Of a DNA stretch of 64,000 bases, positions 1-64,000 are shown one piece after another. The translations under genes and the position numbers were made by a program. Numbering within the stretch: the first letter of the stretch is position 1; each line of letters opens with the position of its first letter. Where the stretch lies: the NCBI GenBank assembly GCA_009914755.4, contig CP068257.2:31936001-32000000 (forward strand). The letters are read 5' to 3'. This DNA comes from the human T2T-CHM13v2.0 reference genome, Homo sapiens. The notes beneath the pieces are model-generated. The model was not told where the DNA came from. It saw only the letters and a program-made list of their open reading frames with translations, and did not search any database.

Positions 1-1231
1 TCCACCAGTCCTAGTGGTGGTAGTGAAGCTGACATTGAAGGGCCTTTGCCTGCTAAAGATATTCATCTTGATTTACCATCTAATAATAACCTTGTTAGTA
101 AGGATACAGAAGAACCATTACCTGTAAAAGAGAGTGACCAGACATTAGCAGCTCTGCTCAGCCCTAAAGAAAGTAGTGGAGGAGAAAAAGAAGTACCTCC
201 CCCTCCTAAAGAGACACTGCCTGATTCAGGATTTTCTGCCAATATTGAGGATATTAATGAAGCAGATTTAGTGAGACCGTTACTTCCTAAGGACATGGAA
301 CGTCTTACAAGCCTTAGAGCTGGCATTGAAGGACCTTTACTTGCAAGTGATGTTGGACGTGACAGATCTGCTGCCAGCCCGGTTGTAAGTAGTATGCCAG
401 AAAGAGCTTCAGAGTCTTCTTCAGAGGAAAAAGATGATTATGAAATTTTTGTAAAAGTTAAGGACACTCACGAAAAAAGCAAGAAAAATAAGAACCGTGA
501 TAAGGGGGAGAAAGAGAAGAAAAGAGACTCTTCATTAAGATCTCGAAGTAAGCGTTCCAAATCTTCTGAACACAAATCACGCAAGCGTACCAGTGAATCT
601 CGTTCTAGGGCAAGAAAGAGATCATCTAAGTCCAAGTCTCATCGCTCTCAGACACGTTCACGGTCACGTTCAAGACGCAGGAGGAGAAGCAGCAGATCAA
701 GATCAAAGTCTAGAGGAAGAAGATCTGTATCAAAAGAGAAGCGCAAAAGATCTCCAAAGCACAGATCCAAGTCTAGGGAAAGAAAAAGAAAAAGATCAAG
801 CTCCAGGGATAACCGAAAGACAGTTAGAGCTCGAAGTCGAACCCCAAGTCGTCGGAGTCGGAGTCATACTCCAAGTCGTCGACGAAGGTCTAGATCTGTG
901 GGTAGAAGAAGGAGCTTTAGCATTTCCCCAAGCCGCCGCAGCCGCACCCCCAGCCGCCGCAGCCGCACCCCCAGCCGCCGCAGCCGCACCCCCAGCCGCC
1001 GCAGCCGCACCCCCAGCCGCCGGAGCCGCACCCCTAGCCGTCGGAGCCGCACCCCAAGCCGCCGGAGAAGATCAAGGTCTGTGGTAAGAAGACGAAGCTT
1101 CAGTATCTCACCAGTCAGATTAAGGCGATCAAGAACACCCTTAAGAAGAAGGTTTAGCAGATCTCCCATCCGTCGTAAAAGATCCAGGTCTTCTGAACGA
1201 GGCAGATCACCCAAACGTCTGACAGATTTGG
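1..1231 (+). CDS. SON: SON exon 3, 3' part of the giant exon (RS / arginine-serine repeat domain). Partial CDS entering from upstream of the window; codon phase 0 at base 1.
   Basis: Open frame over 1..1231 translating ...SRRSRTPSRRSRTP...RSPKRLTDL. The exon ends with G (first base of the Asp codon) before a GTGAGT donor at 1232. The protein continues seamlessly into the next exon (LTDL-DKAQLLEI). Confidence 0.92.
926..1068 (+). repeat. SON: 21-bp tandem DNA repeat (about 6.8 copies) encoding the (PSRRSRT)n heptad array of the SON RS domain
   Basis: CCCCAGCCGCCGCAGCCGCAC repeated head-to-tail inside SON exon 3. Confidence 0.9.
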
Positions 1232-2254
1232 GTGAGTCATTTTAAAGTTTAATGGGATGGTAGTAGAAAATGTTTTAAACCTTAATTTTTTTCTGACCTT
1301 GAGTCAAGTGAAATACTTAGTTACTGGTTTAGGATAAATGTTTCTGTCTTTAAGTTTTTATTATTACATGGTACTGTATTTAGGAACTACTGGGATCAGT
1401 GTATTATAATTAGAGTTAAAAAGTCCTGTTTCAGAGTATAATAGAACCAAGGTGTTTCCATATTTGAATGTTTTATTTTGTTTTAGTTATCTTGCCATAG
1501 CTAAAAATTGAAAGCAGAAACAGATGTAGAACTCTAGCTAAATTAAAAACAAGCTAAGTATATGCTCAGATTGTTATTGTATGTGTTCTAACATACATCC
1601 TTGCAACTAAGCCTAAAATTACAATGTTCCTTTTTAAATAAGTTAACATATCTTAAAATGGCATTATAGGACTGTTAAATGAAGGTAATTCTGATTGGTA
1701 TAGTTGGTAATGGAAGTGAGTGGGGAATTTTGCGTGTGGGGGTTATTTAATTGGGTAGGTGATACTAGCTAAATAAAGTTAAATATTTTAGATCAGTGTG
1801 ATTTTTAATAACCTGTTCTGCTTTACTTTAAAGATAACTGTTCTAATTTCCCCTGATTTTTAGTGTGCAGAGGTGATTAAAACTTGATCGATATGAATGA
1901 TTACCTATAATAAATATGGATAATTTATCCTTATCCCAGTATACTGGACATTTCTAGGCCAGGATTGTCTAAAGAAGAAGAGGTTAAGAGTAAAAAGGGA
2001 GAATCTGCATTCAGTTCAACAGAAGTTTTCTGAGTTCTTTTTTATTCACAGCAGAGGAACAGTATGTAATTCCTCAAGTGATTGCAAGTGGTGGAGGAGA
2101 CATGGGTAAAATGCATATATGTCTCTCTTATAGTAACACTGTCTAAAAAGGACAGAATGTGATTACTATAATACTGATAGAGGTGAGGTACTTTAGGAAC
2201 ACAATGGGAAAAGGGGAAAAGGAATGTTAATTCTGACTTAATGACAGCTTGTTA

Positions 2255-2568
<314 letters not shown>

Positions 2569-2995
2569 GAGGTGGCACTTGAACTGGGGCTCAAAGAGTG
2601 ATTTAAGGTGTCAGAAGGAGAGTAAGGTCATGATAATTTTGTGAAATGAAATAGGCTTTGGCAGGTTTATATCTTAGAGTGTGTGTAGTAGGGTGATCAT
2701 TATAGTTGTGTAGTAACCTATTGTAATATTCTAATGGGAAGCTCAATATGTGGACTTAATTCCCTGAATGAGGCCACTGCTGAAAAACTTTGAGCCAGTG
2801 GTTTGATCATAGCTGTAACTTAGAGCAGAATATTGATGCCTATAGTTTTTTCCTTTTTTTTTTTCTTTTTTGTTAGATACCCAAGTTCTTCGATGGATCT
2901 AGGATGCCTTTAGTTTTGTTAGTATGTTAGACTTTTGGTAATACAAAATGTACAGTCTTTTAGGAAAACTGCAGCTTGTATTTTTCTTCTTACAG

Positions 2996-3156
2996 ATAAG
3001 GCTCAATTACTTGAAATAGCCAAAGCTAATGCAGCTGCCATGTGTGCTAAGGCTGGTGTCCCTTTACCACCAAACCTAAAGCCTGCACCTCCACCTACTA
3101 TAGAAGAGAAAGTTGCTAAAAAGTCAGGAGGAGCTACTATAGAAGAACTAACTGAG
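2996..3156 (+). CDS. SON: SON exon 4 (..DKAQLLEIAKANAAAMCAKAGVPLPPNLKPAPPPTIEEKVAKKSGGATIEELTE)
   Basis: Acceptor tcttacAG|AT at 2994-2995. Donor GAG|GTAAGC at 3157. 161 nt = 2+53 codons, phase-consistent with exon 3. Confidence 0.9.
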
Positions 3157-3221
3157 GTAAGCTAGACAGAATTTGTTTTCATTCTTAAATGGATTATTCC
3201 AGTGATGTTGACTCTGGAGCG

Positions 3222-3714
3222 TGCCAAAACCCGAATTGTGGGCAGAACTGATAATGGCTGGCACCGAGTGGCCAAAACCCGAAATACAGATGTGGCAGCG
3301 GCAGAAGCTCTGTTTAGCAGGCCATTATCCGGGATGGCTAAGCTCCGCTAGCTAAAAGTTACTTCCCATTACTTTTGCTTTCCAGTTTTAGAAGCCAAAC
3401 TGACTGAGGAGTGGGACGGTTCGTTTGAATGGAGGAGGTGTTGAGTGAGCAACACGCAGAAGCTCGCCTACAGTTTCGTTTCCATTCACGACGCGTTCAC
3501 TGATCGCCACGAGTATACTGCATATACGCAAAGACACAGACAATCTTCAGAAATGATCTTTTGCCACCGGAGCTTGGAAATTAATAAGAATAGCTGGCCA
3601 TTGCCTGAAAGGAACTTCTTTCGCATCAACATTTCGGGTTTTGGCTGTTTGGTACCAGCCATTGGCGATAATGGCCGGCCATTATCAGTTCTTCCTGCGG
3701 TTCGGGTTTTGGCA
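3222..3714. mobile_element. Unclassified 493-bp CpG-rich element bounded by about 36-bp terminal inverted repeats, with nested sub-repeats. MITE-like, or a long intronic hairpin. It does not match the Alu, L1, MIR, hAT or MER motifs I recognise.
   Basis: The ends are TGCCAAAACCCGAA (3222-3235) and its reverse complement TTCGGGTTTTGGCA (3701-3714). The 13-mer GCCAAAACCCGAA occurs twice directly on the left and twice inverted on the right. CTGATAATGGC and GCCATTATCAG motifs are present, along with the perfect 18-bp palindrome ATAATGGCCGGCCATTAT near 3667-3684. There are about 25 CpGs in 493 bp (observed/expected about 0.8), whereas the flanking intron is CpG-poor. Confidence 0.5.
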
Positions 3715-4744
3715 GTAACATATATATTTTAAACACACTTATTTTTGTTTTTAAAAGTTTGATCTTTTCAATTGAGGCTTTTTTGGGGCTTTGTTTTATT
3801 ACTATTTTTTTGGTGTGGGTGGATGGGGGGAGATGCTAAAATATTGCTGCTAGGATCCAGAAATACCACACTGTTTCATATATTGGAACTTGTTATTGGC
3901 TAGCCTTATGCCAGCCTGCCACTGTCAATATATTCTGTTCCCCTTGGTTACAAGCTTAATATACTCTTGTGTTTTTGGCGAAATGAGCTTTTTATCCTAT
4001 TGTAATATTTTCAATTGATAATAGATGTCATTAAATCTACTGCTTGTATAGAGACAGGTGTACCCAAATTTACTCTTGACCTTTTTATAAAGCCAGGTAA
4101 TGGAGTCTGTTCCTTTGCATCTCAGGAAGGAATTGACTTTGCTTTATGTATCAGACCTCATCAATTGCACCCTCTCCATCATGCCTTATTTTCCTAAGTT
4201 CTCCTTAAAGAAACTCAACCCACAAAACATTTATGGAGAGACATGTTGCTATCTAATCCTGTTGCAAATATTTCAGATCTTTTGTTTTGCCATACATCTG
4301 GGAAAATGTAAAGCTTCTGAATCTGTTTCCTCACTTAGATTTATTACAATATGAATTACAACTTTTTTTAAAAAATTAAGGACCTTGTAAACGCTTCTAT
4401 TGCTTATTTACCTAATCCAAGCTCCTTATCCAAAATGCTAAGGACAGTTAGTATTTTGCTGTTTTCGGCCCCATCTTCAGCCTTCTTGTCCCAAGTTTCT
4501 TCTCACCTTTTTACCACCACCTGACTAGGATGACTTCTCCTTTCCCTACCAGTCTTTGTTCTTTACTATGAAAATCTGGCTTAGAACTCTTCAAGGAATA
4601 TTCCTTGATTCTCTAACTCTGCCTGACTATTCTCTCTTAAGCCTTTGTTCTTTTAGCACTTATGTACTCAGTTTGTATTATATCAGTTTGCACTTGTTAT
4701 TGTGTTGCTCTGTAAAAGTGTTCAATTATTTCATGTATATGTAT

Positions 4745-4905
4745 TCCTTCTCTTGTACTAGATTGTAAGCTCCTTGAGAGCAGGGACCATGTCTTCTACT
4801 TTTTTTTTTTTTTTTTTTTTTTGTATTCCCCAGACAGTGCCCAGTACAGTGCTCTCTCTGCACATAGTAGGTGCTCAATAAATGTTGTTGACTGACTGAC
4901 CAGCC
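4745..4905 (+). mobile_element. MIR (3' region), interrupted by a poly-T stretch
   Basis: ..gattgtaagctccttgagagcagggac..cagtgc..gcacatagtaggtgctcaataaatgttgttgactgactga matches the MIR consensus. Confidence 0.7.
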
Positions 4906-5069
4906 AGAGTGTGTTTAAATAGTAGTTAATATGCCAAGTTACGTATCTATAACCTATCATGAATCTTGTTTAACTTTGGAAAGTTGCTATTATGTGGTTT
5001 TGATTCTAAGAAATTACATGTTCTACATAAAGCGTAAGATTTATCTTTTGTTTGTTTTTACTTTTAAAG

Positions 5070-5216
5070 AAATGTAAACAGATCGCACAGAGTAAAGAAG
5101 ATGATGATGTAATAGTGAATAAACCTCATGTTTCGGATGAAGAGGAAGAAGAACCTCCTTTTTATCATCATCCCTTTAAACTCAGTGAACCCAAACCTAT
5201 TTTTTTCAATCTGAAT
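5070..5216 (+). CDS. SON: SON exon 5 (KCKQIAQSKEDDDVIVNKPHVSDEEEEEPPFYHHPFKLSEPKPIFFNLN)
   Basis: Acceptor cttttaaAG|A. Donor AAT|GTGAGT at 5217. 147 nt = 49 codons. Confidence 0.9.
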
Positions 5217-5426
5217 GTGAGTATTAGTGCTTATGGATTGGTAAAACAGTGTAACTTGTGGAACTATTTAAATAAAACCCAAATCGAATTTAGTTTATTA
5301 ATTTTTGTTTTAAATACTGTGAGAAATAATGGATAATATCATTTCCTTCAGATTATGTAGAAAATCTCAAACCATTTAATGTAGATATCATATTGAGCTT
5401 TAATTAAGAAACACTTTATTTTTTAG

Positions 5427-5615
5427 ATTGCTGCAGCAAAACCAACTCCACCAAAAAGCCAGGTAACATTAACAAAAGAATTCCCTGTATCATCTGGATC
5501 TCAACATCGGAAAAAAGAAGCGGATAGTGTTTATGGAGAATGGGTTCCTGTGGAGAAAAATGGTGAAGAAAACAAAGATGATGATAATGTTTTCAGCAGC
5601 AATTTGCCCTCAGAG
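5427..5615 (+). CDS. SON: SON exon 6 (IAAAKPTPPKSQV...NVFSSNLPSE)
   Basis: Acceptor ttttAG|ATT. Donor GAG|GTAAGT at 5616. 189 nt = 63 codons. Confidence 0.9.
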
Positions 5616-5716
5616 GTAAGTAGGAGGAATATTATGTATTTTTCCTTTTTTATACCTGAATCTGCCATTTCATTGTTATGTTATGTCTGATTTGGATTCT
5701 GTTTCACTCTTCTTAG

Positions 5717-5971
5717 GGCCGGGTTAAACGGCAGGGCCGGGTTAGACGACAGATGAAACAACCCGCAGCTTCTCATTTGACAGTAACTCGATGCAATTCA
5801 CTTTGTGGAACCAAGCCACAAAGTGAAAAGCATCGAATTGCAGAGAACAGTGTTATCACATCCCTACCCAACATTGGGCCCTCCCTGCACTTGTGGGAAG
5901 GTAGTCCAAGGTACAACTATTTAGCTTCCCGATTTGCTTCAAGGCTCTATAGCTCTAGATTTTGGTGGTAG
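5717..5971 (+). CDS. SON: Candidate alternative terminal coding exon of SON. Spliced after exon 6 it would add an 84-aa tail, GRVKRQGRVRRQMKQPAAS...SRFWW*. A 3'UTR would then follow to poly(A) signals at 6484 / 6787.
   Basis: A strong acceptor tgtttcactcttcttAG|GGC sits at 5715-5716, in phase with the phase-0 end of exon 6. The frame stays open for 255 nt to a TAG at 5969-5971. AATAAA lies at 6484-6489 and 6787-6792. The composition is CpG-rich and unlike the surrounding intron. Confidence 0.4.
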   Translation, partial: GRVKRQGRVRRQMKQPAASHLTVTRCNSLCGTKPQSEKHRIAENSVITSLPNIGPSLHLWEGSPRYNYLASRFASRLYSSRFWW

Positions 5972-8900
5972 CAAATTTATCGGGTGGAGGGATTGATCGG
6001 AGAGGGCAGATCCTCAGGTTCAACACAAGAACTGGATTGGAAAAGGTCATTGTAGGTTGATGTGAGCATCTTGGGTACATAGCCCATTGCCCTTAATGAT
6101 GGTTTCTTACTGTTTCTCTGGGTTGTTTGTCAGATAGCCTTTAATTTTAATTATTTTTCCTTCCCTTTGCTACCTTGGCCCTTTTAAATTCTTGTGTTTA
6201 ACCTAATGCTCAGCCTTGGTACTCCATTCCCTTCTCCTTCCCCTCTTTGCTACTATTAAAAGTCGGAGAAGTGGAATTCAAACGTTGAAATTTCCACGGG
6301 GCTATAGTTGTATCTTAATAATGCCAAGTGTCAAAACAACCCCATTAAAATGCCGCCTGATTAAATAATGTGCTGCTAAATATAGTGCACATGAAAACAG
6401 CAAGACTGTATATATATGTAAATATATATATATATCTGTATCTTTGTATGTATCTCTGTATCTGTACCTTTGCTGTATCTTTTAATAAACAGTTTACTTT
6501 TATTTAACTTGTTGTGCAAAATCACGCTTGGGGGATGTGGGAGGGTGGAGTCTTAATAGGGGGGTGGGAGTTTTAATTACTATAGATTAGTTGTCATCGC
6601 CTCTTGCCCTTGGTTTCCAAAGCCCAGACTTTTGCCAAGGACTGGACTAGGTATCTGATGCCCATCTGGACATTTTTCTTGCAGTTCTTGGATATGTAGA
6701 TCAGAGACACCTGTACTCTTCACTGTAGGTTCCCTTCCTTGGCTTGGCCATATCATCATCTTCCAGTAAACACCTCCAATTCTACAAATAAATCCTGTTT
6801 ATAAAATCAGAAAGTGAACAGAACCCAAATCAGAAACTTTTTGATAGCAGTACTTTTCTCCCCAAGCTATTCACAGCTGACATTTTCACTTTTTTTTTGT
6901 TTGTTTGACCTGCAGCATTTTGAGAGAACAAGTTCTGTACAATGAAGCTGGACATGATAACTAGCCAGTGCAACTTACAGTTACTGGTGATAATCTGTAT
7001 TCCCATGGGATTCAACAAGTGAAGCAAGTTATGCCATCACCAGTTAAGAGGGAGATAGTTGGTTTGGATAATATTTTAGTGAGACCATTTGAGTTGTTAA
7101 TCCCCCAATCAGGCTACCTGCATATCTCAAGAGAGAAAGGTTAACTGACATGTGCAGCTGACTTAATCTTCTTGTAGTAGCTGAATAGAAACCATGATAA
7201 GAGGGTTGAACAGGCTTACTTAGAAATCCTAATATGTATGCTTTTAGTAATTTCCTGCAGTTTAAGCATTTAAAAAAGAGTTGGAAAAAAAAATAGGTAG
7301 GGAGAGAGTCTGTATGACAAATATTTTCCACTGAAGACTTAACAAATATTGCAGAATTCCAAGGGATCTTCCTGAGAAGATAAGTGAGCATAACTGTTTT
7401 GAATTTCTTCGGTTCAATCATGGGGAAAGTGCTTAGTAACTCCTGATGCTTACACTTTTTTGAGAGAGAGAGAGTGTGTGTGTGCGTCTATTTATTTGAA
7501 ATTTAGTACTCAGCCATTTTCAATCTTAACACTGAGTGTGGTGCCTTAGCCTTGTTTGTCATCAAAAGTTGTCAGATTTTAATTAAAGGTTGAGGAGAAT
7601 TATTCTTAAATCTGGTGGGAAAAGTTGATAGAGAAAGGTACTCAAATAATGGTGACATTATTTTTTGTTAAAAAAATTTTTTTTCTTACCAAAGAAGAAT
7701 CCTAGAAGGTAAAATTATTTTACAATTCTTTTCAAAGGGCTAAATGAATAAAGCAGATGATGTCTCTTGTGGGACGATATATGTAACTATTTGATATAAA
7801 ACCTCTTTAAGCTGCTTAGAAGATTAGACTCAAAAGAACATACAGATTAATTCTAAAGAAGAGAATCCCAAAATACAAGGGCAAAGAGGCAGGATTGCCT
7901 TTTGCTTTCATATCTGCACTTTTACCTGGCAATAATGTTAAAATGTGTAGAGGAAATAGTCACAATTTAAAATGTTTAGTTCCAGTTATTTAGTGACCAT
8001 CTAAATATACTATATTGTATATATAGAAGGTAAAAGTAATGAATTTATTATTTATACAATTAGTGTTATATATACCAATGTTGTGAAATACTTTTGGTAA
8101 CACTTCGTGGGAGCATTAACCCTTTTGATTCCTTGTTAGAGTTTGAAATAAAGGCTTCTAGAGTAAAAGGAGATAGTTCTTTTAAATGGTCAACCTTTGA
8201 ACTGAATAGTAATTTTTATCTATGCCTTTTTCATTTTAATAAATATAAATGGAGTTTGTGGTTCTTTGTTGTTGAGCATAAAACATTTAGGCAAAGATCA
8301 CAGATTTTATCTCCATAAGAGGGCTGAATTAGCTTTGCTGTAATCCCTAATCCCACCAATTGTCTTGCATATGAATGCTCTTTGACATGAGTATGAATGG
8401 ATAGACATTGTGGATGAAGCAGCATAAATTCATTTCTTATGGAAAAACAACTCATCAGACTGTGTGCGGTACTGCCATAGCATCGTCTTCATACTCAGAA
8501 ACCAGCCAGCATCATCCTCAGTAAGGAGTGACTACAGAACTTTGACTGTATTTGTGTGAATTTGATTTATAAACAATGAAATAAAATGTTGGAAAACTAA
8601 TATTTTAAAAATAGTCCTCAGGGGCATTAATTCTTGGTAATAAAGTTAGTAGAGGTTTATTGAGTAGAAGATTAGGATGTAATCTTTGACATAAGTGGAG
8701 TAGTAACTACTCAACTATTAGTGTGGAGTTTTCATGGATTTAGTATCAATCAAATGTTTTAGGGGTCCAGAGGTAGTATTGTTAAGGTCTAGTGAATGCT
8801 TAGATGTTAAGATCATCTTTATGTTAAGCAGTTTACTGGTTTGTATTTATCAAATCATATTTCCACATCCCAATGGAATTACAATTTTTTTAAATTTATA

Positions 8901-10405
8901 AGCTCTAAATGTATAGGAAAACTTGGAGAAAAATGAAAATTTTAATTGGAAATTAAACACATAGGTCCCGGCACTGCTAGAATGTGTAATATACAGCCTT
9001 GTTATTCTTTCCTTCCTAGATTCTCTTATGTGGTTAACGCTGAATTTCTCTGAACCATTTAGTAGGTTATCTATTTGTTTTCCCGTTGTACTTCATTTAG
9101 TCTATTATACACTAGAGAATTTTGTATGATACAATAAAAAGATTCGTAATTCACTTTTTAAAGCCAACCAAACACATAACTGGGACATTCTGTGGCTTTT
9201 ATTTTTGTAGTTGTCATTTTGCTCTTGTATGCATTAACCTCTTTATATTTTAATATTTGCTAAATATTCTAAAATCATGTTTTATATACAGGCCAGATGC
9301 TTTTACCTTAGGTCTATTTTCTTATAATTAAAGTTTTCCTTTTATGCCTGCTTTTGAGATATCTGTGATTACCAATAATAGAAAATAATTTTCTGGTTAT
9401 AGGTATTTTCCTTATCTGACTCACCCCATCCTAACAATTATCTTTAGCTCTTTTATATCCTTTCACTGATATTCTAAGAAGTCTCTTAAAATATTGTTCT
9501 TTTTATGTCAACAGTTGTGTTAACAAAAGGAGTAAATGGATTTAGAAGAATTTCCTAAATGAGAAATAAAAATGTAAAAGGCTCACTTAAATGTATTAAT
9601 ATAGGTCATGAAATGCATGTTATATGGTGCCAGTTGCATTATGGTAATTTCATTATGCCTCAGACACCTTTGTAGGTTTTATAAGAAGTAGTTGTCTGCT
9701 TTCTTGCTGAGGGAGAGAGAGTGAAGAATTTGGGCAGTTTTTATTTACCTGAGATTTGTAATTCAGGACACTTTTTATGTAAATTTCACCTTTTAGAGCA
9801 AAGGTGAAAAGTCAGTAAACATTTCCCCCATTATCATACCTAGAATATTACTACAGAATTATTTTTATACACTAGGTAACATGCTAGTCTTATAGTGTAT
9901 TGGTAGAAACTAAGGCTTGTTGGTGACAGCTTGGTAATAGTATTCTACAGATTAAAGATTCTCTTTTTCCCAGTTTTTGGAGGGGCCTTTTACCATCATT
10001 TTGGTGCCTTTCTTATATTTCCAGTTTCTGAATATTAAACGACAGTTAAGATTCTAAAGCTCTATTGTCCAATACAGCAGTTACCAGCCCCTGAAAAATC
10101 AGGTTTTTAATCACACTAGTTACATTTCAAGTGCTCAGTAGTGATCACTGTAAGAAGTTGTACTGGGCAATGCTGCTCTAAAGGGTAGCTGTGGTATTAT
10201 GAGTGTTTCAATACTGATAAGTAACATCGGGTTTGACCCTTAAACATTGCTGCTTTGGGGATTGTATTGGCTTTTTATGCCTCATTGTATAACTTGAGTT
10301 ACCTTGAAAGGCTGGAAACAGGCTTTTTGATGTAAACTTTTGAGGATCTTTATGAGGTTAAGATAATCTTGATTCATTCTACTTTGAGTATATGTTTTCG
10401 CATTA

Positions 10406-10721
<316 letters not shown>

Positions 10722-12996
10722 TGAAACCAGTAGTCAAATTACTATTTGGTAATACATTTTTGACATGAACTTGCAGCTCCCTTGGTAAGTCTGTTGAAGA
10801 GTAAATGAAGTTTTACTACCTCAGGAAAAACATAGTTGTAATTTTATTTAAATATCAAGGTTGCTATAATAAAATTCCTTTCAGAATCATGAGTTTAATA
10901 TGAAACACTAAGATTTGAAGAGTTTCATTCTGGGGATAAATGGTGAGGCATTTAGGTTAAACGTTTAATAAAGGCTAAGAGAGAAGAACATTCGCAGGTG
11001 TAATAGTTTGCTTTCCACTTGGAAAGAATTAGTTTTATTCTAGAAGTTATATTTTAGAGCCATCTGAATAGATGAGTAGCTAATTTATAGTTGGAAATTA
11101 GGGATCAGGAGTTGGGATAGTGGGTAGACACATTTTCCCCAGTATCCTCAGATTTTAGCCTTGTTAGAATAAAAGCCTATTATTTATGCCTAAGCACCCT
11201 AACACTTAGATTTATAGAGACTGCTAGGAAAAGCAAAGTAAGTGTGAGAAGGTTAATGAGACAGTACTTGTCGCATCTTGTGTGCCTTCAAAAATTACCT
11301 TGATAATCCTACCTGACAAAACATCTTAAGGTAGGCCTAGGGGGACATGAATTTTCACCTGAAATATCTGCATTCTCATTAAAGTCCCAGGAATCAAACA
11401 GACTTAAGTGAAAGATGACATACTAAGTTTCTTAGTGTTTCAATCTCACTTTGCTTAGATTAATATTTCTAATAGGTCTTAGAATTGTTCTAATTTGTGT
11501 GATGATTTACTTAAATCAACTTAGCGAAATTACAGTTGAGAGATTCAATTTGAAAGATGCATTCTGCAGTTGATTAGACTGTTTATAGATCTCTAGAAAG
11601 ATTTATATATTAACATAAACAGTCTTAATTACAGAAAGGATTAATTTTGTTTTCATTTTAAGAAGGCATTGTATCAGAATCCATACTTAAAGAAAAACCT
11701 TGAGTTAGCTAAAGGAATATTAGTTTATTAGCAAGGTAACTAAGAATTATGGAGGATTAGGGGTTCTGAAGGTAAGAAAGATTTGTGAATCCTTATGCAT
11801 GAGTTATAATTATTCTCATAGTCATACAGCCTTCTCTACTAGACAGGTCTTATTCTTAAGAGAAGTCTTTTATACATGATACATAGTCTTAATTACAGCT
11901 AGCCTCTACTTGTAAAAAAGAAAATCCTTAGCCGTTAGCTATTTACTGACTTCCCCGTATTTGTTATGTTCATGCAGTGTCTACTTATTCTTTGTATATG
12001 AAAACAGCAAAATCTTCCATGTCAGATAAGCATTTTACAAAAATGAATTTTCTTGTGTGAGATAACTAGGAAATAATAATAATGTTAAAAGAAGGACAAA
12101 AACCAAGAAATGAGTTGATAAAAATCAACTCGAGCTTTTAATTTTAGAACAAAAAAAATAACAAATACTTATCTTGATGTGTTTTTCATTCTGTGGTTAA
12201 ACCTTCCACAAATCTGACAAATTAAGAATTGGCTCCAAAGATTACTTTGAAAAAAAAAGTTTCTTCCACTTGCCGTAAGGTTTTAAAAGGTAGAATATGA
12301 GCTTTGAAAAGAAACAAAAGTGTTTCAGTTGATGTTATGGACTTCCACAGAAATATTGTAATTATAAATAGTGTAATATACTTAATATAAGTAATAAGTG
12401 TGTATAAACTGAAAACATGGTTCATTTATTTATATCCTGAATATATTGTTTAAAGAAATTGGGTTCTTAAGACCAAAGTGTCCACAACTGGAAGATGTTA
12501 AAGATACGCTGATGAGTAAAGGAGTGATCATAGTGGTTTTCTGCTTGCTTGTTCAGTAATTTTGCTTACTGCTCTTGAAGGTTATGCTAATGAGTAAAAT
12601 GAAAACTGCTAAGGAATGTAATAACCTTACCACAGTTCAAAAAATTTGCAGTTTACTATAAATGGCTTTCAATCATGAAGAGTAGCGAGTTTTAAGTTCT
12701 TAATGGAACTTTCTATGATTATAGTTTGATATATATATATAATAGAAAATTGACTAAATTCAGTCAGATTTTGGGTTCAGTTCTGCGACCTGTGTGATAC
12801 TTTGTAATTTATCTTAATCCTCTTCTGTTTTCCAAGATTACTTTCTCTTTCTGAGTCTTCTCCCTGTTTTCCAAGATTATTAGTATTATAAGACTATTAT
12901 TTTGTTTTTGATATGTAGCAACTAAAGATATGAGTACTTTTCAGAATTTAGGGGACTATGGTAATTTGAGATAATTATCTCTGTTTTCTTTCTTAG

Positions 12997-13107
12997 CCTG
13001 TGGACATCTCTACAGCAATGAGTGAACGGGCACTTGCTCAGAAAAGACTCAGTGAGAATGCATTTGATCTTGAAGCCATGAGCATGTTAAATAGAGCTCA
13101 GGAAAGG
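12997..13107 (+). CDS. SON: SON exon 7 (PVDISTAMSERALAQKRLSENAFDLEAMSMLNRAQER)
   Basis: Acceptor ttcttAG|CCT. Donor AGG|GTATGT at 13108. 111 nt = 37 codons. Confidence 0.9.
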
Positions 13108-13475
13108 GTATGTAGCAGTTTTTTAAAAAAAATTATTATTTACCATCAGCCAACTCACACCAATGTACCAGTTTTAATGTCTAAATAAGAATTTTGCTAA
13201 CTAGATGGTTGAGTTGTAACATCCTTTACCTTATTTTCAATGTCTTATTTTAAATGAAAGTGATTCGAGGCCTGATCATTTATTCAATAAATGTTTATTG
13301 TTTACTATGTGGCAGGAACTGTTTCTTGAGAGAACAAAATAGAAAAATTTCCCTGTCCTCACAGAGTTTACAATCTGGTGTATAAAAACAACTAAGTGCC
13401 TACAACCCTATGAAATGTGTAGGTATTAATAGTTGCCATATTTCAGCCGAGAAAACTGAAGTAAAGGGTGGTTAA

Positions 13476-13760
<285 letters not shown>

Positions 13761-14049
13761 AAGAGTGATTAAGTGATATCCATAGTCACACAACTAATTA
13801 GTGGGGGAACTGGGATTCAAACCCAAGCAATCTGAATCTGGAGTCTGTGCTTTTAACAATGGACAGCCTCTCCATTTCATTTCTACTGTTTTATGGTAAA
13901 TCAGTAAGTACATGTTCAGACAGGAAATACATTGCTGACAGTGCAAGGTGTTTAGTAAATCTAATTTGTGTGAATGACAGCTGATCTTTATCACAACAAA
14001 TGTTGGTGACTGAAAAAAAGTATACAAGCTTCTTTAAAAAGTTGTTTTA

Positions 14050-14360
<311 letters not shown>

Positions 14361-14810
14361 TCAAGTGGACAGTTTCCTACATTTAAACTCTTTAAACCTG
14401 TGTCATGAATTTAGTCTGTATAAATGTCTCAAAGGAAGTAATTAAGAATCCAGGCTGTCATGACATGTATTACAATACATTTGTATGAGATAGGAAGGGA
14501 GGGTGGGGACCCATTGTCATATGAGCTCTTTTTTGCATTTTTAGTGTATCTGTGTGATAGTTTGAAGAATATTAACAGCTGTATTTTTTAGTAGCTGTGC
14601 TTTTAGATACATTTCAAAATCTTATTAATGGGATTCACTAAATGTTGTCAAACTGCTTCTTTAGAAAGTTTAGGCAAACATTTAATGTTAAATATGTTTT
14701 AAAAGTTAAATATTTAAGTCTGCTTTTCAGCCATTTTTAGTGAATTATTACCAGTGATGTTTTAATCAGGTAATTTTACTTAGTTAACTGAGACTACTTC
14801 TTTTCTTCAG

Positions 14811-14927
14811 ATTGATGCCTGGGCTCAGCTGAACTCTATTCCTGGCCAGTTCACAGGAAGTACAGGAGTACAGGTTTTGACACAAGAACAGTTGGCCAAT
14901 ACTGGTGCCCAAGCCTGGATTAAAAAG
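14811..14927 (+). CDS. SON: SON exon 8 (IDAWAQLNSIPGQFTGSTGVQVLTQEQLANTGAQAWIKK)
   Basis: Acceptor ttttcttcAG|ATT. Donor AAG|GTACAC at 14928. 117 nt = 39 codons. Confidence 0.9.
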
Positions 14928-15273
14928 GTACACAGTATATGCACATATGAAAGTGTCGAACAAAAAGTTTAAATTTTTTGGAAACTGTTTATTAAAACTG
15001 CATGAAAAGACCAGTGACTCTAACCAAAGTTCCAAGTAAATTTGCTATGTGTATATGCTCCAGGGCGGACACTGAAGACGGACTGGATTCATGAGAAAAT
15101 GGCAAATGTATAAATGTGGCTCAAGAGCCACTAACTTATAAGGTTATTTTAAAAATTGTTACTGCTGCTTTTGAAGGGGTGATTTAACTTTATTTTGAAC
15201 GCTAATAGTGTATCAGGTGCTGTTCAGAATATTCCACAGTTCCTGCTGGACTACTAACCTAATCATTTCAAAG

Positions 15274-15699
15274 CAGTGGTTCTCAAATTTTTCTTCATCA
15301 TGGGATACTTTATTACAGGTTTATTTTTAGTGGATCACTGCCCCCAAGAGCCCTCTACCACCTTAATTTTCCATTCCTCTATTCCTTTGCCCTCGCACCC
15401 CACCCGCTTCATTAGTGCCTGTGCCTTCTTGTAAGATCTCTTGGCCCCCGTTCCTCACTCCTCTTGTGACCTGTAGCCCCAGGACCTTTTGGTTGTCAGC
15501 TGCTGGTTACAGCAAGTGGTTGGGAGGCCCTAGTATTAGCTCTGCATGTGGTGATCTTGCCATGGGACTGGAAGCCTGAGGGAGGATGGCTGGAGTGGGG
15601 TGGGCTGTGGTGAAGGGGATGGGATGGAGATTAATCTGTGGACCACCATTTAGGCCCTAGTGGCCTCTGGTGATCCACAGGCTCAATTTGAGAACCACT
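15274..15699. mobile_element. hAT-like non-autonomous DNA transposon (MITE) with CAGTGGTTCTCAAATT terminal inverted repeats
   Basis: The left end is CAGTGGTTCTCAAATT and the right end AATTTGAGAACCACT. CpG-depleted (3 CpG in 426 bp). The flanks are atttcaa-like. Confidence 0.65.
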
Positions 15700-18010
15700 A
15701 ATTTCATGACAAAACAGATATGTAAGACCTAAAATCAAGGGAGAGAATGGACGCCTCGTGCTACGAAGATGTAGGTGCATCTGGTTTCAGATTCTGCAGT
15801 GAGACCTGTGAACTCCACCTACGGCTGCCTCATCATTGGGGGAGTCTTAGGTGGCTAAGAAGGGCATTCTGAAGAAACGCGTTGTGGTGAAGGGACAAAG
15901 CTTGGTTGGATGGGTGATGGGAAATTTGTTACAGGAGTACTGGCAGCATAGCAGTGCTGAAACTGGGAGGCCGCGTGGTCTAATGGATTGGGAAGGTTTC
16001 TTTATCCTGTTGTACTCCTGACTCCTTGTGTAATCATGGGCAAGTAACTCTTTGGAATTTCAAAGTCTCTGAGGTGTCTAGTGGTAATCAGTAACGTGAT
16101 GGTTACCTATAGAGAGTTGCTATGAGTGCCAGTGAATGAGCTGAATTTCTGAAAAATGAGACATTGGTTGCTTTGTGTATTTTAATCTTGTAACATTTAT
16201 TTCAATTTTGATAGCTTTATCTTTGTTGATCTTACTAACAAATTAATATGAAACATCATGTATACTCATTATGCCTGCCTTTTTTTGGGAAGTAGTTGCA
16301 CTGATGTGTATAGTGAGTACACAGTTAGATTCATTAAGAAATTACAATTTCTGCAGTTTGCTGAGGGTTGGTGTTAGAATAAAGGGTGAAAATGTATATA
16401 GCAAAATATTTTAAAGATTGGATTAATCTTGGACTTCTATATTATAGTTACTATGAAAGTGATTTATATAATATTTGAAAAAATGTCTTTCATCTTTGGA
16501 AGAACTATAAATGTACATCTATTTCTTTAGTTTTAATTCTTTAATACTATTTAGTCTTGAAGCTAAGTACTCAGCCAGTATTTCAGGAAGTTAGAAATAA
16601 AGCTTATGGGTGTTAAAATAGGCACATAATACAGAGTCATGTACACTGCTAGGTAGAAACTTCTGAATGTGCTTCCATTACAAAATTTTGGTCTTTATCT
16701 AATGATGTGCTGATCCATAATGTTTGTATACTTATAAATGTGTTAATAACTTAAATAACTTTTAAAAAGTGAATCTTTTACTGACTCAATTGGTTTTCCC
16801 CTAAAATAATTTCTTCTGGTATTTGCAGTCTTGTAGGCAGTTAACAGACTTTAATAACTTTAAAATGTTTAGTAGCACCTTGAAAAAAGGCTTCAACTTT
16901 ATATTTTATGTAAGATATACTTTGGGAAGCAAATTATTTTGATAAATTATGAGATAAAGATATGTTCAGACCAAATTTTAAATTATAGATAAAAGTAGCA
17001 CTTAAAGGAAAAGATTCATTTGTATAGAATTACTGAAGAATATTTGATGCTAGTATCAACTAAAAAAGAAACTTTTGAAAATTAAAAATGGGCCACAACA
17101 TGTAGAAGTCATTAGGCAGCTGAAAATTTAGGATGTATGATCCATGTTAAATATCACAAATATTGTCTACTCATTAAATGTTTAGTTGTGTTTAGAAAAC
17201 CTGTCAAACGATCATTTTGGCTCTTCTTTAGTATAGTCCAGCATCTGCCTTATGTGTTAAAAAACACATGGAATACCAACATCCTCCGTGTTCTTTTTAG
17301 TTTGTTGCAGTGTATTTTTAGATTACAAAAAAAGCAAAGTTTTATCAGTAGTCTCATTAATCAGTAAAACATTTAAAGTAGTTCGTTTAAAAGAAATTTT
17401 ATTTCTAGAATGGAATGATTTGGATGTGACCTGATAAATACAGTTTGTTATTGTGGTCTCATTAAATTAATCAGCTTTTTCACACTGGGGTAAAGAAACA
17501 GATGATGATACTAGGGAATGGAAACAAAATTGGAAACCTGGGTTATTTGGGGATTTATATTGTACTCTGCACAGTTGCCCTTTTTTTTAGGCGTGTTCCC
17601 TGGAAAAGAGGGACGGATGAACCTGGAAGTAAGTAAAAGACATTCTAGGTGTGTAGCATCAAGGCAGTTAATATCCAAGCATCAGCTTTCTCTTTATACA
17701 TCTACACTGCATGGCCTGCACCAAATAAGGAACTGAACCAGGGGTATGTTTTTACCTCCACAGCTGCCTCCTTCCATCAGAGCACCTTGATGAACTTAAT
17801 GTCTAGTCACACGTCATTGGCATGTTTTCTCCCCAGCATTTAATTACAAAGCTGGGAAACAAAAGATGATAGATACAGTTTTACTACTGCATACAAACAT
17901 TTCTTTTTTACATTCAGTATTAACTTATCAATATAGGAGATGTGCATACTATTTCCTGAGCTACTGAAGTTTTTTTACTCTCTCTGTTGATAAGTTAATG
18001 ACTTTTGCTA

Positions 18011-18050
18011 TATTATATATTTATATATATATATATATATATTTGGTAAG
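18011..18050. repeat. (TA)n simple repeat
   Basis: tatatatttatatatatatatatatatatatt. Confidence 0.9.
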
Positions 18051-19145
18051 AGAACATAAAAACCTAAAATTTAGTAACAAGGGGAAAATAAAGCATGATT
18101 TGGAGATATGTTTCAAATTTTTAAAAAATGACCATAAAGATCAACAGTACAACTTAATACTGTTTGCTATATGTACATGGATGCCCTTTAATAAGAGGCA
18201 TTGAATATTTCTTAACCTGTAAAAATAACTGTTGACCATGCTAATGTATATATACTTGTGCATCTTAGGACATTAAGTGGTTTGCTGCTTTGATGGAAAT
18301 TATGGTTCAGTGGGTTGGATACAAGAGAGATGACTGTTCACAGAATAACCTGTGAACTTTCACCCCTCTGTATGGAAACTTGTTTCAGGGCCAAATCCTT
18401 GTAGCTGTCTTCTTGCCCCGGTCAGTGCCAGCCGTACTATTCACAACACTGCTGCTACCGAGGCCTAGGTATGTAAACATTTAAGGAGTTTTTTAAAAGT
18501 CTTTTAACATCAAGCTAGGTTTTAAAAGAATTCAAATTCATTTTGGCATACTTACAGGATATTTTATGTGATTGTTTTCTATTTGTTACTGTGTAAATTT
18601 CAAGAGTTTTTTTTTTTTTTTCTGCTTTAGGGATTTTCTAAGTAAAATATTTATACTTGCTTTATAGTAGAATGGGGAAGAAAACTTTGGATGACAACAG
18701 TATGCTTCTTCAGTGTCTAAACTATTTCTAAGTGATTTCTGGGCTTTATTCATAAACTAGGTACACCTGGGACAATTAATATCATTGATTGTTTTAACAT
18801 TGCCTTCTTTTTATTTTGCAAGCTAAGAAGAGATACCAGTGAACCTAAATAGTGGACGAAAACAGGAGTGTTCTAATTTTTTTTTTTTGAGGGGGGCACG
18901 AGGGCTACTGTTTCAAAACTGCCATTTACTTGTCTTATTTGACTTCCAAAATACTATTACGTTAATGTGCAAATAATCAGAACATACACACTACAGTATG
19001 TATAAAGTATAGAGGAATTTACATTTAATTGCTATAACAGATCTAGAAGTAAAGTAAGATTCCTCTTTTTAGAAAGTAAACAATGAATCTGTCACCAAGT
19101 TCTAACTGTAAAATGGGGACATTTTACCTTTCTTTCTTTGGATAG

Positions 19146-19293
19146 GATCAGTTCTTAAGAGCAGCCCCGGTAACTGGAGGAATGGGAGCCGTTTTGATGA
19201 GAAAAATGGGCTGGAGAGAAGGAGAAGGATTAGGAAAAAACAAAGAAGGCAACAAGGAACCCATCCTAGTTGATTTTAAGACAGACCGAAAAG
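19146..19293 (+). CDS. SON: SON exon 9, G-patch domain (DQFLRAAPVTGGMGAVLMRKMGWREGEGLGKNKEGNKEPILVDFKTDRK+G)
   Basis: Acceptor ggatAG|GAT. Donor AAAAG|GTAACA at 19294. 148 nt = 49 codons + 1. The glycine-rich G-patch motif is recognisable. Confidence 0.9.
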
Positions 19294-20880
19294 GTAACAA
19301 GTTCTTTTTTGGAATGTTTATTAACGTCTCCTTTAACATTACCTTTAATATATCCTTTTGAACCCAGTGATACTGAACTGAAGGCACTTCTTGTATATAT
19401 ACAGGTATTTGTCAGAAAAAACATTAACCCCTTTTGGGGTTCACAGAGCAGCTTATTTTTATATAACTATGGATAGAGACACCAGTTTGAACTTTTAAAA
19501 GGCACCTTTTGTTATGCTAGTTGCTAAATATGGAAATGTGTATATATCTAATTTTATTATTACACCTCCAAATTCAACTGGATTTCATGTTTAGAAAACA
19601 GGATTTCCATTTTATTTTCTCTTGACAAGGAACCATCCTTTTTTCTAGAGTTTAGTTTATTTTTTGTTAGATATTTTAGCACATCTTCATTATTTCCTAT
19701 TACAATACTGTTTAGTCTAGATTTCATAAACCCTGTTTGCTTTTTTCTTCCAAGCTCAGTAGTTAAGTTGGGTTAGAGTATAGTAGACCAGCTGCTGACA
19801 ATAATGTTACTTCTTCCTGTTGCCTTGTGTTAAGGCATCTTGGAACTGTTAGCATTGACTGTATTTTCCTTTTACCTTCAGATACCTGGGCAGGGCAGCA
19901 CTGTGTCTTCTATGTAGCTTGTATGTAGTTGCTAAGTATTTAATCATTCCCACAGATGATAGCTAATTGGCGTCTTTTAAATAACTTCTTCCCTTGGAAT
20001 AATGTAAGTGGAATCATGAGAGGCTTGCCAGCTCAGTATGATTTTTGTATAGCTTGTTTAAACCTCATTTATAAAAGCTGACAAATGTAAAACTGGGATT
20101 TATTTTCATCTTTGTAATCAAACAGTAAGTTGAAGCTAACTTCAATAGTTAAACTGTCTTAATGAATTTGGAAATGAACTAGCTCTGCACCAAATACTTT
20201 GATGTTAAGTATTGTACAATTTCAGGAAGCATTGTCCTTGGAATTGTGGGACATGGCCTGACTGTAAGCTCTCAGAGAACCACAGATTTCCCAGGATAGG
20301 TTTAGAAAAGCTTATATTAGCATGGAATTATTTAGCAAAGGTTGAAAAATTTCCTGTAACATACAGGATGAGCATCCCACATCTGGAAACCTGAAATGCT
20401 TTAAAACAGAAAACTTTTTGAATACTGATATGATGCTCAAAGGAAATACTCATTGGTGCATTTTGGATTTCAGCCTCTTCAGATTTGGGATGCTTGACCG
20501 CTAAATACAATGCAAATATTTGAAAACCTGGAATCAACCAACACACTTCTGGTCCCAAGCATTTTGGATAAGGAATACTCAACCTGTATATGAATTGGGA
20601 AAGCAGTGTTTGGGTTTAGCAATGTAGCTAATCCCCTTTGTAATAAGTCTATGGAGAGAGAGGTTATGTAGAAAGGTTATGTTCATATTTTGAGAACATC
20701 TCCCATTTGTTAGGAAGGGAGAGGAGAGTTTGCTAGGAAAAAAGGGACCTATTTTATTTGGAGACAACCGTTTTCACCTTTTTGGTGGCTTAAAATCCTA
20801 ACCTTTTTTGGAAGAGTCTTAACTGAAGCTTATTTTTTTAAGAGACAGTAAATCTGCAGAAATCACTTGGCAATAAGCTA

Positions 20881-21172
20881 TTTTTTTTCTTTTTTTGAGA
20901 TGGAGTTTTGCTCGTTGCCCAGGCTGTCAGTGGCACGATCTTTACTCACTGCAACCTTCGCTTCCAGGTTCAAGCGATTCTCCTGCCCCAGCCTCCCGAG
21001 TAGCTGGGATTACAGGCGCGCACCACCACGCCCGGCTAATTTTTGTTTCTTTAGTAGAGACGGGGTTTCACCATGTTGGCCAGGCTGGTCTCAGACTCTT
21101 GACCTCAGGAGATCCACCCGCCTCGGCCTCCCAAAGTGCTGGGATTACAGGCATGAGCCACTGTGCCTGGCC
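20881..21172 (-). mobile_element. Alu
   Basis: Poly-T start, ...GGATTACAGGCATGAGCCACTGTGCCTGGCC end. Confidence 0.88.
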
Positions 21173-21432
21173 ATACTTAACTTTTTGTTTTCTGTTTACA
21201 TTTGGTATTTATTACAATTTCTCATACCAAGATCTATGAATATTAAATATAAATTTATATGCTGAAAAACAGTAAAAGAGAAGAAAGAGAAGATTGATAG
21301 AGAAATCGAGTGTACTAGGAATCTGCTGATTTTATTTGAAGGCATACATTTTGAGGTTCAGACTCCTACAGAGGGATCTTTGTTTTAAAGTGGTGCTTTG
21401 AAATTTATTTAGTGAACAATTTTTTTTTAAAG

Positions 21433-21504
21433 GTCTTGTTGCAGTAGGAGAAAGAGCACAAAAGAGGTCTGGGAACTTCTCTGCTGCAATGAAAGATCTG
21501 TCAG
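21433..21504 (+). CDS. SON: SON exon 10 (LVAVGERAQKRSGNFSAAMKDLS)
   Basis: Acceptor ttttttttaaAG|GT. Donor TCAG|GTGAGA at 21505. 72 nt = 2+23 codons+1, phase-consistent. Confidence 0.88.
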
Positions 21505-21614
21505 GTGAGAGCACGTTTTTGAATTTCCTCTTACCCTAATCCCACCTTGAATTCATTATTTGTTGCAGAAGTTGGTGGAAATAATTTAAAACTGGGTATT
21601 TCTCCCCCCTGCAG

Positions 21615-21730
21615 GCAAACATCCTGTGTCTGCTTTGATGGAGATCTGTAATAAAAGAAGGTGGCAACCACCTGAATTTCTATTGGTCCATGATAGTGGC
21701 CCTGATCATCGCAAACATTTTCTCTTTAGG
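21615..21730 (+). CDS. SON: SON exon 11 (KHPVSALMEICNKRRWQPPEFLLVHDSGPDHRKHFLFR)
   Basis: Acceptor cccctgcAG|GC. Donor AGG|GTAAAT at 21731. 116 nt = 2+38 codons. Confidence 0.88.
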
Positions 21731-22182
21731 GTAAATATGAATTTCTGCATTAATTATATATATTTATTAATGTGATGACTTAGAGGGTGAGGGGTAAACA
21801 TGATCACAGGATTAAGATTCTGTTCATGGGTGGGGGGTTTGTATTTGTAGTTAAGTGGTGGGGTTTTTAAACACTGAAGGGTGCTTTAATACGACTTGTC
21901 AATGTCCTATTTTTTAAAAAATTGGAAAAGGGTAAAATATAGTATACAATTGTTATTTTCTAGTTGAATGTGGGGAATTAATTTAATACTTTTGTCAGTC
22001 TTTTTCTCAATTTGGAGACCTGCTCTTAATTTGCAGTCCCTTTTCCCAAATGATTTGGTTCTTCTGGGTTGAGATTATAATTTGACTTACATAGTATGGG
22101 TTTTATATTTTTGTAAATTATTTTTCTAGCATTTAGTGAAAAAATACAAAGCTAATAGATATTAAAGTTTGATGCTGTTCTT

Positions 22183-22288
22183 ATTGTATGTTTTTCTTGA
22201 ATAGGTATTGAGAAATGGAAGCCCTTACCAGCCCAATTGTATGTTTTTCTTGAATAGGTATTGATAAATGGAAGCGCTTACCAGCCCA
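22183..22288 (+). repeat. SON: 53-bp tandem duplication (2 copies, 51/53 identical) spanning the 3' splice site and first 31 nt of the SON terminal coding exon
   Basis: Copy 1 is 22183-22235 (..cttgaatagGTATTGAGAAATGGAAGCCCTTACCAGCCCAA). Copy 2 is 22236-22288 (..cttgaatagGTATTGATAAATGGAAGCGCTTACCAGCCCAG). Confidence 0.9.
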
Positions 22289-22416
22289 GCTTTGCCAGCC
22301 CTAATAAGAAGCATGCTAAAGCCACAGCAGCTACTGTGGTTCTTCAAGCAATGGGCCTTGTACCAAAGGACCTCATGGCTAATGCCACTTGCTTCAGGAG
22401 TGCCTCACGTAGATAG
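22258..22416 (+). CDS. SON: SON terminal coding exon (VLINGSAYQPSFASPNKKHAKATAATVVLQAMGLVPKDLMANATCFRSASRR*), dsRBD-like C-terminus. The 3'UTR follows.
   Basis: Acceptor cttgaatAG|GTA at 22256-22257. This is the second of two duplicated acceptors. 159 nt = 52 codons + TAG at 22414-22416. Confidence 0.88.
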   Translation, partial: VLINGSAYQPSFASPNKKHAKATAATVVLQAMGLVPKDLMANATCFRSASRR

Positions 22417-23148
22417 ATTGAGGTTTTATAATAATCATTTCAGAATTTTACTCTGCATCACAATGTATTTCCTCTTTAATGTTGTAAATATTTGGCAATT
22501 TAAGACATTGTGTAAAAAGCAATCTGTAAAAACATCTCCAGGCTTTGATTTTTGTACCATGGAAATTGTATTTAACCATACAGGGTTTTGGTATGTTTAT
22601 ATTGTTTACCTTAGTGATGTATTTGTTTAAGTGGCTAACATCCAAACGACTGTTTGAAGGCATCAGAGTAATCTTCAGTGTGGAATGTTAAATAACGCTT
22701 TTATACTGTATTTTGTACTATGATGTAACTCCCCTTCCTTATGGCTAGGCTACTGTAACACTTGCCTGTAATCAGTGAAGGGCTGTGCACCTTGTACTAT
22801 TTCACAATGGGTTCTGCTGGACAGATAATGGGCCAGTGTTATTGAGGTGATCAAGATCTGTTCCACAGGGCTAATGCCACCATCTCCCCTCAAAATTTTG
22901 TAGAGGTTCTAAAAAGAAAGTGGTATGTTGTGTGATGATCAGCACTAAGTCCTGCATTCCTGTTAAAGCCACTTGGGTCATAAGAAGGGAGTAAAAAATG
23001 AAGTCTGACTAGAATTCTATTGCAGAGGCCAAGTACATTTAGTATGGCATTGAGTTGTGATATAGTTTTACTTTGATGTGCATTTTGAATTTCAGCTACA
23101 CCTAGATAGACGTAAAATGATAATTAAAATGCTGTAACCAACTTATCT

Positions 23149-23154
23149 AATAAA
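23149..23154 (+). terminator. SON: Candidate SON polyadenylation signal, AATAAA. An alternative lies at 23317-23322.
   Basis: AATAAA hexamers at about 0.73 kb and 0.9 kb downstream of the SON stop codon. Confidence 0.4.
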
Positions 23155-23444
23155 ATTGGCAACCAGCCACTATTTTGTTGACTATGAGAAAGTTAAAAGT
23201 TTATGTTAATTTTTAGGGTCTGATAGAATATTTCATGTGTATTACAGTGGTATTCATATGCTATGTCTCTAAACTTTATTTTCAAAAGCTTAAGGCCCAA
23301 ATACAAACTTCTCTGGAATAAACGTGGTGTTTTATTTTCTGGGTTATAAAGTGAACAAATACTTAGATACTATTATTTCTTTACCCAATGCTTTTGATTT
23401 TTAAGCACTTTTATTTTAAAAATGTGAATTATACAGTCCCCCCC

Positions 23445-23446
<2 letters not shown>

Positions 23447-23495
<49 letters not shown>
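23447..23495. repeat. (CA)n microsatellite
   Basis: acacacacac... about 22 units. Confidence 0.95.
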
Positions 23496-23497
<2 letters not shown>

Positions 23498-23712
23498 CTA
23501 TAAGCACATTAAATACTACTTTGCCGTGACAGCTCAGTGTACTTCACAATTCTTAACACTATTCTATGTGGAATACAAAATGCCTTTTTATCTGAATTAA
23601 CATGCATTTAAAAAGTTTTAGTATATGTGAAAATAAAGGAATTATAAATCAGTAGGAAAGATATTAAGGTAGAAGCATCACCAATCAACTAGCTCAGTAG
23701 ATGTTGTCTGTA

Positions 23713-23718
23713 TTTATT
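23713..23718 (-). terminator. DONSON: Candidate DONSON polyadenylation signal. It reads AATAAA on the minus strand and TTTATT on the plus strand. Other minus-strand AATAAA hexamers are at 23275-23280 and 23332-23337.
   Basis: Hexamer about 0.4 kb downstream of the DONSON stop on the minus strand. The alternatives lie further 3' and would overlap the SON 3'UTR region. Confidence 0.35.
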
Positions 23719-24099
23719 TTCTACCTTTATGAAACAAGAACCTGCTAACAGGTAAATCGTAAAGTAACATATTTTTGCCCTGATGCCATTAGTCACAATG
23801 CCATGGGGTAACTGCTATGTGATTTCCCATTTGCAAGGAAGCATATTAATTCAGTTTCTGCTCAATATACAATTAGGTTGTAGGGATATAGATATCTCAT
23901 TTGAGTTATCTGAGTTTTTCATCTTTATATCTAAAAATCTAATCTGAAAATAGTAAAACACATTTAAAACCTTAGATGCTACTGTAGTAAAAGTTATGTT
24001 TATAAACATTTCAGTATATTCCTTCAACTTCAAGAATCTTGAATTTCCTTGCTAGAAGGCTTTTTTCCTCAAAGATTCCTTTTAGGCTTACTTTGGTGT

Positions 24100-24258
<159 letters not shown>

Positions 24259-24637
24259 TCAGTAAAAAGCACATTAGTCTTTAAACACAGAAGAGTTAAA
24301 TAATTACTATGGAGACTGACAAATAAATGGCTGATTAATGTGATTCATCCTATTAATAGAAGTTGATGCTAAGAATTTTTGTAGTGACAAAATCCCAAAA
24401 TATTAATGGTTATAAGTCTAGCCAACTGAGATGCATGAGACAATTTTAAAGGTCTTAATTCTAACTCTAAAAACCTTAAGTATGTTCAAAATTAAAGGCA
24501 AATATGGTTAAATACCCACAGTGAATTGTTTCCTTAAACTATAAAGGAATCAGGTACTATTGAGTTTTGGATGCAAGAGGAAATGAAAAAGCTGCCCCTT
24601 TTTGGAATGGGAAGTTCTTCAGTCACTGTTAAAACTA

Positions 24638-24943
<306 letters not shown>

Positions 24944-25126
24944 TTGTACTTGGACTGAATTCATGAAAGCTACCTCACATAAACAACTTACAGACATTAT
25001 TCCTTCCTCTAGTAATTCATAATTAAGTAACAGTTTAATTACTTGAAACACAATAGTGACTCAGCATAAATGACTCAATTTCCCTCCAGCTAGTTTGAGG
25101 AAACTACAACTAAAACAGTCTGCTCA

Positions 25127-25423
<297 letters not shown>

Positions 25424-25682
25424 TCAATATATTTCCATTTGGGGTTTCCTCTCTTTTAACAATTATGGAATAAAACTATTTCCCAAGACATCTAAACAAT
25501 GTTATGTGAGTACAAATACTTAGTAAATTTTCAGCAACCTTTCCATATTAAGAGATTTTCAGGTGAAGTATATTCCAGAGAATACCATTTTTTCATATAG
25601 TATTTTATCTGATTTAGTAATACACTGTCAATGCAGACTATTGGAAAAACAAAAATTTAAAATCCATTCAATTTTATTGCTA

Positions 25683-26057
<375 letters not shown>

Positions 26058-26062
26058 GCAGG

Positions 26063-26890
<828 letters not shown>

Positions 26891-27071
26891 GATTTCATAT
26901 AATTTATATATTTCCACATAATTTCTTTGATATAACTGTCTTATATAATTTTTGTTTCTTTTTTTAATGGGAGGAAAGCAAAATGAAAATATGTACCAAG
27001 TAAAAATGCTAGGAGGTTTTTTTTTAAATCAAGAATTTATCCTATCAAAGTAAAGTACTTCTTAAAAGCTA

Positions 27072-27332
<261 letters not shown>

Positions 27333-27722
27333 CTAATGTGGAAAGCAGTTATCTTGATTCTGAATCACCTGAGACTCCTTTTCTCCATAATGAAATGGAA
27401 ATCCTCTTGCTACCTCTCTTTACCGAATCATAAGGCATATGTTTCAATCAAAATGTTAACAATCTGAATTTGCTACAAACTGACACCTAAACCTAATTTC
27501 TTCTCTAGTCAAAACACACCTATTCTCCCACAATCATAATTGAACGTTTTGATTAAAAAAGGTTTAATAGTTCACCATTTGTTGATACTTAGGGGCTTAT
27601 TTAGTATTACAATGGAGAATTAGTTTTAATATGACCTGAAGATAATTTAAGATTATAATCATATAAAACTGCCAATGTTAAACTTCTCACTAACGTCATT
27701 CAATGAAAATTAATTCTAGTTA

Positions 27723-27857
<135 letters not shown>

Positions 27858-27903
27858 CTACAGTTAGAGTCCCTATTTCACAAGCTGTTCCTGTGCAAAT
27901 CTA

Positions 27904-28068
<165 letters not shown>

Positions 28069-28485
28069 TCATTTAAAGTATTTAACAGGCATGCTGTACT
28101 TTTAGAGTGTAAAAAATTTGAAATGTTAGTTTTTACAAATGATCTATTAAGGCAGTAGAGTTTTCAAGCTTTCTTCACAAACCTACAAACATGCATAAAA
28201 CGTATTCTCCTTGAAAGAGGTTCGGGAAACAACACATACATGTAACACTCTTTCATAAATCATATTGTATTCCAGTTCACTTTTTGAAAAAGTACTGATT
28301 GGGCCCATTAAGTAGATTTCATGATCCACTAATGGGTTTACTCAGTTTGAAAATTTTGTTATTAAAGGGGTAATTGGTACTATAGAAGAATTTCTAGAAG
28401 AGTATATTCAGATAGTGACTATCTGGCCCAATATGTGTTTTATTTTAGAGATCAGAGAACACTATGTGGAAGGAACAGTTTAAAT

Positions 28486-29113
<628 letters not shown>

Positions 29114-29258
29114 ATTAAATAATTGTGGGGGAGGGAAAAAAAGCCAGAAATAAAGAAATAATATATTTCTTAATGTTGCTAATCAACTGGTAAAAGGCAT
29201 TTTAAATTTAAATAGCTTTTAGGCCAAAATAGGTTTACTATATAGTATAGTATTCTCA

Positions 29259-29486
<228 letters not shown>

Positions 29487-29786
29487 TTATTAAACATTTA
29501 ATGCAATGTTTATAATTCTGAATAATTCAGTTTGATACCTGGTTTAAAACACAACACAAATATTTTAGATAATGGTTTTAATTTTTGTGGTTACGTATGA
29601 CTTAGCTTTAAAGGACTGAAATTGGTTATGAGGACTCGCTGATGACTTCTCAATACTTTAACAAATAGTGTATACCACTTAAACACTTATTTTTTCTTTA
29701 AACAAAACTTAATTGAGAATTGCCTGCTGACTTTCTCTGAGCTGCTGCTAAAAAAGGAAGCAGAGACTGACAAGAAGTAGCATTAA

Positions 29787-30133
<347 letters not shown>

Positions 30134-30377
30134 CTGCCTGTCTGTATATATTTAACCAACACTTATATACATTCTACCACAATTGGGTAAAGAATGAGTA
30201 ACAGCTAAAAAAAAAAAAAGTAAACAGTTTATATGTTGGTTATTAATAGGTTCAGATAAAATTCACAAGGATCTAGATACCCTTCTGCCATTAACGTATC
30301 CAGTCACAAATATGATAGAGAATGCTGCTAAAATAAAATTCACTATTGAATTATACAAGTTTCTCTTACTAATCTTA

Positions 30378-30557
<180 letters not shown>

Positions 30558-31020
30558 CTAAAATCCAAAGGTGACAGTGGGCAGTTTTTGCCCATTGAGA
30601 AATAGAGAATTTTATTAAAGACAATCTTTACCAAACACTTAGGTCTAAGAATCTTTATTGCTTTCTATAGGAAAGCATTAATAATTGTTATAGGAACGAA
30701 AACATAGTTTATCCTTATTTGAGCCAGATGTAATGGTAAGCCGTAGTATCAGAACATTTAAACATAGATGGGAACATTTTCCTGTTTCTACCATCCTTAA
30801 GGACAATGACTACCTTTTTTATCATGAGGAATAGGGGTGGGCATGTGTGTGTAGGTAACACTACATCCAACCCTCTCTCCAAAAGGCTGTTTTAAAAGTA
30901 GCCAGTAAACACTGATACGGCAAATCACAAATCATCCTAATCTATTTATTGAAAAGATGTATAATATACCAAGACCTTTTTCAGGGTAATCCTTTTTAAC
31001 CTAGTTTGAGACTTTAAAAA

Positions 31021-31302
31021 AATTTTTTTAAGATAGTCTCACTCTGTCACTGAGGCTAGAGTACAGTGGCACAATCAGAGCTCACTGCAGTCTTGACCTC
31101 CTGGGCTTAAACAATCCTCCTACCTGAGCCTCCCAAGTAGCTGGGACTACAGGCACCCACCACCATGCTCAGCTAATTTTTTTTTTTTTTTTTTTTTGTA
31201 GAGATGGGGTCTCACTACGTTACTCAGGCTGGTCTCAAGCAATCCCCCCACCTCAGCCCCCAAAATGCTGAGATTACAGGCATGGGCTATTGTGCCCAGC
31301 CT
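31021..31302 (-). mobile_element. Alu
   Basis: Alu antisense consensus. Confidence 0.85.
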
Positions 31303-31754
31303 CCTAGTTTTGAGTTGATGCTTTAAAATAATCAAAATGTATATCTCTAAAACCATTCTAGAACTCACAAACTCCACAAAATTCATAAAATTTTTCTTAT
31401 ACAGGTAAGAAAATCTGTAAATCCATCAGCCCTTGCAATCCCACCCAATTGCTTTTCACTTCTTTCTTTGTATTTTCTTTCTCAAAAAGCCTTAGAGAAA
31501 AATAATTTAACAATTCTTGCCTGCAACACTGATTAATTTGCAAGACAAGTCTCTAAATGTATGAGCAGTTACTCAATCTGACTTAAAAAAAAAAAAGGTA
31601 TGAAAGCACCATAAGCACCATCTGGGAAAGACAAAACTTCCTGTCTTTGTATCTTTAAATTTCCAAAGAAAAACTTAATGGAAGGCAGCATCTGCTATTT
31701 TGCAAAGGAGAGCATTTCACACTTAATTTGTTACTTTAACACATAACTATTTTA

Positions 31755-32006
<252 letters not shown>

Positions 32007-32423
32007 TCAAGAAAAAACCTTCAACCTAAAGATTTTATCAGCTAACATGATCACTGAAAAGTAAAAATCATATAAGCTGTATAATAAATAACATGAAAAA
32101 TACATTACACACTGTAAAAAAGTCTGAAAGGAGTCACACTAAACTTTTAACCATGGTTACCTATGGGAAGCGGGAATTTGTTGTTGGGGGTAGGGGTGGT
32201 GGAGGGGCAGATTTCACTTTTTAGTTTTTACAGTTCTTTATGGTAGTATAGATGTTTGTATTGAAGTAGAAATATTCCAAGTGTTAAAACATTTTGGATC
32301 TTTTAAGCTTCTGAAACTCTGCATCCAGGGCTAACAAAGCCCATATTTAAGAAACATTTCCTGACTTCAAATATTTCCCCTCAACCTGTCTGCTTCAGGT
32401 CGACGTTCTCCACAATACAAGAA

Positions 32424-32728
32424 TTTTTTTTTTTTTAAATTGAGACGGAGTCTCCCTCTGTCGCCTAGGCTGAGTGAAGTGGTGTGATCTCGGCTCAGTA
32501 CCAACCTCTGCCGCCTAGGATCAAGCGATTCTCGTGCCTCGTCCTCCCGAGTACCTGGGACTACAGGCGTGCCCCACCACGCCTGGCTAATTTTTTTGTA
32601 TTTTTAGTCGAGACGGGGGTTTCGTCATATTGGCCAGGCTGTTCGCGAACTCCTGACCTCAGGTGTGATCCGCCTGCTTCAGCCTCTCAAAGTGTTGGGA
32701 TTACAGACATGAGCCACTGTGCCCGGCC
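32424..32728 (-). mobile_element. Alu
   Basis: Poly-T...GAGCCACTGTGCCCGGCC. Confidence 0.88.
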
Positions 32729-33289
32729 AAGCATTCTTTTATATCACAATAAAATATCAGAGAAGGGGGAACTATCTTGGATAGACCATAAGAAGGTCAC
32801 TTATTTACAAGAGAAACTGGGTCTTGGAGAACTCTTCTAGCCTGTTCCCATTAGGACAAACCGCATTTATCAAACTACACAGCACAATGGTAGTAGTTGG
32901 GGAATGGAAACGTGTGTGTGTTAGGGGAGAGGAGCAACGAGGTTCAGTGCTATGCCACAACCTGTGGAGGTGGGCCAGGAGGGCTGGCTCTGAGTGATGA
33001 ACTGGAGAAGTCAACTGCCCAAAGAAGAGTGGTAAAAACTGTTAGAGAGTAAAAGAAAACCCCCACGTCTATCAGGCCTATTTTAGCGCTGGCTATCTTT
33101 ACAGTCATCATTACTGTATCAAACCAACTCCTTTACCTTGGCTGATGCGGTATTTTCATCCCTGGTTGAGATGATCAAGCCTCTCTGTAAAACTACTTTC
33201 CAAGCAAAATGCTTCTGAGAAGTATAAATGTATTTTTAAAAATAGGCTCAAATCCTATGAAAAAAAAGTTTATACAAATACACATTCTA

Positions 33290-33397
<108 letters not shown>

Positions 33398-33599
33398 TTA
33401 AATATATTCTCCTTTAAAATTTAAAGGATGCTGAAGTTTGCGTTAAATATGTACAGAGCCTCACCTGGCATACATGTTTCTCAATAAACGCAAGTACACC
33501 TAAATTCAGAGGCACCCCATCCAATCTATGAGTTTCAACACTTCAGTTTTGTGTCTGAACTTTAGTATCAAAATTGAGGGGAACAGGGACCGGCGTTTC

Positions 33600-34870
<1,271 letters not shown>

Positions 34871-35506
34871 CCATAAACTTAAGAGAGGGCAGTGGCTACT
34901 GCTCTCAAGAGGCGAGGAGAGGGGACTAGGCCACCTTCCTCAACCCCCAGAGAACTCAGATAAGACGTCAGCACGCTTCCTATGCCAGCGCAGCCTACCG
35001 ACATCCCTCCCTTCCCCGTTCCCAGTGCCTGGTCATCTCAGACTTCCAGGCAGCTGCCACTGGCAAGTTAATGGGATCTTCTTTGATCCTGGGGAAAGCC
35101 GGAGTGAATGAATAGTTGAAAACACAAAATTTAAGTGCCTATGGGCTAAGTCTTTTAAGACTTCAAAATATACTCAAATGCTTAAATTATGACAGCAAAG
35201 ACTTAAGGAAGGTGTTGAGAACGGAGTTGATACAAAATTAATACGTTACTTTGATAGCTTAGCAAAGGCCTGCAACAGCTTTTATCAAGAGTAGTGTGAC
35301 TTTTGCTGAAAGCAGCAGTTTTCTTCATGGAAGGAATTTTATAGCAGGGGCAAAATATATAGAAACAATGAAAAGGTTTTTAGAAAAATTCCCTTAAGAT
35401 GTTAATTATAGAATTATCTTGATCATTTGCACAAGAATTTTTCAAACACTTTTCAAATGTGTCAACTGAGCATCTTGTCTTAGCAGAGAAACGTGCTTAA
35501 AAATGC

Positions 35507-35606
35507 AACTTGTTTTATCTTCCTTGGTTTTTCTCAACAATTTCCAAAGAAAATTCTGGCTTCAAATACTGGAATATGTTCATCCGACTGAGGTCTGAGA
35601 AAGAAG
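35507..35606 (-). pseudogene. Diverged tandem copy (pseudo-exon) of the CRYZL1 terminal exon, lying in the CRYZL1 3'UTR.
   Basis: About 75% identity to 35622-35724, including a retained ..ttctcAG|ACCTCAG acceptor-like site. The reading frame is degenerate (FSDLSRMNIFQYLKPEFSLEIVEKNQGR*). Confidence 0.6.
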
Positions 35607-35610
35607 AAAA

Positions 35611-35745
<135 letters not shown>

Positions 35746-35816
35746 TTAAAGATAAGTAGAACAAACAGGGTGGTATATGACAAATGCTAGTGCTCAAATC
35801 TATTAGTGTATTAATT

Positions 35817-36124
<308 letters not shown>

Positions 36125-36181
36125 TAATTCAAACAAATTCGTCCATTAGTGTTTCCAATGTTAAAAGTGGTTAAGTTTTGA

Positions 36182-36541
<360 letters not shown>

Positions 36542-36950
36542 TAAACAAATATACCATGGTTTTCTCTCCTTCAAGCTATTGGTTACTTCAAGTTGCTTTG
36601 GGAGGGGTGATGAGGAAAAGCAAAGGGTGAGGTACACTACATAATGGAGTGAGGAAAACTCACAAGCCACTTCTATCTCTGCGAGTACCTACTGGTGTAC
36701 CACCAGATACACTTTGATAAATATTAAAGAGCAGCTATTTAAACGAAATATAAGATCAGTGCAAAAGTAAATGCAGTTTTTGCCATTACTTTCAATGGCA
36801 AAAACCACAATTATGTTTGCACCAACCTAATAATAAAATATGGAGGCAACAGGTACATGGCGAGAGCTAAAACAAAAGTGGGACTGCCTGCCTTAGCTCC
36901 CTGAAAATAGAAAAACAAACAAGAACAATGATTTGGTTACTTTAGCGTAC

Positions 36951-36996
36951 CTGAAAACACCAGTTGATAACTTCTCCATCACATCCTTTAAGATAC
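36951..36996 (-). CDS. CRYZL1: CRYZL1 exon (C-ILKDVMEKLSTGVF-R)
   Basis: The 3' end of the U12 intron is ..CCACCTTAACaatccttccagctAC|GT. A branch-site-like CCTTAAC lies about 16 nt upstream and the intron ends in AC. Donor TTCAG|GTACGC. 46 nt = 2+14 codons+2. TGT (Cys) is reconstituted only with the AC boundary. Confidence 0.8.
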
Positions 36997-37574
36997 GTAG
37001 CTGGAAGGATTGTTAAGGTGGCAATGTAAAGGAGAATTAAATAAAACCATTCAATAAGCAGAGGATGCCAGGCAGGCCACTTTCTCTTGTTTCAAGTTTT
37101 GCACTCTCAGAGACTCAACATGTTAAGTTAGAGAAATTCTGTAGGACGTCAAGTTTAGCTCTACAACAGGGAAATGATTTGAGAGTTGGTGGTGTAATAG
37201 AGCCTAAATTTCCAAGGACAAGTGACAAGAGCAGCAAGTCAAGCCTGGTGCTTATCCTAAGTGCTCACCACTATTATCTCAATGGATGCGAATGAAATAG
37301 TGTCTAGTTTTCATTTCTACACTACATATGGCATTTTTAGTTAAAAACAATTTTAGCACGTATATATCTTACTTTAGATGTACATTCGTTGACCAGGCTG
37401 GTTGGTTAATGGGCTCAAAATTTGTTTGCAGAAGCCAGTAAACTTTATGTGTGTATGATATACAGTCATCCCTCACGCATCCATGAGGGATTGGTTCCAG
37501 GACCCCCATGAAGACCAAAATCTCCAGATACTCAAGTCCCTTATAGAAAATAGTGCAGCAGCTTGGGAAACAAG

Positions 37575-37775
37575 GCTCTCTACAAAAAAATTAAAAATTA
37601 GCCAGGCATGGTGGCATGTGCCTGTTGCCCCAGCTACTGGGGAGGCTGAGGCAGGAGGATCCCTTGAGCACATGGGTTTGAGGTTACAGTGAGCTGGAAT
37701 GAGCACTGCACTCCAGCCAGGGCAACAGAGCAATACCCTGTCTCAAAAGAAAAAAAAAAAGAAAGAAAAAAAAAA
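37575..37775 (+). mobile_element. Alu right-monomer fragment
   Basis: ttagccaggcatggtggc...tctcaaaag(a)n. Confidence 0.8.
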
Positions 37776-37933
37776 TGGCCTAGTATTTGCATATAACCGA
37801 GGCACATCTCCATTATACATTAAGTCATCTCTATATTACTTATAATACCTAATGCAATGTAAATACTATGTAGATAGTGGTTATGCTATTTTTTTTGTTT
37901 TTTTTATTGTCGTATTATTACTTTTTCAGAGCT

Positions 37934-38225
37934 TTTTTTTTTTTTTTTTGAGACAGGGGCCCCCTCTGTGGCCCAGGCTAGAGTGCAGTGGCATGATCAT
38001 GGCTCACTGCAGCCTCAACCTCTCAGGCTCTAGTGATCCTCAGCCTCCCAAGTAGCTGGGACCACAGCAATTCACCGCCACACCAGGTTAATTTATTTTT
38101 ATTTTTGTATAGACAGGGTCTCCCTATGTTGCCCGGGCTGGTCTCAAACTCCTGAGATGAAGCCATCCTCCTGCCTCAGCCTCCCAAAGTGCTGGGATTA
38201 CAGGCATGAGCCACTGCCCCCAGCC
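37934..38225 (-). mobile_element. Alu
   Basis: Alu antisense consensus. Confidence 0.88.
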
Positions 38226-38557
38226 TCCAAATATTTTTGATCCTTGATTGGTTGAATCCCTGGATGTGGAACCCTCAGATACAGGGGGCTGATCGTATGT
38301 CACTAAGAGAATCAGAAAATGATGTAAAAATCAAAGAAAAAATCTATCTTGCTAATTTAATTGAAATTATAATACTAAGATCAAGATTCTATGTAATTGC
38401 CCGTACTTCTGAATTATTTATGGCCCAGAATGACACAGTTGGAAGGAGATGTCTCTGTTAAATCACAAGCAGCAACTTAGCTTGTATGAACTGAATGAGG
38501 AGGGTTTGCACAAGTGAGGACTACTGTATGATTCAGGACTTTAGAAAATGCAAATTA

Positions 38558-39216
<659 letters not shown>

Positions 39217-39488
39217 CTAAAGAATATAAATTTACTAATTCACATCCCTGCAAGTTCCCTTCCTACTGCTGTTAATAAAATTCTTACCTGTGTGCAAAGC
39301 ATGTATTTCTGATTCTGGAAAATGTACAGTATTTCATATACACATGTCATGTTTCAACTTGGTCCAAGGATTTGTCAAATAGGTTAAAATTGCCTTCTCA
39401 TCGGGAGAGGTGGTTTGAGAGAATTAAGTTATATACTATAAGCAGAGCAGTCTAGTTTCCAACATGTAAGATTCAAAACTAATAGCTA

Positions 39489-39803
<315 letters not shown>

Positions 39804-39893
39804 AAACTAATAGCTACATAGTATTCTAACCTTAACTAATGTTACTTTTGTTAACTGTTACTTTTAATAGCCACATGGTATTCTCCACTGTAG

Positions 39894-40247
<354 letters not shown>

Positions 40248-40429
40248 TCATGTACCTTTTTAAAAAATGAAATTAATTAAAAATCCTTTTAGAAAGTTAA
40301 ATCTAATTTTCAAATTTAATAGGAAATATTTAATCAGAAATAACTTTAAACTCATACATTCACTACATGAAGGGGTTTTGAAATCTACTCCTTAAAACTT
40401 AACACATGCAGTATACTAATTACGTAACT

Positions 40430-40597
40430 TTTTTTTTTTTTTTTTTTTTTTGAGATGGAGTCTCACTCTGTCACCAGGCTGGAGTGTAGTAGTGCAATCT
40501 TGGCTCACTGAAACCTCTGCCTCCCAGGTTCAAGCGATTCTTCTGCCTCAGCCTCATGAGTAGCTGGGATTACAGGCATGTGCCACCATGCCCGGCC
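40430..40597 (-). mobile_element. Alu partial (monomer)
   Basis: Poly-T...ggattacaggcatgtgccaccatgcccggcc. Confidence 0.8.
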
Positions 40598-41231
40598 TAC
40601 ATAACTACCTTAAAGCTCCGAATAAAGACTGTCATTGCTCCTGGAGGGAACTGGCCTTTATACATATCACACATATATGACTAGACACATTTAAGAAAAG
40701 TAACGTATGATATTCAGTAGAGAGAAGTGTAAGGCTATGTAAATCTTTCTTCAGACACACACATATGCTCTATCAAGTAATGATAACTTTTTTTTTATCC
40801 AATACATTAAAACTTTTACCAAGTGCTGCTGCCTCTAAGCCAGTCATTTTAGAAATAAAAGGAATTCTTAAGTTGACCCTACTCTAAAGAGGTTTGCACC
40901 TTTCTTTTTGAAATTGTTTGTATATTCCAAACTTTTTATTATTTTTACTCAACTGGAATGATTTGGCTTCAATCACACCAGACTTATCTCTGAATGACTT
41001 TTGTTTCAAAAAGTCAAACCTATCTTCATTTGATAAAGATTTCCTAGCATTGATATTTATAAAACACTCCACAAACTCTTTAATTTAGAAAAGTATTCTG
41101 AAATGTTTCTGTGCAATGGCACCATCATAGGAGTAAGTGTGCAACCTTTCAAGGTGATGTGTGCTTTCCTTAATGTGAGGTTAAAAACAAAATCTTCCAG
41201 GTATCTTAGGGCTCATCTCTGTTCAGAAAGG

Positions 41232-41420
41232 AGAGAGACTGCCTGAGTGTGATTCTTGCTCCGCCACTTGCTGCGTCCTTGAGTCTGTATCAACATCTCT
41301 GTGCTTCTGTTTCTTCACCTGTGAAATGGGGATGATAACAGTACTTACATCTCAAAAGGCTGTTTTAATGTTTAAATGAATACTTGCAAGGCACTTGGAA
41401 TACTGTTTGGAATACTTAAG
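41232..41420 (+). mobile_element. MIR
   Basis: ..ttcttcacctgtgaaatggggatgataacagtacttacatctcaaaaggctgttttaatg.. matches the MIR core. Confidence 0.7.
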
Positions 41421-41520
41421 GAAACTTAACTGCTATTATTATTTCCTATTATCGTAATGAAAGAACTTAGTACAGTACAAAGTTCAAGCCAGAAACTCAA
41501 TCAGTCGATAAAAAGGATAT

Positions 41521-41626
41521 AAAGATATTTTCCCTGTTGTACATTTGACAAATTCCAAACTTCATCATTCAGGAAAGCTAACGTTGCTCCCTTGAGGAAA
41601 AGGCAGTGGCTATCTGGAGGATCCAA
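41521..41626 (-). CDS. CRYZL1: CRYZL1 exon ([36 protein letters not shown]). It is followed by an AT-AC U12-type intron.
   Basis: Acceptor ttctatccaAG|TTG. The exon ends ...TATCTTT|ATATCCTTTT. There is no GT donor; ATATCCTTT is the canonical U12 AT-AC 5' splice site. 106 nt = 35 codons+1. Confidence 0.82.
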
Positions 41627-42147
41627 CTTGGATAGAATGAAACAAAGACTAATCAATTATTGTGAGTTTAACAGCAGGATGACTGGTATCTCGAGTCAGA
41701 AAAACTTCTACACAAATTAAATGATGTCCAAATCACAAAAATATGCACATAAACTTTAATAACGTAAACGATAATATTTTCTATTTCATGGTCCAAAATG
41801 ATGAAACAGCGAGGTGATAAGTACATGGCAGATGCAAGGCCAATCTAGAATCCTGGTGGTGAAGTGGTAGGGGTGTGTGTGTGTCTTTTCTGGCCATCTT
41901 CATGAGGGTGTTGGAAAATCAGTGAAGATTGGTAGGTGAGAATTACGGTATTTGCATATCAGCCATCATGTAAATATGTAACTAGAATGCTGAAAAATAT
42001 AACCTTGAGAGATACATAAACATATATAGTAATTCCAATTTGAATAATTAGGAAATTGTGATAATTTTATATAGAAATATTTTGCTAAGTATATGTCAAC
42101 AATGTCACCGAGAAAAAATGCTATCTGAAATACTATTAAAAATTCAT

Positions 42148-42480
<333 letters not shown>

Positions 42481-42649
42481 CTAAATCACTAAATAAAATT
42501 ACACTTCATCGTCATTGAAAGGATGTCTCTACTAGGCAGTATTTCAACATTTTGGCCAACATGTTGCTAAAGTGAAAAAAAAAGCTACATTTCTTTCTGA
42601 TATAAAATATGGAATGGAAAAAAAAAGCTAAATTTCTTTATTTTTCAGA

Positions 42650-42996
<347 letters not shown>

Positions 42997-43024
42997 TAAC
43001 TTAGGCATTATTGTTTGTTAATTA

Positions 43025-43282
<258 letters not shown>

Positions 43283-43288
43283 TTATTT

Positions 43289-43703
<415 letters not shown>

Positions 43704-44939
43704 CTCCTTACTTTTTAATGTACAAATGAGGAAATATTTTTCTTAGAAAAAGCAACACACAATGTATTCTGATACCTTAAAATCTACTTTTTGCATTAAA
43801 CTGATCATAAAATTTATTCAACATTTAATTGTAATTTATTGTAAATCTACTTATTATAGAAATAAATAAAGATAAAAAGTCTATCTTCATTTGAAAACCA
43901 GGCAAAGTAATGTAACACATAACCAAATCTGACAATTAACACTGATAGCTTAATATAGTGAGATGAATTGATTCCCAATTAAAAAACTCATAGACTCAAG
44001 ATAGTCTTAACATAATTACTGAAATGTCCATGTGAAAAAATGATGCAATAAAGTATGTATTTACTTCCACTGACAGATTTTCCTGAGCTATTTTCAAATC
44101 TTAGAAAATACTGGTTTAAAAAACCACACTATAGTCATAACCATATTCATCCATGATTCTCACATTAGAAGATAAATCCTACCAAAGTATAAATAGAAGC
44201 ACTTTGCAGGCTCGTAAAGCCTATCCTTTAGAAGTCATGCTATTACTTAAGTGTGTTCAGAGTAAGTGTTAAATAAATACTGGTTAAACTAAAAACATTC
44301 AAGAAAAGTGAAACTGGAACAAATTTTGATATTTTCCAAATAGAGACTGCAGAAGTCAACTATCCAATCGAAGGCAGCCACACACAGCAGATGGGACTGA
44401 AAAGGCATGAGAATGATGCTGTGTTTTCTGGGAGCCACTGAGGAGGCCATGTTTCTAGATTTCTTGTAGCGATATGTCATTTGTTACTCTAATGTCTACA
44501 CCAAGCTTGTCCAACTCGCAGCCTGCCCAGGATGGCATTAAATGCTGCCCAACACAAATTCGTAACTTTCTTAAAACATTATAAGACATTTTTGAGTTTT
44601 TTTTTTTTTTTTTGGCTCATAAGATATCATTAGTGTTACTGTATTTTATGTGTGGCCTAAGACAATTCTTCTTCCAATGTGGCCAGGGAAGCCAAAAGAT
44701 TGGACACCCCTAGTCTACGCTGTAAAAGATAAGCATGTTCTCTCTTACATACAGCGCTTACAATGAGAATAAAGTGGAAGTTCCAATTTAAATTAAAAAG
44801 TCTTCAGTTAAAAACAAAACCTAAAACTGAACATCTGGTTTAATAAGTGCATTAATAATTATGCCCTGGTTAAATTTTTTTTCTTAAATTCATCAAACTA
44901 AAAAAACTACACAGGCTACTAATTTCATAAGGTACCTAC

Positions 44940-45038
44940 CTCCAGCATCTAGGACAATATCTACTCCCAGGCCACCTGTTTCTTCCAAACAGCTTTCAGC
45001 AACATGAACTTTCCCATTAGATACATCAATCACTCGGG
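44940..45038 (-). CDS. CRYZL1: CRYZL1 exon ([34 protein letters not shown])
   Basis: Acceptor tcctttacAG|CC. Donor GGAG|GTAGGT. 99 nt. Confidence 0.88.
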
Positions 45039-45396
45039 CTGTAAAGGACAGGAAATCAGGCAATTGTACTGTTCTCTATGTGATCAACACAAACAAATCA
45101 GGGAAAAAGAAAAAGAAAAGCAAATAAATATCTATTCTTGAAATGAGTTAAGCAATTCAAACAATTACTGAATTTAAAGGGAGAAAGTCAATTTAAATTA
45201 TACTTTTTCTCATCTAACCCAATATGGGATATAGCAGTCTAAATGAAGAGACTTGTATATTTAATAAAACTAAAATGTGAACATTTTGTGGAGAAGGTGA
45301 TCCAAGGCTGGTCTGTTGACACAGAGCACTATTCTCTACAGTTATAGGATATGTTGCCAGAATTAGGAATCTGAAAACACAGAGGTACATATATAA

Positions 45397-45723
<327 letters not shown>

Positions 45724-46408
45724 TAGATTAAGTAGTTTCTCAAGTATGTTCATATTTAATAGTCTTTAGAGCTAAAAAACATAAAAATATACAGATGATA
45801 TGCTCATCTTTACGATGGGCTACATCCCAATATACCCACCGTAAGTCAAAAATGCACTCTATACCCCAATAAACCGATCGTAACATTTAAAAAATCCTAA
45901 ATCGAAACACTGTCAGCTGGGGACAGTCTGTATTTGTATAATATGGTAATTATCTACTAGAGGCTGTTTCACCCTTTCTCAGTCATAGAAATCTCCCTCT
46001 CTTCCCCACTTACTCTCCCAAATGAAGAAAAATCTTAAAGCTAAGGAAAAGGAGCATGATTTTTAGGCAAGTCAGTAAAAATTAAACAGATTTTAATTGG
46101 CTGCATTAAAGGATATTAGTAGTATCCTATTAATAGAATATAAATTATTGACAGAATTAAAAATAATTCTCAGAATTTTGAACTGGCAAATAACAACATG
46201 TTTGTATTTCCTTTCTCTATCTTTCAACACCTTCTAGCTGAAGAGAATTCCTCTTAGAGCTGCTCAGATTAGTGGTGTAGTCCAACAGAGTAATCTAGGA
46301 CTTGGAGGCAAGGAGGAAGAGGACAAAAGGGAAAGGGGGACAAAGCAATCTAGGAAAGGCAAATTAACAAATAAGAAATTTTCCCTTCGTTCATGTTCTT
46401 TTTTTTAA

Positions 46409-46716
<308 letters not shown>

Positions 46717-46723
46717 CCATTAA

Positions 46724-47030
46724 TGTTTTTTTTTTTTTTTTTTTTTGGGGGCGGACTGTCGCTCTGTTGCCCAGGCTGGAGTGCACTGACACGATCTCGG
46801 CTCACTGCAACCTCCACCTCCCAGGTTCTAGCAATTCTCCTGCCTTAGCCTCCTGAGTAGCTGGGATTACAGGCGTCTGCCACCACGCCCAGCTAATTTT
46901 TGTATTTTTAATAGAGATGGGGTTTCATCACGTTGGCCAGGCTGGTCTTGAACTCCTCACCTCAAGTGATCCACCCGCCTCGGCCTCCCAAAGTGCTGGG
47001 ATTGCAGATGTGAGCCACCACGCCCAGCCT
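46724..47030 (-). mobile_element. Alu, 8 bp from the previous Alu
   Basis: Alu antisense consensus. Confidence 0.88.
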
Positions 47031-47426
47031 GTGCTCTTTCTCCATTCTATTTTCAGATCTCTTCTTTTTCCTTTTCTCCTCCTTTCTCCAGCCCCTGTAT
47101 TGCCTTCCTTCTATTTCTTGGTTATCTCTGTCACAAGCATAATGTAACAGTGGAAATAATGTGAGCTTTACTGTCAGACAGGCCTGGGTTCAAATCTCAT
47201 TCCAGTCCTTTACTAGGTGTATATCCTTGGAGAAGCTAGTTCTCTGAGGCTTGTCTCTAGTTCTTCCACACCCAGCCTGCATCAGGTGTTTCTAAACTGC
47301 ATCAAAGTTCACCTAATTCAAAATTAAGTAAATTGTTGAAAACAATGGGGCAAACAGGAAAAAACATTGAAAAATGTAAGTTTAAAAAAAAATAATTAAA
47401 ATTAAAACTATCACTTAAGTAAACTG

Positions 47427-47725
47427 GGGCTGGACATGGTGGCTCATGCCTGTAATTCCAGCACTTTGGGAGGCCAAGGTGGGTGCATTGCTTGAGCTCA
47501 GAAGTTTGATACCAGCCTAGGCAACATGGCTAAACCCGTCTCTACAAAAAATACAAAAAATTAGCTGGGCGTGATGGCATATGCCTGTAGTCCCAGCTAC
47601 TCAGGTGGCTGAGGTGGGAGGATCACCTGACCCTGGGGAGGTCCATACTGCAGTGAGCCACGATTGTGCCATTGTACTCCAGCTGGGTGACACAGTGAGA
47701 CCCTGTTTCAAAAAAAAAAAAAAAA
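47427..47725 (+). mobile_element. Alu
   Basis: Alu consensus. Confidence 0.88.
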
Positions 47726-47791
47726 GCAAATTGGGAGATAGCACATACACTGCATTTTGAAACTGACTTTCATTTGGGATTTTATAAATTC

Positions 47792-47932
47792 TTTTTTTTT
47801 TTTTTTAAGATTATATATAGATGAGGTCTTCTATGTTGCTCAGGCTGGTCTCAAACTCCTGGGCTCAAGCAATCCTCCCATCCTGGCTTCCCAAGGTGCT
47901 GAGGTTACAGTTGTGAGCCACTGCACCTGGCC
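47792..47932 (-). mobile_element. Alu monomer fragment
   Basis: Poly-T...gtgagccactgcacctggcc. Confidence 0.75.
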
Positions 47933-48026
47933 AGGGATTTTGTACTTGGTTTTACAAGTACATTTTTAAAGGTGATTTTCCTTCAAAATTTCCTGTTTTA
48001 AAGTCTGTGCTCATAATATTACCCAC

Positions 48027-48138
48027 CTATGGGAGGTCTGAATCTTTCAAGGCACTGCTTATCTTCAAGGCTGCATGCTGTTGAAATCACTTTGGCTCCT
48101 CTATGATGTGCTAACTGAATAGCTATTGTACCAAATGC
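48027..48138 (-). CDS. CRYZL1: CRYZL1 exon ([38 protein letters not shown])
   Basis: Acceptor ttttctacacAG|GCA. Donor ATAG|GTGGGT. 112 nt. Confidence 0.88.
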
Positions 48139-49154
48139 CTGTGTAGAAAAAAATATACAGTGGGTGTATGGTTATAGAACAGAGGCCATATCGAATTGAT
48201 TTCTTTATATTATTTAATAAAGTATAATTCTTTAGTGTTACTTTAGTATATTTTAAAATGTTATCTAATAGGAAAAGAGCAAAGTTATGGGCAAGTTTAA
48301 TAGGGGAAATATTTGATTGACTTTCTTCTTTACAAGGGGTGGTGGAAAAGCTGCATGTCACACGCTGTCACTCAGTCTGACCACAGCACATAATTTCAAG
48401 GATGGAGGGCCACATTCAGACACATGGCCTTGCAAAGAGAAAACTGGGCCTTGTCAATGCGATGGTCTAAGCTAATTATATACTATATATGGGAGTCCAG
48501 CTATCTCTCTTTGAAGATCAAAACACTTCAAAAGCTCCATCCTGTTCAGACCTATAGGGTAAGTTTGGGGAAACACTACTATCCTGATGTTGGATATCAG
48601 GCTGAAGCCAGTGCTGAAGACAGCTTTGCCTTTTCTTCAAAGAAAAGCAGGAAGAAAGCATTTCATCACAAGCCAGTTAGAAAATAAAACTATAAGTTAA
48701 TTTCAAGATTTTCTTAACATTTTTAGATGACAATATTTTATGTATTCTTTTAGTGTCTTGAACTATTTTTTGATATATGTAATATGTTTAAATTAGGACG
48801 TGTTGATCTTTTGTGTGATCCATCTATACATAAAATGCCAATACTTGATCAACGTAAGTGTGAGGGTGGGAAATAGGCTACAAAGCTATTAGGGAATTCT
48901 GGACTATGACTTCAAAGGCTCATGTGGCATCTTAGGCTTTGTCTAACAGGAATGAATAAAAATGGCTTGTCTTTTTAATGTACCAGCAGATTCAAAGTCA
49001 TAAACTAATCACACTAAATCTAACTTTGATCTTCTATTGATAAAAGCTGCTTATTATAACAAAATAGGACACTGGAAAAAAAGTCAATCAATAAGCTATT
49101 GGCAAAGAATTATATTAGCAAATGGATGGCTCATTGCTAAATTTCCTAAGTTTA

Positions 49155-49379
<225 letters not shown>

Positions 49380-49763
49380 CTACCTCCTGGATCTATTTCT
49401 CTCCATCTCTAGTACTACTATGGCCCTGGTCCAAGCCCCTACTCCCATTCTCTCTCACCTACAATACTTTCCATTATTTGCCCATGAATAATTCTCCATA
49501 TAGGAGTCAGTGTGTGTGTATTTTTAAAACTTTTTATATTGTGAAATAAAATGTGCAGAAAAAGTATGTAAAATATAAAATATAGCTGGATGAATAAATA
49601 TAAAGGAAATATGCAAAGTTAACGGTATACCATCCTGGTGGAGAGAGAGCACAACCATCACCCCAGCAGCCTCTTCTCTCCTCACCAAAGGTCACCACCA
49701 TTCTCATGCAATTTCTTATTTGTATCACTCATTAGTACGCATTCCTAAACAATACAATTTCCT

Positions 49764-50366
<603 letters not shown>

Positions 50367-51297
50367 TTATCTGAATGGAATCATACCATATGCATTCTTT
50401 TCTACCTTGCTTTTTATGTTCCATATTATGTTTTTAAGGCATCCATTCTGTGGATGAGGCTGTTAGAGCACTTTCATTCTTGTTGTTTTATGGCATTCCA
50501 ATATATTAAAAACACCTTCATTTGCTTACCCATTGTTTAGCTGATGAACATTTGTGTTGTCTCCAATTTTTGTCAGTTACAAACAATGCTGCTAAGTGTG
50601 TTCGTATATGAAAAATATTGTTACACCGTGCATGGGTTTTCCTAGGATACTTAAATTGGAGTGGAAATCCTAGGTCCCAGGTATATTATCTGTTCCTTAA
50701 CTACACCTTTCCAAAGTAATTGCATCAATTTACTTTCCCACAGTAGTGTCCTGTTGCTGTGAATGTCCTTGTCAACTTGTGGAATGATCACATTTATATA
50801 TTTTTACCAATTATGTAGGTAGGTAATAGTTTCTTACTATGATTTTAATTTGCTTTCTCTGACTACTAAAAGAGGTTGAGCATCTTTCCATGTTCACTGG
50901 CCATCTGGAATTCCTTTTGTGAATTCCTTTTTCAAGTGTTAATCAATTTTTCTATTGTTTTGTCTTTTTCTTATTTAGAGCTTTACAGGAATTCTTTATA
51001 TATTCTAGAGAAGTCATTTGTTCATGTGCTGTAAATATTATTTTCAACTTTGTGCCTTCTGTTTTCAATCTCTTTAACAGTATCTTTAAAAAACAGAATC
51101 ATCAGAATGATATTTTAAAAAGATAACTGACATCCTAACAATTCCCTGCTTAAAATTTATCAATGGCTTTACACTGTACTTGGAACCAAATGCAACTCCT
51201 AATATAGTTTAAAAAGTTCCGCATGATCTGACCGTGAAACTATTCCTTAACATGTTTCACTATTTAATTTTTGTTTTGTATTTATGTTGTACACTGA

Positions 51298-51677
<380 letters not shown>

Positions 51678-52144
51678 TAACACTTTCACAGTCTTTACCA
51701 GCTCTTTGAAATGCTTCCTCTAGTAGCAATGATTCATGTGGACTAGCCAGAGTAGTCAGCACTGCATTTAGCAACAAACTAGTGCCATCTAGTGGGCGAA
51801 GTGGAGCATTCAAACATGCATGTTGAAATGCTCAGACAAGAGCTGAGAATTAAAACAGTAAAAACATATTAAGCACCAGGTGATAGCACACACAGTACTT
51901 TATTCCTTAGGTAACTCTTTAAGATAGCTATTCTCCCAATTTTACGGATGATGAAATAGGGTTCAGGGTAATTGATTAATTTGTCTAATGCCACATAGCT
52001 CATAAGGTGAATATATGACTTTAAAGCACATCTATTTCAACAGTGCACGCTCAATCAACGTATAATTTACTTATTGGGAACATCTTCTATCAAAAGGATT
52101 GGGACTACCATATTTTTATTAAAAACTCAATCATGTTGTCCTTA

Positions 52145-52471
<327 letters not shown>

Positions 52472-52544
52472 TTAATGTCAACACACTTGCTTTTGTGTTG
52501 GGGGTCCACAGGTGTTTATTATGTTATAAAAACTAAACAAATAA

Positions 52545-52850
<306 letters not shown>

Positions 52851-53175
52851 TAAATGCGAGCCATATTTCAGCATCTAAGAATTATAATTTGATCTCTTTC
52901 TAGTTTAGCTCCAAAGGAATAAAAACAACAATGCTGAAAATTTTGAATGAAAAATAAAATTAGTTTTAGGCTTGACAGAATTGCTTAAGAACTGAAAAGT
53001 ACAAAAGAGTTGGAAGAATTACTCTACTCTTTAACTCTATTATCAAGTTTGAGAAATAGGACTAACACCACATTTTGGGGGAATGTTTGAAACATAGCTC
53101 TTTGGTTTGGTAAAGAACAGACTTATTTGAGTTGAAAGTGACTGAGCACTGAGCACTCATTAAACAATCATGAAG

Positions 53176-53530
<355 letters not shown>

Positions 53531-53949
53531 GAAAGTAATAGAAACTAAAATAGAGTTGTGGTGAACTGAAAGTTTTCCCCTACAAACTTGCCGGGAAACT
53601 GAAATTATTCCCTTTTACAAAAGGTTGGAGCTACAACAGAGATTACAGGTTATTCAGTTGAGTGTCCTCATTTATAGATGCAGTCAGCATGCCTAGGATC
53701 TAGCCTAAAGGTCACACTGTTAGTCATCATTCTTTTTTTTTTAAACATTGTAAATTGACAAGTTATAATTGTATAAATTTATGGGGCACAAAATGATGCT
53801 ATGATTTACGAATACAATGTGGAATAATTAAATCAAGCAAGTTAACATAGCCATCATCTCAAATACTTAACATATTTTATGATGAAAACATTTGAAATTT
53901 ACTCTCAGCAATTTTGAAATGTACAATACTCTATTATTAACTATACTCA

Positions 53950-54290
<341 letters not shown>

Positions 54291-54389
54291 AAAAACATAT
54301 CCCTCCTGTTTAGCTGAGATTTTATACCCTTTGTCCATCAACACTCCATTCTCCCCAGCCCGCAGCCTCTGTAGCCACCATTCTACTCT

Positions 54390-55144
54390 CTGCCTCTATG
54401 AGTTTGTTTTAGATTCCACATAGAAGTGAGAACATGCTGTATCTGCCTTTCTGTGCCTGGCTTATTTCACTCAGCATAGTGCTCTCCATTTCCATCTGTG
54501 TTGTCACAAATGACACAATTTCCTGCTTTTTAAAGGCTGAACAGTATTCCATTGTGTATATCTATATCATATTATTCATTCATCTGGACACTTAGGTTGA
54601 GTCCACAACTTGGCTGTTGTGAATAGTGCTGCAATGAATATGGGAGTGCAAGACATCTGATTTCAAAGCTTCCGGGAAAATATCCAGAAGGAGGATTACT
54701 GAATCATATGGTAATTCTATGTTTTGATTTTTGAGGAACATTCATACACTTTCCATAATGACTGTACTAGTTTACATTCTCACCAATAGCGTACAAAGTT
54801 TCCCTTTTCTCCACATTCTCGCCAATACTTACCTTTCATCTTTTTGGTAACAGCTATTCTGACAGGTATGAGATGGTATTTCTTTGTGGTTTTAATTTGC
54901 ATTTCCCTAATGATTACTGATGTCGAGTATTTTTTCACATGTCTTCTTTTGAGAAATGTCTATTCAGGTCCTTTGACCCTTTTCTAATTGTTTTTTTCTT
55001 CTTGCTGTTTTCTGAGCTCCTTCTATATCACTATATTAACCCCTTATCAGATGTACGGCTTATCAACATTTTCCCCCAGTCTGTAGGCTGTCTCTGCACA
55101 CTGTTGTTTCCTTTGCTGTGTAAGAGCTCCTTCTTAAAGTACTA
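54390..55144 (+). mobile_element. L1 fragment (older subfamily), 3' ORF2 region, sense on the plus strand
   Basis: ..aaggctgaacagtattccattgtgtatat..ggacacttaggttg..tgtgaatagtgctgcaatgaa..gtttacattctcaccaatag..tttgcatttccctaatgattactgatgt.. Confidence 0.75.
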
Positions 55145-56270
<1,126 letters not shown>

Positions 56271-56534
56271 CGTACTTCTTTTAAAGAAACATTTTGCTGT
56301 GTTTTCTTCCTCAAGGAATATCTGCAATTGTTTTCTCTATATACTTTAATGGATTTCTGGACTTTAATCCATCCTCCTGATTTATAAATAAGGTAGAAGA
56401 AAAAGGCCATTTGTGTGGTTTGCCGGTCTTAGCTTAAACTTTATAGCTAGAAAATGGATGCTCTAATTTGCTTTTCTCCTTCTGGTCCATGTCATAATTC
56501 TCCAGTGTTCATCAGTGCCTAAAGGAATGGGCCT

Positions 56535-56846
56535 TGTTTGGTTGTTTTTTTTTTTTTTTTTTTTTTTGAGACAGAGTCTTACTCTGTCACCGAGGCTGGA
56601 GTACAGTGGCACTGTTGGCTCACTGCAACCTCCGTCTCCTGAGTTCAAGCGATTCTCCTGCCTCAGCCTCCCGAGTAGCTGGGATTACAGGCGCCCACGA
56701 CCATGCCCGGCTAGTTTTTATATTTTTAGTAGAGACGGGGTTTCACCATGTTGGCCAGGCTGGTCTCGGACTCCTGACCTCAGGCGATCCACCCATCTCG
56801 GCCTCCCAAAGTGCTGGGATTACAGGCATGAGCCACCGCGCCCAGC
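56535..56846 (-). mobile_element. Alu
   Basis: Alu antisense consensus. Confidence 0.88.
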
Positions 56847-58104
56847 CAATTGTTGTTGTTTTTAATAATTTATCTTCTATAGCAATTTAGTTTTGGTTAC
56901 TTAATGAAAAGACTCCATATTCACAACGTACTCGAAAGAACAGGGCAATAAGGCCAACCATTCAAGGAAACTCTGGGGCCAAAAATAGGATAGTTTCCTG
57001 TAAAGGAGCCCGTGGCAGTCCTCAAATTTCAAACTGCACAATTTCAAGATAGCTCTGGATTAGAGACTCTCACTGCGTGGTATTTGAAAGAGGTCTTTAT
57101 CTTTCAAAGGAAGACACACACTTGGCTCCTCACTAGGCTTCATGTACGTTCCAATAAGTGCAGCCCTCAGATCTCTGAAAAAGTGTCTTTTGGAAATTAA
57201 TTTTTAATAAAATAATAAAGTATTATTGGAAATTTTAGATATAATGAATGACATTAATTTAAATAAAAATTACTTTAAATTTATAATTTTAGAAATGAAA
57301 TGCCAAAGATTTGGTAGCCTAGCTCAAGTTACTGTAAGGACTTAACTGAGTAAGATTACTATTTTTGGAAGACCCAAATCCAAATTAGCCTCTGTCCCCA
57401 AAAGGTCTGATTAGAGATCACATTATTTAAGAAAAGAACTTAGGAAAAGGTTTAATTCAATAGTTCAAGAACATAAGAGAAGGTATTTGCTACTATGGAT
57501 ATGGTATGAAGAACATAATGAATTCCAGCATAAGAAATATATGCTGGCTGTACCACTGGAGTCCTGGTGTATCCACTGACCACATCTTCCTCCCCTGCTC
57601 ACACAGGTAACTTCCACCCAACTTTCCATCCTCTACCTTTTCTCTATATCCTTAAATAACATATGCTTAATTTTGTACATTTTTGAACTGTATATAAATA
57701 AATGGCATGGGACTGTTTGTATTCTTCTGTAACTTGCTTTTTTCACTCAATGCTGTTTGTGAGAGTCATCCACTTTGATATGTTTAGCTCTTACTCATTT
57801 TCACTGCTCAATAGAAATTCATTCTATGAATATTTTCAATTATCTATTTGCTTGGTGATGGACATTTGGGCTGTTTCCAGTTTCTTTCACTATTACAAAT
57901 AAGCTGCTATCAACTCTTATGCAGTATGCCTCCTAGTGCACATCAAATTTCCATAGGCTACATGAGTGGAATTACTAGGTCTGGTATATATACATCATTA
58001 ATTAGATAAAGCTAAATTGTTTTCTAACATATTTGTACCAACTTACACTCCAGCACATGAAAGGTTCCATCATTCCACATCCTTCCCACACTTTGGGATG
58101 GTCA

Positions 58105-58404
<300 letters not shown>

Positions 58405-58654
58405 TGATGGTCAGACTTTTTAACTTTTGTCAGTCTGGTGGATGCATAATGTTATCTCTAAGTGGTTTTAATTGCTTTCCCCTGATTACTTAGGAGATGA
58501 AGCAACTGTTTAATATGGTTTCATGAAGTGTGTGTGTGTGTACATGTACTTTAAATATTCAAAAAATAAATTACCATAAGAAAAATTAAAAACGAATATT
58601 TCAGTTAAACTCAACACTAGTCAAAAGATATTAGAAACCAAAGATAAGTGCTCT

Positions 58655-58940
58655 TTTTTTTTCTTTTTTGAGACAGAGTCTCGCTCTGTCACCCAGGCTG
58701 TAGTGCAGTGGTGCAATCTCAGCTCCATCTCCAGAGTTCAAGCAATTCTCATGCCTCATCCTCCTGAGTAGCTGGAATTATAGGTGCGTGTCACCACACC
58801 CAGCTAATTTTTTTGTCTTTTCAGTAGAGACCAGGTTTTGCTATGTTGGCCTGGCTGGTCCCAAACTCCTGGCCTCAGGTGACCTGCCCACCTTGGCCTC
58901 CCAAAGTGCTGGGATTACAGGTGTGAGCCACCACACCTAG
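58655..58940 (-). mobile_element. Alu
   Basis: Alu antisense consensus. Confidence 0.88.
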
Positions 58941-59354
58941 CTTGAGATGAGTGTTCTTGATTCTTTCCCGTCTCAAACTCTCCATGTACTGTCTAAATTT
59001 TATATGTTTTTTGTTTCAGTCAATAACCAAGAGTAAAAAAAAATTTTTAATTCTGATTAGGTATATAATTTAAGAGCCAAGAGAGAAATCACTTTTCAAA
59101 GATCTTACCATGAGCAGTGTTAGTAAAACTTAAAGGTCTATATATTGTTTAGTCTGAATATGAATTTTATGAATACTAATTATAAGCTAGAAGTATTCAC
59201 ATGACCAGCCAACATTTTTTACATACATGACTGGCTAATGATACTTTATTAAGTACAACACTTATGGTAGATTCAAAAAAATTAAAATGTTATTAAACCA
59301 TATGTCAGTGAAGTAAGACTTATGTGAGCTCCAAAGTACTGAATTGCTACATAC

Positions 59355-59423
59355 CCAAGTAATGCTCATGTACTCTAACAACTTCACAAAGTCCAGGGTC
59401 TTCAGAGTCCAGGGGCAAAATTC
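59355..59423 (-). CDS. CRYZL1: CRYZL1 exon ([24 protein letters not shown])
   Basis: Acceptor gattttAG|GA. Donor TTGG|GTATGT. 69 nt. Confidence 0.85.
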
Positions 59424-59707
59424 CTAAAAATCAAAACAAGAAATTAAAGGGATGTAAGTCAAAAATTCATTCCTAATGAGAGGCCAGTATTATTACAAAT
59501 TTTGTTCAGTGAAATTTTGAGGAAGGTTCCAGTAATTACTAGTGTGGACAAGAAAAAATTCAGAAATGGGATGGGAAGTGCACTGTGCCACTCCTGCTAT
59601 CGCTTTCTTCTTTCCCCTCTGAGTGACAGTAAGATGATGGCTGATGTTATAGAACAAAGTCAGAGTCTTGGGAGCATCTGGACTCCTTGTTAAAACTCTC
59701 CCTGATG

Positions 59708-60330
<623 letters not shown>

Positions 60331-60374
60331 TTGTCCTTGATGCATAGCTACCTTCCTATAGTTTGGTTCCATGA

Positions 60375-60686
<312 letters not shown>

Positions 60687-60962
60687 AGAGTATGTTTCTA
60701 ATAAAATCCCATTTTTCTTCTAAGCTAGTCTGATTTTGTTTTTGGTTTCTCACAAAAAGAATCTTGAATAATACAGAGTGCCACTGATTTCCTGAGCAGA
60801 ATAAAAAGACAAGAAAGAAATAATCAATTCTCCAGGATAATGCCTGAGTCAAAGGCAATACTATAAAAAGCTGATGAAAACTTTCTTACAAATCTATCCT
60901 TTAAGAATTTCAAGCATGCTATAATTTTAACGCTATAAGGCTAAATATTTTTTCTTTCTTTT

Positions 60963-61262
60963 CTTTCTCTCTTTTTTTTTTTTTTTTTTGGACAAGGTCT
61001 CCCTCTGTCACCAGGCTGGAGTACAGTGGTGTGATCATGGCTCACTGCATCCTCAAACTTCCAGGCTCAGGCGATCTCCCACCTCAGCCTCCTGAGTAGC
61101 TGGGACCACAGGTGTGTGCCACCACGCCTGGCTAATTTTTGTATTTTTTATGTAGAGTCGAGCTTTTGCAATGTTGCCCAGGCTGGTCTTGAACTACTGG
61201 GCTCAAGTGATCTTCCTGTCTTGGCCTCACAGAGTGCTAGGATTACAGGTGTGAGCCACCAC
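60963..61262 (-). mobile_element. Alu
   Basis: Alu antisense consensus. Confidence 0.85.
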
Positions 61263-61355
61263 ATAATATATATTATATGGCCCTATATAATACAAGTTAT
61301 ATAAATGTTTTCTAACTTTATGTCTTCCACAGAGAAATGAAAATTTCAAGGATTA

Positions 61356-61459
61356 CTATAAAAGTCATAGCCTATGTTTGTGTGACTGTCTAGGATGCAG
61401 GTTGCAACTATAAAAGTCATAGCCTATGTTTGTGTGACTGTCTAGGACACAGGTTGCAA
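61356..61459. repeat. 52-bp tandem duplication (2 copies, about 94% identical)
   Basis: ctataaaagtcatagcctatgtttgtgtgactgtctagga(t/c)(g/a)caggttgcaa x2. Confidence 0.85.
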
Positions 61460-61754
61460 AATTGCAAAAATACTGTGGATTTTAAAAAACAATAAAAGTT
61501 TTAAGTCAATTTTTAGTTTTACAAGAGTTGTAAGAGAAAAGCTCTGTATGATTTCAGTTGAAACGGTGCATGGAGCTTCTATATGGCCCAGTCAGTCAGC
61601 AGCCTTCAAGCATGTGACTTGTAACTTTCCTTCTCCCTAAAGACTTCAGTCTGGCCACAGACTAAGCATCTGCCAGAAAAAGGCTACACCAAGCACTATA
61701 GCAACTATGATTATCTTTTTATCTATAAAACTGTTCTACAGCTAAATATATATA

Positions 61755-62454
<700 letters not shown>

Positions 62455-62522
62455 TTATATAGAAAAAACAGAGATGACGGTAAAATAGATGACTTGAAAT
62501 AAGACTATGAACTATAACTTAC

Positions 62523-62567
62523 CAACTACTTCATCATCTGGTTGAAAGAATGATACCTTGCTTCCAA
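62523..62567 (-). CDS. CRYZL1: CRYZL1 internal exon (V-GSKVSFFQPDDEVV-G). Upstream exons for residues 1-72 were not found in the window.
   Basis: Acceptor cactctttAG|TT. Donor GTTG|GTAAGT. 45 nt, phases 2/1. Confidence 0.8.
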
Positions 62568-62842
62568 CTAAAGAGTGAAGAAAATTAATAGTTAATATTA
62601 CAAGTTTATTAAATATAATTCTTATCTATTAAAATACATTTTTAAAATCTGTGGATTTGTAAAAAGACTGATTTTGTTTAATGTGGAAAAAAGGACCAAA
62701 ATGTCAATAACATTTTGATGGTCTGTAAAGACTACAGGATATACAGCACTTCAAATCTGGATTCTCTAGATATTTGGGCCATGCGATTATTGTGACCAGG
62801 AGAAGTATCTCTCTCTTTGCCTATTTAGTTGACTTTATTCAT

Positions 62843-63132
62843 TTTTTTTTTGAGATGGAGTTCTGCTCTTGTCAACCAGGCTGGAGTTTGTGGCACGATC
62901 TTGGCTCACTGCAACCTCCACCTCCCAGGTTCAAGTGATTCTTGTGCCCCAGCCTCCCGAGTGGCTGGGACTAATGGCATGCACCATCATGCCTGGCTAA
63001 TTTTGTATTTTTAGTAGAGACAGGGTTTCACCACCTTGGCCAGGCTGGTCTTGAACTCCTGACCTCAACTGATCCACCCGCTTTGGCCTCCCGAAGTGCT
63101 AGGATTACAGGTGTAAACCACTGTGACTGGCC
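62843..63132 (-). mobile_element. Alu with the target-site duplication ctatttag(t/c)tgacttta
   Basis: Alu antisense consensus. Target-site duplication on both flanks. Confidence 0.88.
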
Positions 63133-63239
63133 TCTATTTAGCTGACTTTAAGGAAGAAGGAGTAAAGAAACTAATCTATTCTATAGCTTCTATGATAATT
63201 ATATTGTTTTCTACTCCTCCTGTGGCTAGCCCAATCTGT

Positions 63240-63830
63240 CTTTATTTTTGTTGCAGAATCTCATACAACAGGGAATTCTGAGAATGCAGCAGGACAAGCC
63301 GCAGACAAAACTCTTCAGACACTGAGTTAAAGAAGGAAGGGCTTTATTTGGCCGGGAGCTTCGGCAAGACTCACGTCTCCAAAAACTGAGCTCCCCAAGT
63401 GAGCAATTCCTGTCCCTTTTAAGGGCTTACAACTCTAAGGGGGTCCGTGTGAGAGGGTCGTGATCGATTGAGCAAGTAGGGGGTACGTGATCGGGGGCTG
63501 CATGCACTGGTAATCAGAACGGAACAGAACAGGACAGGGATTTTCACAATGCTTTTCCATACAATGTCTGGAATCTACAGATAACACAACCGGTTAGGAC
63601 AGGGGTCGATCTTTAACCAGGCCCAGGGCGTGGCGCTGGGCTGTCTGCCTGTGGATTTCATTTCTGCCTTTTAGTTTTTACTTCCTCTTTCTTTGGAAGT
63701 AGAAATTGGGCATAAGATGAGGGGTGGTCTCCTCCCTTAAGAAGAGTGACGTTAAAATTACTTTGATTTGGGAAATAAATTCAGGTTGGTACCAAGAAGT
63801 TTTCTGGAACTTTATAGAAATGATGGCCGG
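63240..63830. mobile_element. Unclassified LTR-like element (possible solo ERV LTR)
   Basis: About 590 bp of CpG-containing sequence unlike the surrounding intron: ..tgagaatgcagcaggacaagccgcagac...gggggtccgtgtgagagggtcgtgatcgattgagcaagtaggggg...ctttaaccaggcccagggcgtggcgctgggctgtctgcctgtgg... It abuts an Alu. Confidence 0.35.
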
Positions 63831-64000
63831 GCGCGGTGGCTCACGCCTGTAATCCCAGCACTTTGGGAGGCCGAGGCGGGTGGATCACGAGGTCAGGAGA
63901 TCGAGACCATCCCGGCTAACACGGTGAAACCCCATCTCTACTAAAAATACAAAAAATTAGCCGGGCGTGGTGGTGGGTGCCTATAGTCCCAGCTACTTGG
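63825..64000 (+). mobile_element. Alu, truncated by the window end
   Basis: GGCCGGGCGCGGTGGCTCACGCCTGTAATCC... Confidence 0.88.

What the first reader, a model, noticed from the sequence alone, without database searches (positions are those of the whole stretch)
5717..6500. In-frame, CpG-rich candidate alternative terminal exon of SON, with an 18-mer tandem repeat and a strong hairpin
A strong 3' splice site at 5715-5716 opens a 255-nt ORF in phase with exon 6. It is followed by AATAAA signals at 6484 and 6787, and would yield a SON isoform lacking the G-patch and dsRBD. SON is known to have truncated isoforms.

The segment looks compositionally odd. It has tandem 18-mers GGCCGGGTTAAACGGCAG / GGCCGGGTTAGACGACAG, an extended inverted repeat TGCAATTCACTTTGTGG-aaccaagc-CCACAAAGTGAAAAGCATCGAATTGCA that can form a bulged hairpin of about 25 bp, and many CpGs.
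Basis: partly seen in the sequence, partly recalled or inferred. Interest (0 to 1): 0.5.

Follow-up and report, generated by a model that had tools for sequence, protein, structure and literature searches.

The report
Known SON-B terminal exon, ultraconserved hairpin
This is the already published alternative last exon ("exon 7a") that makes the short SON B isoform of the human splicing factor SON. Its odd composition reflects extreme conservation: about 200 bases, including a stable RNA hairpin, are identical in human, langur and camel.

Summary

- **Identity.** Window 5717-~6505 is SON alternative terminal exon 7a. The published SON B-specific primer spans exactly the exon 6 | 5717 junction.
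- **Product.** The exon adds an 84-residue tail with a stop at 5972-5974, and omits exons 7-12 (G-patch, dsRBD).
- **Poly(A) site.** The AATAAA at 6484 is the conserved site. Eight UGUA motifs lie in the 100 nt before it, the densest cluster in the 64 kb window. GU- and G-rich elements follow it. The AATAAA at 6787 is not conserved.
- **Conservation.** 5686-5884 (branch point, 3' splice site, both 18-mers, hairpin) is 100% identical in human, langur and camel. Constitutive SON exons differ by 4% between human and camel. All five human-camel differences in the ORF are synonymous and lie in its last 87 nt.
- **CpGs.** All eight coding CpGs are retained in camel. Selection explains them; this is not a CpG island.
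- **Hairpin.** 5783-5841 forms 23 bp at -32.3 kcal/mol (z -7.4).
- **Age.** The exon is undetectable in turtle and cassowary SON.

I infer that the invariant block is an RNA-level control module for the choice between exon 7a and exon 7. This is not shown. The conserved hairpin appears undescribed.

The parts
5427..5615 (+). SON constitutive exon 6 (63 codons, phase 0, donor GAG|GTAAGT). Its 5' splice site is shared by exon 7a and exon 7.
   Evidence: translation IAAAKPTPP...NLPSE, matches SON proteins.
5616..5716 (+). 101-nt mini-intron between exon 6 and exon 7a. It holds a branch-point candidate CTGAT at 5687-5691, the polypyrimidine tract 5697-5714 and the AG at 5715-5716. UUAG|GG at the junction contains a UAGGG (hnRNP A1-type) motif.
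   Evidence: Sequence. 91% identical human-camel overall and 100% from 5686.
5717..6505 (+). SON alternative terminal exon 7a (SON B). The 3' end is approximate, inferred as about 15-25 nt after the AATAAA at 6484.
   Evidence: The published junction primer maps to exon 6 | 5717. Conservation falls to intronic level after about 6560.
5717..5974 (+). Coding part of exon 7a: 84 codons (GRVKRQGRVRRQMKQPAASHLTVTRCNSLCGTKPQSEKHRIAENSVITSLPNIGPSLHLWEGSPRYNYLASRFASRLYSSRFWW) plus the TAG stop at 5972-5974.
   Evidence: Identical protein in camel and langur. The 5 human-camel differences are all synonymous. No Pfam family.
5717..5752 (+). In-frame tandem duplication of an 18-mer, GGCCGGGTTAAACGGCAG / GGCCGGGTTAGACGACAG, encoding GRVKRQ / GRVRRQ.
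   Evidence: 16/18 identical. Both copies are identical in camel and langur.
5783..5841 (+). Stable hairpin inside the coding sequence: 4 bp, bulge, 7 bp, 2x2 internal loop, 12 perfect bp, loop AACCAAG.
   Evidence: -32.3 kcal/mol, z -7.4. Kept in the larger context. Second-best local inverted repeat in the window. Sequence invariant in three mammals.
5686..5884 (+). 199-nt block with no substitution among human, langur and camel. It covers the branch point, 3' splice site, the 18-mers, the hairpin and 43 nt beyond it.
   Evidence: The expected number of synonymous differences in its 56 codons is 6.6 and 0 are observed (P about 0.001).
6320..6536 (+). Second near-invariant block (about 99% human-camel) at the end of the 3' UTR and just past the cleavage site.
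6407..6477 (+). Array of 8 UGUA motifs within the TA/TGTATC repeat-like sequence. This is a candidate CFIm (NUDT21/CPSF6) upstream enhancer of the poly(A) site.
   Evidence: 8 per 100 nt against a window mean of 0.59; the maximum in the 64 kb, reached only here. Identical in camel.
6484..6489 (+). AATAAA poly(A) signal of exon 7a.
   Evidence: Conserved in camel and langur.
6510..6551 (+). Downstream elements: GU-rich TTGTTGTG followed by G-rich GGGGGATGTGGGAGGGTGGAG.
   Evidence: Sequence. Conserved in camel up to about 6550.
6787..6792 (+). Probably not the main site.
   Evidence: It is AGTAAA in camel, and the surrounding region is 75-79% identical, the intronic level.

Best explanation
**Shown.** Window 5717-~6505 is the alternative last exon 7a of human SON.

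- The 5' splice site of exon 6 can join the acceptor at 5717, 101 nt away, instead of exon 7, which is 7.4 kb away.
- The transcript is then cleaved and polyadenylated after the AATAAA at 6484.
- The mRNA (SON B) encodes SON through exon 6 plus an 84-residue tail. It lacks exons 7-12, and so lacks the G-patch and the double-stranded-RNA-binding domain.
- The tail is under protein-level selection: only synonymous changes separate human and camel.
- The first 168 nt of the exon plus the last 31 nt of the intron are invariant even at synonymous sites.

**Inferred.**

- The invariant block, with its 23-bp hairpin and duplicated 18-mer, is an RNA-level control module. It would set how often exon 7a is used instead of exon 7.
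- The UGUA array makes the poly(A) site dependent on CFIm.
- The whole arrangement resembles the ultraconserved alternative exons through which other splicing regulators hold their own levels steady.
- The most likely role of the hairpin is to present or hide splicing-regulator sites close to the 3' splice site, or to act as a binding site for a dsRNA-binding protein.
For: - **Junction.** The SON B-specific primer 'R-SON Exon7a' maps across exon 6 | 5717, and the paper's figure legend names E7a as the SON B alternative exon.
- **Exon map and phase.**. 207 residues follow exon 6 in the full-length protein. Then 2426 - 207 + 84 = 2303, the length I remember for RefSeq SON isoform B (from memory, not checked here).
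- **Conservation.** The human-camel identity profile peaks at 100% over 5701-5800 and 99% over 6401-6500. The rest of intron 6 is about 70-78% identical. Langur is identical over 5686-5996.
- **Selection.** Constitutive exons 4-11 show 42 synonymous and 0 non-synonymous differences in 354 codons. Exon 7a shows 5 synonymous and 0 non-synonymous differences, none of them in the first 56 codons (P about 0.001).
- **Hairpin.**
- **Poly(A) site.** UGUA array and poly(A) site architecture.
- **Function of the isoforms.** The short isoforms SON B and SON E are reported as functionally distinct and upregulated in leukaemia (PMC8455679 and PMC5602094, both citing Kim et al. 2016).
Against: - The regulatory role of the hairpin and the 18-mers is inference only.
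- The three mammalian sequences are identical, so there is no covariation to support the structure.
- No rodent, marsupial or monotreme sequence could be obtained.
- No expression, CLIP or structure-probing data could be consulted.
- The synonymous constraint could come from dense exonic splicing enhancers, with no requirement for the fold.
- The published primer differs from the predicted junction by one printed base.
- The accession NM_032195 and the 2303-residue length rest on my memory.
Confidence: 0.8

Rival explanations
1. Only protein coding matters. The tail is a functional peptide, and the lack of synonymous change reflects ordinary exonic splicing enhancers near a regulated 3' splice site. 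The hairpin and the 18-mer duplication would be incidental consequences of the coding sequence.
For: The tail protein is 100% identical in camel and langur, and all 5 nucleotide differences are synonymous. There is no covariation evidence for the fold.
Against: Zero synonymous differences occur in 56 codons where 6.6 are expected from the neighbouring constitutive SON exons (P about 0.001). The invariance extends 31 nt into the intron. A -32 kcal/mol hairpin with z -7.4 is not expected by chance in a coding sequence. The tail matches no known domain.
Confidence: 0.2
2. The hairpin is a dsRNA-binding-protein site or an enzyme substrate. It could be an A-to-I editing substrate, or a Drosha/DGCR8-cleaved, miRNA-like hairpin that destroys SON B transcripts.
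For: It is a 23-bp, nearly continuous helix of high stability. SON pre-mRNA is a known conserved ADAR target elsewhere. There is a weak mir-3914-like Rfam hit on the minus strand (E = 3.1).
Against: The conserved SON editing sites listed by Pinto et al. are in exon 3 (c.1264 and c.1782), not here. The stem is well short of the roughly 33-35 bp of a canonical pri-miRNA, and the flanks do not extend it. No Rfam family reaches its threshold.
Confidence: 0.1
3. The conserved CpG-containing block is a DNA-level element, such as an intragenic enhancer, an alternative promoter or a CpG island, rather than an RNA or exon feature.
For: CpG o/e is 0.54-0.61 against 0.11-0.35 in the flanks. The region is strongly conserved.
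Against: Conservation is delimited by RNA-processing signals: the branch point at its 5' edge and the poly(A) signal with downstream elements at its 3' edge. The substitution pattern in the ORF is purely synonymous. GC 48% and o/e below or at 0.6 over less than 300 nt do not meet island criteria. A spliced junction is published.
Confidence: 0.03

Closest known systems
SON B / exon 7a, and SON E / exon 5a (Kim et al., Mol Cell 2016; described in PMC8455679)
   Same: It is the same exon. The published SON B primer spans the exon 6 | 5717 junction, and the isoform lacks the C-terminal G-patch and dsRBD.
   Different: Nothing differs at the level of the exon. The papers I could read do not mention the invariant 199-nt block, the hairpin, the 18-mer duplication or the UGUA array.
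Ultraconserved alternative exons of splicing regulators: SR and hnRNP genes (Lareau et al. 2007; Ni et al. 2007; from my knowledge)
   Same: An alternative exon of a splicing regulator that is conserved at every nucleotide, synonymous sites included. This suggests homeostatic control of isoform output.
   Different: Those are mostly cassette 'poison' exons or 3' UTR introns that trigger NMD. Exon 7a is a terminal exon with its own poly(A) site, and its stop codon lies in the last exon, so it should yield a stable, translated, truncated protein. Conservation here was tested only in three boreoeutherian mammals, and the exon is absent from turtle and bird.
Alternative last exons made by intronic polyadenylation with CFIm/UGUA-enhanced sites, such as IgM secreted versus membrane forms and the truncating intronic poly(A) isoforms described in immune and leukaemia cells (from my knowledge)
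   Same: A 3' splice site and a poly(A) site inside an intron compete with downstream splicing. The product is a C-terminally truncated protein with altered function.
   Different: This case has an unusually short upstream intron (101 nt), an unusually dense and perfectly conserved UGUA array, and a conserved coding-region hairpin.
Splice-choice hairpins, such as the MAPT exon 10 stem-loop and SMN2 TSL2 (from my knowledge)
   Same: A local, stable stem-loop next to a regulated splice site in an alternatively used exon.
   Different: Those stems overlap the 5' splice site they regulate. This one sits 66 nt inside the exon and does not overlap the 3' splice site, and no effect on splicing has been shown.

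Membership tests
SON exon 7a (SON B terminal exon) | Spliced junction from exon 6 to the exon, as used in published SON B-specific assays. | tested here: met
   The primer reverse complement matches the predicted exon 6 | 5717 cDNA junction (18 nt, one extra printed base) and does not match the genome contiguously.
SON exon 7a (SON B terminal exon) | Open reading frame in phase, giving a protein that ends before the G-patch and dsRBD. | tested here: met
   Phase 0 and an 84-codon tail. The G-patch and dsRBD are encoded by exons 9-12.
SON exon 7a (SON B terminal exon) | Identity with RefSeq NM_032195 / isoform B of 2303 residues. | not testable with these tools
   There is no transcript database here. 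The arithmetic 2426 - 207 + 84 = 2303 agrees with the length I remember (plus memory).
Alternative last exon with its own poly(A) site | Canonical poly(A) signal with upstream and downstream auxiliary elements. | tested here: met
   AATAAA at 6484, 8 UGUA motifs upstream, GU- and G-rich elements downstream, all conserved in camel.
Alternative last exon with its own poly(A) site | Mapped cleavage site in 3'-end sequencing. | not testable with these tools
   No 3'-end sequencing data are available.
Ultraconserved element (Bejerano et al. 2004 definition) | At least 200 bp with 100% identity among human, mouse and rat. | not testable with these tools
   The block is 199 nt identical in human, langur and camel. 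No rodent locus could be fetched.
NMD-inducing poison exon | A premature stop codon followed by a downstream exon junction. | tested here: not met
   As a terminal exon, its stop at 5972 lies in the last exon. Possible internal 5' splice sites (such as CAG|GTTCAA at about 6018) were noted but their use was not tested.
pri-miRNA hairpin | A stem of about 33-35 bp with basal and apical junction features, or a match to a known family. | tested here: not met
   The stem is 23 bp and the flanks are unpaired. No Rfam match reaches threshold.
CpG island | GC above 50% and CpG o/e above 0.6 over more than 200 bp. | tested here: not met
   GC is 48% and o/e is 0.54 (ORF) to 0.61 (5717-6000).
Structured RNA element supported by covariation | Compensatory base changes in the stem across species. 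| tested here: inconclusive
   The three available mammalian sequences are identical in the hairpin. Turtle and cassowary lack the exon.

The most novel reading that the evidence does not exclude
The exon 7a hairpin may act together with a roughly 65-bp ultraconserved duplex that brackets the exon 5a acceptor in intron 4 (3222-3292 / 3624-3714). In this reading both are cis-acting dsRNA sensors. Full-length SON is the only isoform that carries the dsRBD and G-patch, and it would bind these elements to feed back on the choice between full-length and truncated SON B / SON E mRNAs. This would be an autoregulatory circuit built on mammal-specific ultraconserved RNA structures.
Probability: 0.1. 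Interest if true: 0.7.

Novelty: already known. Interest (0 to 1): 0.3.

Why it matters
SON is the scaffold of nuclear speckles and the gene mutated in ZTTK syndrome. The balance between full-length SON and the short SON B / SON E isoforms has been linked to leukaemia.

The exon itself is known, so the finding as stated adds nothing new. The useful addition is a map of exactly which bases are under extreme constraint:

- the branch point to +168 block, containing the hairpin and the duplicated 18-mer;
- the UGUA array;
- the poly(A) site.

This map has three practical uses.

- It gives concrete targets for minigene mutagenesis or antisense oligonucleotides that shift the isoform ratio.
- It flags synonymous or 'intronic' clinical variants in this block as potentially functional.
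- It raises a testable autoregulation hypothesis for a dsRBD-containing splicing factor.

Tried and rejected
- **Protein search with the tail.** A search of the 5.8-billion-protein collection found nothing. This is uninformative. Only 90%-identity cluster representatives are indexed, and an isoform differing only in its tail would probably be merged into the cluster of the full-length protein.
- **Collection scans.** The tail against metagenome contigs and prokaryotic genome contigs, and the hairpin DNA against viral contigs, gave no mammalian contamination to use.
- **Fetching more mammals.** Loci for carnivore, rodent, hamster, lemming, tree shrew, marsupial, elephant shrew and monitor lizard were not on record, because only the longest product per gene is indexed. 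Only camel, langur, turtle and cassowary were retrieved.
- **Long chimeric query.** A 1401-residue query meant to reach full-length SON orthologues was swamped by RS-repeat low complexity and returned 3 hits.
- **Kim et al. 2016.** The paper (PMC4799497) is not held.
- **ADAR editing.** The conserved SON editing sites in Pinto et al. are in exon 3, not here.
- **Long-range pairing.** I tested pairing of the exon 7a 18-mers (CGGGUU...GGCAG) with the similar intron 4 motifs (GCCAAAACCCGAA / UUCGGGUUUUGGC). Duplex energies were within about 2 SD of the background across the pre-mRNA, so the idea was dropped.
- **Known families.** No Rfam family was found and no Pfam family matches the tail.
- **Covariation.** No compensatory changes could be assessed in the hairpin because the sequences are identical. 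None were seen in the intron 4 duplex.
- **Literature.** Searches for the peptide or DNA strings, and for SON autoregulation or ultraconservation, found nothing specific.
Full report
**Where the window lies.** The window starts inside the large exon 3 of human SON. I mapped the rest of the gene by translation and splice signals:

| Exon | Window coordinates |
|---|---|
| 3 (end) | ...-1231 |
| 4 | 2996-3156 |
| 5 | 5070-5216 |
| 6 | 5427-5615 |
| 7 | 12997-13107 |
| 8 | 14811-14927 |
| 9 | 19146-19293 |
| 10 | 21433-21504 |
| 11 | 21615-21730 |
| 12 | 22205 onward |

The joined translation is 100% identical to database SON proteins. Exon 6 is a phase-0 exon of 63 codons with a consensus donor, GAG|GTAAGT.

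**Checking the observation.**
- The AG at 5715-5716 follows the pyrimidine tract TTTCACTCTTCTTAG. A CTGAT branch-point candidate lies 26 nt upstream.
- The frame opened at 5717 runs for 84 codons to a TAG at 5972-5974 and is in phase with exon 6.
- AATAAA occurs at 6484 and 6787.
- The two 18-mers are adjacent, in frame and 16/18 identical. They encode GRVKRQ and GRVRRQ.
- The inverted repeat folds into a 23-bp hairpin at 5783-5841, built as 4 bp, 7 bp and 12 bp around a 7-nt loop. Its energy is -32.3 kcal/mol against -11.3 +/- 2.8 for dinucleotide shuffles (z -7.4).
- The hairpin persists in the MFE and centroid of a 281-nt context. It is the second-strongest short-range inverted repeat in the whole 64 kb.
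- CpG o/e is 0.54-0.61 here against 0.11-0.35 in the flanks. That is enriched, but it is not a CpG island.

**What it is.** Papers from the Ahn laboratory describe twelve constitutive SON exons and two alternative exons: E5a for the short isoform SON E, and E7a for SON B (PMC8455679).
- The supplementary primer table of that paper lists 'R-SON Exon7a (SON B)' as GTTTAACCCGCGCCCTCTG.
- Its reverse complement is CAGAG GGC(G)CGGGTTAAAC. That is the last five bases of exon 6 joined to window 5717 onward.
- It matches my predicted exon 6 | exon 7a cDNA with one extra printed base, and it does not match the genome contiguously.
- The companion 'Exon5' primer spans the exon 4 | 5 junction exactly. 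The 'Exon5a' primer joins exon 4 to window 3386/3387.
- So '7a' means the alternative seventh exon, which lies in intron 6, and the finding is that exon.
- As a cross-check, 207 residues follow exon 6 in full-length SON. Then 2426 - 207 + 84 = 2303, the length I remember for RefSeq isoform B (NM_032195). That number is from memory and could not be verified here.
- The isoform lacks exons 7-12, and so lacks the G-patch and dsRBD that Pfam finds in the C-terminal SON fragments.

**Conservation.** I retrieved SON genomic loci for wild camel (L001), a langur (L003), a box turtle (L002) and a cassowary (L004).
- *Intron background.* Human-camel identity is about 70-78% over most of intron 6.
- *The exon.* Identity is 100% over 5701-5800, 99% over 5801-5900, 91-92% through the middle of the 3' UTR and 99% over 6401-6500. 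It falls to 68-79% after about 6600.
- *Invariant block.* 5686-5884 is invariant in all three mammals. Langur is identical from 5686 to 5996.
- *Comparison with constitutive exons.* Exons 4-11 show 42 human-camel differences in 1061 nt, all synonymous.
- *Substitution pattern.* The exon 7a ORF shows five differences. All are synonymous and all lie in its last 87 nt. The first 56 codons have none where 6.6 are expected (P about 0.001).
- *Reading.* Two layers of constraint follow. Protein-level selection acts on the whole tail. An additional nucleotide-level constraint covers the branch point, the 3' splice site, both 18-mers, the hairpin and 43 nt beyond it.
- *CpGs.* All eight coding CpGs are retained in camel, while the two just after the stop codon are not. 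This accounts for the 'CpG-rich' look.
- *Outside mammals.* In turtle and cassowary every constitutive exon is found by BLAST. Neither the exon 7a block nor its poly(A) block is found, even with sensitive settings or tblastn of the tail. The exon is therefore not detectably older than mammals. I could not obtain rodent, marsupial or monotreme sequence, so its age within mammals is unknown.

**The 3' end.** The AATAAA at 6484 is preceded by eight UGUA motifs within 100 nt. The window mean is 0.59 per 100 nt, and 8 is the maximum of the whole window, reached only here. The signal is followed by TTGTTGTG and a G-rich run. The whole segment 6320-6536 is about 99% identical to camel, including the sequence that Tandem Repeats Finder reads as TA and TGTATC repeats. 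From established knowledge of 3'-end formation, this is the architecture of a CFIm-enhanced poly(A) site. The AATAAA at 6787 is AGTAAA in camel and sits in sequence of intronic conservation. I therefore take 6484 as the functional signal and place the exon end near 6505.

**How it most likely works.** The following is shown.
- The exon 6 donor has a choice between an acceptor 101 nt away (exon 7a) and one 7.4 kb away (exon 7).
- Using the near one, together with cleavage at the conserved poly(A) site, yields SON B.

The following is inferred.
- The near acceptor is well formed and transcribed first, yet full-length SON is described as the main product. Exon 7a use must therefore be held in check.
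- The invariant block is the obvious candidate for that control.
- The block contains a UAGGG motif across the splice junction, two copies of GGCCGGGUUA-A/G-ACG-G/A-CAG, and the hairpin 66 nt into the exon.
- Nucleotide-perfect alternative exons in genes for splicing regulators are a known signature of homeostatic feedback, and I think that is the best reading here.
- I cannot say which factor acts, or whether the fold itself is required. With identical sequences there is no covariation evidence.

Published work assigns the short isoforms a function distinct from full-length SON in MLL/menin-dependent H3K4 methylation, and reports their upregulation in leukaemia.

**Rivals.**
- *Pure protein-coding constraint.* It does not explain the absence of synonymous change or the intronic extension of the invariant block.
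- *miRNA-like or Drosha substrate.* The 23-bp stem is too short and no Rfam family matches.
- *ADAR substrate.* This cannot be excluded, but the conserved SON editing sites in the literature are in exon 3.
- *DNA-level element or CpG island.* This fits poorly. The conserved blocks end at RNA-processing signals and the ORF shows only synonymous change.
- *Long-range pairing.* I also tested whether the exon 7a 18-mers might pair with similar motifs in intron 4. The predicted duplexes are no better than the background.

**Verdict.** What seems not to be described in the papers I could search is the 199-nt invariant block with its coding-region hairpin, and the conserved UGUA array. These are worth a modest follow-up, hence an interest score of 0.3.

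Noticed in passing
window 3222-3292 and 3624-3714 (intron 4), around 3386: A long inverted repeat of about 65 near-perfect base pairs. The 541-nt fold has -214 kcal/mol and z -8.6. It contains duplicated motifs GCCAAAACCCGAA x2 and TTCGGGTTTTGGC x2, and it brackets the exon 5a (SON E) acceptor mapped by the published primer at 3386/3387. The whole 3101-3700 block is CpG-rich and 96-100% identical human-camel, and it is absent from turtle and cassowary. No compensatory changes were seen; two camel differences (3666, 3676) turn a predicted G-C pair into G-U, only 3676-3260 lying in the long duplex.
   Followed up: partly
window 17528-17723 and 18303-18527 (intron 8): Two non-coding blocks conserved from human to turtle and cassowary. 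The second is 88% identical to the bird over 225 nt, higher than most coding exons. The first contains an acceptor at 17590 followed by ACSLEKRDG-stop, which is the tail of human TrEMBL entry A0A8Q3SI10 (P0023), a truncation just before the G-patch. The second contains a 20-bp-arm hairpin at 18324-18369. Together they look like an ancient alternative or poison exon system, older than exons 5a and 7a.
   Followed up: partly
window 22183-22288 (exon 12 acceptor): A 53-nt tandem duplication (96% identical) duplicates the exon 12 acceptor and its first codons. Use of the first copy gives ...VLRNGSPYQPNCMFFLNRY-stop. Proteins in the database that use the second copy continue as VLINGSAYQPSFASPNKKHAK...SASRR, with a complete dsRBD.
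   Followed up: partly
window 6205-6330 (exon 7a 3' UTR): A sub-threshold Rfam match to SMAD5-AS1 conserved region 2 (25.3 bits, gathering score 50, E = 0.0028). It may reflect a shared ancient repeat or be chance.
   Followed up: no
window 36749-36832: The strongest short-range inverted repeat of the window, with 39-nt arms containing GGTTGGTGCAAAAGTAAT-like sequence. It looks like a MADE1 / mir-548-type palindromic element; this identification is from memory and was not tested.
   Followed up: no
PMC8455679, supplementary primer table: The printed exon 7a and exon 5a junction primers each differ from the predicted junction by one base (an extra base and a missing T, respectively). The 'Exon5 (SON B)' primer is labelled R and is printed in antisense orientation, although the SON B pair needs a forward primer. 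These are probably typographical or text-extraction errors.
   Followed up: partly
window 926-1064 (exon 3): 6.6 tandem copies of a 21-nt unit, 94% matching, encoding the PSRRSRT heptad repeats of the SON RS region. This is a known feature of the protein.
   Followed up: no
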